DNA of 48,851 bases from Fidelibacterota bacterium (GTDB lineage Bacteria; Fidelibacterota; Marinisomatia; Marinisomatales; UBA1611). The DNA lies in the NCBI GenBank assembly GCA_018671775.1, contig JABHGY010000108.1, positions 1 to 48,851 on the forward strand. The letters are read 5' to 3'. Shown one piece after another: positions 1-48,851 of this stretch (the first letter of the stretch is position 1; each line of letters starts with the position of its first letter). The position numbers and the translations under genes are program-made. A model generated the notes under the pieces. It saw nothing but the letters and a program-made list of their open reading frames with translations. It ran no database searches and was not told where the DNA came from.

Positions 1-54
1 AAATTTTTAGAAAAACGAAAACGCTTTGCCATCGTTGAAGGGAGTCAGTCATGA
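1..54 (+). CDS. 3' end of upstream gene, probably spore maturation protein A (SpmA), truncated by window edge
   Basis: Open frame KFLEKRKRFAIVEGSQS* whose TGA overlaps the spmB ATG (ATGA at 51-54). Identity is inferred only from the usual spmA-spmB pairing. Confidence 0.5.
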   Translation, partial: KFLEKRKRFAIVEGSQS

Positions 55-599
55 TTGATTCATTTGTAGGAGGCATAAACGAATTCTCAAAATATATTAT
101 CCCCTTTTTATTGGTTGGCATTCCTTTTTATGGCTTAGTTTTCAAAAAAGTTAAAGTTTATGAATCCTTTGTGGAAGGTGCCAAAGACGGCTTTACTATT
201 TCGGTTAGAATCATTCCATATCTTGTAGCAATTTTGGTCGCGATTGGCATGTTTCGTGCTTCAGGTGCTTTAGACTTATTATTGAATGCCCTTTCCCCTG
301 CTTTGACGTTTATTGGTTTTCCACCAGAAAATCTTCCCTTAGCATTGATGCGTCCGCTATCAGGAAGTGGCTCTTTAGGACTATTAACAGATTTGGTGAA
401 TCAACATGGCGCAGATTCACTCATTGCTAAAATCGGTGCCACTATGTTTGGGTCCACCGAAACAACGTTTTATGTGCTGGCTGTATATTTTGGTTCAGTG
501 GGAATTCGTAAAACACGCCACGCCCTTTTGGCTGGATTATTTGCTGATTTGGTTGGCGTTTTAAGTGCAGTTTATATATGTCAATTTTTATTTGCTTAA
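51..599 (+). CDS. spmB: SpmB-family membrane protein (Gate/nucleoside-recognition domain)
   Basis: Motifs VYESFVEGAKDG, LMRPLSGSGS and GSTETTFYVLAVYFGSVG typical of SpmB. Confidence 0.9.
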   Translation: MIDSFVGGINEFSKYIIPFLLVGIPFYGLVFKKVKVYESFVEGAKDGFTISVRIIPYLVAILVAIGMFRASGALDLLLNALSPALTFIGFPPENLPLALMRPLSGSGSLGLLTDLVNQHGADSLIAKIGATMFGSTETTFYVLAVYFGSVGIRKTRHALLAGLFADLVGVLSAVYICQFLFA

Positions 600-627
600 T
601 CTCATTTTAAAATTCAAAACACATCAA

Positions 628-1752
628 GTGAAAACAATAAAACTAATTTTAGCATTATTGCTCATTCTACTATTAACAGATTGTAATTCAAAAAACGGAA
701 TACAAAACCAATTTAAACAGGGAGCCCAAAACATCGAGACACACTATATTTCAGATAAAACTTTAGCCGTGTTTCAGGTCTCTTTAGACAAAAATGCTGG
801 TCAATGGGAACTCAGTGGCGAAACGAACCATCTTATTGCTCATCAAAAAATCATCGGTTTTTCCGATTCCCTTCTTGGCAAGGATGCTTATACCAACTAT
901 TTTTCTGCCCTGCCAGATTCCGCATTGGGGGACAGCACTTATGGAATCATCAATGTGAGCGTTACGCCCATTCGTGAAGAATCTCGACATGCATCTCAAA
1001 TGGTAGATCAAGCCGTTATGGGCTTTTCAGTTCGATTGCTAAAGCGAGTGGACAGCTGGTTCTTGGCGCAAACACATTATGATTATATTGGCTGGATTCA
1101 TCATACCGCAATTCATCGTTGTGACTCTACATTTTCAGTAAATTGGCAATCTGCTGCAATTCATCAAATTCGCGAACTGAATACTCACATTTATTTCAAA
1201 CCCAATATCGAGAGTATGCCTGTGACGGATATGGTTTTGAACAATCGGATTTCCGTGATAAAACTAATGGCTAAATGGTCTAAAGTTATGCTACCCGATG
1301 GACGAGTCGGTTTCGTCTTGAATGAGCAAATTGAGCCATATTCAAATCGTAAATCCAATCAAAACCGTCTAAATCTTTTGCTTGATAAAGCACATCGCAT
1401 GATGGGAACACCTTATCTTTGGGGGGGCAATTCTTCAAAAGGAAATGATTGCTCTGGATTTACGCAAATTGTCTATAAATCTGTGGGCAAGCAGTTGCCA
1501 CGTGACGCACGTCAACAAGCGTTAGAAGGATTAGAAATTATCCCAAATGAAACTTGGTCAAATGTTAAAGCTGGCGATTTACTATTCTTTGGTAATGGCA
1601 AAAAAGTCACCCATGCTGGCATTTCTATTGGAGGAAAAGATTTCATACATCAAGGAGGTAAAGTCGCAATCAATTCTTTAAATCCAGAATCAGATGTTTA
1701 TAGTCCTTATCGGGCAAAATCATTTATGCTCATTAAAAGAATGATTGATTAA
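628..1752 (+). CDS. NlpC/P60 (C40) peptidase with SH3b domains, probable lipoprotein (YkfC/dipeptidyl-peptidase VI-like)
   Basis: GTPYLWGG...DCSGFTQ...LPRDARQQ...THAGI...FIHQ catalytic motifs. GTG start at 628 gives a signal peptide ending LLLTDC. Confidence 0.88.
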   Translation: MKTIKLILALLLILLLTDCNSKNGIQNQFKQGAQNIETHYISDKTLAVFQVSLDKNAGQWELSGETNHLIAHQKIIGFSDSLLGKDAYTNYFSALPDSALGDSTYGIINVSVTPIREESRHASQMVDQAVMGFSVRLLKRVDSWFLAQTHYDYIGWIHHTAIHRCDSTFSVNWQSAAIHQIRELNTHIYFKPNIESMPVTDMVLNNRISVIKLMAKWSKVMLPDGRVGFVLNEQIEPYSNRKSNQNRLNLLLDKAHRMMGTPYLWGGNSSKGNDCSGFTQIVYKSVGKQLPRDARQQALEGLEIIPNETWSNVKAGDLLFFGNGKKVTHAGISIGGKDFIHQGGKVAINSLNPESDVYSPYRAKSFMLIKRMID

Positions 1753-1808
1753 TAGAATCCCTTTGAAAAACAAGAACCAAATCTTGTTCTATGTTCTGAC
1801 ATTACAAT

Positions 1809-1847
1809 AAAATAAAAAAGCCCCGCATTGCGAGGCTTTTTTATTTT
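1809..1847. terminator. Bidirectional rho-independent terminator
   Basis: AAAATAAAAAAGCC-CCGC-ATT-GCGA-GGCTTTTTTATTTT hairpin with A and T tracts between convergent genes. Confidence 0.85.
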
Positions 1848-1865
1848 GGAAACTGTGTAAAAGAA

Positions 1866-2102
1866 TTAAATCTTTTGACCTTGGGCACGCAGTTCATTTA
1901 TCACGCGTGTAATTCCTTTTTTATCGATAACACGCATCCCCCGAGTTGAAACCCGAAGGGTAATAAATCGATTCTCCTCTGGTAACCAGAATTTTTTTCT
2001 CTGGAGATTGACATTAAATCTTCTCCGAGTCTTGTTGTGAGCGTGACTCACGTTATTCCCAAACATGGGTTTTTTACCTGTTACTTGACAAACTCTACTC
2101 AT
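1866..2102 (-). CDS. rpmB: 50S ribosomal protein L28
   Basis: [29 protein letters not shown]. True start is the internal ATG at 2102. Confidence 0.97.
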
Positions 2103-2219
2103 AATATCTCTGTTTTCGTTGTTATTTACTTGAAAAAATGCTGGAGAATTTACACGAATTGAGCCATTACACAAATTATTTAAGTTCATTCATTCAAGTA
2201 ATTTTTTTACGCTCAAATA

Positions 2220-2690
2220 ATGATAAATTTCAATATGATTATTCGCAAAGGAAATTTTCAAGATAAGAAATTTATCATCGCCTCCAATCAAGCCATGGCA
2301 ATTGAAACTGAACAAAAAGTATTGCAAGAAGATGCCATTCGTTCTGGTGTAGAAGCGGTACTCAATGACGATTCAAAAGGGACTTATTTCATTGTCGAAA
2401 ATAACAAAGGGCAAAATTGTGGGCAATTAATGATCACAAAAGAGTGGTCGGATTGGAGAAATGGCACCTTTTGGTGGATTCAATCTGTTTACATCAAACC
2501 CCAATTTAGGCGACAAGGCCTTTATCGTCATTTACATGAAGAAGCAAAACGGCTGGCTAAACTAGATGGAAATGTGTGCGGTATTCGTCTTTATGTAGAA
2601 TCAGAGAATTATGCCGCAAAAAAAGTTTATGCGCATATGGGAATGAACGAAACAAACTATCAATTTTTTGAAGAAGATTGGTCACAGTGA
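2220..2690 (+). CDS. GNAT family N-acetyltransferase
   Basis: EWSDWRNG, WWIQSVY, acetyl-CoA motif FRRQGLY, RLYVESEN. Start may be 2235. Confidence 0.88.
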   Translation: MINFNMIIRKGNFQDKKFIIASNQAMAIETEQKVLQEDAIRSGVEAVLNDDSKGTYFIVENNKGQNCGQLMITKEWSDWRNGTFWWIQSVYIKPQFRRQGLYRHLHEEAKRLAKLDGNVCGIRLYVESENYAAKKVYAHMGMNETNYQFFEEDWSQ

Positions 2691-3685
2691 AGATTGGTCA
2701 CGTCAAAATTAAAACGCCTATATTTTTGGCGCCAATGGCTGGATATACAGACTACCCATTCCGTATTCTTTGTAAACAAATGGGTGCTGGCGTGGTGTAT
2801 TCCGAGTTTGTTTCTTCTGACGGAATTATTCGTGAAAATGCAAAATCTTTAGATCTTATTCGCTTTTCTGAAAAAGAACGTCCCATTGGCATTCAAATAT
2901 TTGGCGATGACCCAGATGTGATGGCCATGGCAGCCCGTACCATTGTGGATCAATTTGCACCCGATATTCTTGATATCAATTATGGATGCCCTGTCCCAAA
3001 AGTCACAAAAAAAGGAGCAGGATCCGCTGCCTTAAAAGATCTTTGTCTCATGGAAGAAATCACCTCAGCCGTTGTAGAATCTGTTCCCGAAGTTCCTGTT
3101 ACGGTAAAAATGCGTTCTGGTTGGGATAAAAATTCTATTGTCGTTCCAGAAGTAGGTCCGCGATTAGAAAAAATTGGCGTAAAGGCCATTGCGCTCCATC
3201 CTCGAACGACTTCTATGCGATACAACGGACAATCAAACTGGGCGCTCATTCGGCAACTCAAAGAATCCGTTTCAATTCCTGTGATTGGAAATGGCGACAT
3301 CAAAACTTCCGATGATATGATGCGTATGTTCGATGAGACTAATTGCGATGCGGTGATGATTGGCCGAGCGGCCCATGGGAATCCTTGGTTTTTTCGTGAA
3401 GCCAAAGCGCAACTGAATGGAGAAACCGTACCGAGTCGCCCTTCCCTTTTGGAAATTGCAGAAATGTGCGAACGGCATTTAGATTTAATCATAAAATATC
3501 ACGGGCCTTCCATTGGATCAAAACTCATACGAAAACATTTTTCCAGTTATGTAAAACGATTTCCCGGTGCGTCAAAAATTAGGTATAATCTTGTTACCGC
3601 TCCCGGCCTTGAAGAAATGAGAGATGAATTAGCGCGATTCAAAACAAGGGCCGAAGCAGTGGATGAAGTATCACTCATTTCTTAA
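2678..3685 (+). CDS. dusB: tRNA-dihydrouridine synthase DusB
   Basis: LAPMAGYTD, DINYGCP, VTVKMRSGW, VIGNGDI, VMIGRAAHGNPW. Confidence 0.93.
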   Translation: MVTVKIGHVKIKTPIFLAPMAGYTDYPFRILCKQMGAGVVYSEFVSSDGIIRENAKSLDLIRFSEKERPIGIQIFGDDPDVMAMAARTIVDQFAPDILDINYGCPVPKVTKKGAGSAALKDLCLMEEITSAVVESVPEVPVTVKMRSGWDKNSIVVPEVGPRLEKIGVKAIALHPRTTSMRYNGQSNWALIRQLKESVSIPVIGNGDIKTSDDMMRMFDETNCDAVMIGRAAHGNPWFFREAKAQLNGETVPSRPSLLEIAEMCERHLDLIIKYHGPSIGSKLIRKHFSSYVKRFPGASKIRYNLVTAPGLEEMRDELARFKTRAEAVDEVSLIS

Positions 3686-3774
3686 ACTCAATTCCTTGAA
3701 TCCAAGCTCATTCTCTGTAACTTATCGGGCTTTTTTATGAGCTTATTTTTAGACTTAATCATTAAAGGTTCCAA

Positions 3775-5409
3775 ATGCAAAATGCAAAAGTAGTTGTCCC
3801 AAAAGCCGTAAATGAACCCATTTATTCTTATGCGCCAGGCACACCTGAACGAGATGCACTCAAAAAACGTATTACTGAGCTCAAAGCAACAGAAATTGAA
3901 GTTCCCGTTATCATTAACGGCGAATCTATTTTTACTGGAAATACGGTTGAAATGCGAATCCCTCATGACCATCAGCACGTTTTGGGTATTTATCATCAAG
4001 CCGGTGAAAAAGAAATAAAACTCGCTATCGAATCCGCCATGGATGCTTGGCAAGATTGGTCAACGCTCCCTTGGGAATCGCGCGTGGCATTATTCAAACG
4101 AATGGCTTCAATTTTACAGAGAACGCACGAACAAACCATCAATGCATCCACCATGCTTGGGCAAAGTAAAAATGCCTTTCAGGCTGAGATTGATGCTTCC
4201 TGTGAATTCATTGATTTCCTCAATTTTAATGCTTCATTTGCACAAGAAATTTACGAGCAACAACCACCCTACTCTCCTGATGGCATTTGGAATATGGTAG
4301 AAAATCGTCCTCTGGAAGGATTCGTTTTCGCTGTAACGCCATTCAATTTTACGTCGATTGCAGGAAACCTTCCCACCGCGCCCGCTTTGATGGGAAATGT
4401 CGCTTTATGGAAACCAGCCTCCTCTTCTGTCTATAGTGGGTATTTCTTGATGAAATTATTTGAAGAAGCTGGATTACCAAAAGGTGTCATCAATTTTATC
4501 CCCGGATCAGGACGCGAAGTAGGTCCACGTGTTTTAGAAAGTCCTCATTTAGCTGGCATTCATTTTACAGGATCGACAGCTGTATTTCAATCTATGTGGA
4601 AAACCATTGGTAATAATATCGCAAAATATAAAACTTATCCACGTATCGTTGGCGAAACGGGCGGAAAAGACTTTTGTATCGCTCACGAATCTGCTAATGT
4701 GGATGCGTTAGTGACAGCAATGGTTCGAGGGGCATTTGAATATCAAGGACAAAAATGCTCTGCCATGTCTCGCGCCTATATTCCCAAATCGATTTGGCCT
4801 GAAGTCAAAGAAAAATATGAAAAAATGGTCGCTACCATTTCAGTGGGAGATCCAGAAGATTTTTCACACTTTATGAATGCGGTGATTGATAAATCTGCTT
4901 TCGATTCTATTACCGCTTATATCGATTTCGCAAAAGAGTCATCGGATGCGGAGATTCTCACTGGCGGAAACTATGATGATTCAAAAGGCTATTTCATTGA
5001 ACCCACAACCATTCTTACAAGTGATCCTCATTTCAAAACCATGGAAGAGGAAATTTTTGGTCCTGTTCTCACTATTTATATTTATGATCCCAAAGATTGG
5101 GAAGAGACATTGGGCTTGGTGGATAGCACATCTCCCTATGCTTTGACCGGTTGCATTCACAGCAGAGATCGAGAAAAAATCGTTGAAGCGAGTAAAGCCT
5201 TAACTCATTCTGCGGGGAATTTTTACATCAATGATAAACCAACAGGCGCAGTAGTGGGGCAACAACCTTTTGGCGGTTCTCGTGCTTCTGGCACCAACGA
5301 CAAAGCGGGCTCTATGATGAATTTGCTCCGTTGGGTTTCTCAAAGAACCATCAAAGAAACATTCGATCCACCCAAAGATTATCCGTATCCATTTATGGAC
5401 AAAGAATAA
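3775..5409 (+). CDS. pruA: L-glutamate gamma-semialdehyde (P5C) dehydrogenase
   Basis: ALDH motifs TPFNFTSIAGNL, HFTGST, GETGGKDF, FEYQGQKCSA, EEIFGP, GGSRASGTNDKAG. Confidence 0.95.
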   Translation: MQNAKVVVPKAVNEPIYSYAPGTPERDALKKRITELKATEIEVPVIINGESIFTGNTVEMRIPHDHQHVLGIYHQAGEKEIKLAIESAMDAWQDWSTLPWESRVALFKRMASILQRTHEQTINASTMLGQSKNAFQAEIDASCEFIDFLNFNASFAQEIYEQQPPYSPDGIWNMVENRPLEGFVFAVTPFNFTSIAGNLPTAPALMGNVALWKPASSSVYSGYFLMKLFEEAGLPKGVINFIPGSGREVGPRVLESPHLAGIHFTGSTAVFQSMWKTIGNNIAKYKTYPRIVGETGGKDFCIAHESANVDALVTAMVRGAFEYQGQKCSAMSRAYIPKSIWPEVKEKYEKMVATISVGDPEDFSHFMNAVIDKSAFDSITAYIDFAKESSDAEILTGGNYDDSKGYFIEPTTILTSDPHFKTMEEEIFGPVLTIYIYDPKDWEETLGLVDSTSPYALTGCIHSRDREKIVEASKALTHSAGNFYINDKPTGAVVGQQPFGGSRASGTNDKAGSMMNLLRWVSQRTIKETFDPPKDYPYPFMDKE

Positions 5410-5436
5410 AATTTTAACTGACAAAAAGGAATCATA

Positions 5437-6615
5437 ATGAAAGTGCATGAATATCAAGGAAAGCAGATTTTTGCCAAGGCGGGAATGCCCGTGCAAGATG
5501 GCTATATTTTTGAAGACATTCAGAATGCTGAATCTACTATTAAGAAAGTTCAGGCAGATTTTGCCACAGAAGATGTGGTTGTAAAAGCGCAAATTCACGC
5601 AGGTGGACGAGGAAAAGGAGGCGGTGTAAAGTATTCGCCCAATTTTGATTCTGCTTTAGAACATGCGAACAATATTTTTGGAATGACTTTAAAAACACAC
5701 CAAACGGGTGAAAAAGGCCAGAAAGTCCGGAAAGTGTATGTAACCGAAGCGTTCGATATCGCAAAAGAATATTATGCGGCGATTACTTTGGATCGAAATA
5801 AAGGTATGGATGTCTTTATGATTTCCACAGAAGGGGGTATGGAAATTGAAAAAGTCGCATCTGAGACGCCTGAGAAAATTATCAAAGTTTGGATTGATCC
5901 TTTATTGGGTATGAAATCCTTTCAAGCTCGAAAACTAGCCTATGGATTGGAACTCGAAGGCGATGCGTTTAAATCTGCTAGTAAAATCTTTATGCAAATG
6001 TATCAAGTTTATCAAAACACAGACGCAACGATTGTGGAAGTGAATCCATTGGTTTTAACCGATGATGGGAAGATAATTATTTTAGATGCAAAATTCAATT
6101 TTGATGATAGTGCATTATTTCGCCATCCTGATATTGCAGAAATGCGAGATTTACACGAAGAAGATCCCATGGAAGTGGAAGCGGGGAAATTTAATTTGAA
6201 TTACATTAAATTAGATGGAAATGTAGGTTGTATGGTCAATGGTGCGGGTTTGGCGATGGCGACGATGGATATCATCAAATTGGCTGGTGGAGATCCTGCA
6301 AATTTTTTAGATGTAGGCGGAACCGCCAGTGCAGAAACAGTGAAAAATGGCTTCAGAATTATCTTAACCGACGAAAATGTTAAAGCCATTTTGATTAATA
6401 TCTTTGGTGGCATTGTTCGTTGTGATCGAGTGGCAAATGGTGTGGTGCAAGCCGTTAAAGAGATGGGATTAAAAGTGCCCGTCGTTGTAAGGCTGGAAGG
6501 GACAAATGCCAAAGAAGCGCAAATCATTTTAGCCGAATCGGGCGTAGATATTATCCCCGCTGTTGGCATGAAAGATGCTGCGGGAAAAGTCGTGAAAGCT
6601 GCGTTAAGCGCATAG
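5437..6615 (+). CDS. sucC: Succinyl-CoA ligase (ADP-forming) beta subunit
   Basis: [45 protein letters not shown]. Confidence 0.97.
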
Positions 6616-6626
6616 GAGAAATCAAA

Positions 6627-7508
6627 ATGTCAATCTTAGTCAATAAAAACTCAAAAATTGTTATTCAAGGCATTACCGGTTCAGAAGGTCAATTCCATGG
6701 TGGGCAAATGCTAGATTATGGAAGCAATATTGTAGCAGGTGTTACACCCGGAAAGGGTGGACAAAAAACATTCAACGACCGCGTTCCCGTTTTTAATACC
6801 ATGGATGAAGCAGTAGAAAAAACAGGTGCGGACACCTCCATTATTTTCGTTCCTCCACCCTTTGCCGCCGAAGCCATTATGGAAGCCAGCTTTGCTGGAA
6901 TCAAAGTTGTGGTGTGTATTACGGAAGGCGTTCCAGTCCATGATATGGTGAAAGTCAAAAGAATTGTAGATCAAAACGGCACCAGATTGGTCGGCCCCAA
7001 TTGTCCCGGCATTATTACGGTAGATGAATGTAAACTGGGAATTATGCCTGGATTCATTTGCAAAAAAGGAAATATCGGCGTCATCTCAAAATCAGGGACT
7101 TTAACGTACGAAGCCATCGACCAACTGGTGAATGCTGGTTTGGGGCAAACTACCGCCATTGGGATTGGTGGAGATCCCATCATTGGTACAACCATGAAAG
7201 ATTGCCTACAATTATTCCAAGCCGACCCTGAAACAAAAGGGATTGTTATTATTGGAGAAATTGGGGGACAAATGGAAATTGAAGCGGCACGTTGGGCAAA
7301 AGAAAATATTACAAAGCCTATGGTCGGATTTATTGCAGGGCAAACCGCACCTCCTGGCCGGAGAATGGGACATGCAGGCGCCATTGTATCAGGTGGCGAC
7401 GATACGGCAGAAGCCAAAATGCGGATTTTGAAAGAGAGCGGCATCCAAGTCGCAGAATCTGTTGCCGATATTGGAGCGCTTATGAAAACCGCTATGGAAC
7501 AAAATTAA
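6627..7508 (+). CDS. sucD: Succinyl-CoA ligase alpha subunit
   Basis: QGITG, GPNCPG, SGTLTYE, phospho-His motif RMGHAGAI. Confidence 0.97.
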
Positions 7509-7542
7509 TAGTTATCAACAAACGAATAAAAAGGAATAAATT

Positions 7543-7968
7543 ATGGGAAATAAAACATTCGCAATCATTAAACCAGACGCCGTTAAAAATGGCCATACTG
7601 GAAAAATTTATGATCGCGTTCTTACGGCTGGATTTAAAATCCTATCCGCTAAACTGATGAAAATGACACTGGCGCAAGCCGAAGGTTTTTATGCCGTTCA
7701 TAAAGAACGACCTTTTTTCGGCGAACTAACTACTTTTATGTCCTCTGGTGCTTGTATGGTTTTGGCCTTAGAAAAAGAAAATGCGGTTGCAGGATGGAGA
7801 AAAACCATTGGGGCAACAAACCCCGAAGAAGCGGATGAAGGCACCATTAGAAAAGATTTCGCCACCAGTCTTGGTGAAAATGCAGTTCATGGATCTGATA
7901 GTGATGAAAATGCTGAAAAAGAGATTGGATTTTTCTTCACAGAGAGTGAACTTATCAGTAATCAATAG
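7543..7968 (+). CDS. ndk: Nucleoside diphosphate kinase
   Basis: TFAIIKPDAV, FYAVHKERPFF, NAVHGSDS. Confidence 0.97.
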   Translation: MGNKTFAIIKPDAVKNGHTGKIYDRVLTAGFKILSAKLMKMTLAQAEGFYAVHKERPFFGELTTFMSSGACMVLALEKENAVAGWRKTIGATNPEEADEGTIRKDFATSLGENAVHGSDSDENAEKEIGFFFTESELISNQ

Positions 7969-7978
7969 AATCAATCTT

Positions 7979-8839
7979 ATGCATAAATACATCAAAACAG
8001 TCTTTATCTTATCTTTTATCCTTTTCTTTGCTTGCGGAAATAAAGGCATTGAAGGGTTCGTTGGAGAAGGAATCACCATCACAGCTGAAAGCCCCGAAGA
8101 AGAAGGGAAGAAATTTGATTATGACTGGCGAATGATATCCGTCCCTGACGGCAGTTTATTAACTGAAATGGATCTCGTTTTGGGCAAGCATTCTAAGAAA
8201 ATGACATTTACGCCTGATTATCCGGGAGATTACCAATTTGAGGTGATTGCCTCAAAATATGGCGATGAAATATCAAACCAATCTTATTCCTTCTCTATCA
8301 TTGATGATGGAAGGAGTCAAGCCTCAATTGAATCTCCTCAAGAAGATGAGGAAGAAGTGCTCGTGACCGAAGAGAATGATTCTGAAGAAGATGATGAACT
8401 TTCTTGGCTGGATGCGACCATTGAAGATGATGGTGATGATGAAGAGGAAGAAGAAACTGAAATTGAGGAAGAAATTGAAGTGGAGAAGGAAGAAATACCT
8501 GTTTCCAAGCCTGCACCAAAACTGGTAAAAAAAGTCCGCAAAAAAGCCAAGCCAAAAACAAAAATTGTTACGTCTATCCCTGCAGATAAAACGCGATTCA
8601 CCATTCAAGTGGTATCTAAAAGCTCTTTGAAAGCTGCGCAAAAAACGGAAGCTGAGTTGATTATAGCTGGCTATGATGCCTATATTCAGAAAGCCGTCTT
8701 TACAGAAAAAAATGAAACTTGGTATCGTGTTAGAATTGGTAGTTACAATAACCGGAAATCTGCAAATGCTGTCTCAAAAGCTGTGTCTAAAAATTTAGGA
8801 CTTGAGACTTGGGTAGATTTTGTAAGATTTGATCAATAA
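7979..8839 (+). CDS. SPOR-domain lipoprotein with N-terminal PKD/Ig-like domain and acidic linker
   Basis: ATG 7979, lipobox LFFAC, FTPDYPGDYQFEV Ig-like segment, C-terminal FTIQV...WYRVRIGSY SPOR motif. Confidence 0.8.
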   Translation: MHKYIKTVFILSFILFFACGNKGIEGFVGEGITITAESPEEEGKKFDYDWRMISVPDGSLLTEMDLVLGKHSKKMTFTPDYPGDYQFEVIASKYGDEISNQSYSFSIIDDGRSQASIESPQEDEEEVLVTEENDSEEDDELSWLDATIEDDGDDEEEEETEIEEEIEVEKEEIPVSKPAPKLVKKVRKKAKPKTKIVTSIPADKTRFTIQVVSKSSLKAAQKTEAELIIAGYDAYIQKAVFTEKNETWYRVRIGSYNNRKSANAVSKAVSKNLGLETWVDFVRFDQ

Positions 8840-8857
8840 TGAAAATGGAGATTTAAA

Positions 8858-10066
8858 ATGGAACCTATAAAACTATATTTTGATTTTAGAGATATTTTTC
8901 GTGCGCCGCGTTTGGCATTAAGTGGAAAAAAAATCTGGTTATTCCTCTTGGGAAACCTTGCTGGTTTTCTTCTTTATTGGATATTTTCCTATTCGGCATT
9001 AGCCCTTTCTGGCATCGCCTTTAATGACGCAATACAATCTTATGGACTCTACCCCTGTTTGTTTGGCGTGGATGCTCCTTGGTTTGCTTGGGGTGTTTAC
9101 TTCTTTGGATCTTTTGGCTGGATTGCATTCATCCATCTTTCTTGCGCGGCTGTTTCTCGTGTGACGTTTAAACAATTGAAAGGAGATAACTTTTTCTCCG
9201 CAAGTGATGCTTGGGATTATGTTAAAAAACATTGGCATCCCGTCATTTTCACTTCCATTGCGCTTATTTTAATTCTCATATTTTTTCTGATTTTTGCAGG
9301 CATATTCGCATTTTTTGGCAAAATTCCTTTCGTGGGTGAATATTTATTTGCACTTCCATATCTCTTCTATTTGATGGGAGCCGTCTTTACGATTTATACT
9401 GTATTCGTATTAATGGTTTCCTGTGTCTATACACCAGCGATTGTGGGCGCTTATGAAGAAGATACCATGGGAACCGTTTTTCAATCTTATTCTATTGCAT
9501 GGTCACAACCGTGGCGCGTCATTCTTTACAATGCGCTACTGTTTCCCCTTGCTGTCTTTTCTGTGAGAATTTTTTCCTGGTTTCTTTTTGCTGGTTTTCA
9601 GCTCATCAACCATGTCTTTAGTATGGATTTTTTAATGGGCTCAAAAGCATCATCTATCGTTGGAAATGCCCTAAGCTATATTTCACCACGTGGCATATGC
9701 AATTCAATTTGCACGCCATTTGACTCGGCTTGCGGAACGCCTTGCTGTTTTTATACATTGCCAGAAGCTGGCGCGTTAACGGGATCCGAAACTGGCGCTG
9801 CAATGATTCTCGCTTTATTCTTTCTCATATTAATTTTCGTCATCATTTCCTATGGATTATCCATACTATCAGTGGGCGAAACATTGATGTTTATCATCTT
9901 TAAGAAAAAAACAGATGATGACAATGTGCTCGAAAGACAAGATGAAGACGAATTGGACGAGGAAGAAAATGATGATTCTTTTATGGAGACCTTAAGCGAA
10001 GAAAACGCTGATGATGAAGCTTCTCCAGAAAAAGATCAAGATTCAACGGATAGCGAGGAAAAATAA
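8858..10066 (+). CDS. Polytopic membrane protein of unknown function
   Basis: RBS GGAG, several hydrophobic segments, Cys cluster, acidic C-terminal tail. Confidence 0.75.
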   Translation: MEPIKLYFDFRDIFRAPRLALSGKKIWLFLLGNLAGFLLYWIFSYSALALSGIAFNDAIQSYGLYPCLFGVDAPWFAWGVYFFGSFGWIAFIHLSCAAVSRVTFKQLKGDNFFSASDAWDYVKKHWHPVIFTSIALILILIFFLIFAGIFAFFGKIPFVGEYLFALPYLFYLMGAVFTIYTVFVLMVSCVYTPAIVGAYEEDTMGTVFQSYSIAWSQPWRVILYNALLFPLAVFSVRIFSWFLFAGFQLINHVFSMDFLMGSKASSIVGNALSYISPRGICNSICTPFDSACGTPCCFYTLPEAGALTGSETGAAMILALFFLILIFVIISYGLSILSVGETLMFIIFKKKTDDDNVLERQDEDELDEEENDDSFMETLSEENADDEASPEKDQDSTDSEEK

Positions 10067-10124
10067 AATACAAGCATATCGCTTGTAAAACAGCTTTTTA
10101 ATTCAGTAGTTTCCCCAGCTTAAT

Positions 10125-10577
10125 ATGAAGCTATTTCGAACAGAATTAGCCTCAGAATTCAAGGACAAGTTTTTTGACATTGAATCTGCGGAATTACAAA
10201 ACGAAGTTTTCGTTGCAGAAGCCAAAAATATTTCATGCGTATTATCTGCTGAAAAAACAAAATTTGGTTATCAAGTTTCTGGAAAGCTCCAAACGGAGCT
10301 TTTTCTGCAATGCGATCGATGTTTAATTTCCTTTGCAGAGCACCATAGAATTCCTGTAAAACTCAGTTTGAGTCCTAATCCAAAATTAATGGAAACAAAC
10401 GAGGTTGATGTTTTATTCATTGATAAAAAACAAGAATTCATTGATTTGACCGATCCCCTTCTAGAACTAATTCTAGTTGATATTCCTTTAAAGAATCTTT
10501 GTAAGGATAATTGTTTGGGCTTATGCGAGCAATGTGGTGCAGATTTAAATGTTAAAACATGTAATTGTAAATCATAA
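10125..10577 (+). CDS. yceD: YceD/DUF177 family protein
   Basis: CDRCL and LCKDNCLGLCEQCGADLN motifs; lies upstream of rpmF. Confidence 0.9.
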   Translation: MKLFRTELASEFKDKFFDIESAELQNEVFVAEAKNISCVLSAEKTKFGYQVSGKLQTELFLQCDRCLISFAEHHRIPVKLSLSPNPKLMETNEVDVLFIDKKQEFIDLTDPLLELILVDIPLKNLCKDNCLGLCEQCGADLNVKTCNCKS

Positions 10578-10598
10578 AAAAATATTTGAGGAGATAAA

Positions 10599-10775
10599 AT
10601 GCCATTACCTAAAAGACGCCAATCCAAGACGAGAGGCAAAAAACGTAGGACACATTACAAGTCAAAGTTAGCTTCTGTAACTACTTGCGCCCAATGCAGC
10701 CAACCAAAAATGCCACATAGAGCATGCCCTAATTGTGGATATTATCGCGGTCGCCCTGTAGTTGCTTCAAATTAA
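10599..10775 (+). CDS. rpmF: 50S ribosomal protein L32, four-Cys zinc-ribbon form (not in ORF track)
   Basis: Hand-translated MPLPKRRQSKTRGKKRRTHYKSKLASVTTCAQCSQPKMPHRACPNCGYYRGRPVVASN*, RBS GAGGAG, yceD-rpmF-plsX synteny. Confidence 0.96.
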   Translation: MPLPKRRQSKTRGKKRRTHYKSKLASVTTCAQCSQPKMPHRACPNCGYYRGRPVVASN

Positions 10776-10787
10776 TCTCTTTTAATC

Positions 10788-11786
10788 ATGATGATCGCAG
10801 TTGACGCAATGGGAGGCGATCATGCCCCAGATATTGTGATTCAAGGTGCGATACAAGCACTTGAAACTTCAAAAATTCAAGTAATGCTTTTGGGGGATGA
10901 GATATCCATCCAATCCCATTTGGGAAACTATTCTTCCGACCGCCTTACAATCCAAGATGCACCTGATTTAATTTCTATGGATGAGCCTGGTTCTCGCGTC
11001 GTGAAAACGAAGCCCAATTCTTCAATTGTGCAAGGCTTACAATTAGTCAAAGATGGAAAGGCCGATGCTTTCGTCAGTGCCGGAAATACGGGTGCTGTTT
11101 TGGCTACCTCCCTTCTTTTGCTTGGGCGAATTCCTGGTGTGCACCGCCCTGCGCTCGCCGCTTACATTCCGTCTGAATCTGGGGGGAAAATAATTTGTGA
11201 TGTGGGCGCAAATCCAGATACAAAACCAAAATATTTACTCCAATTTGCTATTTTAGCTTCTCATTATTATTCACATGTAGAAGGCGTCGAGAATCCAAAA
11301 GTAGGACTCATCAATATTGGTTCTGAGGCTAATAAAGGCAGTGCGCTTTATCAGGAGACGCATCAATTACTCCAGAAGAATTTACCAAATTTTGTTGGCA
11401 ATATTGAGGGACGATATCTCATGTCCTCCGAAGCGGATGTATTAATCTGTGATGGTTTTGTTGGAAACACTTTAATCAAATTTGCTGAAAACTGGATTAG
11501 TCATTTAGGAGATGAGCTTAAATCGGCATTTCAAAACCATTGGCTTAGTCGCATGGGAAAACATTTTATAAAACCGGCTCTCGTTTCCATAAAAGAAAAA
11601 TTTGATTACGAAGAACATGGCGGGGCACCTTTACTGGGCATTAATGGTGTCTCCATCGTCGCTCATGGAAGTTCAGGACCTAAATCAATTAAAAATTCTA
11701 TTAAGCTAGCTCAAAAATGTGTTGAGAGCCACTTAATCGAACACACACAAACACAATTTAAAAATTCTATACGGGGAATAGCATGA
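10788..11786 (+). CDS. plsX: Phosphate acyltransferase PlsX
   Basis: IAVDAMGGDHAP, SAGNTGA, DVGAN, CDGFVGN. Confidence 0.96.
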   Translation: MMIAVDAMGGDHAPDIVIQGAIQALETSKIQVMLLGDEISIQSHLGNYSSDRLTIQDAPDLISMDEPGSRVVKTKPNSSIVQGLQLVKDGKADAFVSAGNTGAVLATSLLLLGRIPGVHRPALAAYIPSESGGKIICDVGANPDTKPKYLLQFAILASHYYSHVEGVENPKVGLINIGSEANKGSALYQETHQLLQKNLPNFVGNIEGRYLMSSEADVLICDGFVGNTLIKFAENWISHLGDELKSAFQNHWLSRMGKHFIKPALVSIKEKFDYEEHGGAPLLGINGVSIVAHGSSGPKSIKNSIKLAQKCVESHLIEHTQTQFKNSIRGIA

Positions 11787-12772
11787 ACGCAATCATAAGC
11801 GCAACAGCACATTATGCACCAAAAAAAGTGCTAACCAACCATGATTTAGAAAAAATAATGGACACAACTGACGAATGGATAAAAAGTAGAACTGGTATTC
11901 ATCAAAGACACATTATTGGCGAAAATGAAGCCACATCTGATATCTGCACACATATTGGGCGCGACTTATTGGAAAAAGCCAATCTCAAGCCAGATGATAT
12001 CGACATTATTATTGTCTCTACTGTAACGCCAGATATGCTTGCTCCATCTACAGCAGCAATTGTGCAAAATAACCTTGGTGCGAATCGTGCATGGGGATTT
12101 GACTTATCTGCAGCCTGTTCTGGCTTTTTATATGGCTTAGAAACTGGAGCAAAATTTGTTGAATCGGGACAATATAAAAGAGTAATGGTCATCGGAGTTG
12201 ATGCCATGTCAACCATCTTGGATTACGAAGATCGTAATACTTCTGTCCTCTTTGGAGATGGAGGCGGCGGCGTAATTTTAGAATCAACAGAAAGTGATTT
12301 TGGCATTCTAGATTCTATCCTGAGAATGGATGGCTCTGGTGGAAAGTATCTTCAGATGCCAGCGGGTGGAAGTCGTATGCCTGCCACAATCGAGACCGTT
12401 GAAAACAAAATGCATTATCTCAAGCAAGATGGTCGAACCGTCTTCAAATTTGCTGTAAAAGGCATGGCCGATGTAAGCGCAAAAATGTTGGAAAAGCATC
12501 AATTAACTGGTGACGATATTGCGCTTTTTATTCCACATCAAGCCAATAAAAGAATCATTGATGCTGCCGCAAATCGATGCAATATATCTAAAGATAAAGT
12601 CCTCATTAATATCCAAAAATATGGGAATACGACAGCAGGCACGATTGCCATCGGATTAAATGAAGCGGTGGAACAAGGACGATTGAAAGAGGGTGATTAT
12701 TTATTACTCGCCGCATTTGGTGCTGGATGGACGTGGGGAAGTATGCTCATTAAATGGGGCAATCCTTCTTGA
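11783..12772 (+). CDS. fabH: 3-oxoacyl-ACP synthase III
   Basis: AACSGF, PHQAN, YGNT catalytic triad. Confidence 0.96.
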   Translation: MNAIISATAHYAPKKVLTNHDLEKIMDTTDEWIKSRTGIHQRHIIGENEATSDICTHIGRDLLEKANLKPDDIDIIIVSTVTPDMLAPSTAAIVQNNLGANRAWGFDLSAACSGFLYGLETGAKFVESGQYKRVMVIGVDAMSTILDYEDRNTSVLFGDGGGGVILESTESDFGILDSILRMDGSGGKYLQMPAGGSRMPATIETVENKMHYLKQDGRTVFKFAVKGMADVSAKMLEKHQLTGDDIALFIPHQANKRIIDAAANRCNISKDKVLINIQKYGNTTAGTIAIGLNEAVEQGRLKEGDYLLLAAFGAGWTWGSMLIKWGNPS

Positions 12773-13686
12773 AAACTGCTTGGCTATTTCCTGGGCAAGC
12801 TTCCCAAAAAGTTGGAATGGGTTTAGACTTATTTGAAAAAACAGATTTGGGGAAATCCTATTTTAACCGTGCCAATGAAATTTTGGAAACAGATATTCAG
12901 TCTATAATTTTTGATGGCCCTGATGAAATATTAAAACAAACAAAATATACACAGCCCGCTATTTACATCGTAAGTGTCATTATCGGAAAATTACTTTTAG
13001 AAAAAGGATGCTTGCCTTCTGCCCTTGCCGGGCATAGTTTAGGTGAATATTCTGCTTTATGCATTGGAAACGCCTTTTCATTTGAAACGGGACTATCTTT
13101 GGTAAAAGTTCGAGCTGAAAGCATGTTTGAAGCTGGCAAAAATGAGCCTGGAAGCATGGCGGCAATTGTGGGTATGGATGACGCACAAGTTCAAGATTTG
13201 TGCGACGCTTATCAAGATGGAATTGTGGTACCTGCTAACTTTAACTCACTCGGACAAATTGTGATTTCTGGTGAACCGAATGCAGTCGAAGATTTGATGA
13301 AAATCGCAAAAGAAGCAGGTGCACGGTTGGTCATACCTTTAAATGTGAGTGGTGCATTCCATTCACCTTTAATGAAATCTGCTCGCGAATCACTTGCAGA
13401 GATATTGAATTCCACCGAAATTTCAGATACTATTTTTCCCATTTATGCAAATGTTCATGCAGGTCCTACTACGAACGGAAGCGCTATCCGGGAATTATTA
13501 TTAAAACAATTGGAGAATCCAGTACTTTGGTCAAAAACAATGAATAATTTGATTGAGGATGGGAATGAAATGTTTTTGGAGTTGGGCCCCGGGAAAGTTT
13601 TACAAGGTCTTCTCAAAAGAATTGATCGGAAACAATCTTCTCGCGGTATTGGAACATTAGAAGAAATAGAGAATTATGATGTTTGA
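12769..13686 (+). CDS. fabD: Malonyl-CoA:ACP transacylase
   Basis: LFPGQ, AGHSLGEY, VSGAFHS. Probable TTG start overlapping the fabH stop. Confidence 0.95.
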   Translation: MKTAWLFPGQASQKVGMGLDLFEKTDLGKSYFNRANEILETDIQSIIFDGPDEILKQTKYTQPAIYIVSVIIGKLLLEKGCLPSALAGHSLGEYSALCIGNAFSFETGLSLVKVRAESMFEAGKNEPGSMAAIVGMDDAQVQDLCDAYQDGIVVPANFNSLGQIVISGEPNAVEDLMKIAKEAGARLVIPLNVSGAFHSPLMKSARESLAEILNSTEISDTIFPIYANVHAGPTTNGSAIRELLLKQLENPVLWSKTMNNLIEDGNEMFLELGPGKVLQGLLKRIDRKQSSRGIGTLEEIENYDV

Positions 13687-14425
13687 TTTAAAAAATAAAG
13701 TAGCAGTGGTTACAGGCGCATCTCGTGGTATTGGGAAATCAATAGCAGAAACCTTTGCTTCCGCAGGCGCTATTGTTATTTGCGTTAGTCGATCTGAAGA
13801 TGCCTTGATTAATTTGGTAGAATCTTTAAAAGCGTCCGGTGGGAATGCCCATTATCGTACCTGTGATATTTCAGACGGTGAGGCATTTACTTCCATGGTA
13901 AAATCGATTGTGACTGATTTTGGTCAATTAGATATTTTGATTAATAATGCTGGTATAACCCAAGATACCTTATTGATGCGTATGTCCGATGAACAGTGGA
14001 CGCAAGTTTTAGATATTAATTTAAAAGGTGCTTTCTTCGGCATAAAAGCTGTAATGCGTCCAATGATGAAAAAAAGATGGGGACGCATTATAAATATTTC
14101 CTCTATCGTAGGCATCACAGGAAATGCAGGGCAAGCAAATTATGCCGCATCCAAAGCCGGACTCATTGGCCTAACAAAAAGTGTGGCAAAGGAAGTTGCT
14201 TCTCGAGGAATTACGGTCAATTGCATTGCACCCGGATTTATTAAAACTGATATGACAGACGAATTGTCTGATCAGGTAAAAGAAAAAATACTGAAAGATA
14301 TTCCAATTGGAAGAATGGGAGATGGTTCTGATATTGCCAGCGCCGTTTTATTCTTAGCATCGGAAGAAGCCAGTTTCATTACAGGACAAACCATCGTGAT
14401 CGATGGGGGTCAAATCATAAGCTAA
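13676..14425 (+). CDS. fabG: 3-oxoacyl-ACP reductase
   Basis: [19 protein letters not shown]. Confidence 0.96.
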
Positions 14426-14439
14426 ACAAGGAGAAAAAC

Positions 14440-14670
14440 ATGTCAACATTAGACAAAATAAAAGAGGTTGTAATCGACAAATTAGGTGTCGATGAATCAG
14501 CCATTAAACCCGAATCACATTTCATTGACGATCTTGGTGCTGATTCATTAGATACGGTAGAGCTCATCATGGAATTCGAAGAAGAATTTGGAATTGAGAT
14601 TCCAGATGAAGATGCTGAAAATATCATGACAGTTGGCGCTGCGCTTGCTTATATCGAAAAAACACAGTAA
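14440..14670 (+). CDS. acpP: Acyl carrier protein
   Basis: [20 protein letters not shown]. Confidence 0.97.
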
Positions 14671-14681
14671 GTAATTTAGTT

Positions 14682-15914
14682 ATGCGTAAGGTCGTTGTAA
14701 CAGGATTGGGTGTTCTTGCACCGAATGGGAATACTGTTGAATCATTTTGGTCAGCTTTAAAAACGGGACAAAGTGGAATTGCTCCTATCAGTTATTTTGA
14801 TGCAAGTGACCTACGTGCTAAAATCGCAGGAGAATTATCTGATTTTTCTCCCGAACCCATTTTGGATGCGAAAGAAGTTCGCAAATTAGATCCATTCTCT
14901 GTCTATGCCATTGTTGCAGGACAGCAAGCCATCGACCAATCTGGGCTAGATTTAGATTCAATTGATCTGGATCGAGCTGGCGTAATTATCGGATCTGGCG
15001 TTGGCGGTATTCAAACACTGGAAGAACAACACGGTATCATTATGAATAAAGGTGGTCGCCGTGTTTCTCCACAATTTGTGCCAAAAATGATATCCAATAT
15101 TGCTGGAGGTCATTTATCCATTCGATGGGGGTTTCGAGGTCCAAATCAAACTATCGTATCAGCCTGCGCATCTGCGACAGATGCGATTGGTATGGCTCTC
15201 AGGCTCATTCGTTATGGCGATGCTGACATCATGATTACAGGTGGAACAGAAGCGAGTATCACGCCCTTAACCATTGCAGGATTTGGTAATATGCGTGCTT
15301 TGTCTCAAAGAAATGATGATCCTAAAGCAGCGAGCAGACCATTTGATGGCGATCGTGATGGTTTCGTCTTGGGCGAAGGCGCAGGCATGTTGATTATTGA
15401 ATCAGAAGAACATGCGCTAAATCGTGATGCAACTATTTTAGCAGAGTTAGCTGGATATGGTGCAACCGACGATGCTTTTCATGTCACCCAACCTGCTCCA
15501 GGTGGTGCTGGCGCAGAAAAAGCTATGAAGCGTGCTATTGAAGATGGAAGCCTTACACTCACAGATATTGATTATATTAATGCACACGGTACCTCTACCC
15601 CATTCAATGATAAAAATGAATCAGCTGCAATTAAAAGTCTATTTGGAAATCATCCCATAAAAGTGAGCTCTACAAAATCAATGACAGGCCACTTATTGGG
15701 TGCTGCTGGTGGTATTGAAGCTGTTGCAGCAGTCAAAACCATTATGGATCAAACGGCTCCTCCAACAATTAATCAAGAAACACCCGATCCTGATTGTACC
15801 TTAGATTATATACCAAATGAAGCTCAATCCTTTACTATAGATGCAGCATTATCTAATACCTTCGGATTTGGTGGACATAATGCAGTAATTTGTTTGAAAA
15901 AATATTCGACTTAA
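14682..15914 (+). CDS. fabF: 3-oxoacyl-ACP synthase II
   Basis: SACAS, NAHGTST, TGHLLGAAG, NTFGFGGHN. Confidence 0.96.
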   Translation: MRKVVVTGLGVLAPNGNTVESFWSALKTGQSGIAPISYFDASDLRAKIAGELSDFSPEPILDAKEVRKLDPFSVYAIVAGQQAIDQSGLDLDSIDLDRAGVIIGSGVGGIQTLEEQHGIIMNKGGRRVSPQFVPKMISNIAGGHLSIRWGFRGPNQTIVSACASATDAIGMALRLIRYGDADIMITGGTEASITPLTIAGFGNMRALSQRNDDPKAASRPFDGDRDGFVLGEGAGMLIIESEEHALNRDATILAELAGYGATDDAFHVTQPAPGGAGAEKAMKRAIEDGSLTLTDIDYINAHGTSTPFNDKNESAAIKSLFGNHPIKVSSTKSMTGHLLGAAGGIEAVAAVKTIMDQTAPPTINQETPDPDCTLDYIPNEAQSFTIDAALSNTFGFGGHNAVICLKKYST

Positions 15915-16633
15915 TGCGCTTTATTTTTACTGCTCTTAAAAAAATATTTTCTTCAAATCGCTCTCCTTTATCCCCTTTAGAAAAAAGGATAAAATATCAA
16001 TTTAAAAATAAAGCCTATTTAAATCAGGCTTTTGTCCATAAATCTATATCTCCTCTTCCTAGGCAAAATTATGAACGCTTGGAATTTTTGGGTGATGCGG
16101 TCATCGATATTGTAGTCAGTAAATTATTGATGAAAGAATTTCCCGATGGCGATGAAGGTTTATTAACTCAGAAAAGAGCTGCACTTGTCCAAAAATCTTA
16201 CTTGGCAAGTATGGGCACAATGCTCGACCTTATGGACCATTTAAACATCGAAACAAGTGTCGATTTAAGCATCGATAAAGTTGCCGAAAAACAGCAAGCT
16301 AATCTATATGAATCTTTGATTGGTGGCATGTACTTAGATGGAGGAATTAACCCTTGCCGTAAATTGATTATGGAAACAATTTGGGCTCATCGTGAAATCG
16401 CCTGGAAATCGACAAATTATAAAGGCAAATTGATTGAATATTGCCATCAAAAATCAATAGGCAATCCGTTATTCCAAGTGAAAGATGTGACGGGACCAGA
16501 CCATTCAAAAACATTTGAAGTCCAGGTCAATATTGATAACGAACCTTATCAAACGGGCATTGCTACCAATAAAAAAGCCGCAGAACAGCTTGCGGCAAAA
16601 TATGCTTTAGATGTTTTAGGCGCTGTCCTTTAA
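15914..16633 (+). CDS. rnc: Ribonuclease III
   Basis: NYERLEFLGDAV signature plus C-terminal dsRBD. ATG at 15914 is coupled to the fabF stop. Confidence 0.95.
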   Translation: MRFIFTALKKIFSSNRSPLSPLEKRIKYQFKNKAYLNQAFVHKSISPLPRQNYERLEFLGDAVIDIVVSKLLMKEFPDGDEGLLTQKRAALVQKSYLASMGTMLDLMDHLNIETSVDLSIDKVAEKQQANLYESLIGGMYLDGGINPCRKLIMETIWAHREIAWKSTNYKGKLIEYCHQKSIGNPLFQVKDVTGPDHSKTFEVQVNIDNEPYQTGIATNKKAAEQLAAKYALDVLGAVL

Positions 16634-17175
16634 TGATTCATATTTTTTATCTTATCTCGTAAAACTGCTGCTTTTTCATATTCTTCTTTTTCAACTGCTT
16701 GTTCCATCTTTTTTTGAATATCTTCTAACGTTATTTTAGCTTTTTGTTTTTCCATTATACTTTCTTTAAAAGCAGCTTCCGTCACACTAGCTTCTTCCAT
16801 GACAGCATCATGAACTAAAATAGGGACTTTTAATCGTAAGCCCACAGCCAGAGCATCACTGGGACGCGCATCAATAAATCGAAGCCCAATGCCTTCTGCT
16901 TCTAATTCCATTTTAGCATAAAAAACACCCTCATTCAAATGCGTAACTTTAATCGCCTTTAATTTTGCTTCAAGACCTTCGATAATAGCTCCAATTAAAT
17001 CATGCGTTAAAGGGCGTGGTGTCTCTACATATTCAATGGCAAGAGCAATGGCTTGTGCTTCCATAGAACCGACAATTACAGGCAAGATGCGTGAACCTTT
17101 TACCTCTTTCAGCAAGACGGCGTAGCTTCGACTTGGAGGGTGGAAAGAAATTCGCTTTATTTTAACAGGGATCAT
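16630..17175 (-). CDS. Bifunctional nuclease (DUF151) with C-terminal UVR motif
   Basis: LPVIVGSMEAQAI, RPLTHDL, IDARPSDA, EEYEKAAVLRDKI. Confidence 0.9.
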   Translation of the reverse strand: MIPVKIKRISFHPPSRSYAVLLKEVKGSRILPVIVGSMEAQAIALAIEYVETPRPLTHDLIGAIIEGLEAKLKAIKVTHLNEGVFYAKMELEAEGIGLRFIDARPSDALAVGLRLKVPILVHDAVMEEASVTEAAFKESIMEKQKAKITLEDIQKKMEQAVEKEEYEKAAVLRDKIKNMNH

Positions 17176-18212
17176 TTTAATGACTCAAGCTCATCTTTTA
17201 ATTTTGATATTTTTACCACAGGACTCGGATCAACGCCATGGGCAATTGCACACCAATAACTTAACCAATCTCCATAATGAATCATATGAAGAAATCGTTC
17301 TATTACATTTCCACCACCACAGGCAATTTCTTTTTGTGCTAATGGAAGCGTTTTCAATATCTTTTGAGTGACATTTTGACGGTGTTTTACCCGTGGATGG
17401 TCACCCTCATCCTTAAGCCATAATATGACCATGGAATGAAAAAGGGATTCATTTTTTTCCCAACCCACAATTTCATTATGATTTAGTTCTGGTAATTCAT
17501 TATGGTAAGCTGGCATTTTTGCATTTTCGCATAATTGTCCTTTGTACCGAAGCGCCACAACGGATGTCCATTCTGATTCACCATAAATAATAGGAATTTT
17601 TGTGTGGATTTCTTCTGCCATTTTATAAGCAGGATTTGTCTCTTTTTCTTGGCTATATAAATTAGTCAATTTTTGTAAAAATGGAACCGCAGAAACCAAA
17701 TCTGTTTCCCACGATTTATCAATAATACCTAATTGATTTAAAATATAAAGCATGGGGACAAAAGAAAATGCTACGGCAGCACGAGGTTGCAATCCAGATG
17801 GAATTTTAACCACATCTTTTCCAATAGATTGAAGTTTTTCTGTTAGAATTCCACCGGTGCTAATCCCAAGAACTTGGGCGTCTGCATTCATGGCTTGTTC
17901 GGTGGCAGCAAGTGTCTCTTCCGTATTCCCTGAATAAGAAGAACAAATAACCAACGTATTTTCGTTCACCCAATGGGGTAAAGTATAATGACGCGATACA
18001 ATGAATGGGACTGATAATTGATTTTTCAAAAAAATTCGATTTATATCTCCACCGATCGCAGAGCCACCCATTCCCGCCAATACAATATTATGAATCGGTT
18101 TTTGTACGGGTGTTAATTGAATATTTTTTCCAATCTCCATCGCATCTAAAATATTGGAAGAAAAATCAGTGATGGAACCAAACATGTTTTCTGGATCAAA
18201 AAGTTTTGTCAT
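17172..18212 (-). CDS. Bifunctional phosphoglucose/phosphomannose isomerase (PGI/PMI family)
   Basis: GMGGSAIGG, SSYSGNTEET, QPRAA, ENAK, PELNHNEIVG. Confidence 0.9.
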   Translation of the reverse strand: MTKLFDPENMFGSITDFSSNILDAMEIGKNIQLTPVQKPIHNIVLAGMGGSAIGGDINRIFLKNQLSVPFIVSRHYTLPHWVNENTLVICSSYSGNTEETLAATEQAMNADAQVLGISTGGILTEKLQSIGKDVVKIPSGLQPRAAVAFSFVPMLYILNQLGIIDKSWETDLVSAVPFLQKLTNLYSQEKETNPAYKMAEEIHTKIPIIYGESEWTSVVALRYKGQLCENAKMPAYHNELPELNHNEIVGWEKNESLFHSMVILWLKDEGDHPRVKHRQNVTQKILKTLPLAQKEIACGGGNVIERFLHMIHYGDWLSYWCAIAHGVDPSPVVKISKLKDELESLK

Positions 18213-19180
18213 TAGTACGTCCTATTTTTGATAAGTTGAATAAAAGCATCTAGATCTTTTCGTTTTTCTTCTGGCAAAAAATGTAATACTTTACCTGCTT
18301 CTTCAAAAAAAGATTCATATCGAGTAATGGTCTCTTCTGCAATGCCTGTTTTTTCCAAAAATGTTTTAACAATATCCATGGAATCTTCATTTTGTTTAGA
18401 CATGAATTGAGAAATACATTTGTTCCATTCTTGCTCATGATTGGTGCGAGCTAAAATGATTGGATAAGTTTGTTTCCCCTCAGCCAAATCACTTCCCAAA
18501 CTTTTCCCCATTTGTTGAGGATTAGAGATAAGTTCTAACAAATCATCTTGCACTTGAAAGCCTTTGCCTAACAAGCGCCCAAATTGATCTAAATTTTGAA
18601 CCGTTTCATTGCTCAATCCTTCCATAATGGCTGGCAATGCAGCACAAGCACCCAATAATGCGCCTGTTTTGCAATCGATCATATCTAAATAATTAGATTC
18701 AGAAATGCTTAGATCATTTTCAAATTCTTTATCCCAAGCTTGCCCTTCACAAATCTCTAAAGTGACTTGATTGAAATAATTCATCACTTCTGTGACATGT
18801 GTCTCTACAAGTGTAACTTTAAGTTGGGCCAAAATAAAAATCGCATCGCCTGCTAAAATCGCAGTGGATTCATCCCATTTTTGGTGCAAGGTTTCTTGAC
18901 CATGACGCGTATCATCTTTATCCATAATGTCATCATGAACCAATGTAAAGGTATGAAGCAGCTCTACGGCTAAAGCTAAGTTCATTAATCCACGAGAATT
19001 AGCATCCAAAGCTCGACCCATAAGATGCACTAAAAGAGGACGAAATCGTTTCCCTTTTCCCTTTAAAACATAACGAATTGGATCATATAGATAGCCTGGT
19101 TTTTGCGGGATTGGAAGGCTGGCCAATTCTCGATTGACTTCCTCCCTAATCAGATTTATTTTTTTTTGGAAGTCACTCAT
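18212..19180 (-). CDS. Short-chain polyprenyl diphosphate synthase (FPP/GGPP synthase)
   Basis: GKRFRP, first Asp-rich motif HTFTLVHDDIMD, second motif FQVQDDLL. Confidence 0.92.
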   Translation of the reverse strand: MSDFQKKINLIREEVNRELASLPIPQKPGYLYDPIRYVLKGKGKRFRPLLVHLMGRALDANSRGLMNLALAVELLHTFTLVHDDIMDKDDTRHGQETLHQKWDESTAILAGDAIFILAQLKVTLVETHVTEVMNYFNQVTLEICEGQAWDKEFENDLSISESNYLDMIDCKTGALLGACAALPAIMEGLSNETVQNLDQFGRLLGKGFQVQDDLLELISNPQQMGKSLGSDLAEGKQTYPIILARTNHEQEWNKCISQFMSKQNEDSMDIVKTFLEKTGIAEETITRYESFFEEAGKVLHFLPEEKRKDLDAFIQLIKNRTY

Positions 19181-20544
19181 GATTCAAGTGTGATATCCCC
19201 AAATGATTGTAATTTATCTAAAACCAATTTTTTGATCTCTTCCATTCTTTCCATTGAATTTGCTTCAAATCGTGTTACGATAACGGGCTGAGTGTTAGAA
19301 GAGCGAACTAAACCCCACCCATCGCCAAATTGAATGCGAACACCATCAATGGTATTGCAATCAAAATTTGCTTTAAAATAGGCCAATGCTTTCTTGGTAA
19401 TGGTAAATTTTTCTTCATCCGTTCCACAATCCAAACGCATTTCTGGCGTTGAATAATACACAGGTAAATCTGCTGCGATTTTTGATAGTTTTTTATCGGA
19501 ACGAGATACTAATTGCATGAGACGGGCAGCTACATATATGGCATCATCAAACCCAAAAAAATCGTCAGCAAAAAAAATATGTCCACTCATTTCTCCACCA
19601 AACTTACATTGAATTTCGGCCATTCTTTGTTTAATGAGCGAATGACCCGTTTTCCACATGACTGGAATTCCACCCGCTTTCACAATCATTTCTTCAAGCG
19701 CTTGAGAACATTTTACATCAAACAAAATTTCATCGCCTGGTTCAACAATTTCTGGAAGAAAAAGTGCCATTAATTGATCTGCCCAAATGACTGTTCCCTT
19801 TTCATCTACAACGCCAACTCGATCTGCATCACCATCAAAAGCAAATCCCAAATCGTAATCACCGGATTTCACTTCACGAATCAAATCTTGGAGATTCTTC
19901 TCAACCGTTGGGTCAGGATGATGGTTTGGAAAAGTGCCATCTGCATCACAAAATAATTCTTTGACTTCAACATTGTGCATATTTTCAAAAATTGTTGGCG
20001 CATTCAAACATGCGGCCGCATTTCCACAATCCATGACCACTTTAAGAGGGCGTTCAATGTTGATTTTGCTCCGAATCATTTTATTGTAATCACCATTGAT
20101 ATCATGTTTGGCTTCACTGCCTTCTCCAATTTCGAAATCATTTTTATCAATCAGCGCTTTCAATGATTGGATAGTTTTTCCAAAAACAGCTTTACGTTCA
20201 ATGGACATTTTAAATCCGTTGAATTCTGGAGGATTATGACTACCGGTAATTTGAACCGCACCAAAGACACCAAGCTTAAACATGCTATAATAATTAGCTG
20301 GCGTGGGTAAAAGTCCCAAATTGATGACATCTGTTCCCGTGGACAAAACCCCTTTCGAAAACGATTCCATTAGAGACGGCGTTGTAAGACGAATATCCCC
20401 ACTTAATGCAATCTCTTGACCGCCAGAGCGGCGAATTAATGTTCCAAATGCTTTTCCTAATGCAAGCACCACATGGGGAGGAAAATCATCTTCTACTTTT
20501 CCACGAATATCATATTCGCGAAATATATATTTATTTATACTCAT
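19177..20544 (-). CDS. Phosphomannomutase/phosphoglucomutase
   Basis: FREYDIRG, TGSHNP, FDGDADR, GEMSGH. Confidence 0.95.
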   Translation of the reverse strand: MSINKYIFREYDIRGKVEDDFPPHVVLALGKAFGTLIRRSGGQEIALSGDIRLTTPSLMESFSKGVLSTGTDVINLGLLPTPANYYSMFKLGVFGAVQITGSHNPPEFNGFKMSIERKAVFGKTIQSLKALIDKNDFEIGEGSEAKHDINGDYNKMIRSKINIERPLKVVMDCGNAAACLNAPTIFENMHNVEVKELFCDADGTFPNHHPDPTVEKNLQDLIREVKSGDYDLGFAFDGDADRVGVVDEKGTVIWADQLMALFLPEIVEPGDEILFDVKCSQALEEMIVKAGGIPVMWKTGHSLIKQRMAEIQCKFGGEMSGHIFFADDFFGFDDAIYVAARLMQLVSRSDKKLSKIAADLPVYYSTPEMRLDCGTDEEKFTITKKALAYFKANFDCNTIDGVRIQFGDGWGLVRSSNTQPVIVTRFEANSMERMEEIKKLVLDKLQSFGDITLES

Positions 20545-20635
20545 TTTTAACCTTCAATCTTTTTACTATTATTAATGTCTAAATTACAAAAATTCAAAAT
20601 TGAATTCATTAAAAGAAATGCCATAATTCTTATGA

Positions 20636-21529
20636 TTATTCTGAAAGAACTCGACGTAGAAAGCCCTCATTTTTTTCTAATTTCGCAATCGCATCTTTCG
20701 CCGAACATTGCATCAATCCCATAACGATAGCTGTTTTTACAGACATACCAGATTCTCTCAATAATTTCTCTGACTTCTTGGCCTCAAATCCCGTGATTTC
20801 AGAAATGATCCGTCTTCCTCTATCCAATAGTTTTTCATTCACGACTTGCAAATCTACCATCAAATTTCCCAATGTTTTTCCCATGCGAATCATCGTTGCT
20901 GTCGATATCATATTCAAAATCAATTTTGTAGCGGTTCCAGCTTTCATTCGAGTAGAACCAGTTACAACTTCTGGGCCAATATTGACCGCCATAAGCACAT
21001 CCGTTTTTGTTGCTCGATAAGGTGCTTTATTCGTTACTAAATAAGCTGTAAAAGCACCAAGAGACCGGGCATAGTCTAAAGCAGAAACCACATATTTCGC
21101 CGAACCACTACAAGATATACCCACCAATAAATCATGCTTAGAAAAATGACATTTTTTTAAATCTTGAATGGCATCTTCTGAACTATCTTCTGCCCCTTCG
21201 ATAGATCGAACCAATGCCTCTTCTCCCCCAGCGATAATGCCTTGAAACCATTCATGTGGCGCGGAGAAGGTTGGAGGGATTTCTGATGCATCCAATACGC
21301 CCAGTCGTCCGCTCGTACCTGCACCAATATAAAAAATGTGTCCACCTGCTTGCAATGCTTTTACCGCCAAATTGACCGTCGTTTCTATTTCGGGAATTAT
21401 GGATTGAATGGCCTTTGCGATCTTTTGATCTTCGCTGTTGATAATTGTCAAAATTTCCCCCACGGGCAGGGAATCAATTTCCATAGATAACGGATTTTGC
21501 ATTTCGCTTAAAAGATCTTTGCGTTTCAT
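20636..21529 (-). CDS. murQ: N-acetylmuramic acid 6-phosphate etherase
   Basis: GAGTSGRLGVLDASEIPPTF, GPEVVTGSTRMKAGTA. Confidence 0.95.
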   Translation of the reverse strand: MKRKDLLSEMQNPLSMEIDSLPVGEILTIINSEDQKIAKAIQSIIPEIETTVNLAVKALQAGGHIFYIGAGTSGRLGVLDASEIPPTFSAPHEWFQGIIAGGEEALVRSIEGAEDSSEDAIQDLKKCHFSKHDLLVGISCSGSAKYVVSALDYARSLGAFTAYLVTNKAPYRATKTDVLMAVNIGPEVVTGSTRMKAGTATKLILNMISTATMIRMGKTLGNLMVDLQVVNEKLLDRGRRIISEITGFEAKKSEKLLRESGMSVKTAIVMGLMQCSAKDAIAKLEKNEGFLRRVLSE

Positions 21530-21649
21530 AAGTTTCGTTTTATCTTTGAGGTTGAATCAAAATTTAAGCAGATTGTGTCTCAAGAATATGTGTCTTTTTA
21601 TTCTTTTTGATTTCATCTGAAGAGAAGGATTAAGTTCAGCCTACTCATT

Positions 21650-22543
21650 ATGAAGAAATGGCAAAACATTCATCTCGCTCTCCCTAATATCGATTTGGAG
21701 GAAGCATCCAATTATCTTTTGGAACTGGACGTTTTATCTGTATCTATTCTTCCCAAAGAAGGGACAAATCCTGAATTTGGATTCGATGAAGCGGGCGAAA
21801 ACATTTTCTTATCTTCAGAGAAAGATGTCCTATCATTTATCATCGATGAACATATTAATCCTAGCCCTATTCTTAAATCTTTAAGCAAAAAACTGTCTCT
21901 AGAAAATACACCTAAATTTAATCTTAGCATGATTGAAGATAGAGATTGGATAAAGCATACACAAAATCAATTTTCTGAAATAGTAATCAATGAGTCACTT
22001 CGAATTCTGCCACCTTGGGAGACAAAAAGTCCGTTTAATGGAGAATCTATTATCATCGAACCTGGATCTGCATTTGGAACAGGAGATCATCCAACGACTC
22101 ACTTATGCTTGGATTGGCTTTCAAAAAATATCAAGCCCGAGAATCATGTATTAGATTTCGGCTGTGGATCAGCCATCCTCTTGATTGCCGCACTTCAATT
22201 AGGCGCGGGTACGGGAACAGGCGTGGATATAGATCCGCTTGCTTTAGAAAATGCAAAACACAATTGTACACTCAATCAAGTAAACCCTACTTTATGTTTA
22301 TCGCAGGATTTTCACTCTGGACAATTTGATATTATTGTGGCAAATATACTTTGTAATCCACTGATTGCCCTCGCACCCTTGCTCGCTGAAAATTGTAATA
22401 CAAATGGACAGATTATTTTAGCTGGTATTTTAGAGCATCAAATATCTCAAGTCATTGATGCTTATAACCCTTATTTTTCTATAGAATTATTGGCGCAAAA
22501 AGAAGAATGGGTTTTACTTGGTGGAAAAAAGAAATCCAAATAA
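21650..22543 (+). CDS. prmA: Ribosomal protein L11 methyltransferase
   Basis: IEPGSAFGTGDHPTT, VLDFGCGSAIL, VANIL. Confidence 0.93.
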   Translation: MKKWQNIHLALPNIDLEEASNYLLELDVLSVSILPKEGTNPEFGFDEAGENIFLSSEKDVLSFIIDEHINPSPILKSLSKKLSLENTPKFNLSMIEDRDWIKHTQNQFSEIVINESLRILPPWETKSPFNGESIIIEPGSAFGTGDHPTTHLCLDWLSKNIKPENHVLDFGCGSAILLIAALQLGAGTGTGVDIDPLALENAKHNCTLNQVNPTLCLSQDFHSGQFDIIVANILCNPLIALAPLLAENCNTNGQIILAGILEHQISQVIDAYNPYFSIELLAQKEEWVLLGGKKKSK

Positions 22544-22545
22544 GT

Positions 22546-22719
22546 CTATTTATTCTTCTCTCGAAATTTCTTCCACGCCATAGCGCCACCGGCTCCGATT
22601 AAAAGTTTTAAGCCACCAATGGGTGCTTGAGTTGGTGCATTCGAAAAACCAACGCCTTGTGCCATCAGGATACTTGAAATTGAAATAAGTCCAATAATGA
22701 TTGTTGTGTATCTGTTCAT
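22546..22719 (-). CDS. 57-aa secreted peptide with PID-CTERM-like sorting tail
   Basis: Signal peptide MNRYTTIIIGLISISSILMA, short core QGVGFSNAPTQA, then PIGGLKLLIGAGGAMAW and basic KKFREKNK. Confidence 0.7.
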   Translation of the reverse strand: MNRYTTIIIGLISISSILMAQGVGFSNAPTQAPIGGLKLLIGAGGAMAWKKFREKNK

Positions 22720-22763
22720 AATTGTTTTTTCCAAATGCAACCTTTTGAAGGTTTATTCTGAGT

Positions 22764-25538
22764 TTATTTAATGTATGTGATTTTTTGTGTGAATGTCTTT
22801 TCTCCTGATTCCAATTTTATAAAATAAATTCCTGATGATTGATTCACTGGACTCCATTGTGCTTTGTGTTTACCTGCTTTCATTGGTTTATTTATCAGGG
22901 TTTCTACCAACCGTCCTTTGATATCAAAAACGCGTAGAGACGTTATTAATAACGTCTCGGTACCTGGGATATCAAACGAAATCATGGCGCTTGGATTAAA
23001 TGGGTTAGGATAAATGGGATATAATGAAAATTTTGCAGGTAACGAGATGTTATCGATTTTTATTTTCCCTTGCTGAGAAATGATATTCTCTCCATTTAGC
23101 ATTTTGTAATAAAGATTTAAAATTTCGATTTCAGAATCCATCTTGAATGAAATTGTATCTTGCTTAAACTCACCTGTTCTCGAAAATTCTACAATAGAAA
23201 ATCCTCTTTCTGGAGAGTCACTTGACATAAATAATTCGCCATCCTGATTTTGTTGAGGTGTAAATTGAATGCTTTGCTCACCGATATCGTAAGAAATCTG
23301 GATTTGTCCAGCTTGAATAGATTCGTCAATAATAATTGAAATATTGTCCTTTTTTTGGATCACTTCCAATGAGCGTCCAACTTGTGATTGCTCTTTTTCA
23401 ATCTGACCAAAATTCTTTTGATACCAAGACCACATTTGAACAAATGCCATGCCATCTTCTAAATCAAATTTGCTATCCAATGTTGATATAAAATGAGGTG
23501 CTTCTCCACTCACAGGAGCTAATTCAAAGTTAAAATCTTTTGCATTCCATCTGTTTAATAAAATATTTAAATCAATAAAAGATATCTTTGAATCTAAATT
23601 ATAATCACCCAACATTGGCGTTAGATAGGTATACGCTATGTCAACGGTCGTAAGGCCTGTTTCGTCTTCCAGATAGGTAAAGGATACGGTTATCGAATCG
23701 TAACTTGCAAACGGAGGTTTTAATAATATGCTTAAGCTTGAATCTGTTTTACTTGAATCAAAGCTTATCGAGTTCACATTAAAAGCGGATATGGAAAAAT
23801 TCAATGAATCAATCTTTTCATTAAATAAAAATGTAATAGGCCTATTTTCCATAAGAACAATAAATGAATCGATTGGGAAAGAAATTGATTCCACGCTAGG
23901 AGGAAGTATATCATATAATTGAGTTGTATCGACAATGGTAGTATTACTCACCAATTGATTGCCAGCTTCGTCAAATATCTCAACATCTGCTTTGGTCTTT
24001 AGAATGAATTTTTCATTTCCATTGGGCGTATGATTATAATTAAAATTCATTCTAATTTGATTCTCTCCTCCATTCAAAAAATTACTATCTGTGCGTGTCA
24101 AACTCGTAATCACCATGGTATCAGAAAGACTTTTATTCGAAAAATATTCTATCTCAAAATTGTTTTTAGTGATGGACTCCGTCCCGACATTTGTCCCAAA
24201 TATTGTATCATCAAAAATCAAATCTAAATAGGAGTTGTTTAATGCAAAATTTACTGAATCTAAAGCTGGAGCTAAGTAATCTCTGACTGTAAATAATTGG
24301 CTTGAATTAAATTCAACACTAACATTATTTTCATCTGCCAAAACAGCATTAAACGAGAAATAAATAGTTGTTTCACTTTCAAATATTTCTGTAGGAAAAA
24401 GCGCTATTGAAGGTGGATCCCCTTCCATGGTTAAAGTAAAAGGAATATCGGGGCCCGAGATATCATTATATTTTAGTATGATATAGGACATCAAATGTTC
24501 AGCTTCCACAACAATTTCCGTATCTGGGATATATAATGTTTCACTAAAACTCATGGTAATTGAATCATTTTCCATCGCGCCATTTTCAGGTATCACAAAA
24601 TCAATATCAGGAGGAACGGCATCACTCAAATTGAATGTTATTCCATCCACATCGAGAAGCGGAATTCCTATGCTATTGAAAATTGAAGAGACCGAAGCTG
24701 GTCCGATTGTAACAGATTCTGAGCCACTAGGCAGATTGGGGTACTCTATATTGATGATAACTGATTCATCGCCACTCACAAGATCATCTCCTGTTAATGA
24801 TGTGAGAGAGCTTATATTTGCTTCTGTGGCATTGCCTCCATTCGGGTTGATTGTTAAACTATAATCATCATTATCTAAAGGTGGTCCATTTCCGCTGTAC
24901 ACCTCTTGGTAATCGCCACCATAAACACCTTCGCTAAAATAATAATTTATATTCGAAAAATCTTCTGATAAAGATGTAGAATCTACAGTGAGCGCTAAAC
25001 CAAAAGAGGTTTTCACACTGCCAGTATTTCCTCCACGATCGTCCACAACAATGTAATATGTTCCTGCCTCAAGTATCAATTTGGGAAGCATATTGGCATA
25101 ATAGGGGGCGGACTCAAAACCTGAAATACATTCAAACGCATAAGTCTCAGACGAACCATCTGGATAGAGAATTTCTGTATTAGAATCATCCTGATAAAAC
25201 GCCCAAGATGCCATATCGCAATCAACTGTAAATAAAGCAATATGAACATCTACATCTGTTTCAGAATCACAGGTTGTGATATAGATTGTTGAAGTTTCGC
25301 TTAAGGATAATTTGTATGTATAATCTGTTCCATCCGAATTATTAATATTTCCTGGATTGCCGTCAATACCTGGAAATGCCCTAAAGTCCCAATCATTATC
25401 GTCAACGGTAAGGTCCGCTAAATGATTAAATGGGAAGTCAACTTCAGTAAGTTCTGTATCAAAGCACTGAGCAAATGTCACCTTCGGAACGGACATTAAT
25501 ATTAAGACAAATAATGGATAAACTATTTTATTCCACAT
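22764..25538 (-). CDS. Large acidic surface protein: PPC-like domain, Ig-like repeats, dockerin-like motif, T9SS type A-like CTD
   Basis: Signal peptide; LEAGTYYIVVD; GDYNLDSKISFIDL and DSKFDLEDG motifs; C-terminal YPNPFNP...SSGIYFIKL...KITYIK. Confidence 0.82.
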   Translation of the reverse strand: MWNKIVYPLFVLILMSVPKVTFAQCFDTELTEVDFPFNHLADLTVDDNDWDFRAFPGIDGNPGNINNSDGTDYTYKLSLSETSTIYITTCDSETDVDVHIALFTVDCDMASWAFYQDDSNTEILYPDGSSETYAFECISGFESAPYYANMLPKLILEAGTYYIVVDDRGGNTGSVKTSFGLALTVDSTSLSEDFSNINYYFSEGVYGGDYQEVYSGNGPPLDNDDYSLTINPNGGNATEANISSLTSLTGDDLVSGDESVIINIEYPNLPSGSESVTIGPASVSSIFNSIGIPLLDVDGITFNLSDAVPPDIDFVIPENGAMENDSITMSFSETLYIPDTEIVVEAEHLMSYIILKYNDISGPDIPFTLTMEGDPPSIALFPTEIFESETTIYFSFNAVLADENNVSVEFNSSQLFTVRDYLAPALDSVNFALNNSYLDLIFDDTIFGTNVGTESITKNNFEIEYFSNKSLSDTMVITSLTRTDSNFLNGGENQIRMNFNYNHTPNGNEKFILKTKADVEIFDEAGNQLVSNTTIVDTTQLYDILPPSVESISFPIDSFIVLMENRPITFLFNEKIDSLNFSISAFNVNSISFDSSKTDSSLSILLKPPFASYDSITVSFTYLEDETGLTTVDIAYTYLTPMLGDYNLDSKISFIDLNILLNRWNAKDFNFELAPVSGEAPHFISTLDSKFDLEDGMAFVQMWSWYQKNFGQIEKEQSQVGRSLEVIQKKDNISIIIDESIQAGQIQISYDIGEQSIQFTPQQNQDGELFMSSDSPERGFSIVEFSRTGEFKQDTISFKMDSEIEILNLYYKMLNGENIISQQGKIKIDNISLPAKFSLYPIYPNPFNPSAMISFDIPGTETLLITSLRVFDIKGRLVETLINKPMKAGKHKAQWSPVNQSSGIYFIKLESGEKTFTQKITYIK

Positions 25539-26091
25539 TAATTAACCCTATTCCATAGCTTTTTATATGGGCAGAATCATTTTTCGCATCTCGAAGTTTG
25601 GTGTTTTTTCCATAAAGCAATTCCGAATTTCCTGTGGAAATAGCCGTTAAATGAATCGTTGCCAAAGACCAAGTTCCCCCATCATTTTGATCCATCTCAA
25701 TGTCAGGTAATAAATATATAAGAATATCAAGAACCCCTTGCTCATTCTCCACAATTTGAATGGGGCTATTTTGACTTTGGAAAAATTCTCCCGCAGTCAC
25801 TGAATCAACCCTTACGCTTCCCCAATCATATCGGATATCTAATTGAGCCGCAGCCGATGGATTTAGTTTTAACCCATAAAGCTGAACAGATATTGAAGAA
25901 TTTAATTGTGTATTTATTTCTGCAGGATGGAAAAAAAGTGCCGGTGCTTCCAAATCCATATTCTCAGGATCAAATGGATTATTTAAAACATAGTTCGCTT
26001 CATCACATGAAAGAATCAAAAATAAGCAACAAAGAAAAAGTTTATGAACTATTTTCTTAAAAACGATAATTGAATTGTATTTTATTCGCAT
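25528..26091 (-). CDS. Lipoprotein with cohesin-like domain
   Basis: Lipobox LILSC; beta-sandwich pattern ALFFHP...ISVQL...AAQLDIRYD...VDSVTAGEFF...LATIHLTAISTGNSEL...LRD. Start uncertain. Confidence 0.68.
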   Translation of the reverse strand: MRIKYNSIIVFKKIVHKLFLCCLFLILSCDEANYVLNNPFDPENMDLEAPALFFHPAEINTQLNSSISVQLYGLKLNPSAAAQLDIRYDWGSVRVDSVTAGEFFQSQNSPIQIVENEQGVLDILIYLLPDIEMDQNDGGTWSLATIHLTAISTGNSELLYGKNTKLRDAKNDSAHIKSYGIGLINVE

Positions 26092-27076
26092 CAGGTTTGT
26101 ATTCAAAATCAAAATAATAGTCTCCATCAAAAAAATCATCATTTGGTGCAACAATATAGGCATGAGCCATATTTATAACCCAAATCAATGCACCTATATT
26201 TCGAACATTTTTCATAAATAAATTGTATTTTTTTGTATCAGAAACATACTGAATAATTTGAGGGCGTAATTCTAATAAATTGTGTGGATCAGTTTCGATT
26301 TGGTAAGATTGATATGTTTCTTGAAATCCTCCCCAAGCAATATCATATTGATAATAAGCTATCAAAGTGCTTACTCCGAGAATCGCTTCTATACTCATGA
26401 ATGTATATCCATGAAATTTTCGTTTTGCCCAAATTTGTCCGCTACCTGGTAGCGCGGTGGACATCATAAGTGCTTTAATTTTACTGGGTATTGGAGGCAG
26501 TTGAGGCCATATCCGTTTACGAATTATTTTTTTGGACACGGCGACTTGAGATGTATCTGATTCTACAGACAGATTATCTGGAATTGGTAAACCACTTACA
26601 TCATAAGCCATTTTTTTCATATCTAGCAAAAGGCTATCAGAAGCGCCTGAACTATTTATGGAAAATTCATTGACCATCGTTTCCAAATCAACGGAAAACA
26701 ATCTACCATTGATTAAAAATTCATCATCCCCGTTCTGTTCAATTTTTCCTGCGATAATATAATTTACGTTTAATTTTTTCCCGAGATCAATGGCGCACCC
26801 TTCACTTAAACATGACCAATAATCTTTTTTATTTGGATTTAAAATACTGAACTGATTACTGATACCTTTATTTTGGACTCTATAAACTTTCAGATCTCGG
26901 ATTGTCTTCCTGAATTCCTCTGTGAGGAATAATCTTAACGGCTCAGAAAGACCCTCTCCACTAAATTCTAACACAGCAAGTTTGCTACCTGTATTCAAGT
27001 AAACCGATTTACTAATCTCACTCGCAAAGCAAAGATTTATAAATTGAAAAATGATGATAGCTCGAATGATGGACAT
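26057..27076 (-). CDS. Secreted protein with CsgG/TolB-N-like domain and DUF5683-like C-terminal region
   Basis: LAVLEF...CLSEGCAIDLGKKLNVNYIIAGKI; KALMMSTALPGSGQIW; ends KIQFNYRF. Confidence 0.65.
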   Translation of the reverse strand: MSIIRAIIIFQFINLCFASEISKSVYLNTGSKLAVLEFSGEGLSEPLRLFLTEEFRKTIRDLKVYRVQNKGISNQFSILNPNKKDYWSCLSEGCAIDLGKKLNVNYIIAGKIEQNGDDEFLINGRLFSVDLETMVNEFSINSSGASDSLLLDMKKMAYDVSGLPIPDNLSVESDTSQVAVSKKIIRKRIWPQLPPIPSKIKALMMSTALPGSGQIWAKRKFHGYTFMSIEAILGVSTLIAYYQYDIAWGGFQETYQSYQIETDPHNLLELRPQIIQYVSDTKKYNLFMKNVRNIGALIWVINMAHAYIVAPNDDFFDGDYYFDFEYKPDANKIQFNYRF

Positions 27077-27165
27077 GAATGAAAAAGAGAGGATATTTTT
27101 CCTCGCTATTGTAAAGTTACGCCGTTTCTTGAATCCATTGCAAATAAATCGAAAAAAGGATATAT

Positions 27166-27666
27166 CTAAAATTGTTTGAGCGGATTGTCTCGCATCATTT
27201 GTTCAATAAAATTTTTGCTTTCTTGATGAATGGCCCTTTCTACATCTCCATATAAATTCTGACTTGTGGATTGTCCCAATATTTCATGAGAATAGATTTT
27301 AGATGTCATCACTTTTTTAGGTAAAAGAATTTTTCCTTTTGGTTTTGAATACCCTTCTGCAGAGATAGAAAAATCATAAACTGAAAAAATAACCAAAAAT
27401 GATGAGATCTCATCAACTCTTGAATCAATAATTTGTATATCTACACGTAAGATAGGTATCTGCTCATCTTCTATTTTTATATTATATTTTAACAAACGGA
27501 GTTCGAGTATTTGAGCAATACGTTTCTCCCATGTCAAATCTGCTACACCCTTCAACTTGATTTCTAAGTTTAAATCGTCAATCCCTTTTAGATTCCCATC
27601 GAACCATTTATCTTTAGCCAAAATATTCGAGAATAATAAAAATAATAATATCAATTCTTTCTTCAT
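27166..27666 (-). CDS. Secreted hypothetical protein
   Basis: Signal peptide MKKELILLFLLFSNILA; 166-aa ORF co-oriented with neighbours. Confidence 0.7.
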   Translation of the reverse strand: MKKELILLFLLFSNILAKDKWFDGNLKGIDDLNLEIKLKGVADLTWEKRIAQILELRLLKYNIKIEDEQIPILRVDIQIIDSRVDEISSFLVIFSVYDFSISAEGYSKPKGKILLPKKVMTSKIYSHEILGQSTSQNLYGDVERAIHQESKNFIEQMMRDNPLKQF

Positions 27667-27681
27667 AGGAAAAATTTAATC

Positions 27682-29046
27682 TTATTTTTCTTTGCTTTTA
27701 GAAAAATACCGACGCGTTTCTGCCATCACTTTGGGAGATAATAAAATTGCCGATATCATAGTCGGAATTGCCATTAAGGCAAACATGCCATCAATGAGAT
27801 TAATGGCTATATCAATAGAAATGACCGATGCCAAAACGATGGTGGCAAGGTAAAACCAATTATAAATGGGTTTTGCCTTCGTGCCAAAAAGATAACTTGT
27901 GCATTTCCGTCCGTAGTAAGAATATCCAAACATGGTGGATAAACTAAAGCTTAATACAGCCACAAATATTATCACTTGACCGAACAAACCCAATTCACTT
28001 TTGAATGCCATGGTGGTTAGGGTTACTCCATTATCTCCACCGTAATCCACGCCAGAAGCTAAAATGACAAATGCGGTAATCGAACACACGACGATGGTAT
28101 CAATAAAAGGACCTAACATGGCAACCAATCCTTCTCGGACGGGCTCTTTGGTTTTGGCTGCACCATGCGCCATAGCTTCCGTCCCAATCCCAGCTTCATT
28201 CGAAAATGCAGCGCGCTTAATGCCTACAATAATGATGGAACCCAACGCACCGCCCAAAACGGCATCTCCCGTAAAGGCATCCTGAAAAATTGATGCAATA
28301 ATAGCCGGAATATCTGAAATATGATTGACGAGAATAATCATGGCGGCAAAAAGATAGATGGCAACCATAAAAGGAACCAACCGTGAAGCAACTTTTCCAA
28401 TTCGCTTAATTCCGCCCAAAATCACCAAGGATACAATCAATGCAGTCATTAGTCCCGTAAGCGTGTCGCCAAGCATAGGATTATCCAAAAATAATTCATT
28501 CGGTCTATAAAATAAATCTCGAATTATTTGTGCCAATTGGTTTGCTTGAAAAAGGACAAAACAGCCAAATAATCCCGCAACGCTAAACAAGATGGCTAAG
28601 GGACGAAAAGCTTTTCCCAATCCTTCTTCAATAACATACATGGGACCACCTTGCACTTCACCTCGGTCATCTTTCCCTCGATACATAATACTTAGAGTGC
28701 AGGTAAAATATTTCGTGGACATACCAATAATCGCAGAAAGCCACATCCAAAATAAAGCACCTGGGCCACCCGTGTGAATCGCCAAAGCGACACCACCGAT
28801 ATTTCCCATTCCAACAGTACTTGCGAGCGCAGAGGATAAAGCTTCAAAATGTGAAATTTGTCCAGGATCATTTTCATCATCATATTTCCCTTGCAAAATT
28901 TTAATCGCATGAGGAAAATGTCGAAAGGGGATAAAACGACTGTATATCGTAAAAAATATTCCACCGCCCACCAATAGGATGATGAGAGGTGTCCCCCACA
29001 TAAACCCTGAAAAAGCAGACATGGCGCTATCTATAAATTGTAGCAT
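27682..29046 (-). CDS. Alanine/glycine:cation symporter (AGCS family)
   Basis: STVGMGNIGGVA, GGPGALFWMW, GGPMY, FSNEAGIG. Confidence 0.94.
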   Translation of the reverse strand: MLQFIDSAMSAFSGFMWGTPLIILLVGGGIFFTIYSRFIPFRHFPHAIKILQGKYDDENDPGQISHFEALSSALASTVGMGNIGGVALAIHTGGPGALFWMWLSAIIGMSTKYFTCTLSIMYRGKDDRGEVQGGPMYVIEEGLGKAFRPLAILFSVAGLFGCFVLFQANQLAQIIRDLFYRPNELFLDNPMLGDTLTGLMTALIVSLVILGGIKRIGKVASRLVPFMVAIYLFAAMIILVNHISDIPAIIASIFQDAFTGDAVLGGALGSIIIVGIKRAAFSNEAGIGTEAMAHGAAKTKEPVREGLVAMLGPFIDTIVVCSITAFVILASGVDYGGDNGVTLTTMAFKSELGLFGQVIIFVAVLSFSLSTMFGYSYYGRKCTSYLFGTKAKPIYNWFYLATIVLASVISIDIAINLIDGMFALMAIPTMISAILLSPKVMAETRRYFSKSKEK

Positions 29047-29139
29047 ATTTATGGACTCTCTTTCATATAATTGTGCATATTTATTTATAAAATATAGGCA
29101 ATATCCTAAAATACCATGCTTATTTTCTTTATTGATTTT

Positions 29140-30231
29140 ATGAAAAAATTCGACTTATATCTCCTACGACAGTTTTTCGGCATTTTTCTCATGGCGCTCC
29201 TGGGCTTTGTGAGCATTTTTATTATCGTGGACCTCATCGAAAATCTAGATCGATTTATTGACAATCATGTTCCATGGCCTATCGTAGGCTCTTATTATTT
29301 TTATTCTTTCCCCTGGTTTGTGAGCATCGCTCTACCCATGTCCGTCCTGATTGCTACTGTATTTAGTGTTGGCGGATTTGTCAAACGAAATGAATGGACA
29401 GCCATGAAATCATCTGGTATTTCACTCTATCGTCTCGCCCTCCCTTTATTTATTGTTGGATCAATAATAAGCATCGGATCTTTTATTTTAGACAACGAAT
29501 GGGTGTCTTGGGGAAATGAAAAACGATTTGAGATTGATCGCGATCATGTAAAACGGCGTTCAAGACATAAATTAAAAAATGTATTGAATAATATTTTTCT
29601 ACAAAAAAATTCGGATGCACATATTTCTCTTGCGAAATTTCGAATAGATAAAAAAAGAGGCAATGATTTAGCCATTGTTCAATTGCATGAAAAAGCTATC
29701 AAACAACGAATTGATGCAAAACACATTATTTGGAATCAAGATGTATCCCTCTGGCAGATTAAAGATTATTCTATTCGTTCTTTTTCTTTAGATGGAAAAG
29801 AAACAGCCGTCGTGATTTCAAAAAAAGATACGATTATTTCTTTGGGCTTTTCACCCCAAGATATTCAAAAGCAAGCGCGATCGCCTGAAGAATTAGACTA
29901 TTTTGAATTAACAAGTCGTATTGCTCAACTCAAATCTAATGGGGTAGATACGCTTCGATGGGAAGTGATTCGATATATGAAAATATCTTTTTCATTCACC
30001 TCATTGATTCTCATTTTGTTCGGTATTCCCCTGGTCGTTTTTAAGGAAGATAATAGTTTATCTTTCGGCGCTGGGATGAGCGTATTCGTTATTTTTTCTT
30101 ATTACGCATTTATTAAGTTTGGACAATCATTGGGATTTAATGGCATTTTAGAACCAATCCTCTCCGCTTGGCTTGGAAATATTCTCTTTTTCGCAGGTGG
30201 ATCTTTTTTATTGCTAAGGGCTAAAAAATAA
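29140..30231 (+). CDS. LptF/LptG-family LPS export permease
   Basis: NEWTAMKSSGISL motif; three N-terminal and three C-terminal TM segments around a periplasmic domain. Confidence 0.9.
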   Translation: MKKFDLYLLRQFFGIFLMALLGFVSIFIIVDLIENLDRFIDNHVPWPIVGSYYFYSFPWFVSIALPMSVLIATVFSVGGFVKRNEWTAMKSSGISLYRLALPLFIVGSIISIGSFILDNEWVSWGNEKRFEIDRDHVKRRSRHKLKNVLNNIFLQKNSDAHISLAKFRIDKKRGNDLAIVQLHEKAIKQRIDAKHIIWNQDVSLWQIKDYSIRSFSLDGKETAVVISKKDTIISLGFSPQDIQKQARSPEELDYFELTSRIAQLKSNGVDTLRWEVIRYMKISFSFTSLILILFGIPLVVFKEDNSLSFGAGMSVFVIFSYYAFIKFGQSLGFNGILEPILSAWLGNILFFAGGSFLLLRAKK

Positions 30232-30305
30232 CGTTGAGAATTATCTTTCTAAAATTTTGAAAATATATCTGGAAACAACTTAAAGCTTGAGGGACTATCC
30301 ATAAA

Positions 30306-30456
30306 TGGATTCCGCATCTCGTGCGGAATGACAAGCTTGCTTTATCAAACTCACAATTTAATTGTCATGCCGGAATTTTCGCAGAAAATATCCGGTATCC
30401 ACCTGGAGCTTGACTGAAAATCTTTAGATGAGTTTCGTGTTTCTGAGCGGAATGAC
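30306..30456. repeat. Cluster of three GTCAT/ATGAC-tagged REP-like palindromes
   Basis: TGGATTCCGCATCTCGTGCGGAATGAC (30306-30332); GTCATGCCGGAATTTTCGCAGAAAATATCCGGTATCCA (30364-30401); degenerate ...GCGGAATGAC ending 30456. Confidence 0.8.
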
Positions 30457-30487
30457 GCATGTCAGTAAAGTTCAAAGTTTGTGGGAC

Positions 30488-31864
30488 TTATTCCAAATTA
30501 TCCGCTGGCTTTGGACGTTTCCGTGATTTAAAACTTGTGATTGTTAAGCCTAGAGAAAAATTAAATCCACGCATGGTTTGAATCCACATTCCATTACGGA
30601 AGCCAAAACCCAAATCAAAAATAATGGGACCTTTATGAAATCCAAGTCCTAAAGATAATTCTTTCGCATCACCGCCCGCCCAGCTATACCCAAGTCTGAT
30701 CGGAATATTATCTAATTTTGTCCACTCCACTCCAAAAGACCAACGCCATTTTGCTTTCGAGTAATATTCGTTGCTGAACCCCGTAATTAAATCACTGGCT
30801 AAAAGAAATGTTTCCGTTCGTTTCGATACGCCCAAACGAAAAGTAGCTGGATAGCGTGTTACAAAAGGGCGAGCGCTCCCATTTGCAGTGGTATCTTTGA
30901 TAATTTCTGAATGATTATAAAACAAGGAATCTTGTGATAATTTATCCGCACGAAGGGTATCGATGGTATAGGTAAATAAAACCGATTCACTGGGACCCAA
31001 TTCTTCTCCCTGCCACGTAAAAGGATAAATTCCAGGGATGGAAATGCCCGGACCTCCTTCATCTTTTTTGAGCGTTTTATTCCAGGTGATATTGCCTTTC
31101 GCGTTAATGAGAGATGCGCCAAAAGCCCAGCCATCAAATTCTTGGGTAACCACACCAATATCCAAACCCAAACCAGCACCCCCAAATCCTTGGCGTATGA
31201 GATATTTCCCCGAACCGTAAAGCCCTAAATCATCCGTAATCAGGGTCGCTGAAGAACTATCAGAATCGATCCCAAAATAAAAAAGACCTTGAAGATATTT
31301 GACTGTTGCTCCAAATGATAAATTTTTAAATGGAACCGCAAATGTCACGCCATATTCATTTATCCCCAGCATTTCGTAGCCCAAAGTCATATCCAGCTCT
31401 GGTTTATCCGCATTGCCATACATCATCAATTCTAATAGACCTATGGGCAATTTATAATTGGCTAAAAAGATGGCATTTGACGTAAATGCTAAATTTTCAT
31501 ACGCAAAGTTTAAAACAGGAATTGGAAGATGAAAATCTTGGAAAAAAGTGAGTCCACCCGCATCTTGAAATTCTAGAAATAGTTTATCCTTATCTGCAGT
31601 ATAAAGGGTATCACCACTATATTCTGACAGCGTTTCAAATGAAATGAAATTCCCGATCACGCCAGCATCAAACCCAAATAATTGCAATTGAAAAGGTTTA
31701 TCTTGTTGAAACCCAATGAGCGCAGGATTATATCCAACAGAAAATATACCGTCTGCAATTGTTGTATAAGTCCCTGCTAAACCCACAACACGAGGATCTC
31801 GTTTAGTTTGCCCAACTGCAATCGTTAAAACAATCAAAATGAAGATGATACATCTTTTTATCAT
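30488..31864 (-). CDS. Probable outer-membrane beta-barrel protein (DUF5723/FadL-like)
   Basis: Signal peptide; YNPALIG, FGATVKYLQG, GLGLDIG, IPIRLG; amphipathic strands. Confidence 0.7.
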   Translation of the reverse strand: MIKRCIIFILIVLTIAVGQTKRDPRVVGLAGTYTTIADGIFSVGYNPALIGFQQDKPFQLQLFGFDAGVIGNFISFETLSEYSGDTLYTADKDKLFLEFQDAGGLTFFQDFHLPIPVLNFAYENLAFTSNAIFLANYKLPIGLLELMMYGNADKPELDMTLGYEMLGINEYGVTFAVPFKNLSFGATVKYLQGLFYFGIDSDSSSATLITDDLGLYGSGKYLIRQGFGGAGLGLDIGVVTQEFDGWAFGASLINAKGNITWNKTLKKDEGGPGISIPGIYPFTWQGEELGPSESVLFTYTIDTLRADKLSQDSLFYNHSEIIKDTTANGSARPFVTRYPATFRLGVSKRTETFLLASDLITGFSNEYYSKAKWRWSFGVEWTKLDNIPIRLGYSWAGGDAKELSLGLGFHKGPIIFDLGFGFRNGMWIQTMRGFNFSLGLTITSFKSRKRPKPADNLE

Positions 31865-34800
31865 TTGAAAATCCTGCCGTTCTGATTCTTTGCTTTAATA
31901 AAGGATAGGCTTTTTTTATTAACTCGCACAGCATTTGGTCTAATAATAAGATAATATCCATTCATATCTCGAATGGAGCCATCTGAACTAGAAATTCTTA
32001 AACGCACTTTATCATGAGATGTGGGAAAATCAACCGTTGCGCTCAAATCCCAAGTATAAGATGCTAGGTTTTCTGCTTCTGCCACAATAGACGACCAATG
32101 AGCGTCATTGTTAATCTCGGGACTTTCTATGGTGGAATAATCTATATTTATGGTTTCTATATTGCCATAATTTTTCCATAATATCTCGTAGGATTGATCC
32201 GCATACAAGGTATCTCCTCCATTTGGCCAAGTAATCAAAAGCTCATTTGGAGAACTTTCCATCATGCCTGTGCTGCTTAAACGAAAAGTGATGAATGAAT
32301 TGATATCCAAATAATCTGCCGTCGTCATATATACGGATTGACTATCCGTTCCATTCAAATGAAATCTAGGCGCCACATAATGATCACCATAATCTGTTAA
32401 AAGAAAAATACGATTAGAATCCATGGTGCTTAAAAATGTCCCTGTGCCCGCTTCATGCACCATCCCTGGCGGAAAGCCGGAAGAATCGCCTTCGATATAA
32501 TAGCTCACAGGGTCGGGTAAAATAAATTTCCATAGCGTATCCACATAAGAAATCACAGTCTCTGTTCCCGATACAGCTCGGTGGACTAAATAAGGAATGC
32601 CATCCACGCATTCAGAAAAATCTGTCATAACATTAAAAATATAAATATCACTAGTATCTGGATCTAATGCTGAGCATTGGTTCACAATATATATTTCATC
32701 CAAGAGATCCCAGCCTTCTTGAACCACCAAGGAATCTCGGAGCGTGGCTAACATTTCGGCTGTGGTATCATAAGGAAAATAGGATTGATTCGACATCAAA
32801 ATAGATAACTCAGCACCAAAAGGAATCGCATTTATCACATTGGACGTGAGTTCAGCGTGAATGAGAGAATTCCGAATACGATTTCGGTTTTCCGGATCAA
32901 ATTCTGTAATCGGCGTTGGGAGCGCAGAAATAAAAGTCATAGGTGCCATCATCACTTCAAAAGGAGCAACCAATCGGTAAGCACCAGAAATTGCTTTGCC
33001 TACTTCGATGGTACCGCGCCCATCTACTCGTGATTCAGATTCTACCACCAAGCTCACAGGATTAATTGAGAGTAGTTCAATAATGTTTGCGCAATTTTCA
33101 TCTGATGGTACCAGTTGGGACCAAGAGGGAAGACTATCTGATTTCGAATTAAAAATTTGCGTGAGTGTCCCCTCTTTATTCAATTCGATTACAGTCATGG
33201 CCGTATCAATATCATTTATTGGATATCCTATGGAATCCACATTTACACATAAATTAGTTGTATCCCCAAAGGTATCCACACCTTTCATATTGATACTCAA
33301 CATGACAGGTAATTTAATCTGACTATACATGATAAACTGAATACGCACATCTGTCATGGTCATCCCCGTGAGTCCTTGAGGCATATTTTCCATGGATTGT
33401 GTAGAGCTTGGAAAAGCCATAAAAACATAGGCTTCCAGCGATTCAAAACGCATAGAATACATACGGACCTTTAGCCCCAAACCGCCAAGATACTCATCTT
33501 TTAAAGAAATAACGGTTGTTTGCGCTGGAATAGAAACATCTAATCCCAATTCCATTTTATCGATTGCAGAGTCTGGATATTGCGTGCTTTGAAAATTGTA
33601 TCCTTTTAAATCAAAATCACGATTAATCACATTTCCTGTTGAAAGCGCAGTATCAATCAAAACCGAATCAGACCCAAGAGGTGGAACAAAATTTTGAAAA
33701 TTGATGCGAAAGTTAATATCAAAGGGAAACGTGCTTTCCAAATCAGAAATAGTCAGGCGATTGGCCGTATTATCAATGCCCTCTGTTTTGAGTGTTGCCT
33801 GAAAAAGAGACAGGCTGGTTTCACCACCATCATCACCTCCTTGTGCTGGAAAACTCATATCAGGTTTTGGAATATCTAATACCGTCTCTAAAATATTTAC
33901 CTCAGCAGAATCCAAAGTGGGGATATTCAGATTAAGAATTAGATTGACTAACATAGAATCATTGGCCGGAATTACAACCGTTTCGCCACTGGCCACATCA
34001 GCAGAATCCAACTTGAAACCAAGATTAATTTTGATTTTTTCTTTTAACCGTTTTCCTAGAAGAAGCGTGGTATCCGTATATGAAATATTACTACCAATCG
34101 TCGGGCTTGTCTCATGCTGTGCTAAGGTATCATTCGTTAAAACGGCTCCCGTAAAAAGTCCAGATTGTGCTTGAATCAAATCTTTGGGAATCCTTTGGTT
34201 TGCAATAGATGTAATAAATTGTGCTAGATTGATATCATCATCACCCATAACCAAAGCATTGATACTTTCCACAATTTGAGGGTCACTCGCCAGATCAATA
34301 TCACTAAAACCTAAATTTAATTCTACGAGTGCTTCGGTGAGAATCGAATCAACAGCCGTATTAAAAACATTCACAATGAAATTCCATGTTTCAGCTGTTA
34401 TTGTTCGATCTACTGCTGGAGGCATATAGAATGTCGCAGCCGACCAAGTGGCTGGATTTGCTTCAACATAAGTATTATCAAAATAAGGTCCATTGGAACC
34501 AGCCTCATAACTCACGACGGGCAAACTCATATTAATAGGAGAGACTGGAATTTCAAATGTGCTTAAATCTACGCCAGGTATTGGCGTCGCTGGAATATCA
34601 GTATCAAGATAACCACCATCAAAATCTACCTTCAAATTATCGTCATCAATGGCTTGAGACGGCAATTCTCCTTCAAAAATTAACTCCATTCCTAAACTGT
34701 CATCACGATTAAAGATGTTGACACTATCCACAATTCCATCAAGAGAATACCGGGTTTGGACTAATGGAATCTTGATATCGATAAACCAAGTGGGCTTTTC

Positions 34801-34917
34801 GAATTTCTCGGTTTTCTCAAAATCGCAAGCACTCAAGAGGAATAAGGCTAAAAGGCCACTGAAATAAAAAATACTTAAATATTTTTTATCAGGTCTATTT
34901 CTCGGATGATTTTTCAT
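31861..34917 (-). CDS. 1018-aa acidic lipoprotein of unknown function
   Basis: Lipobox LLSAC; beta-rich repeats; C-terminal Ig-like module LLITWPNGG...YEILW...YTWDL...VRLRI. Confidence 0.78.
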   Translation of the reverse strand: MKNHPRNRPDKKYLSIFYFSGLLALFLLSACDFEKTEKFEKPTWFIDIKIPLVQTRYSLDGIVDSVNIFNRDDSLGMELIFEGELPSQAIDDDNLKVDFDGGYLDTDIPATPIPGVDLSTFEIPVSPINMSLPVVSYEAGSNGPYFDNTYVEANPATWSAATFYMPPAVDRTITAETWNFIVNVFNTAVDSILTEALVELNLGFSDIDLASDPQIVESINALVMGDDDINLAQFITSIANQRIPKDLIQAQSGLFTGAVLTNDTLAQHETSPTIGSNISYTDTTLLLGKRLKEKIKINLGFKLDSADVASGETVVIPANDSMLVNLILNLNIPTLDSAEVNILETVLDIPKPDMSFPAQGGDDGGETSLSLFQATLKTEGIDNTANRLTISDLESTFPFDINFRINFQNFVPPLGSDSVLIDTALSTGNVINRDFDLKGYNFQSTQYPDSAIDKMELGLDVSIPAQTTVISLKDEYLGGLGLKVRMYSMRFESLEAYVFMAFPSSTQSMENMPQGLTGMTMTDVRIQFIMYSQIKLPVMLSINMKGVDTFGDTTNLCVNVDSIGYPINDIDTAMTVIELNKEGTLTQIFNSKSDSLPSWSQLVPSDENCANIIELLSINPVSLVVESESRVDGRGTIEVGKAISGAYRLVAPFEVMMAPMTFISALPTPITEFDPENRNRIRNSLIHAELTSNVINAIPFGAELSILMSNQSYFPYDTTAEMLATLRDSLVVQEGWDLLDEIYIVNQCSALDPDTSDIYIFNVMTDFSECVDGIPYLVHRAVSGTETVISYVDTLWKFILPDPVSYYIEGDSSGFPPGMVHEAGTGTFLSTMDSNRIFLLTDYGDHYVAPRFHLNGTDSQSVYMTTADYLDINSFITFRLSSTGMMESSPNELLITWPNGGDTLYADQSYEILWKNYGNIETINIDYSTIESPEINNDAHWSSIVAEAENLASYTWDLSATVDFPTSHDKVRLRISSSDGSIRDMNGYYLIIRPNAVRVNKKSLSFIKAKNQNGRIFK

Positions 34918-35027
34918 AAACGTTTATTTACCATTGGACTACCGCACATGAATTTGGCCTTTTTTTCATCATCATACCACAATAAAAATGGATAACGAAT
35001 CTTCTGCTATTTGATATTTATTTTTTC

Positions 35028-36413
35028 CTAATATCGATAATCGTCTGGCTTATATGGACCTTCGATTGTCACATTAATATACTCGGCTTGTGCTTCTGTC
35101 AATTGCGTTAATACACCACCAAAACCCTTCACCATACCTGAAGCAACTTCTTCATCCAATCTTTTGGGAAGTACTTCAACCGTAATTTTGGATACTTTTT
35201 CATCAGAAGATAAATTAGCAAATTTTGCATCAAATAAATGTATTTGAGCTAATACTTGATTTGCAAATGAACCGTCCATAATCCGAGATGGGTGCCCTGT
35301 CGCATTGCCCAAATTAACCAATCGACCCTCGGATAAAAGGATGAGATAGTTGTTTTTGTCATCACTTCTAAAGATGCGATGAACTTGCGGTTTTACCTCA
35401 TTCCACTCCCAGTTATCGCGCATAAATTTCGTATCGATTTCATTATCAAAATGTCCAATATTACAAACCACTGCTCCACTTTTTAACGTTTCCAACATGG
35501 AACGATCACACACATTTACATTGCCAGTCGTCGTAACAATTAAATCTGTTTTAGACAATAAATCTGTATTGATACCCTCTATGGTTCCTGTGTTAATTCC
35601 ATTTTTGTAAGGAGAAATAACTTCATATCCATCCATACATGCTTGCATAGCACAAATAGGATCAATTTCACTAATGCGAACAATCATACCTTCTTGTCTC
35701 AGAGACTGAGCGGATCCTTTCCCCACATCACCATAGCCAATAACTAAAGCTTTTTTGCCAGACAACAACATATCTGTCCCTCGCTTAATCGCATCATTGA
35801 GCGAATGACGACATCCATATTTATTATCATTTTTGGATTTGGTCACAGAATCATTTACATTAATAACGGGCACTTTAAGCGAACCTTTTTGAAGCATTTC
35901 CAAAAGACGATGGACACCTGTTGTTGTTTCTTCACTAATTCCATGGATATTGTCTAAGATTTCAGGATATTTCTCGTGCAACATTTGCGTTAAATCACCC
36001 CCATCATCCAAAACCATATTCGCTTCCCACGGCTTCCCATCCTTGAGAATCGTTTGCTCAATGCACCATAAAAATTCTTCTTCCGTTTCACCTTTCCATG
36101 CAAATGTTGCAATATCGGCAGCGACCATTGCGGCAGCGGCATGATCTTGCGTAGAGAATATATTGCAGGATGACCATCGGACTTTTGCACCCAAATCAAT
36201 CAAAGTTTCCATCAAGACAGCGGTTTGAATTGTCATATGAATACATCCCAATATATTCGCACCTGCCAAAGGTTGTTCGCTTTTGTATTTTTCACGTAGC
36301 GTCATTAAAGCAGGCATTTCTGCTTCCGCTAGTTCTATTTCTTTTCGACCATAATCAGCCAAAGTAAGATCGGCTACTTTATAATCATTATTATCGATGG
36401 TTGGATTGTTCAT
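35028..36413 (-). CDS. ahcY: S-adenosylhomocysteine hydrolase
   Basis: [50 protein letters not shown] 36413 follows a GGAG RBS. Confidence 0.97.
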
Positions 36414-36443
36414 TTTATTCTCCATTTTTGTTGCTAATCAAAA

Positions 36444-36503
36444 TGAACGCCGTTTTAATTCGCCAAGCCTCTTGGATATATCCAATGCAACGTTCCTTGG
36501 CAA
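36444..36503 (-). ncRNA. SAH riboswitch
   Basis: Minus strand TTGCCAAG-GAACGTTGC-A-TTGGATATATCCAA-GAGG-CTTGGCGA-ATTAA-AACGGCGTTCA: P1 stem plus pseudoknot, directly upstream of ahcY. Confidence 0.85.
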
Positions 36504-36518
36504 TTCAAGTTTATATAT

Positions 36519-37694
36519 CTATAAATATTGTTTTAATTTTTCTACCATATCTGTTTTTTCCCAAGTGAATGAATCTAGCTCTCGTCCAAAATGACCATAG
36601 GCCGCCGTTTGGCGATATCGTGGATGTTTCAATTTTAGATGAGAAATAATTGCACCCGGTTTGAGTGGGAAATTTTCTTTGACCAATGCTGTAAGTTTTT
36701 CATCAGACATTTTTCCTGTTCCAAATGATTGAACGAGTAAAGAAGTAGGTTCAGCAACACCAATGCCGTAAGATAATTGCACCTCACATTTATCTGCCAA
36801 ACCAGAAGCCACAATATTTTTTGCAATATAGCGTGCCATATAAGTTGCTGACCGATCTACTTTAGACGGATCTTTCCCTGAAAAAGCACCACCGCCATGA
36901 GGCGCATAACCACCGTAAGTATCCACAATAATTTTTCTTCCTGTTAGCCCCGTATCTGCCGCTGGACCGCCATGGACAAATCGTCCCGTTCCATTAACAA
37001 TAAATTCTTTTTCATAGGGATAATCATATTTATCTAAAACGGGTAAAATGATATGCTGAATTACTTCTTTCTTCACAAAAGCATTTTCTGCCTCTTCCGT
37101 TCCAAATTTTCCTAACATATCTTCGTGTTGAGTTGCAATCACAACTTGAGAAATAGATGTGGGTTGTCCATCCACATATTTCACGGAAACCTGAGATTTA
37201 CCATCTGGACGAAGCCAAGACAACGTTCCATCTTTTCGTAATTCGGTTAATTTCTCTGTCAAGCGATGGGCCATTTGAATCGGCAAAGGCATCAATTCTG
37301 GTGTTTCCTTACAAGCAAAACCAAACATAAGTCCTTGATCGCCAGCGCCTTGCTCTTCATCATTCCCTTGACTTACACCTTGGGATATTTCTTTGGATTG
37401 GGGTTGAATGGCTGAAATCACTTTCACCGTTTCTTGATTCATCCCTTTTGTATAATCATCATAGCCAATCTCATTTAAGGTGTTTTTAACAATACGATCT
37501 ACGTCAACAAATCCATCCGTAGTGATTTCACCCGCAACTACGACCATTTCTTTTGTTGCTAAAGTCTCACACGCCACACGAGATTCGGAATCTTGTTCTA
37601 ATAAATTGTCTAAGATCGCATCGGATATGGCATCACAAACTTTGTCTGGATGACCTTCGGTTACGGATTCTGATGTAAAATAATATTCGCTCAT
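36519..37694 (-). CDS. metK: S-adenosylmethionine synthetase
   Basis: FTSESVTEGHPDK, GAGDQG, GGGAFSGKD. Confidence 0.97.
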   Translation of the reverse strand: MSEYYFTSESVTEGHPDKVCDAISDAILDNLLEQDSESRVACETLATKEMVVVAGEITTDGFVDVDRIVKNTLNEIGYDDYTKGMNQETVKVISAIQPQSKEISQGVSQGNDEEQGAGDQGLMFGFACKETPELMPLPIQMAHRLTEKLTELRKDGTLSWLRPDGKSQVSVKYVDGQPTSISQVVIATQHEDMLGKFGTEEAENAFVKKEVIQHIILPVLDKYDYPYEKEFIVNGTGRFVHGGPAADTGLTGRKIIVDTYGGYAPHGGGAFSGKDPSKVDRSATYMARYIAKNIVASGLADKCEVQLSYGIGVAEPTSLLVQSFGTGKMSDEKLTALVKENFPLKPGAIISHLKLKHPRYRQTAAYGHFGRELDSFTWEKTDMVEKLKQYL

Positions 37695-37797
37695 AATGTT
37701 TCCTTTAATCTTAAAAATTGTCGGGGAAATTATACCTTTTTATAGAAAATCCAAAGTGATGGAAAAGTTTATATTAAGCAATGCTCGTCTTTAAATT

Positions 37798-38736
<939 letters not shown>

Positions 38737-38903
38737 TTAATAAATTCGTTTCCCTAAATAAATTACTTTGGCGAGGGTTAATCGTAATTTTAATTTTCAT
38801 CATATTTTTATAAACCCCCATCTATCCCCAACATTTGAGGATTTGATTGGGTAAAAATAAAAATTACTTTCTACTATTGTCCGCCGGATTAAATAGAAGA
38901 AAC

Positions 38904-39752
38904 TTATTCTGTTAAAATTTTGAATAATTTTGAATTGGATGGAAGAACCAAAGTCGTATTTTTATCAATGACCTTTTTGTAGGTTTCCAACGTGCGGACA
39001 AACTCATAAAAATCTGGGTCTTTTGAAAAAGCATCTGCATAAATCTGCAAAGCCTTTGCTTCCCCTTCACCACGAATTTCTTGTGCTATTTTATACGCAT
39101 CTGCCAAAACCACCACTTTATCTCGATCTGTTGTGGCTCTAATTTTTTGAGCTTCTTCTTCACCTTCCGATCTAAATTTATTCGCCTGACGCATTCGTTC
39201 TGCTTCCATCCGAGCATAAATGGATTTTTCATTTTCTTGAGGTAAATCCACTCGTTTGATACGAACATCCACAACTTCAATGCCATAAGGTCCTGTTGCT
39301 TCATTACTTTCTCGCGTTACTTTTTCCATGATGACGTCACGATTTTCTGTAATGATTTCTGCCATTTCATGCGTTCCTAATTCCTGACGTAATTTGGAGT
39401 AAACAATGTCATCCAAGCGCGTTACAGCAATGGGAACCGATTGCACGGTTTGGAGAAAAAGAAGTGGATTCACAATCCTAAATCGTACATAATTATCAAC
39501 GATAAGTGATTTTTTATCCTGACTCAAAATCTCTTCTGGTGGCACATCATATTCCAACAAGCGATTGTCAAAAACGGACGCGGTTTGAAATGGAGCGGGC
39601 AATTTAAAATTAAGTCCTGGTTCCGTAATGGTTCTTATCGGTTTTCCAAATTGAAGGATAACCACCTGCTCCGTTTCGTCCACAAGAAATACAGTGGAGA
39701 AAGCAAACAAAAGCCCAAGAATTATTGTTGCTAAAAATATATTTTTTTTCAT
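38904..39752 (-). CDS. hflC: FtsH protease modulator HflC
   Basis: SPFH domain; RMEAER, DPDFYEFVRTLETY. Confidence 0.93.
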   Translation of the reverse strand: MKKNIFLATIILGLLFAFSTVFLVDETEQVVILQFGKPIRTITEPGLNFKLPAPFQTASVFDNRLLEYDVPPEEILSQDKKSLIVDNYVRFRIVNPLLFLQTVQSVPIAVTRLDDIVYSKLRQELGTHEMAEIITENRDVIMEKVTRESNEATGPYGIEVVDVRIKRVDLPQENEKSIYARMEAERMRQANKFRSEGEEEAQKIRATTDRDKVVVLADAYKIAQEIRGEGEAKALQIYADAFSKDPDFYEFVRTLETYKKVIDKNTTLVLPSNSKLFKILTE

Positions 39753-40723
39753 TATTTCTTCCCTTTCGTTGGGTTGAGATTCAAGAGATTGAGCACGTTC
39801 CCATTGTCTCCATCAGGAACAATCACTTTTTCAACCCCTGGTAAAATTTCTTCCATGGTTTCTAAATAAAGTCGTTTTTTGGTAATATTCTTCGCCTTGC
39901 GATATTCCTTGAGCATAGATTTGAATTTGGCCACATCCCCTTCTGCTCTTTTGGTTCGGGCTTGCTTAAAACCCTCCGCATTACGAATACGTGCTTCTGC
40001 TTCTCCCCGTGCTTTTGGGATTAAATCATTCCGATACCCTTCCGCTTGGTTAATCATACGATTTTTATCTTCTTTGGCTGAAGCCACATCCTTGAAAGCG
40101 CCAAGCACCTGTTCTGGGGGAGAAACGTCTTGCAACTGGACAGCTACCACTTGGATGCCTGCTCCATATTTATCCAATATCTCCTGCAACAAAGCCTTCG
40201 TTTCTTCTTGGATTTTGAGCTTTCCACTGGTCAAAGATTCATCGATATTATGACGACCCACCACCGTTCTTAAACTCGCTTCAGCAGCTTCGCGAACAGT
40301 CAGTCTAGGCTTGACAATGTCAAATAAATAGGCTTCCGGTGATTTGATTTTATACTGAACAATCATTTCTGCATCCACGATATTCTCATCTCCTGTGAGC
40401 ATTAAACTTTCCTGATTGATAGCGCGGTACTGACCATTGCCTAAAGAACGAAACCCAATTTCGATTCGCTTCACTTCCGTGACTTTGGGCGTATCCACCG
40501 ATTCAATGGGGTAAGGAAAATGGTAATTCAAACCCGGTTGATCTACGCGCGTGAATTCTCCAAAAGTCCGCACCACGCCGACTTCATCTGGTCCCACCTT
40601 ATAAATGCCGGTAGAAAGCCATCCGAAAAAGACGATAAGTACAATGGGAATGAGTCCCAAAGTGAGTAGTTTTTCAGGGACTTTTATTTCGCTATCCCCG
40701 ACGATTATTCTTCGATATGCCAT
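39752..40723 (-). CDS. hflK: FtsH protease modulator HflK
   Basis: MLTGDENIV, IPKARGEA, RLYLETME. Confidence 0.93.
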   Translation of the reverse strand: MAYRRIIVGDSEIKVPEKLLTLGLIPIVLIVFFGWLSTGIYKVGPDEVGVVRTFGEFTRVDQPGLNYHFPYPIESVDTPKVTEVKRIEIGFRSLGNGQYRAINQESLMLTGDENIVDAEMIVQYKIKSPEAYLFDIVKPRLTVREAAEASLRTVVGRHNIDESLTSGKLKIQEETKALLQEILDKYGAGIQVVAVQLQDVSPPEQVLGAFKDVASAKEDKNRMINQAEGYRNDLIPKARGEAEARIRNAEGFKQARTKRAEGDVAKFKSMLKEYRKAKNITKKRLYLETMEEILPGVEKVIVPDGDNGNVLNLLNLNPTKGKK

Positions 40724-40739
40724 TGTTATTTCTCCTTTA

Positions 40740-42086
40740 TTAAAATTCTTTTCTTAATCGAGCTACAGGATAACCCAATTGATCTCTGTATTTCGCTACG
40801 GTTCTTCTAGCCATCTTGTAACCCACTTCAGCCAATCTTGTTCCTAATTCATCATCATTCAAAGGCGATTTTTTATCTTCCGCCAAAATGATTTTTTCCA
40901 ATGCAATTTTGATGATATAGTTTGATACAACGCGTCCATCATCTAAAGAAACCGCATCAGAAAAAAAATGTTTCAGTTCAAAAACACCGTAAGGGGTGTC
41001 CACGAACTTACCGCGAGTTGAGCGACTTATTGTGGATATATCCATCTTAATTATATCCGCAATATCTTGTAATACCATAGGCTGGAGATGTTCGATGTTC
41101 CCCTTAAAAAATTCTGTTTGCTTCTCAATGATGGTCTTCATCACATTCAACATGGTGCGACGTCTTTGGTTTACCGCATCCACAAACCAGTGAGCCGAAT
41201 CCAACTTTTCTTTCATGAATTTTTTTGTTTCGGCTGTAATAGATTTCTGATCCAAAGCGCCTGCATACTCTTGATTCACGCGCACTTCCGGAATACCGCC
41301 ATCATTGGTGGTAATACGCCAGCCATCATTTTCTTCTCTAACAATCAAATCTGGAATCACCACTTGATAGCGATCTTGAAGCCCTTCTCCTGGACGAGGA
41401 TTTAATTGAGAAATCAGCTCAATCGCTTCTTGTAATGCTTCGTGAGAACATTTCGTTTTTGTCTGAATTTTTTCATAACGCTTGTGCATAAAATCTTCAA
41501 ACAAATAATGAACGATTTTCCACGCTAAAGATGCTTCATCATCCTCCAACTGAACGAGCAAACATTCTTGAATATTTCGAGAACCTAAACCTTTTGGTTC
41601 AAGACGTTGGACAACTTTGAGAATATCTTCAATATCTTCATCTTTTTTTCCAAATCGATCCGCAATTAGAATCAGTTCTGTATCTAAATATCCACGGTCA
41701 TTTACATTCCAAATGATTTCTTCCGCAATTTCGACTTCAAGTTCAGAAAGGCCAGTATCATCCAACTGAGCAATCACATCTTCCAAAAAACTATGGCTTT
41801 CTGCTAAAGGACCGTATTCTTTTTCTTCTTGTTTGTTATAAGAAAAATCATCTTCATAAACTTCTTTTTCAGTCAAATCTAGCGCATCTAAAAGCGATTC
41901 ATCTTCCGAATTTACATCTTCTGAAGTGTCCGTTTCTACTTGCTCCAATAAGGGATTAAGTTCCAACTCATCCAAAATGGCTTGCTCTAAATTGATAGCA
42001 TTCAATTGAAGAAGTTTTGCTTGTAAAACTTGCGTTGGCGAAAGCTTCTGTTTTTGAGCTAAGACTTGTTTTAGATGGGTTGCCAT
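40740..42086 (-). CDS. rpoN: RNA polymerase sigma-54 factor
   Basis: RpoN box ARRTVAKYR; STISR helix-turn-helix; NPLLE. Confidence 0.96.
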   Translation of the reverse strand: MATHLKQVLAQKQKLSPTQVLQAKLLQLNAINLEQAILDELELNPLLEQVETDTSEDVNSEDESLLDALDLTEKEVYEDDFSYNKQEEKEYGPLAESHSFLEDVIAQLDDTGLSELEVEIAEEIIWNVNDRGYLDTELILIADRFGKKDEDIEDILKVVQRLEPKGLGSRNIQECLLVQLEDDEASLAWKIVHYLFEDFMHKRYEKIQTKTKCSHEALQEAIELISQLNPRPGEGLQDRYQVVIPDLIVREENDGWRITTNDGGIPEVRVNQEYAGALDQKSITAETKKFMKEKLDSAHWFVDAVNQRRRTMLNVMKTIIEKQTEFFKGNIEHLQPMVLQDIADIIKMDISTISRSTRGKFVDTPYGVFELKHFFSDAVSLDDGRVVSNYIIKIALEKIILAEDKKSPLNDDELGTRLAEVGYKMARRTVAKYRDQLGYPVARLRKEF

Positions 42087-42820
42087 TAGTCCAATCTAAA
42101 TTTTGCGCCTAAATATAAACGACGTGCTTCTTCATCATTTGCTAAGGATTCAGAGCTTCCTGTTTTCAATACTTTTCCTTCAAACAATAGATAAGAACGA
42201 TCCGTAATCGACAAAGTTTCTCTCACATTATGATCTGTAATCAAAACGCCAATATTTTTTTCTTTGAGAGAGCGAACGATGGATTGAATGTCTTCTACCG
42301 CAATCGGATCCACACCAGCAAACGGTTCATCCAAAAGGATAAAATCTGGATCCATGGCCAAAGCACGACTGATTTCCACTCGTCGCCTTTCTCCACCGGA
42401 AAGAGTATTCCCTTTGCTTTTTCGTAAATGAGCAATAGATAATTCGTCCAATAATTTTTCCATCTTTTCATTTTGCTCCGATGATGATAAATCACTCCGC
42501 ATTTCCAAGACAAGTTTCAAATTATCTTCTACCGACAATTTTCCGAAAATGGACGGTTCTTGCGCTAAATAGCCTACGCCAGCCCGAGCCCGCTTATACA
42601 TAGGTTCATCCGTAATTTTTTTTTCATCTAAAAAGATATTCCCAAAAGTAGGTTTTACCATGCCTGTAATCATATAAAATGTAGTCGTTTTTCCTGCGCC
42701 ATTCGGACCGAGTAATCCAACAATTTCTCCCTTATTTACGGAAATATCTACATCTTGGACCACCATACGATTTCCATATTTTTTGGATATATTTTTTGCG
42801 CTGAGTGTTTGATTCTTCAT
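42086..42820 (-). CDS. lptB: LPS export ABC ATPase
   Basis: GPNGAGKTT, LSGGERRRVEI, LLDEPFAGVDP, ITDHNVRETL. ATG 42820 overlaps the lptC stop. Confidence 0.96.
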   Translation of the reverse strand: MKNQTLSAKNISKKYGNRMVVQDVDISVNKGEIVGLLGPNGAGKTTTFYMITGMVKPTFGNIFLDEKKITDEPMYKRARAGVGYLAQEPSIFGKLSVEDNLKLVLEMRSDLSSSEQNEKMEKLLDELSIAHLRKSKGNTLSGGERRRVEISRALAMDPDFILLDEPFAGVDPIAVEDIQSIVRSLKEKNIGVLITDHNVRETLSITDRSYLLFEGKVLKTGSSESLANDEEARRLYLGAKFRLD

Positions 42821-43365
42821 TTTTTCAACTCTCGATTGCTCACGCCTGAAGGCTTTAAAATTTTCCAATGATTTAGATCAGAATCAGATTCAAATCCCAC
42901 GCCATACAAAGTATCTGCATATTGGGTTGTCAACATAATCGAATCTTTCGTAAACATAATTTCCTTTTTCGAATCCCAAGTCAGTGTATCTGTATAAAGT
43001 GTCATTCCGCTATCAGAGATAGCCACAACCTGACCCATCGCCACCATATCATTGGATTTCTGATCCACTTCAGCACGTATTGCTTTCAAATTGGACGTGT
43101 GATTTTCCTCTCCATCAAAAAAATCGATGACCACACCACTATCCAAAAGCGCGAATTGCTTTTCATGATATTTTTCGAGATGTCCCGCACGAATTTTGGC
43201 CGTTAGACTGCCTTCATCACTCAAATATATGGTCACATTCCAACCCTCTTGATCTGGCCCTTTTTCCTGGATTTCCATATCGTTCATTTCAATCGGTTTT
43301 TCGCAAGCCATGAAAATCAGCCCAACAAATAGAGGCATCTTGGTAATTATATTTTTGAATTGCAT
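42817..43365 (-). CDS. lptC: LPS export periplasmic protein LptC
   Basis: LYTDTLTWD, GVGFESD beta-jellyroll motifs; lipobox-like IFMAC; lies between kdsC and lptB. Confidence 0.85.
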   Translation of the reverse strand: MQFKNIITKMPLFVGLIFMACEKPIEMNDMEIQEKGPDQEGWNVTIYLSDEGSLTAKIRAGHLEKYHEKQFALLDSGVVIDFFDGEENHTSNLKAIRAEVDQKSNDMVAMGQVVAISDSGMTLYTDTLTWDSKKEIMFTKDSIMLTTQYADTLYGVGFESDSDLNHWKILKPSGVSNRELKK

Positions 43366-43383
43366 GAGAGAATTTCGTAAATC

Positions 43384-43926
43384 CTATTCTTCATTATTGA
43401 ACGTGCTAACCGCTTCACGCAATTGGATAAGCACATCTTCGTATCGTCCTTGCTCCTTTAATATCCAATCCACTGCTTCCCGAAAAGCCCCTTCTCCACC
43501 TGCTTTTTCTGTCACATAAACTGCCAACTCTTTTACCAAAGGATATGCATCAGAAACAGAAATAGCTGTGCCTACTTTTTCCATAACAGGCATATCAATC
43601 ATATCATCTCCAATAAAAGCAATTTCATCATCGTCTAATTGGTATTTTTTTTTAAGGGCTTCATAGGGAATCAATTTATTCAAAGTGCCATTATAAACGT
43701 CTTGAATTTTGAGCTCTTTTGCTCGTGCTTCGGTGGCTTTAGAAAATCGTCCTGAGATAAATGCGACCTTCAAATCTGCCATTCGCGCTACTGCCATGCC
43801 CGCACCATCCAAAACAGAAAATCGTTTAAACTCTTCTCCCGTTCCATTGAGAAAAATCGTTCCATCTGTCCAAACGCCATCTACATCGGAAATAATCAAT
43901 TTTATTTTTTGAACAGACGAATTCAT
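43384..43926 (-). CDS. kdsC: KDO-8-phosphate phosphatase (HAD family)
   Basis: DVDGVWTDG, FIGDDMID, GGEGAFRE. Confidence 0.9.
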   Translation of the reverse strand: MNSSVQKIKLIISDVDGVWTDGTIFLNGTGEEFKRFSVLDGAGMAVARMADLKVAFISGRFSKATEARAKELKIQDVYNGTLNKLIPYEALKKKYQLDDDEIAFIGDDMIDMPVMEKVGTAISVSDAYPLVKELAVYVTEKAGGEGAFREAVDWILKEQGRYEDVLIQLREAVSTFNNEE

Positions 43927-43928
43927 GT

Positions 43929-45551
43929 TTATTTTAATGAATCATACTTTAGTGTGGCCGCAATAAAATTCCGAAACAAAGGATGAGCTCGATTGACGCG
44001 ACTTTTTAATTCTGGATGAAATTGCCCTGCAACAAACCAAGGATGATTAGGCAATTCCACGGCCTCCACAACGCCCAATTCTTTATTCTCGCCAGAAAAA
44101 ATTAATCCTTTTTTCTCTAGTCTTGCTCTATATCGATTGTTCACTTCATACCGATGGCGATGTCTTTCCGAAATATTTTTCTTTCGATAGGCGGCGTAGG
44201 TTTTTGTTCCCGTTTTAAGTGTGCAATCATAAGCGCCCAAACGCATGGTGCCACCTTTAATTTTAATTGCTCGCTGAGATTCCATCAAGTCTATCACGGG
44301 GTGAGCTGTCTTCGGATTAAATTCTGTTGAATTAGCATCTTTGAGTCCACAAACATGGCGAGCAAAATCAATCACGGCACACTGGAGTCCGAGGCAAATT
44401 CCTAAAAATGGGACATGGTTTTCGCGGGCATATTTGGATGCCAATATTTTTCCTTCTGATCCACGAGATCCAAATCCAGGGAGAAGCAGAATGCCTTGCA
44501 CATTTTTGAACGCTTTTTCTGCAGAGTCATCATCCACAATTTTTTCGGTTTTAATCCATTTGATTTTGACACGTGCTGCATTTTCTACGCCCGCATGGAT
44601 AAAAGATTCGATGACACTCTTATATGCATCTAATAACTCCGTATATTTCCCACACATGGCAATGCTTACTTCATTGGCAGGGTTTTTGAAATTATGGATA
44701 AAATCTTCTAAGTGGGAAACATCCATTTCTTTATCCAATTGAAAACGATTGTTGATGATGTCACCTACGCCTTGCTCATGCAAAACCAAAGGGACTTCGT
44801 AAATGCTTTCCAAGTCTCGCCCTTCAAGCACATGATCTGGACGCACATTGCAAAAAAGGGCTATTTTATCTCGAACTGATTTCTCAACAGCATATTCGGA
44901 GCGGCACAAAATAATATCAGGTGATAAACCAATTTCGCGTAATTTCATGACTGAATGTTGCGTCGGTTTAGATTTGAGTTCACCACTCGCTTTGATAAAA
45001 GGTAACAAAGTAACATGCACCAAAATATGATTGTGATAACCTGATTCTAAGGATAATTGACGAATCGCTTCCATAAAAGGCAAACTCTCAATATCGCCTA
45101 CGGTTCCGCCCACTTCACAAATAACAATATCATATTTTTTCGGTTGATTAACTGCCTTAATCCGATCAATAATTTCGTTGGTGATATGAGGAATAACCTG
45201 AACCGTTTCTCCCAGATATTCCCCTTTTCGTTCTCGCTCTAAAACATTGCTATAAATTTGTCCTGCAGTCGCATTGTTGTTCTTGGTCATATTTACATCA
45301 ATAAATCGTTCATAATGTCCCAAGTCTAAATCTGTTTCTGAGCCATCATCTAAGACAAAAACTTCTCCATGTTGATATGGATTCATGGTTCCTGGATCAA
45401 TATTGAGATAAGGATCGAGTTTAAGGATTGTAACACGTAAACCGGCGGATTTCAACAGATATCCAATGGAAGAGGCTGCAATGCCTTTTCCTAAACCAGA
45501 CATGACGCCCCCAAGGACAAATATATATTTGGTTTGTTTTTTGTTCGCCAC
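43929..45551 (-). CDS. pyrG: CTP synthase
   Basis: GGVMSGLGKG, KPTQHSV, GICLGLQ, RHRHRYE, QFHPE. Confidence 0.98.
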   Translation of the reverse strand: MANKKQTKYIFVLGGVMSGLGKGIAASSIGYLLKSAGLRVTILKLDPYLNIDPGTMNPYQHGEVFVLDDGSETDLDLGHYERFIDVNMTKNNNATAGQIYSNVLERERKGEYLGETVQVIPHITNEIIDRIKAVNQPKKYDIVICEVGGTVGDIESLPFMEAIRQLSLESGYHNHILVHVTLLPFIKASGELKSKPTQHSVMKLREIGLSPDIILCRSEYAVEKSVRDKIALFCNVRPDHVLEGRDLESIYEVPLVLHEQGVGDIINNRFQLDKEMDVSHLEDFIHNFKNPANEVSIAMCGKYTELLDAYKSVIESFIHAGVENAARVKIKWIKTEKIVDDDSAEKAFKNVQGILLLPGFGSRGSEGKILASKYARENHVPFLGICLGLQCAVIDFARHVCGLKDANSTEFNPKTAHPVIDLMESQRAIKIKGGTMRLGAYDCTLKTGTKTYAAYRKKNISERHRHRYEVNNRYRARLEKKGLIFSGENKELGVVEAVELPNHPWFVAGQFHPELKSRVNRAHPLFRNFIAATLKYDSLK

Positions 45552-45562
45552 GATAAATTTTC

Positions 45563-45946
45563 CTATCGGCTCATGGCGCTATAAACACCGGTCACATAAG
45601 AAATCACCCAAAAAATATAGACAAATCGGTAAAAATTAAATTGACATTTTGAAAGTGCCCACGGCTCTTCATCTTTTGCTGTTTTCCAGCCCCAAATGAT
45701 AGAAACAAAAATTACAAATGCGCCAGCATATCCCAATAAGGAATGGGGCGTAAATGCTGATTGAGTTGAAATAGCTGCCATACACCACACCGCAATGACT
45801 TCTGAAACAAATCCACTAGACAATATAATGAGTTGTTTTTTTGTGAGCATCCTGGACTTTAATACAGGAATCAATGCTCGGGAATATAGAATCAGTGCTA
45901 ATGTTATCAAGAGTGCGCCAGCTAAAATAAAAAGAGATGTGTTCAT
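45563..45946 (-). CDS. Four-TM membrane protein, HsmA/TIGR03987-like
   Basis: ITLALILYS...TPHSLLG...YIFWVISYVTG pattern. Start at ATG 45946 is probable. Confidence 0.6.
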   Translation of the reverse strand: MNTSLFILAGALLITLALILYSRALIPVLKSRMLTKKQLIILSSGFVSEVIAVWCMAAISTQSAFTPHSLLGYAGAFVIFVSIIWGWKTAKDEEPWALSKCQFNFYRFVYIFWVISYVTGVYSAMSR

Positions 45947-46066
45947 CAGATTAAGGGTCTCCCTGTTCGTTGTGAAAATCAATTTTCCAAAGGTAAACAG
46001 CTTCGAAACATGGCGCGAAATTAGACATAATAAGCACTAATCTCATTGTTTTTTAAGAGCAGAATC

Positions 46067-47488
46067 CTAATCCAACGCTTCTTTCATTTCCAAGAGATAC
46101 GATTTTGCTGCATCGTAAGTATTTTCAATCTCTCCGTCTAAAATGGCTTCTTCCACAGCAAGCTTGATGGCTCCAATCTGTCTCCCTTCTGTTAAAGAAA
46201 AAATCTCCATAATTTCGTTTCCTTTAACAGGAGATTGAAAAGCTTTCATCGCATCCCGTTCAGTCACATTCGCCATTTTTGATTCCACAATATCAAAATT
46301 CTTGAGGTAACGCTTCACCTTATTGGGATTTTTCGTGGTGATATCCGCCCGACACAAAACCAACAAATCATCTACTTGCTCTCCAGCCGAGACCATTAAT
46401 CTCCGCACGGCAGAATCAGTCACTTCGCCTTTCGCCAAAGCAATAGGACGTAAATGCAATAAAGTCATATTCACTAAATAATTTTGCAATTCATTTGATA
46501 GCTTCATCCGTTTTGCTACTTTTTTTAAAATGCGGGCGCCTACCTCACTGTGTCCATGAAAGGTATATCCTTTTTTCGGATCAATTCTTCGTGTATGCGG
46601 TTTGGCAATATCATGTACTAAAGCAGCAAATCGAATTTCCATTTTGTCCGTCAATTTCGCCGAATTATCCACCACCTGCATGGTATGAGTATAAATATCT
46701 TTGTGATGCCATTCGGACGTTTGTTCCAAGCCAATCATATTGTCAATTTCAGGGAAAATAAATTTCAGCAAACCTGTTTTCTGGAGAATATCTATTCCAA
46801 TAGACGGTTTGGGCGTTTTTAAAATTTTGGTAAGTTCGGTGGTTTTCCGTTCCCAAGAGACAATATCGATTCTTTTGGCTTGACGCTTAATGGAATTCAA
46901 TCCAGCCGAATCTATCTCAAAACCCAGCTTAGACGCGAAATATGCGGCGCGCATCATGCGAAGTGGATCTTCGGAAAAGGTGCTATCTGGATCCAGCGGA
47001 GTCAACAACTTTTTCGCTTCAATATCTTTCATACCATCAAAAGGATCGTGCAATTCACCAAAATGTTCAGGACGGATGTCCACCGCCATGGCATTGACCG
47101 TAAAATCACGACGAAGCAAATCGCCTTTCAAATCCGTATAAATGACTTCACTCGGCTTTCGTGAATCATCTCTATAGGATTCACTGCGCGCTGAAGCAAT
47201 TTCGATTTGGATGATTTCATTTGGAATCAGGGCTGTTCCAAATTTTTCAAATGGAACCACTTTTCCCATCTTGAGCTTTTGAGCTAATACCTTTGCAAAT
47301 GCAATCCCATCGCCCACCACCATCATATCAATATCATTTAATCGATTTCCCATAATCAGATCTCGGACAAACCCGCCCACAAGATAGACTTCCACATTTA
47401 AAGATGAAGCGAGTTGGCCTGCGGTTTCAAGAATGGACAGACAGCTTTGTGCACTTTTATGATTTAATAAATCTTTGATATTTTCCAT
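46067..47488 (-). CDS. cca: CCA-adding tRNA nucleotidyltransferase with HD domain
   Basis: VGGFVRD, DIDM, DLLRRDFTVNAMA, EDPLRMMRA, ALVHDIAK. Confidence 0.9.
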   Translation of the reverse strand: MENIKDLLNHKSAQSCLSILETAGQLASSLNVEVYLVGGFVRDLIMGNRLNDIDMMVVGDGIAFAKVLAQKLKMGKVVPFEKFGTALIPNEIIQIEIASARSESYRDDSRKPSEVIYTDLKGDLLRRDFTVNAMAVDIRPEHFGELHDPFDGMKDIEAKKLLTPLDPDSTFSEDPLRMMRAAYFASKLGFEIDSAGLNSIKRQAKRIDIVSWERKTTELTKILKTPKPSIGIDILQKTGLLKFIFPEIDNMIGLEQTSEWHHKDIYTHTMQVVDNSAKLTDKMEIRFAALVHDIAKPHTRRIDPKKGYTFHGHSEVGARILKKVAKRMKLSNELQNYLVNMTLLHLRPIALAKGEVTDSAVRRLMVSAGEQVDDLLVLCRADITTKNPNKVKRYLKNFDIVESKMANVTERDAMKAFQSPVKGNEIMEIFSLTEGRQIGAIKLAVEEAILDGEIENTYDAAKSYLLEMKEALD

Positions 47489-47546
47489 GATTATAAATTA
47501 CTCCGAAAAATATTATTTATGAACCCAGTTCTGTCCAAAATAATTT

Positions 47547-47649
47547 TGGCATTCCGCACGAGGAACGAGATGTGAAATCTATCTAAAGATTGTCAGTCAC
47601 GCTTAAAGTGGATTCCGAATATTTACATTCTTAACATTTTGAAATGACA
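47547..47649. repeat. Degenerate pair of the same REP-like palindromes
   Basis: TGGCATTCCGCACGAG(GAACGAG)ATGTGAAATCTA (47547-47581) matches the reverse complement of 30306-30333; TGGATTCCG...GAAATGACA at 47609-47649. Confidence 0.7.
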
Positions 47650-47757
47650 GCTATTTCTTATTGAGGCGATTTAAAACGTTTTGGTAAATGTGTTGTGAAC
47701 GGAAGCTTATCATTTTATTCTTGTAGGTGTCTTCGAATTTACCCCAATTTTGCATCG

Positions 47758-48609
47758 ATGAAATTCTCTGTATTGAAACGCTTTACCTTCACTTTCTTTT
47801 TTCTTTCCATTGCCTTAGGACAATTTGGAAAAATTAATATATCTTTTGATGAACAATTGCTCCGTGGGGATGAAAGACAAGAAATTTATCAACTCAAAGA
47901 TGATATTCGACGTTTTATTATCGGCACAAGATGGAGTGAAGAATTCAACGATTTGCAGATTCCGCTTCATATTCAGATGATTTTTGAAGGTGTTTCCGTT
48001 AAAAGTGGACAAAAAATATTTTTGTGTCAGGCTCTTTTTTCTAATGGAGGCGATCAACGTTATTTCGATAAAGGTCTCCAATTTAATTATACTTCAGGAT
48101 CAGCGCTTTATTACGACCCTGTGATTTTTGAACCCCTTTCTAGTTTTATTGCCTTTTATACAAACCTTATTTTGGCCAATGAAATTGATACTTACGAACT
48201 TCATGGGGGTGGAAAACATTATGAAATTTCTCGTGAAATTGCCTTTCGCGGACAAAGCTCTGATTTGAAAAAAGGGTGGGCTGCTCGGACAAATCTTGTG
48301 GATGATTTGACTTCAAACAATGGGCTCCGAAAAGCGCGACTTGCTTATTATTATGCCTTGGAATTATTTCAAGAGGGCGCCATAGATGAGGCGATTCAAG
48401 AATTTGAAAAGATGATTAATGGCTTAGATTTGGTTTATAAAGAATTTGGGCGCGAACGATATACGCTATTTTTCATGAAAATTCAGGCCAAAACCATTGC
48501 TGATATTTTTGCCATTCTGGGCAGAAAAGATTTTCTCTTAGATATGAAAGAATTAGATCCGGATCAACATGATATTTATCAATCGACGCTGGAATCTATA
48601 TCAAAATAA
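47758..48609 (+). CDS. DUF4835 family protein (PorD-like)
   Basis: Signal peptide; YFDKGLQFNY, PLSSFIAFYTNLILA, DTYELHGG, KGW motifs recalled from Bacteroidetes DUF4835. Confidence 0.68.
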   Translation: MKFSVLKRFTFTFFFLSIALGQFGKINISFDEQLLRGDERQEIYQLKDDIRRFIIGTRWSEEFNDLQIPLHIQMIFEGVSVKSGQKIFLCQALFSNGGDQRYFDKGLQFNYTSGSALYYDPVIFEPLSSFIAFYTNLILANEIDTYELHGGGKHYEISREIAFRGQSSDLKKGWAARTNLVDDLTSNNGLRKARLAYYYALELFQEGAIDEAIQEFEKMINGLDLVYKEFGRERYTLFFMKIQAKTIADIFAILGRKDFLLDMKELDPDQHDIYQSTLESISK

Positions 48610-48693
48610 TATGGGATTTAATCTAAATACAAACTTACAGTATAGCGCAGCATATAAGAGTAATATACTTCATATCTGCGGTATATTAACTAG

Positions 48694-48841
48694 TTGGTCG
48701 GTCGCTTTGCGCCCGACCAATGGCGAAACTGTAAACAGTCAGGGGGCCGGTTCGGCGCAAGCGCCTACCAACCCCCACTCGAACGGAAGAATCAAATGAA
48801 TGCTCAAGACCATCATTTAATCTCCGATCAGTTTCGCCATT
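48694..48841 (+). ncRNA. Structured ncRNA, 6S-Flavo-like
   Basis: 13-bp closing stem AATGGCGAAACTG (48719-48731) / CAGTTTCGCCATT (48829-48841) enclosing two hairpins; a 5' hairpin at 48694-48720; TATATT box at 48682-48687. Confidence 0.62.
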
Positions 48842-48851
48842 ATAAGGTGTT

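Follow-up and report, generated by a model that had tools for sequence, protein, structure and literature searches.

Among the closest described systems are the clostridial type I cohesin-dockerin pairs and single-cohesin anchors (1ohz, 2ccl, 3ul4 and 4dh2), among which OlpA (3ul4) and OlpC (4dh2), as named in the PDB titles, have an anchoring role. We analyzed a block of five genes (g1 to g5) within a window of 48,851 nucleotides from a Fidelibacterota bacterium and found that the lipoprotein encoded by g3 shares the β-sandwich of these cohesins, with TM-scores of 0.65-0.79 when normalised to their chains. The module found in the g4 protein likewise appears to be a duplicated calcium-loop-plus-helix unit, and the role proposed for g3 is like that of the single-cohesin anchors, in that a secreted protein would be anchored to the cell. 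In contrast to the clostridial cellulosomes, the host is diderm, the anchor is a lipid-modified Cys and not an SLH or sortase anchor, the g4 cargo exits through the T9SS, and the cassette contains no carbohydrate-active enzyme. Moreover, unlike the clostridial dockerins, the g4 module is internal, fails the Dockerin_1 model and has a second loop without ligand positions 1 and 3.

Single cohesins outside a cellulose-degrading context, like g3, are present in Archaeoglobus fulgidus (2xdh) and Clostridium perfringens (2vo8, 2jh2 and 2w1n). Unlike g3, however, none of them is known as a lipoprotein whose gene is coupled in an operon to that of a T9SS cargo. Peer et al. 2009 is said to review such non-cellulosomal modules. 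For Candidatus Stygibacter (Cloacimonadota), a cellulosome-like complex is inferred in the available text of Williams et al. 2021 (PMC8542988). That organism and the present genome are FCB-group relatives, and both have dockerin-tagged peptidases and other enzymes, along with a cohesin-bearing protein with a T9SS C-terminal domain (CTD). The same portion of that article describes one 3,755-aa scaffoldin with tandem cohesins, whereas the present cassette couples a lipoprotein bearing a single cohesin to a cargo of its own and to a putative CsgG/LpoB-DUF5683 partner, and is duplicated as a whole.

The SprB-SprF and PG1035-PorP systems each combine a large T9SS adhesin with a linked outer-membrane partner that decides its destination, according to the available parts of PMC9143113 and PMC12618676. 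The likeness to these PorP/SprF systems is an analogy of logic and not family membership: the g4 CTD matches the type A model and not type B, and its partner is a cohesin lipoprotein and not a PorP-like β-barrel, and we therefore rejected a PorP/SprF-type cognate partner system. The reading that we favor, with evenly balanced confidence, is non-cellulosomal cohesin-dockerin tethering of a T9SS cargo through a proposed binding of g3 to g4. We found no paper describing such tethering.

Organization and composition of the locus

The block occupies window positions 22546-27666, and all of its open reading frames (ORFs) lie on the minus strand:

27166..27666, minus strand: g1, ORF for a 166-aa exported protein without assigned function
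26057..27076, minus strand: g2, ORF for a 339-aa exported, putatively two-domain envelope protein
25528..26091, minus strand: g3, ORF for a 187-aa lipoprotein with a single cohesin domain
25528..25538, minus strand: overlap of the g3 stop and the g4 start, 11 nt, read from the sequence; probable translational coupling
22764..25538, minus strand: g4, ORF for a 924-aa T9SS cargo
22546..22740, minus strand: g5, ORF of 64 aa for an exported peptide of ~57-64 aa

The original prediction of five co-oriented, tightly packed genes with two overlapping junctions agreed with these ORFs; g2 and g3 overlap by 35 nt, g3 and g4 overlap as listed, and the gaps measure 89 nt between g1 and g2 and 23-44 nt between g4 and g5. 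Export signals had been predicted for all five proteins. As judged by eye and with a hydropathy scan, N-terminal hydrophobic segments scored in g2, g3, g4 and g5, whereas the g1 segment was shorter. The AT-richness noted earlier is real but modest: the GC content of the block is 34.2%, compared with 37.6% for the genome (standard deviation of 1.65% among 1180 genome windows, each 5.1 kb long); the GC content is as low as this or lower in 3.5% of those genome windows. Additionally, metatranscriptome contigs that are at least 99% identical to the block span g4-g3-g2 and g2-g1 in four of four runs, with possible DNA carry-over; these contigs represent presence in RNA libraries and are not proof of one transcript.

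Structure of the g3 lipoprotein

Two features were located in g3:

26005-26007, minus strand: lipobox Cys29, with Asp-Glu next, conserved among orthologues
25531-25959, minus strand: cohesin domain, residues ~45-187, from Pfam and the predicted structure

Cys29 was invariant in 21 of 21 orthologues and was followed by acidic residues. The score of g3 against Pfam Cohesin (PF00963), 24.1 bits, coincides with the gathering threshold and is hence borderline; a six-frame search of the genome gave 24.7 bits. The AF2 model contained 11 strands with a mean pLDDT of 86.4, and its comparison with the PDB using Foldseek returned cohesin modules as the best 35 of the 36 matches listed, the last being described only as cohesin-like. 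Among the listed matches, 2xdh was the best structural match (E 1.6e-10, TM 0.78), and TM-scores normalised by target reached 0.79. As modeled, g3 is a lipoprotein with a flattened, jelly-roll cohesin β-sandwich fold that is superposable on solved cohesins, which is the fold that had been predicted for it. The domain would face outward.

Domain architecture of the g4 cargo

The g4 protein consists of a signal peptide, a 540-residue N-terminal part without a Pfam family and a constant tail, in which we distinguished the following three components:

23379..23642, minus strand: dockerin-like module, residues 633-720, from a duplicated repeat and a partial Dockerin_1 match
23031..23387, minus strand: β-sandwich domain between the module and the CTD, residues ~718-836, from AF2 strands and profile comparison
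22767..23015, minus strand: type A T9SS C-terminal sorting domain, residues 842-924, from TIGR04183 and PF18962

No Pfam domain was found in residues 1-540, so the earlier statement that no recognisable glycoside hydrolase is present holds for g4. Its orthologues are 1127-2240 aa long, with heads of the Laminin_G_3, Big_5, C-type lectin, fn3 or β-helix kind. The CTD scored 41.3 bits against TIGR04183 (cut-off of 23) and 35.7 bits against Por_Secre_tail (PF18962; 27), compared with a weak 18.7 bits against the type C model (40). The genome also encodes PorU (539 bits versus 420) and SprA (556 bits versus 200); the PorV-like matches in the genome were below the cut-off. These results showed that g4 is a type A T9SS cargo, as its CTD had suggested from the outset. 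In Porphyromonas, type A CTD cargo is covalently attached to anionic LPS, as stated in the available text of PMC9143113, and a second tether is therefore not obviously needed.

The dockerin-like module lies ~200 residues ahead of the g4 C-terminus and comprises two 20-residue repeats with a conserved ELGPVTGxxPHF linker between them. Among 146 modules, both repeats share D5, D9 and D12, hydrophobic positions 8, 10 and 16, and W20. The ligands of repeat 1 are D1 (100%), D/N3 (93%), D/N5 (79%), D/N9 (76%) and D12 (100%), and the g4 protein of the window has Ser at ligand position 9; in repeat 2, positions 5, 9 and 12 are conserved at 99, 90 and 100%, while positions 1 and 3 are not acidic. Judged from these residues, repeat 1 is a full EF-hand/dockerin calcium loop, and repeat 2 keeps three of the five ligand positions. 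Alignment of the two repeats with hhalign gave 18 columns in register (P 0.0027), statistics that are weak with a register that is consistent, and the first repeat aligned with the canonical dockerins of the same genome over 21 columns (P 1.8e-4). Five of the six weak PDB sequence matches to the module were dockerin chains. The dockerin-like double motif that was originally predicted stands as a duplicated 20-residue unit, but it is divergent: Dockerin_1 (PF00404) scored 14.8 bits against a threshold of 22.9 and aligned over profile positions 1-26 of 57, no Dockerin_1 match was returned by hmmscan at E<=1, and this model reached 19.9 bits in one of the 98 relatives scanned. In the AF2 model, which was predicted without calcium or a partner, the pLDDT over the module was 33-67, and only the first helix was formed.

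Conservation and linkage of the cassette

SAR406, or Marinimicrobia, is an abundant uncultured ocean bacterium. Within a Marinimicrobia (SAR406) family, we found g1 to g4 conserved as a cassette, and g2-g3-g4 extends across the order. All 16 same-family loci contained g1-g2-g3; in 13 of them g4 was also complete, and in the other three a contig end truncated it. The g2-g3 pair was present in four of four loci from other families; the flanking genes were not conserved among the loci of relatives. A search with the module revealed 47 loci, and in 23 of the 25 with a visible gene start, the cohesin gene was directly upstream. The 16/16 and 23/25 counts strongly bear out the co-occurrence in relatives on which the original prediction depended. 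Cassettes of g2, cohesin and cargo genes also recur as paralogues within genomes; of 16 such paralogous loci, 15 had g2 immediately ahead of the cohesin gene and 13 had a CTD-bearing gene after it, which encoded the module in 11 cases. Among 42 non-identical cohesin/cargo pairs, 39 show an overlap of 4-35 nt between the cohesin gene and the downstream gene when the latter is read from its first possible start. Across 41 genomes, the cohesin and the module were both present in 27, both absent in nine and discordant in five. Additionally, a Pfam cohesin was N-terminal on the module's own polypeptide in two of the 98 representatives scanned (P0074 and P0148).

These genes might be co-located and co-regulated envelope genes without direct interaction, in which case the EF-hand-like repeat would hold calcium in a structural role, and the cohesin fold would be a generic β-sandwich. 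Such a view is consistent with the failure of the module to match the Pfam dockerin model and with a mirror-tree comparison that gave no specific signal. In the latter, the distance matrices of cohesin and module correlated with an r of 0.92, no higher than the controls of cohesin with the neighboring Ig domain (0.92) and with g2 (0.91), which means that co-inheritance is shown and not co-evolution. However, the genes have stayed linked in different families and after repeated duplication, with their reading frames overlapping, and the fusion proteins place a cohesin and the module in one chain; we consider the absence of any interaction highly improbable.

Accessory genes and the g5 peptide

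No Pfam or NCBIfam match was found for g1. Found ahead of g2 in every one of the 16 same-family loci and present in just one of 16 paralogous cassettes, it is a member of the orthologous cassette and not of the paralogous ones. As a separate lead only, atlas look-alikes of g1 bear the automatic name 'DUF4136 domain-containing'.

A CsgG/TolB-N-like domain and a DUF5683-like domain had been predicted for g2. The window protein matched DUF5683 at 21 bits (E 3.5e-4), short of the Pfam threshold of 26.7, and matched neither CsgG nor LpoB in Pfam; within its family at E<=0.01, DUF5683 was found in 27 of 27 members and LpoB and CsgG in three of 27 each. The atlas clusters of g2 show CsgG/LpoB/DUF5683, again a lead only. 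In each of 20 loci, g2 also lay immediately ahead of the cohesin gene. With putative LpoB/CsgG-like N-terminal and DUF5683 C-terminal domains, g2 seems to act as an accessory dedicated to each pair of cohesin and cargo.

The accessory genes are strictly linked to the cargo genes, one set to each, which could also mean that g2 and g3, together with g1, form an envelope complex to chaperone or guide a very large cargo around its passage through the T9SS. The cohesin fold would then simply be a cargo-binding domain, and the system would resemble the PorP/SprF-like shuttles linked to type B substrates. Parallels are the cognate shuttle genes beside type B substrates in Flavobacterium johnsoniae (available text of PMC12618676) and the SprB-SprF and PG1035-PorP complexes (available text of PMC9143113), and the putative LpoB/CsgG-like domains of g2 are of a periplasmic type. 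Nevertheless, the g4 CTD is type A, and according to the accessible part of PMC12618676, PorV recognises every type A CTD and these CTDs require no shuttle of their own. Furthermore, g3 is not a PorP-like barrel. We regard this export or assembly adaptor as decidedly improbable in comparison with g3 serving as a tether.

The g5 peptide is built from a signal peptide, QAPIGG, a Gly-rich hydrophobic stretch and a basic tail, and its conserved start is probably the ATG at 22719. It is a real conserved small protein that 26 of 54 family genomes encode, frequently more than once. It was not found downstream of g4 in 15 relatives, and its family was directly downstream of a T9SS-CTD gene in seven of seven places inspected. 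Contrary to the original prediction of a five-gene system, the cassette comprises g1 to g4, and g5 belongs to a separate small-peptide family that follows T9SS-cargo genes in general. The PID-CTERM-like character once given to g5 was likewise not upheld, as no PID-CTERM model matched at E<=1. LPXTG_anchor scored 16.4 bits versus 15.9, but the alignment covered only profile positions 12-33 (the hydrophobic stretch and basic tail), so the LPXTG motif itself was unmatched; we rejected both sorting signals for g5.

A probable cohesin-like domain of g4

In the AF2 model, the domain between the module and the CTD forms strands at block pLDDT values of 65-88. A profile of 151 such mid-domains aligned with 40 g3-type cohesins over 80 columns (P 1e-4), and among 4300 ORFs its sole matches were g4 and the C117 protein, in the latter over the region assigned to Cohesin by Pfam. 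C117 consists of Dockerin_1, Cohesin and CTD in Pfam. The g4 tail is colinear with C117 (E 2.9e-26, dominated by the CTD), and Pfam Cohesin fell in the mid-domain slot in two of 88 representatives. These profile comparisons indicate that the mid-domain is probably cohesin-like, so the g4 tail would read dockerin-like, cohesin-like, CTD; this reading looks new here, with the canonical version, C117, elsewhere in the genome. Since g4 thus seems to carry a cohesin-like domain of its own, simple one-to-one docking is not the sole option.

The g4 module could have this domain as its real partner, which counts against tethering by g3. Binding in cis would give a compact, self-capped tail and binding in trans chains or a surface lattice, with g3 only nucleating or capping the assembly. 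The tail order is constant, with the module 111-163 residues ahead of the CTD in 111 of the 150 best representatives, which suits such an arrangement. On the other hand, the domain-by-domain comparison with cohesins was weak (P 0.0045 to 0.17), Pfam Cohesin matched none of 15 close g4 orthologues, and the arrangement does not account for the distinct cohesin lipoprotein that has been retained alongside each cargo gene and duplicated with it. We therefore consider it unlikely and retain g3 as the favored partner of the module.

Other cohesins and dockerins in the genome

Canonical Dockerin_1 domains were found at the C-termini of an S8 peptidase, a PAD_porph deiminase-like protein, an LVIVD-repeat protein and a NIDO-domain fragment, as well as in C117; a profile of the genome's own dockerins revealed two more. 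Few cohesins were detectable in the genome, namely g3 and C117. A cellulosome, which would comprise a multi-cohesin scaffoldin and dockerin-bearing carbohydrate-active enzymes, was rejected because there is a single cohesin in g3 and no enzyme domain in g4, and the canonical dockerins are on peptidase, deiminase-like, LVIVD and NIDO proteins.

With so few cohesins available, g3, and perhaps also the g4 mid-domain, might instead receive the canonical dockerins of other secreted proteins, with g4 as a co-assembled scaffold in a protease-rich cellulosome-like surface complex. The precedent is the complex proposed for Candidatus Stygibacter of the Cloacimonadota in the available text of PMC8542988. 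This general anchor is at odds with the coupled pairing of each A1-type cohesin gene, paralogues included, with one module-bearing cargo gene; such one-to-one pairing points to a private partner. Furthermore, the genes with canonical dockerins are dispersed over other contigs, and the dockerin-tagged enzymes are without a T9SS tag, which leaves their route to the surface unexplained. We judge a general anchor to be quite unlikely. The coexistence of canonical dockerins and the divergent module in one genome, and likewise of different cohesins, fits pair-specific recognition.

Proposed mechanism

The original prediction of lipid-anchored cohesin docking retains its cohesin fold and its co-occurrence in relatives, while g5 has left the system, the dockerin is divergent and g4 seemingly has a cohesin-like domain of its own. 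In the tethering mechanism that we propose, g3 would be translated in a coupled manner from the message of g4 and would present its single cohesin domain at the outer membrane. We infer that g3 binds the g4 module: the cohesin would capture the divergent, calcium-loop-bearing module, and the cargo, once captured, would remain on the cell through a plug-and-socket contact between the two proteins. In the roles suggested by their gene context, g2 (LpoB/CsgG-like and DUF5683) would act as a dedicated envelope accessory of each pair and g1 as an extra accessory of the main cassette. If this tether reading is true, a large secreted surface protein would stay on the cell via a lipid-anchored socket.

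Organization of the gene block

The genome to which the window belongs, as contig C10, comprises 1.85 Mb in 167 contigs and is 92.7% complete. The block under study consists of five minus-strand ORFs, as follows:

22546-27666, minus strand: the whole block, comprising g1 (166 aa, orphan exported protein), g2 (339 aa, putatively LpoB/CsgG-like plus DUF5683), g3 (187 aa, cohesin lipoprotein), g4 (924 aa, T9SS cargo) and g5 (64 aa, small exported peptide)
22764-25538, minus strand: g4
22546-22740, minus strand: g5

Genes g2 and g3 overlap by 35 nt, and g3 and g4 by 11 nt. The GC content of the block was 34.2%, compared with 37.6% for the genome; because an equal or lower value was seen in 3.5% of the 1180 windows (5.1 kb each), the AT-richness noted by eye in the original prediction is real yet mild. 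Horizontal transfer as the source of the low GC content was unsupported, as the g1-g4 cassette is vertically kept across the family and the dip amounts to only about 2 sd. Promoter and terminator scans gave counts like those of shuffled sequences (30 versus 26.5 and 3 versus 2.6, respectively).

The exact g1-g4 proteins were found on 66-205 public contigs, where they are unnamed. All sampled words of the block occurred in 14 public DNA runs, and 77-90% of them in six metatranscriptome runs. In all four RNA runs inspected, contigs at least 99% identical to the block bridged g4-g3-g2 and g2-g1. Such contigs do not prove that the genes share one transcript, and they may stem from DNA carry-over.

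With respect to the accessory genes, g1 matched no family, and its look-alikes in a protein atlas were automatically named DUF4136-like. All 27 members of the g2 family matched DUF5683; LpoB and CsgG were each detected in three. A Kyte-Doolittle analysis (cut-off 1.6 in windows of 19 residues) detected no transmembrane helices in the g2 DUF5683 region; the signal segment at the N-terminus was the sole stretch above the cut-off.

The five-gene arrangement originally described is sound except for the membership of g5. We found no g5 downstream of g4 in 15 relatives, which rules it out as part of the cassette, and none of the known sorting-signal models fits its family, which rules out the proposed PID-CTERM assignment. 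Instead, g5 represents a separate family, in which the exported peptides measure about 60 aa. Members were detected in 26 of 54 family genomes, often in 2-3 copies, and generally lie behind T9SS-CTD genes (directly downstream in 7 of 7 places inspected). The peptides consist of a signal peptide, then QAPIGGLELLIGAGGAMAWKK, then a basic tail. In addition to g5, the following members were recorded:

G000:C105:8612-8788, minus strand: second copy, on contig C105 of the window's genome (G000)
L088-L092: members at other inspected loci

Elsewhere in the window, an SAH riboswitch (Rfam RF01057; 36438-36504, minus strand; 45.7 bits versus a threshold of 37) is located just upstream of the gene for adenosylhomocysteinase (35028-36425); metK is adjacent, and the arrangement is ordinary. 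At 30488-34917 (minus strand), the genes of a 1018-aa lipoprotein, to which neither Pfam nor NCBIfam assigned a match, and of a 458-aa DUF5723 protein share 4 nt; the PorV/PorQ-family match of the latter was below threshold (38 versus 90 bits). These two may form another outer-membrane pair, and no synteny between them and the cassette was found in same-family relatives.

Structure of the cohesin lipoprotein

The g3 protein matched Pfam Cohesin with 24.1 bits, exactly at the threshold. An AlphaFold model built on an alignment of 21 orthologues had a mean pLDDT of 86.4, and in a Foldseek comparison with the PDB, 36 rows were listed, of which the first 35 were cohesin modules. The top match was the non-cellulosomal cohesin of Archaeoglobus fulgidus (2xdh), with an E-value of 1.6e-10 and a TM-score of 0.78 by target. 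The predicted cohesin fold of the lipoprotein was thus borne out.

In the same alignment, the lipobox Cys29 was invariant; acidic residues and a linker with the conserved pattern N-P-x-D-P-x-N come after it. In Bacteroidota, acidic residues after the cysteine act as a lipoprotein surface-export signal. By analogy, those of g3 might serve the same purpose, a point to which we give little weight; in a crude scan, two acidic residues directly followed the cysteine in 7 of 29 candidate lipoproteins of the genome.

The T9SS cargo and its dockerin-like module

The g4 protein terminates in a T9SS sorting domain of type A (TIGR04183, 41.3 bits versus a threshold of 23; CTD, residues 842-924). The genome encodes the PorU sortase (539 bits) and the SprA translocon (556 bits), as well as at least 61 ORFs with a T9SS tail. 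No Pfam family matched residues 1-540 of g4. The orthologues and paralogues are larger, from 947 to more than 3600 aa, and their heads vary, including Laminin_G_3, C-type lectin, Big_5, Big_7, Big_12, cadherin-like, LRR, PKD, fn3 and beta-helix domains, while the tail remains constant. The g4 family therefore looks like one of adhesin-type surface proteins. Compared with the orthologues at L020-L034 (1127-2240 aa), the g4 of the window was the shortest seen; it had no Laminin_G_3 lectin domain at its N-terminus and was missing one duplicated block. Giant cargo genes of more than 3600 codons were observed in some relatives (G041:C4, loci L067 and L076; also L062, L064, L071 and L077), and in one relative genome two of them stood in tandem with a single cohesin gene ahead.

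Of the dockerin-like double motif originally described (residues 633-720), the duplicated unit was borne out and the profile test failed, as Pfam Dockerin_1 scored 14.8 bits and covered only the first half of the profile. A search of 1.84 billion proteins with a profile of this 88-residue region, built from 15 orthologues, revealed 726 representatives with an E-value of 0.001 or less; for 370 of these the value was 1e-10 or less. Among the best 150, the module lay 111-163 residues ahead of the CTD in 111. Across 146 modules, repeat 1 showed a complete loop (D1 100%, D/N3 93%, D/N5 79%, D/N9 76% and D12 100%) followed by a helix ending at W20. Repeat 2 was in register with it (D/N5 99%, D/N9 90%, D12 100% and W20 95%) and lacked acidic residues at positions 1 and 3. 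Upon comparison with the five canonical dockerins of the genome, repeat 1 aligned over 21 columns (P 1.8e-4) and repeat 2 did not align. Dockerin chains made up five of six weak PDB sequence matches (E 0.7-3), and the region was poorly modelled by AlphaFold (pLDDT 33-67). Given the Dockerin_1 score, the degenerate second repeat and the alignment to dockerins through repeat 1 only, we regard the module as a divergent, half-degenerate dockerin-like module outside PF00404.

A probable cohesin-like domain in the g4 tail

Between the module and the CTD, a beta-sandwich (mid-domain, residues about 718-836) was well modelled, with a block pLDDT of 65-88. Over 80 columns, a profile of 151 mid-domains aligned with 40 cohesins of the g3 type (P 1e-4, probability 58%). 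Among 88 representatives in which the mid-domain slot was complete, Pfam Cohesin was detected there in two (P0123, 26.4 bits; P0148, 55 bits), the first 43 having been scanned at E<=0.01 and the remaining 45 at E<=0.001. When searched against all 4300 ORFs of the genome, the mid-domain profile matched only g4 and one further protein (E 9e-5), in which the match coincided with the Pfam Cohesin stretch. This protein (G000:C117:297-2291, minus strand; locus L002; 664 aa), with a tail of Dockerin_1, Cohesin and T9SS CTD, shows the g4 tail in its canonical form; the two tails were colinear (E 2.9e-26, mostly due to the CTD). Pfam Cohesin matched none of the mid-domains of 15 close g4 orthologues, a profile of these 15 found no cohesin among PDB sequences, and single-sequence hhalign comparisons were all weak. 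A Foldseek search with the whole tail model was uninformative: apart from a cohesin-FN3 entry (2w1n) in second place, the matches were generic Ig/FN3 arrays. Taken together, the g4 tail probably follows the order dockerin-like, cohesin-like, CTD. A dockerin combined with a CTD was also seen at G000:C32:1695-3299 (minus strand).

Such a domain would raise the alternative that the module pairs, in cis or in trans, with the cohesin-like domain of g4 itself, which we consider unlikely. Two fusion proteins, P0074 and P0148, carry an N-terminal Pfam cohesin and, at the C-terminus of the same polypeptide, the module, mid-domain and CTD. In a mirror-tree analysis of 39 non-identical triples, the cohesin correlated with the module (r 0.92), with the neighbouring Ig domain (0.92) and with g2 (0.91), values that do not discriminate between the rival readings.

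Linkage of cohesin and cargo genes in relatives

We surveyed 20 loci around the best cohesin match in 20 relatives (16 from the same family and four from other families). The g2-g3 pair was adjacent in 20 of 20. In the same family, g1-g2-g3 was present in 16 of 16 loci, with g4 complete in 13 and cut at a contig end in three. In the other families, g1 was found in none of the four loci, and g4 was conserved only in its tail (residues 546-924; two of two loci with enough contig). Just one of the eight genes flanking the cassette in the window was matched, weakly and once, in one of the 20 loci; the cassette therefore moves as a unit. A T9SS-CTD protein of 149-340 aa was encoded immediately upstream of the g1 orthologue in six relatives (L020, L029, L032, L033, L034 and L039), where the window has an amino-acid carrier gene (27682-29046).

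From the module side, 47 loci were inspected, nearly all from Marinimicrobia. The start of the module gene was visible in 25, and the cohesin gene lay directly upstream in 23 of these. Of the two exceptions, L065 had two cargo genes in tandem behind one cohesin gene, the module gene being the latter of the pair, and in L081 another gene stood between cohesin and module genes. At 16 loci with extra cohesin paralogues, a g2 paralogue was located upstream in 15 and g1 in only one; a large CTD gene followed in 13, with the module in 11 of the 13, and three loci were cut by contig ends. The cohesin/cargo junction was overlapping in 39 of 42 non-identical cases.

Among 41 genomes, cohesin and module occurred together in 27, neither in nine, cohesin alone in one and module alone in four; since the relatives are not independent, these linkage and co-occurrence figures serve as a description of the pattern, not as a test of it. 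The four module-alone genomes comprised one with a cohesin ORF by a broader profile, two on cut contigs and one with a cohesin-domain match elsewhere. The predicted co-occurrence in relatives was confirmed to this extent, and we consider it highly improbable that g3 and g4 do not interact.

In our most likely reading, held with moderate confidence, the lipoprotein cohesin g3 would capture the putative dockerin-like plug of g4, and the T9SS cargo would thereby be held on the cell. Cohesin-dockerin tethering, as originally proposed for the block, is plausible.

Canonical dockerins of the genome

Canonical C-terminal dockerins were found on five ORFs, none of which has a T9SS tail:

G000 contigs C41, C95, C109, C134 and C165 (loci L003-L006): an S8 peptidase, a PAD_porph deiminase-like protein, a NIDO-domain fragment, an LVIVD-repeat protein and one more ORF

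The four named proteins are candidate ligands should g3 be a general anchor for the canonical dockerin-tagged proteins of the genome, which seems to us quite unlikely. It is conceivable that such CTD-less proteins cross the outer membrane by piggy-backing on cohesin-bearing T9SS cargo, and g4-type tails could offer sockets to the dockerin-tagged peptidases among them. As each g4-type tail would bear both a plug and a socket, the tails could also daisy-chain into a surface lattice.

Comparison with known systems and implications

Proteins that the type IX system secretes are known to be fixed on the cell by two routes, A-LPS attachment and PorP-type partners. The proposed tether would work in the same way as the single-cohesin anchoring proteins of cellulosomes. 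Unlike a cellulosome, the cassette lacks both a multi-cohesin scaffoldin and a carbohydrate-active enzyme, and the dockerin profile test fails. In its logic the tether also resembles the cognate PorP/SprF partners that accompany type B cargo of the T9SS (PMC9143113, PMC12618676). An export or assembly adaptor role of this kind for g2 and g3 appears distinctly improbable; the g4 CTD is of type A and its partner is not a beta-barrel. On these differences, the cassette is a member of neither system. The closest idea in print is a cellulosome-like complex anchored through the T9SS, which was inferred for Candidatus Stygibacter (PMC8542988). Our literature search found no paper on a Marinimicrobia cohesin-lipoprotein/dockerin-like T9SS cassette.

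Tentatively, and with considerable doubt, the g2-g3-g4 triad might represent an undescribed third way to fix T9SS proteins on the cell, with the exoproteome organized via cohesin-dockerin contacts. The g3/module pair is small and soluble enough for recombinant binding assays.

SAR406/Marinimicrobia rank with the most abundant uncultured bacteria in the dark ocean and in oxygen-minimum zones, and the surface retention of secreted proteins in their cells bears on particle attachment and organic-matter breakdown. If the third route exists, cohesin-dockerin contacts would order much of the exoproteome in this abundant ocean lineage. If each large T9SS cargo has a cohesin lipoprotein of its own, cohesin-dockerin biology would reach into oligotrophic bacteria that are diderm and non-cellulolytic, and T9SS biology would gain a protein-based anchoring route.
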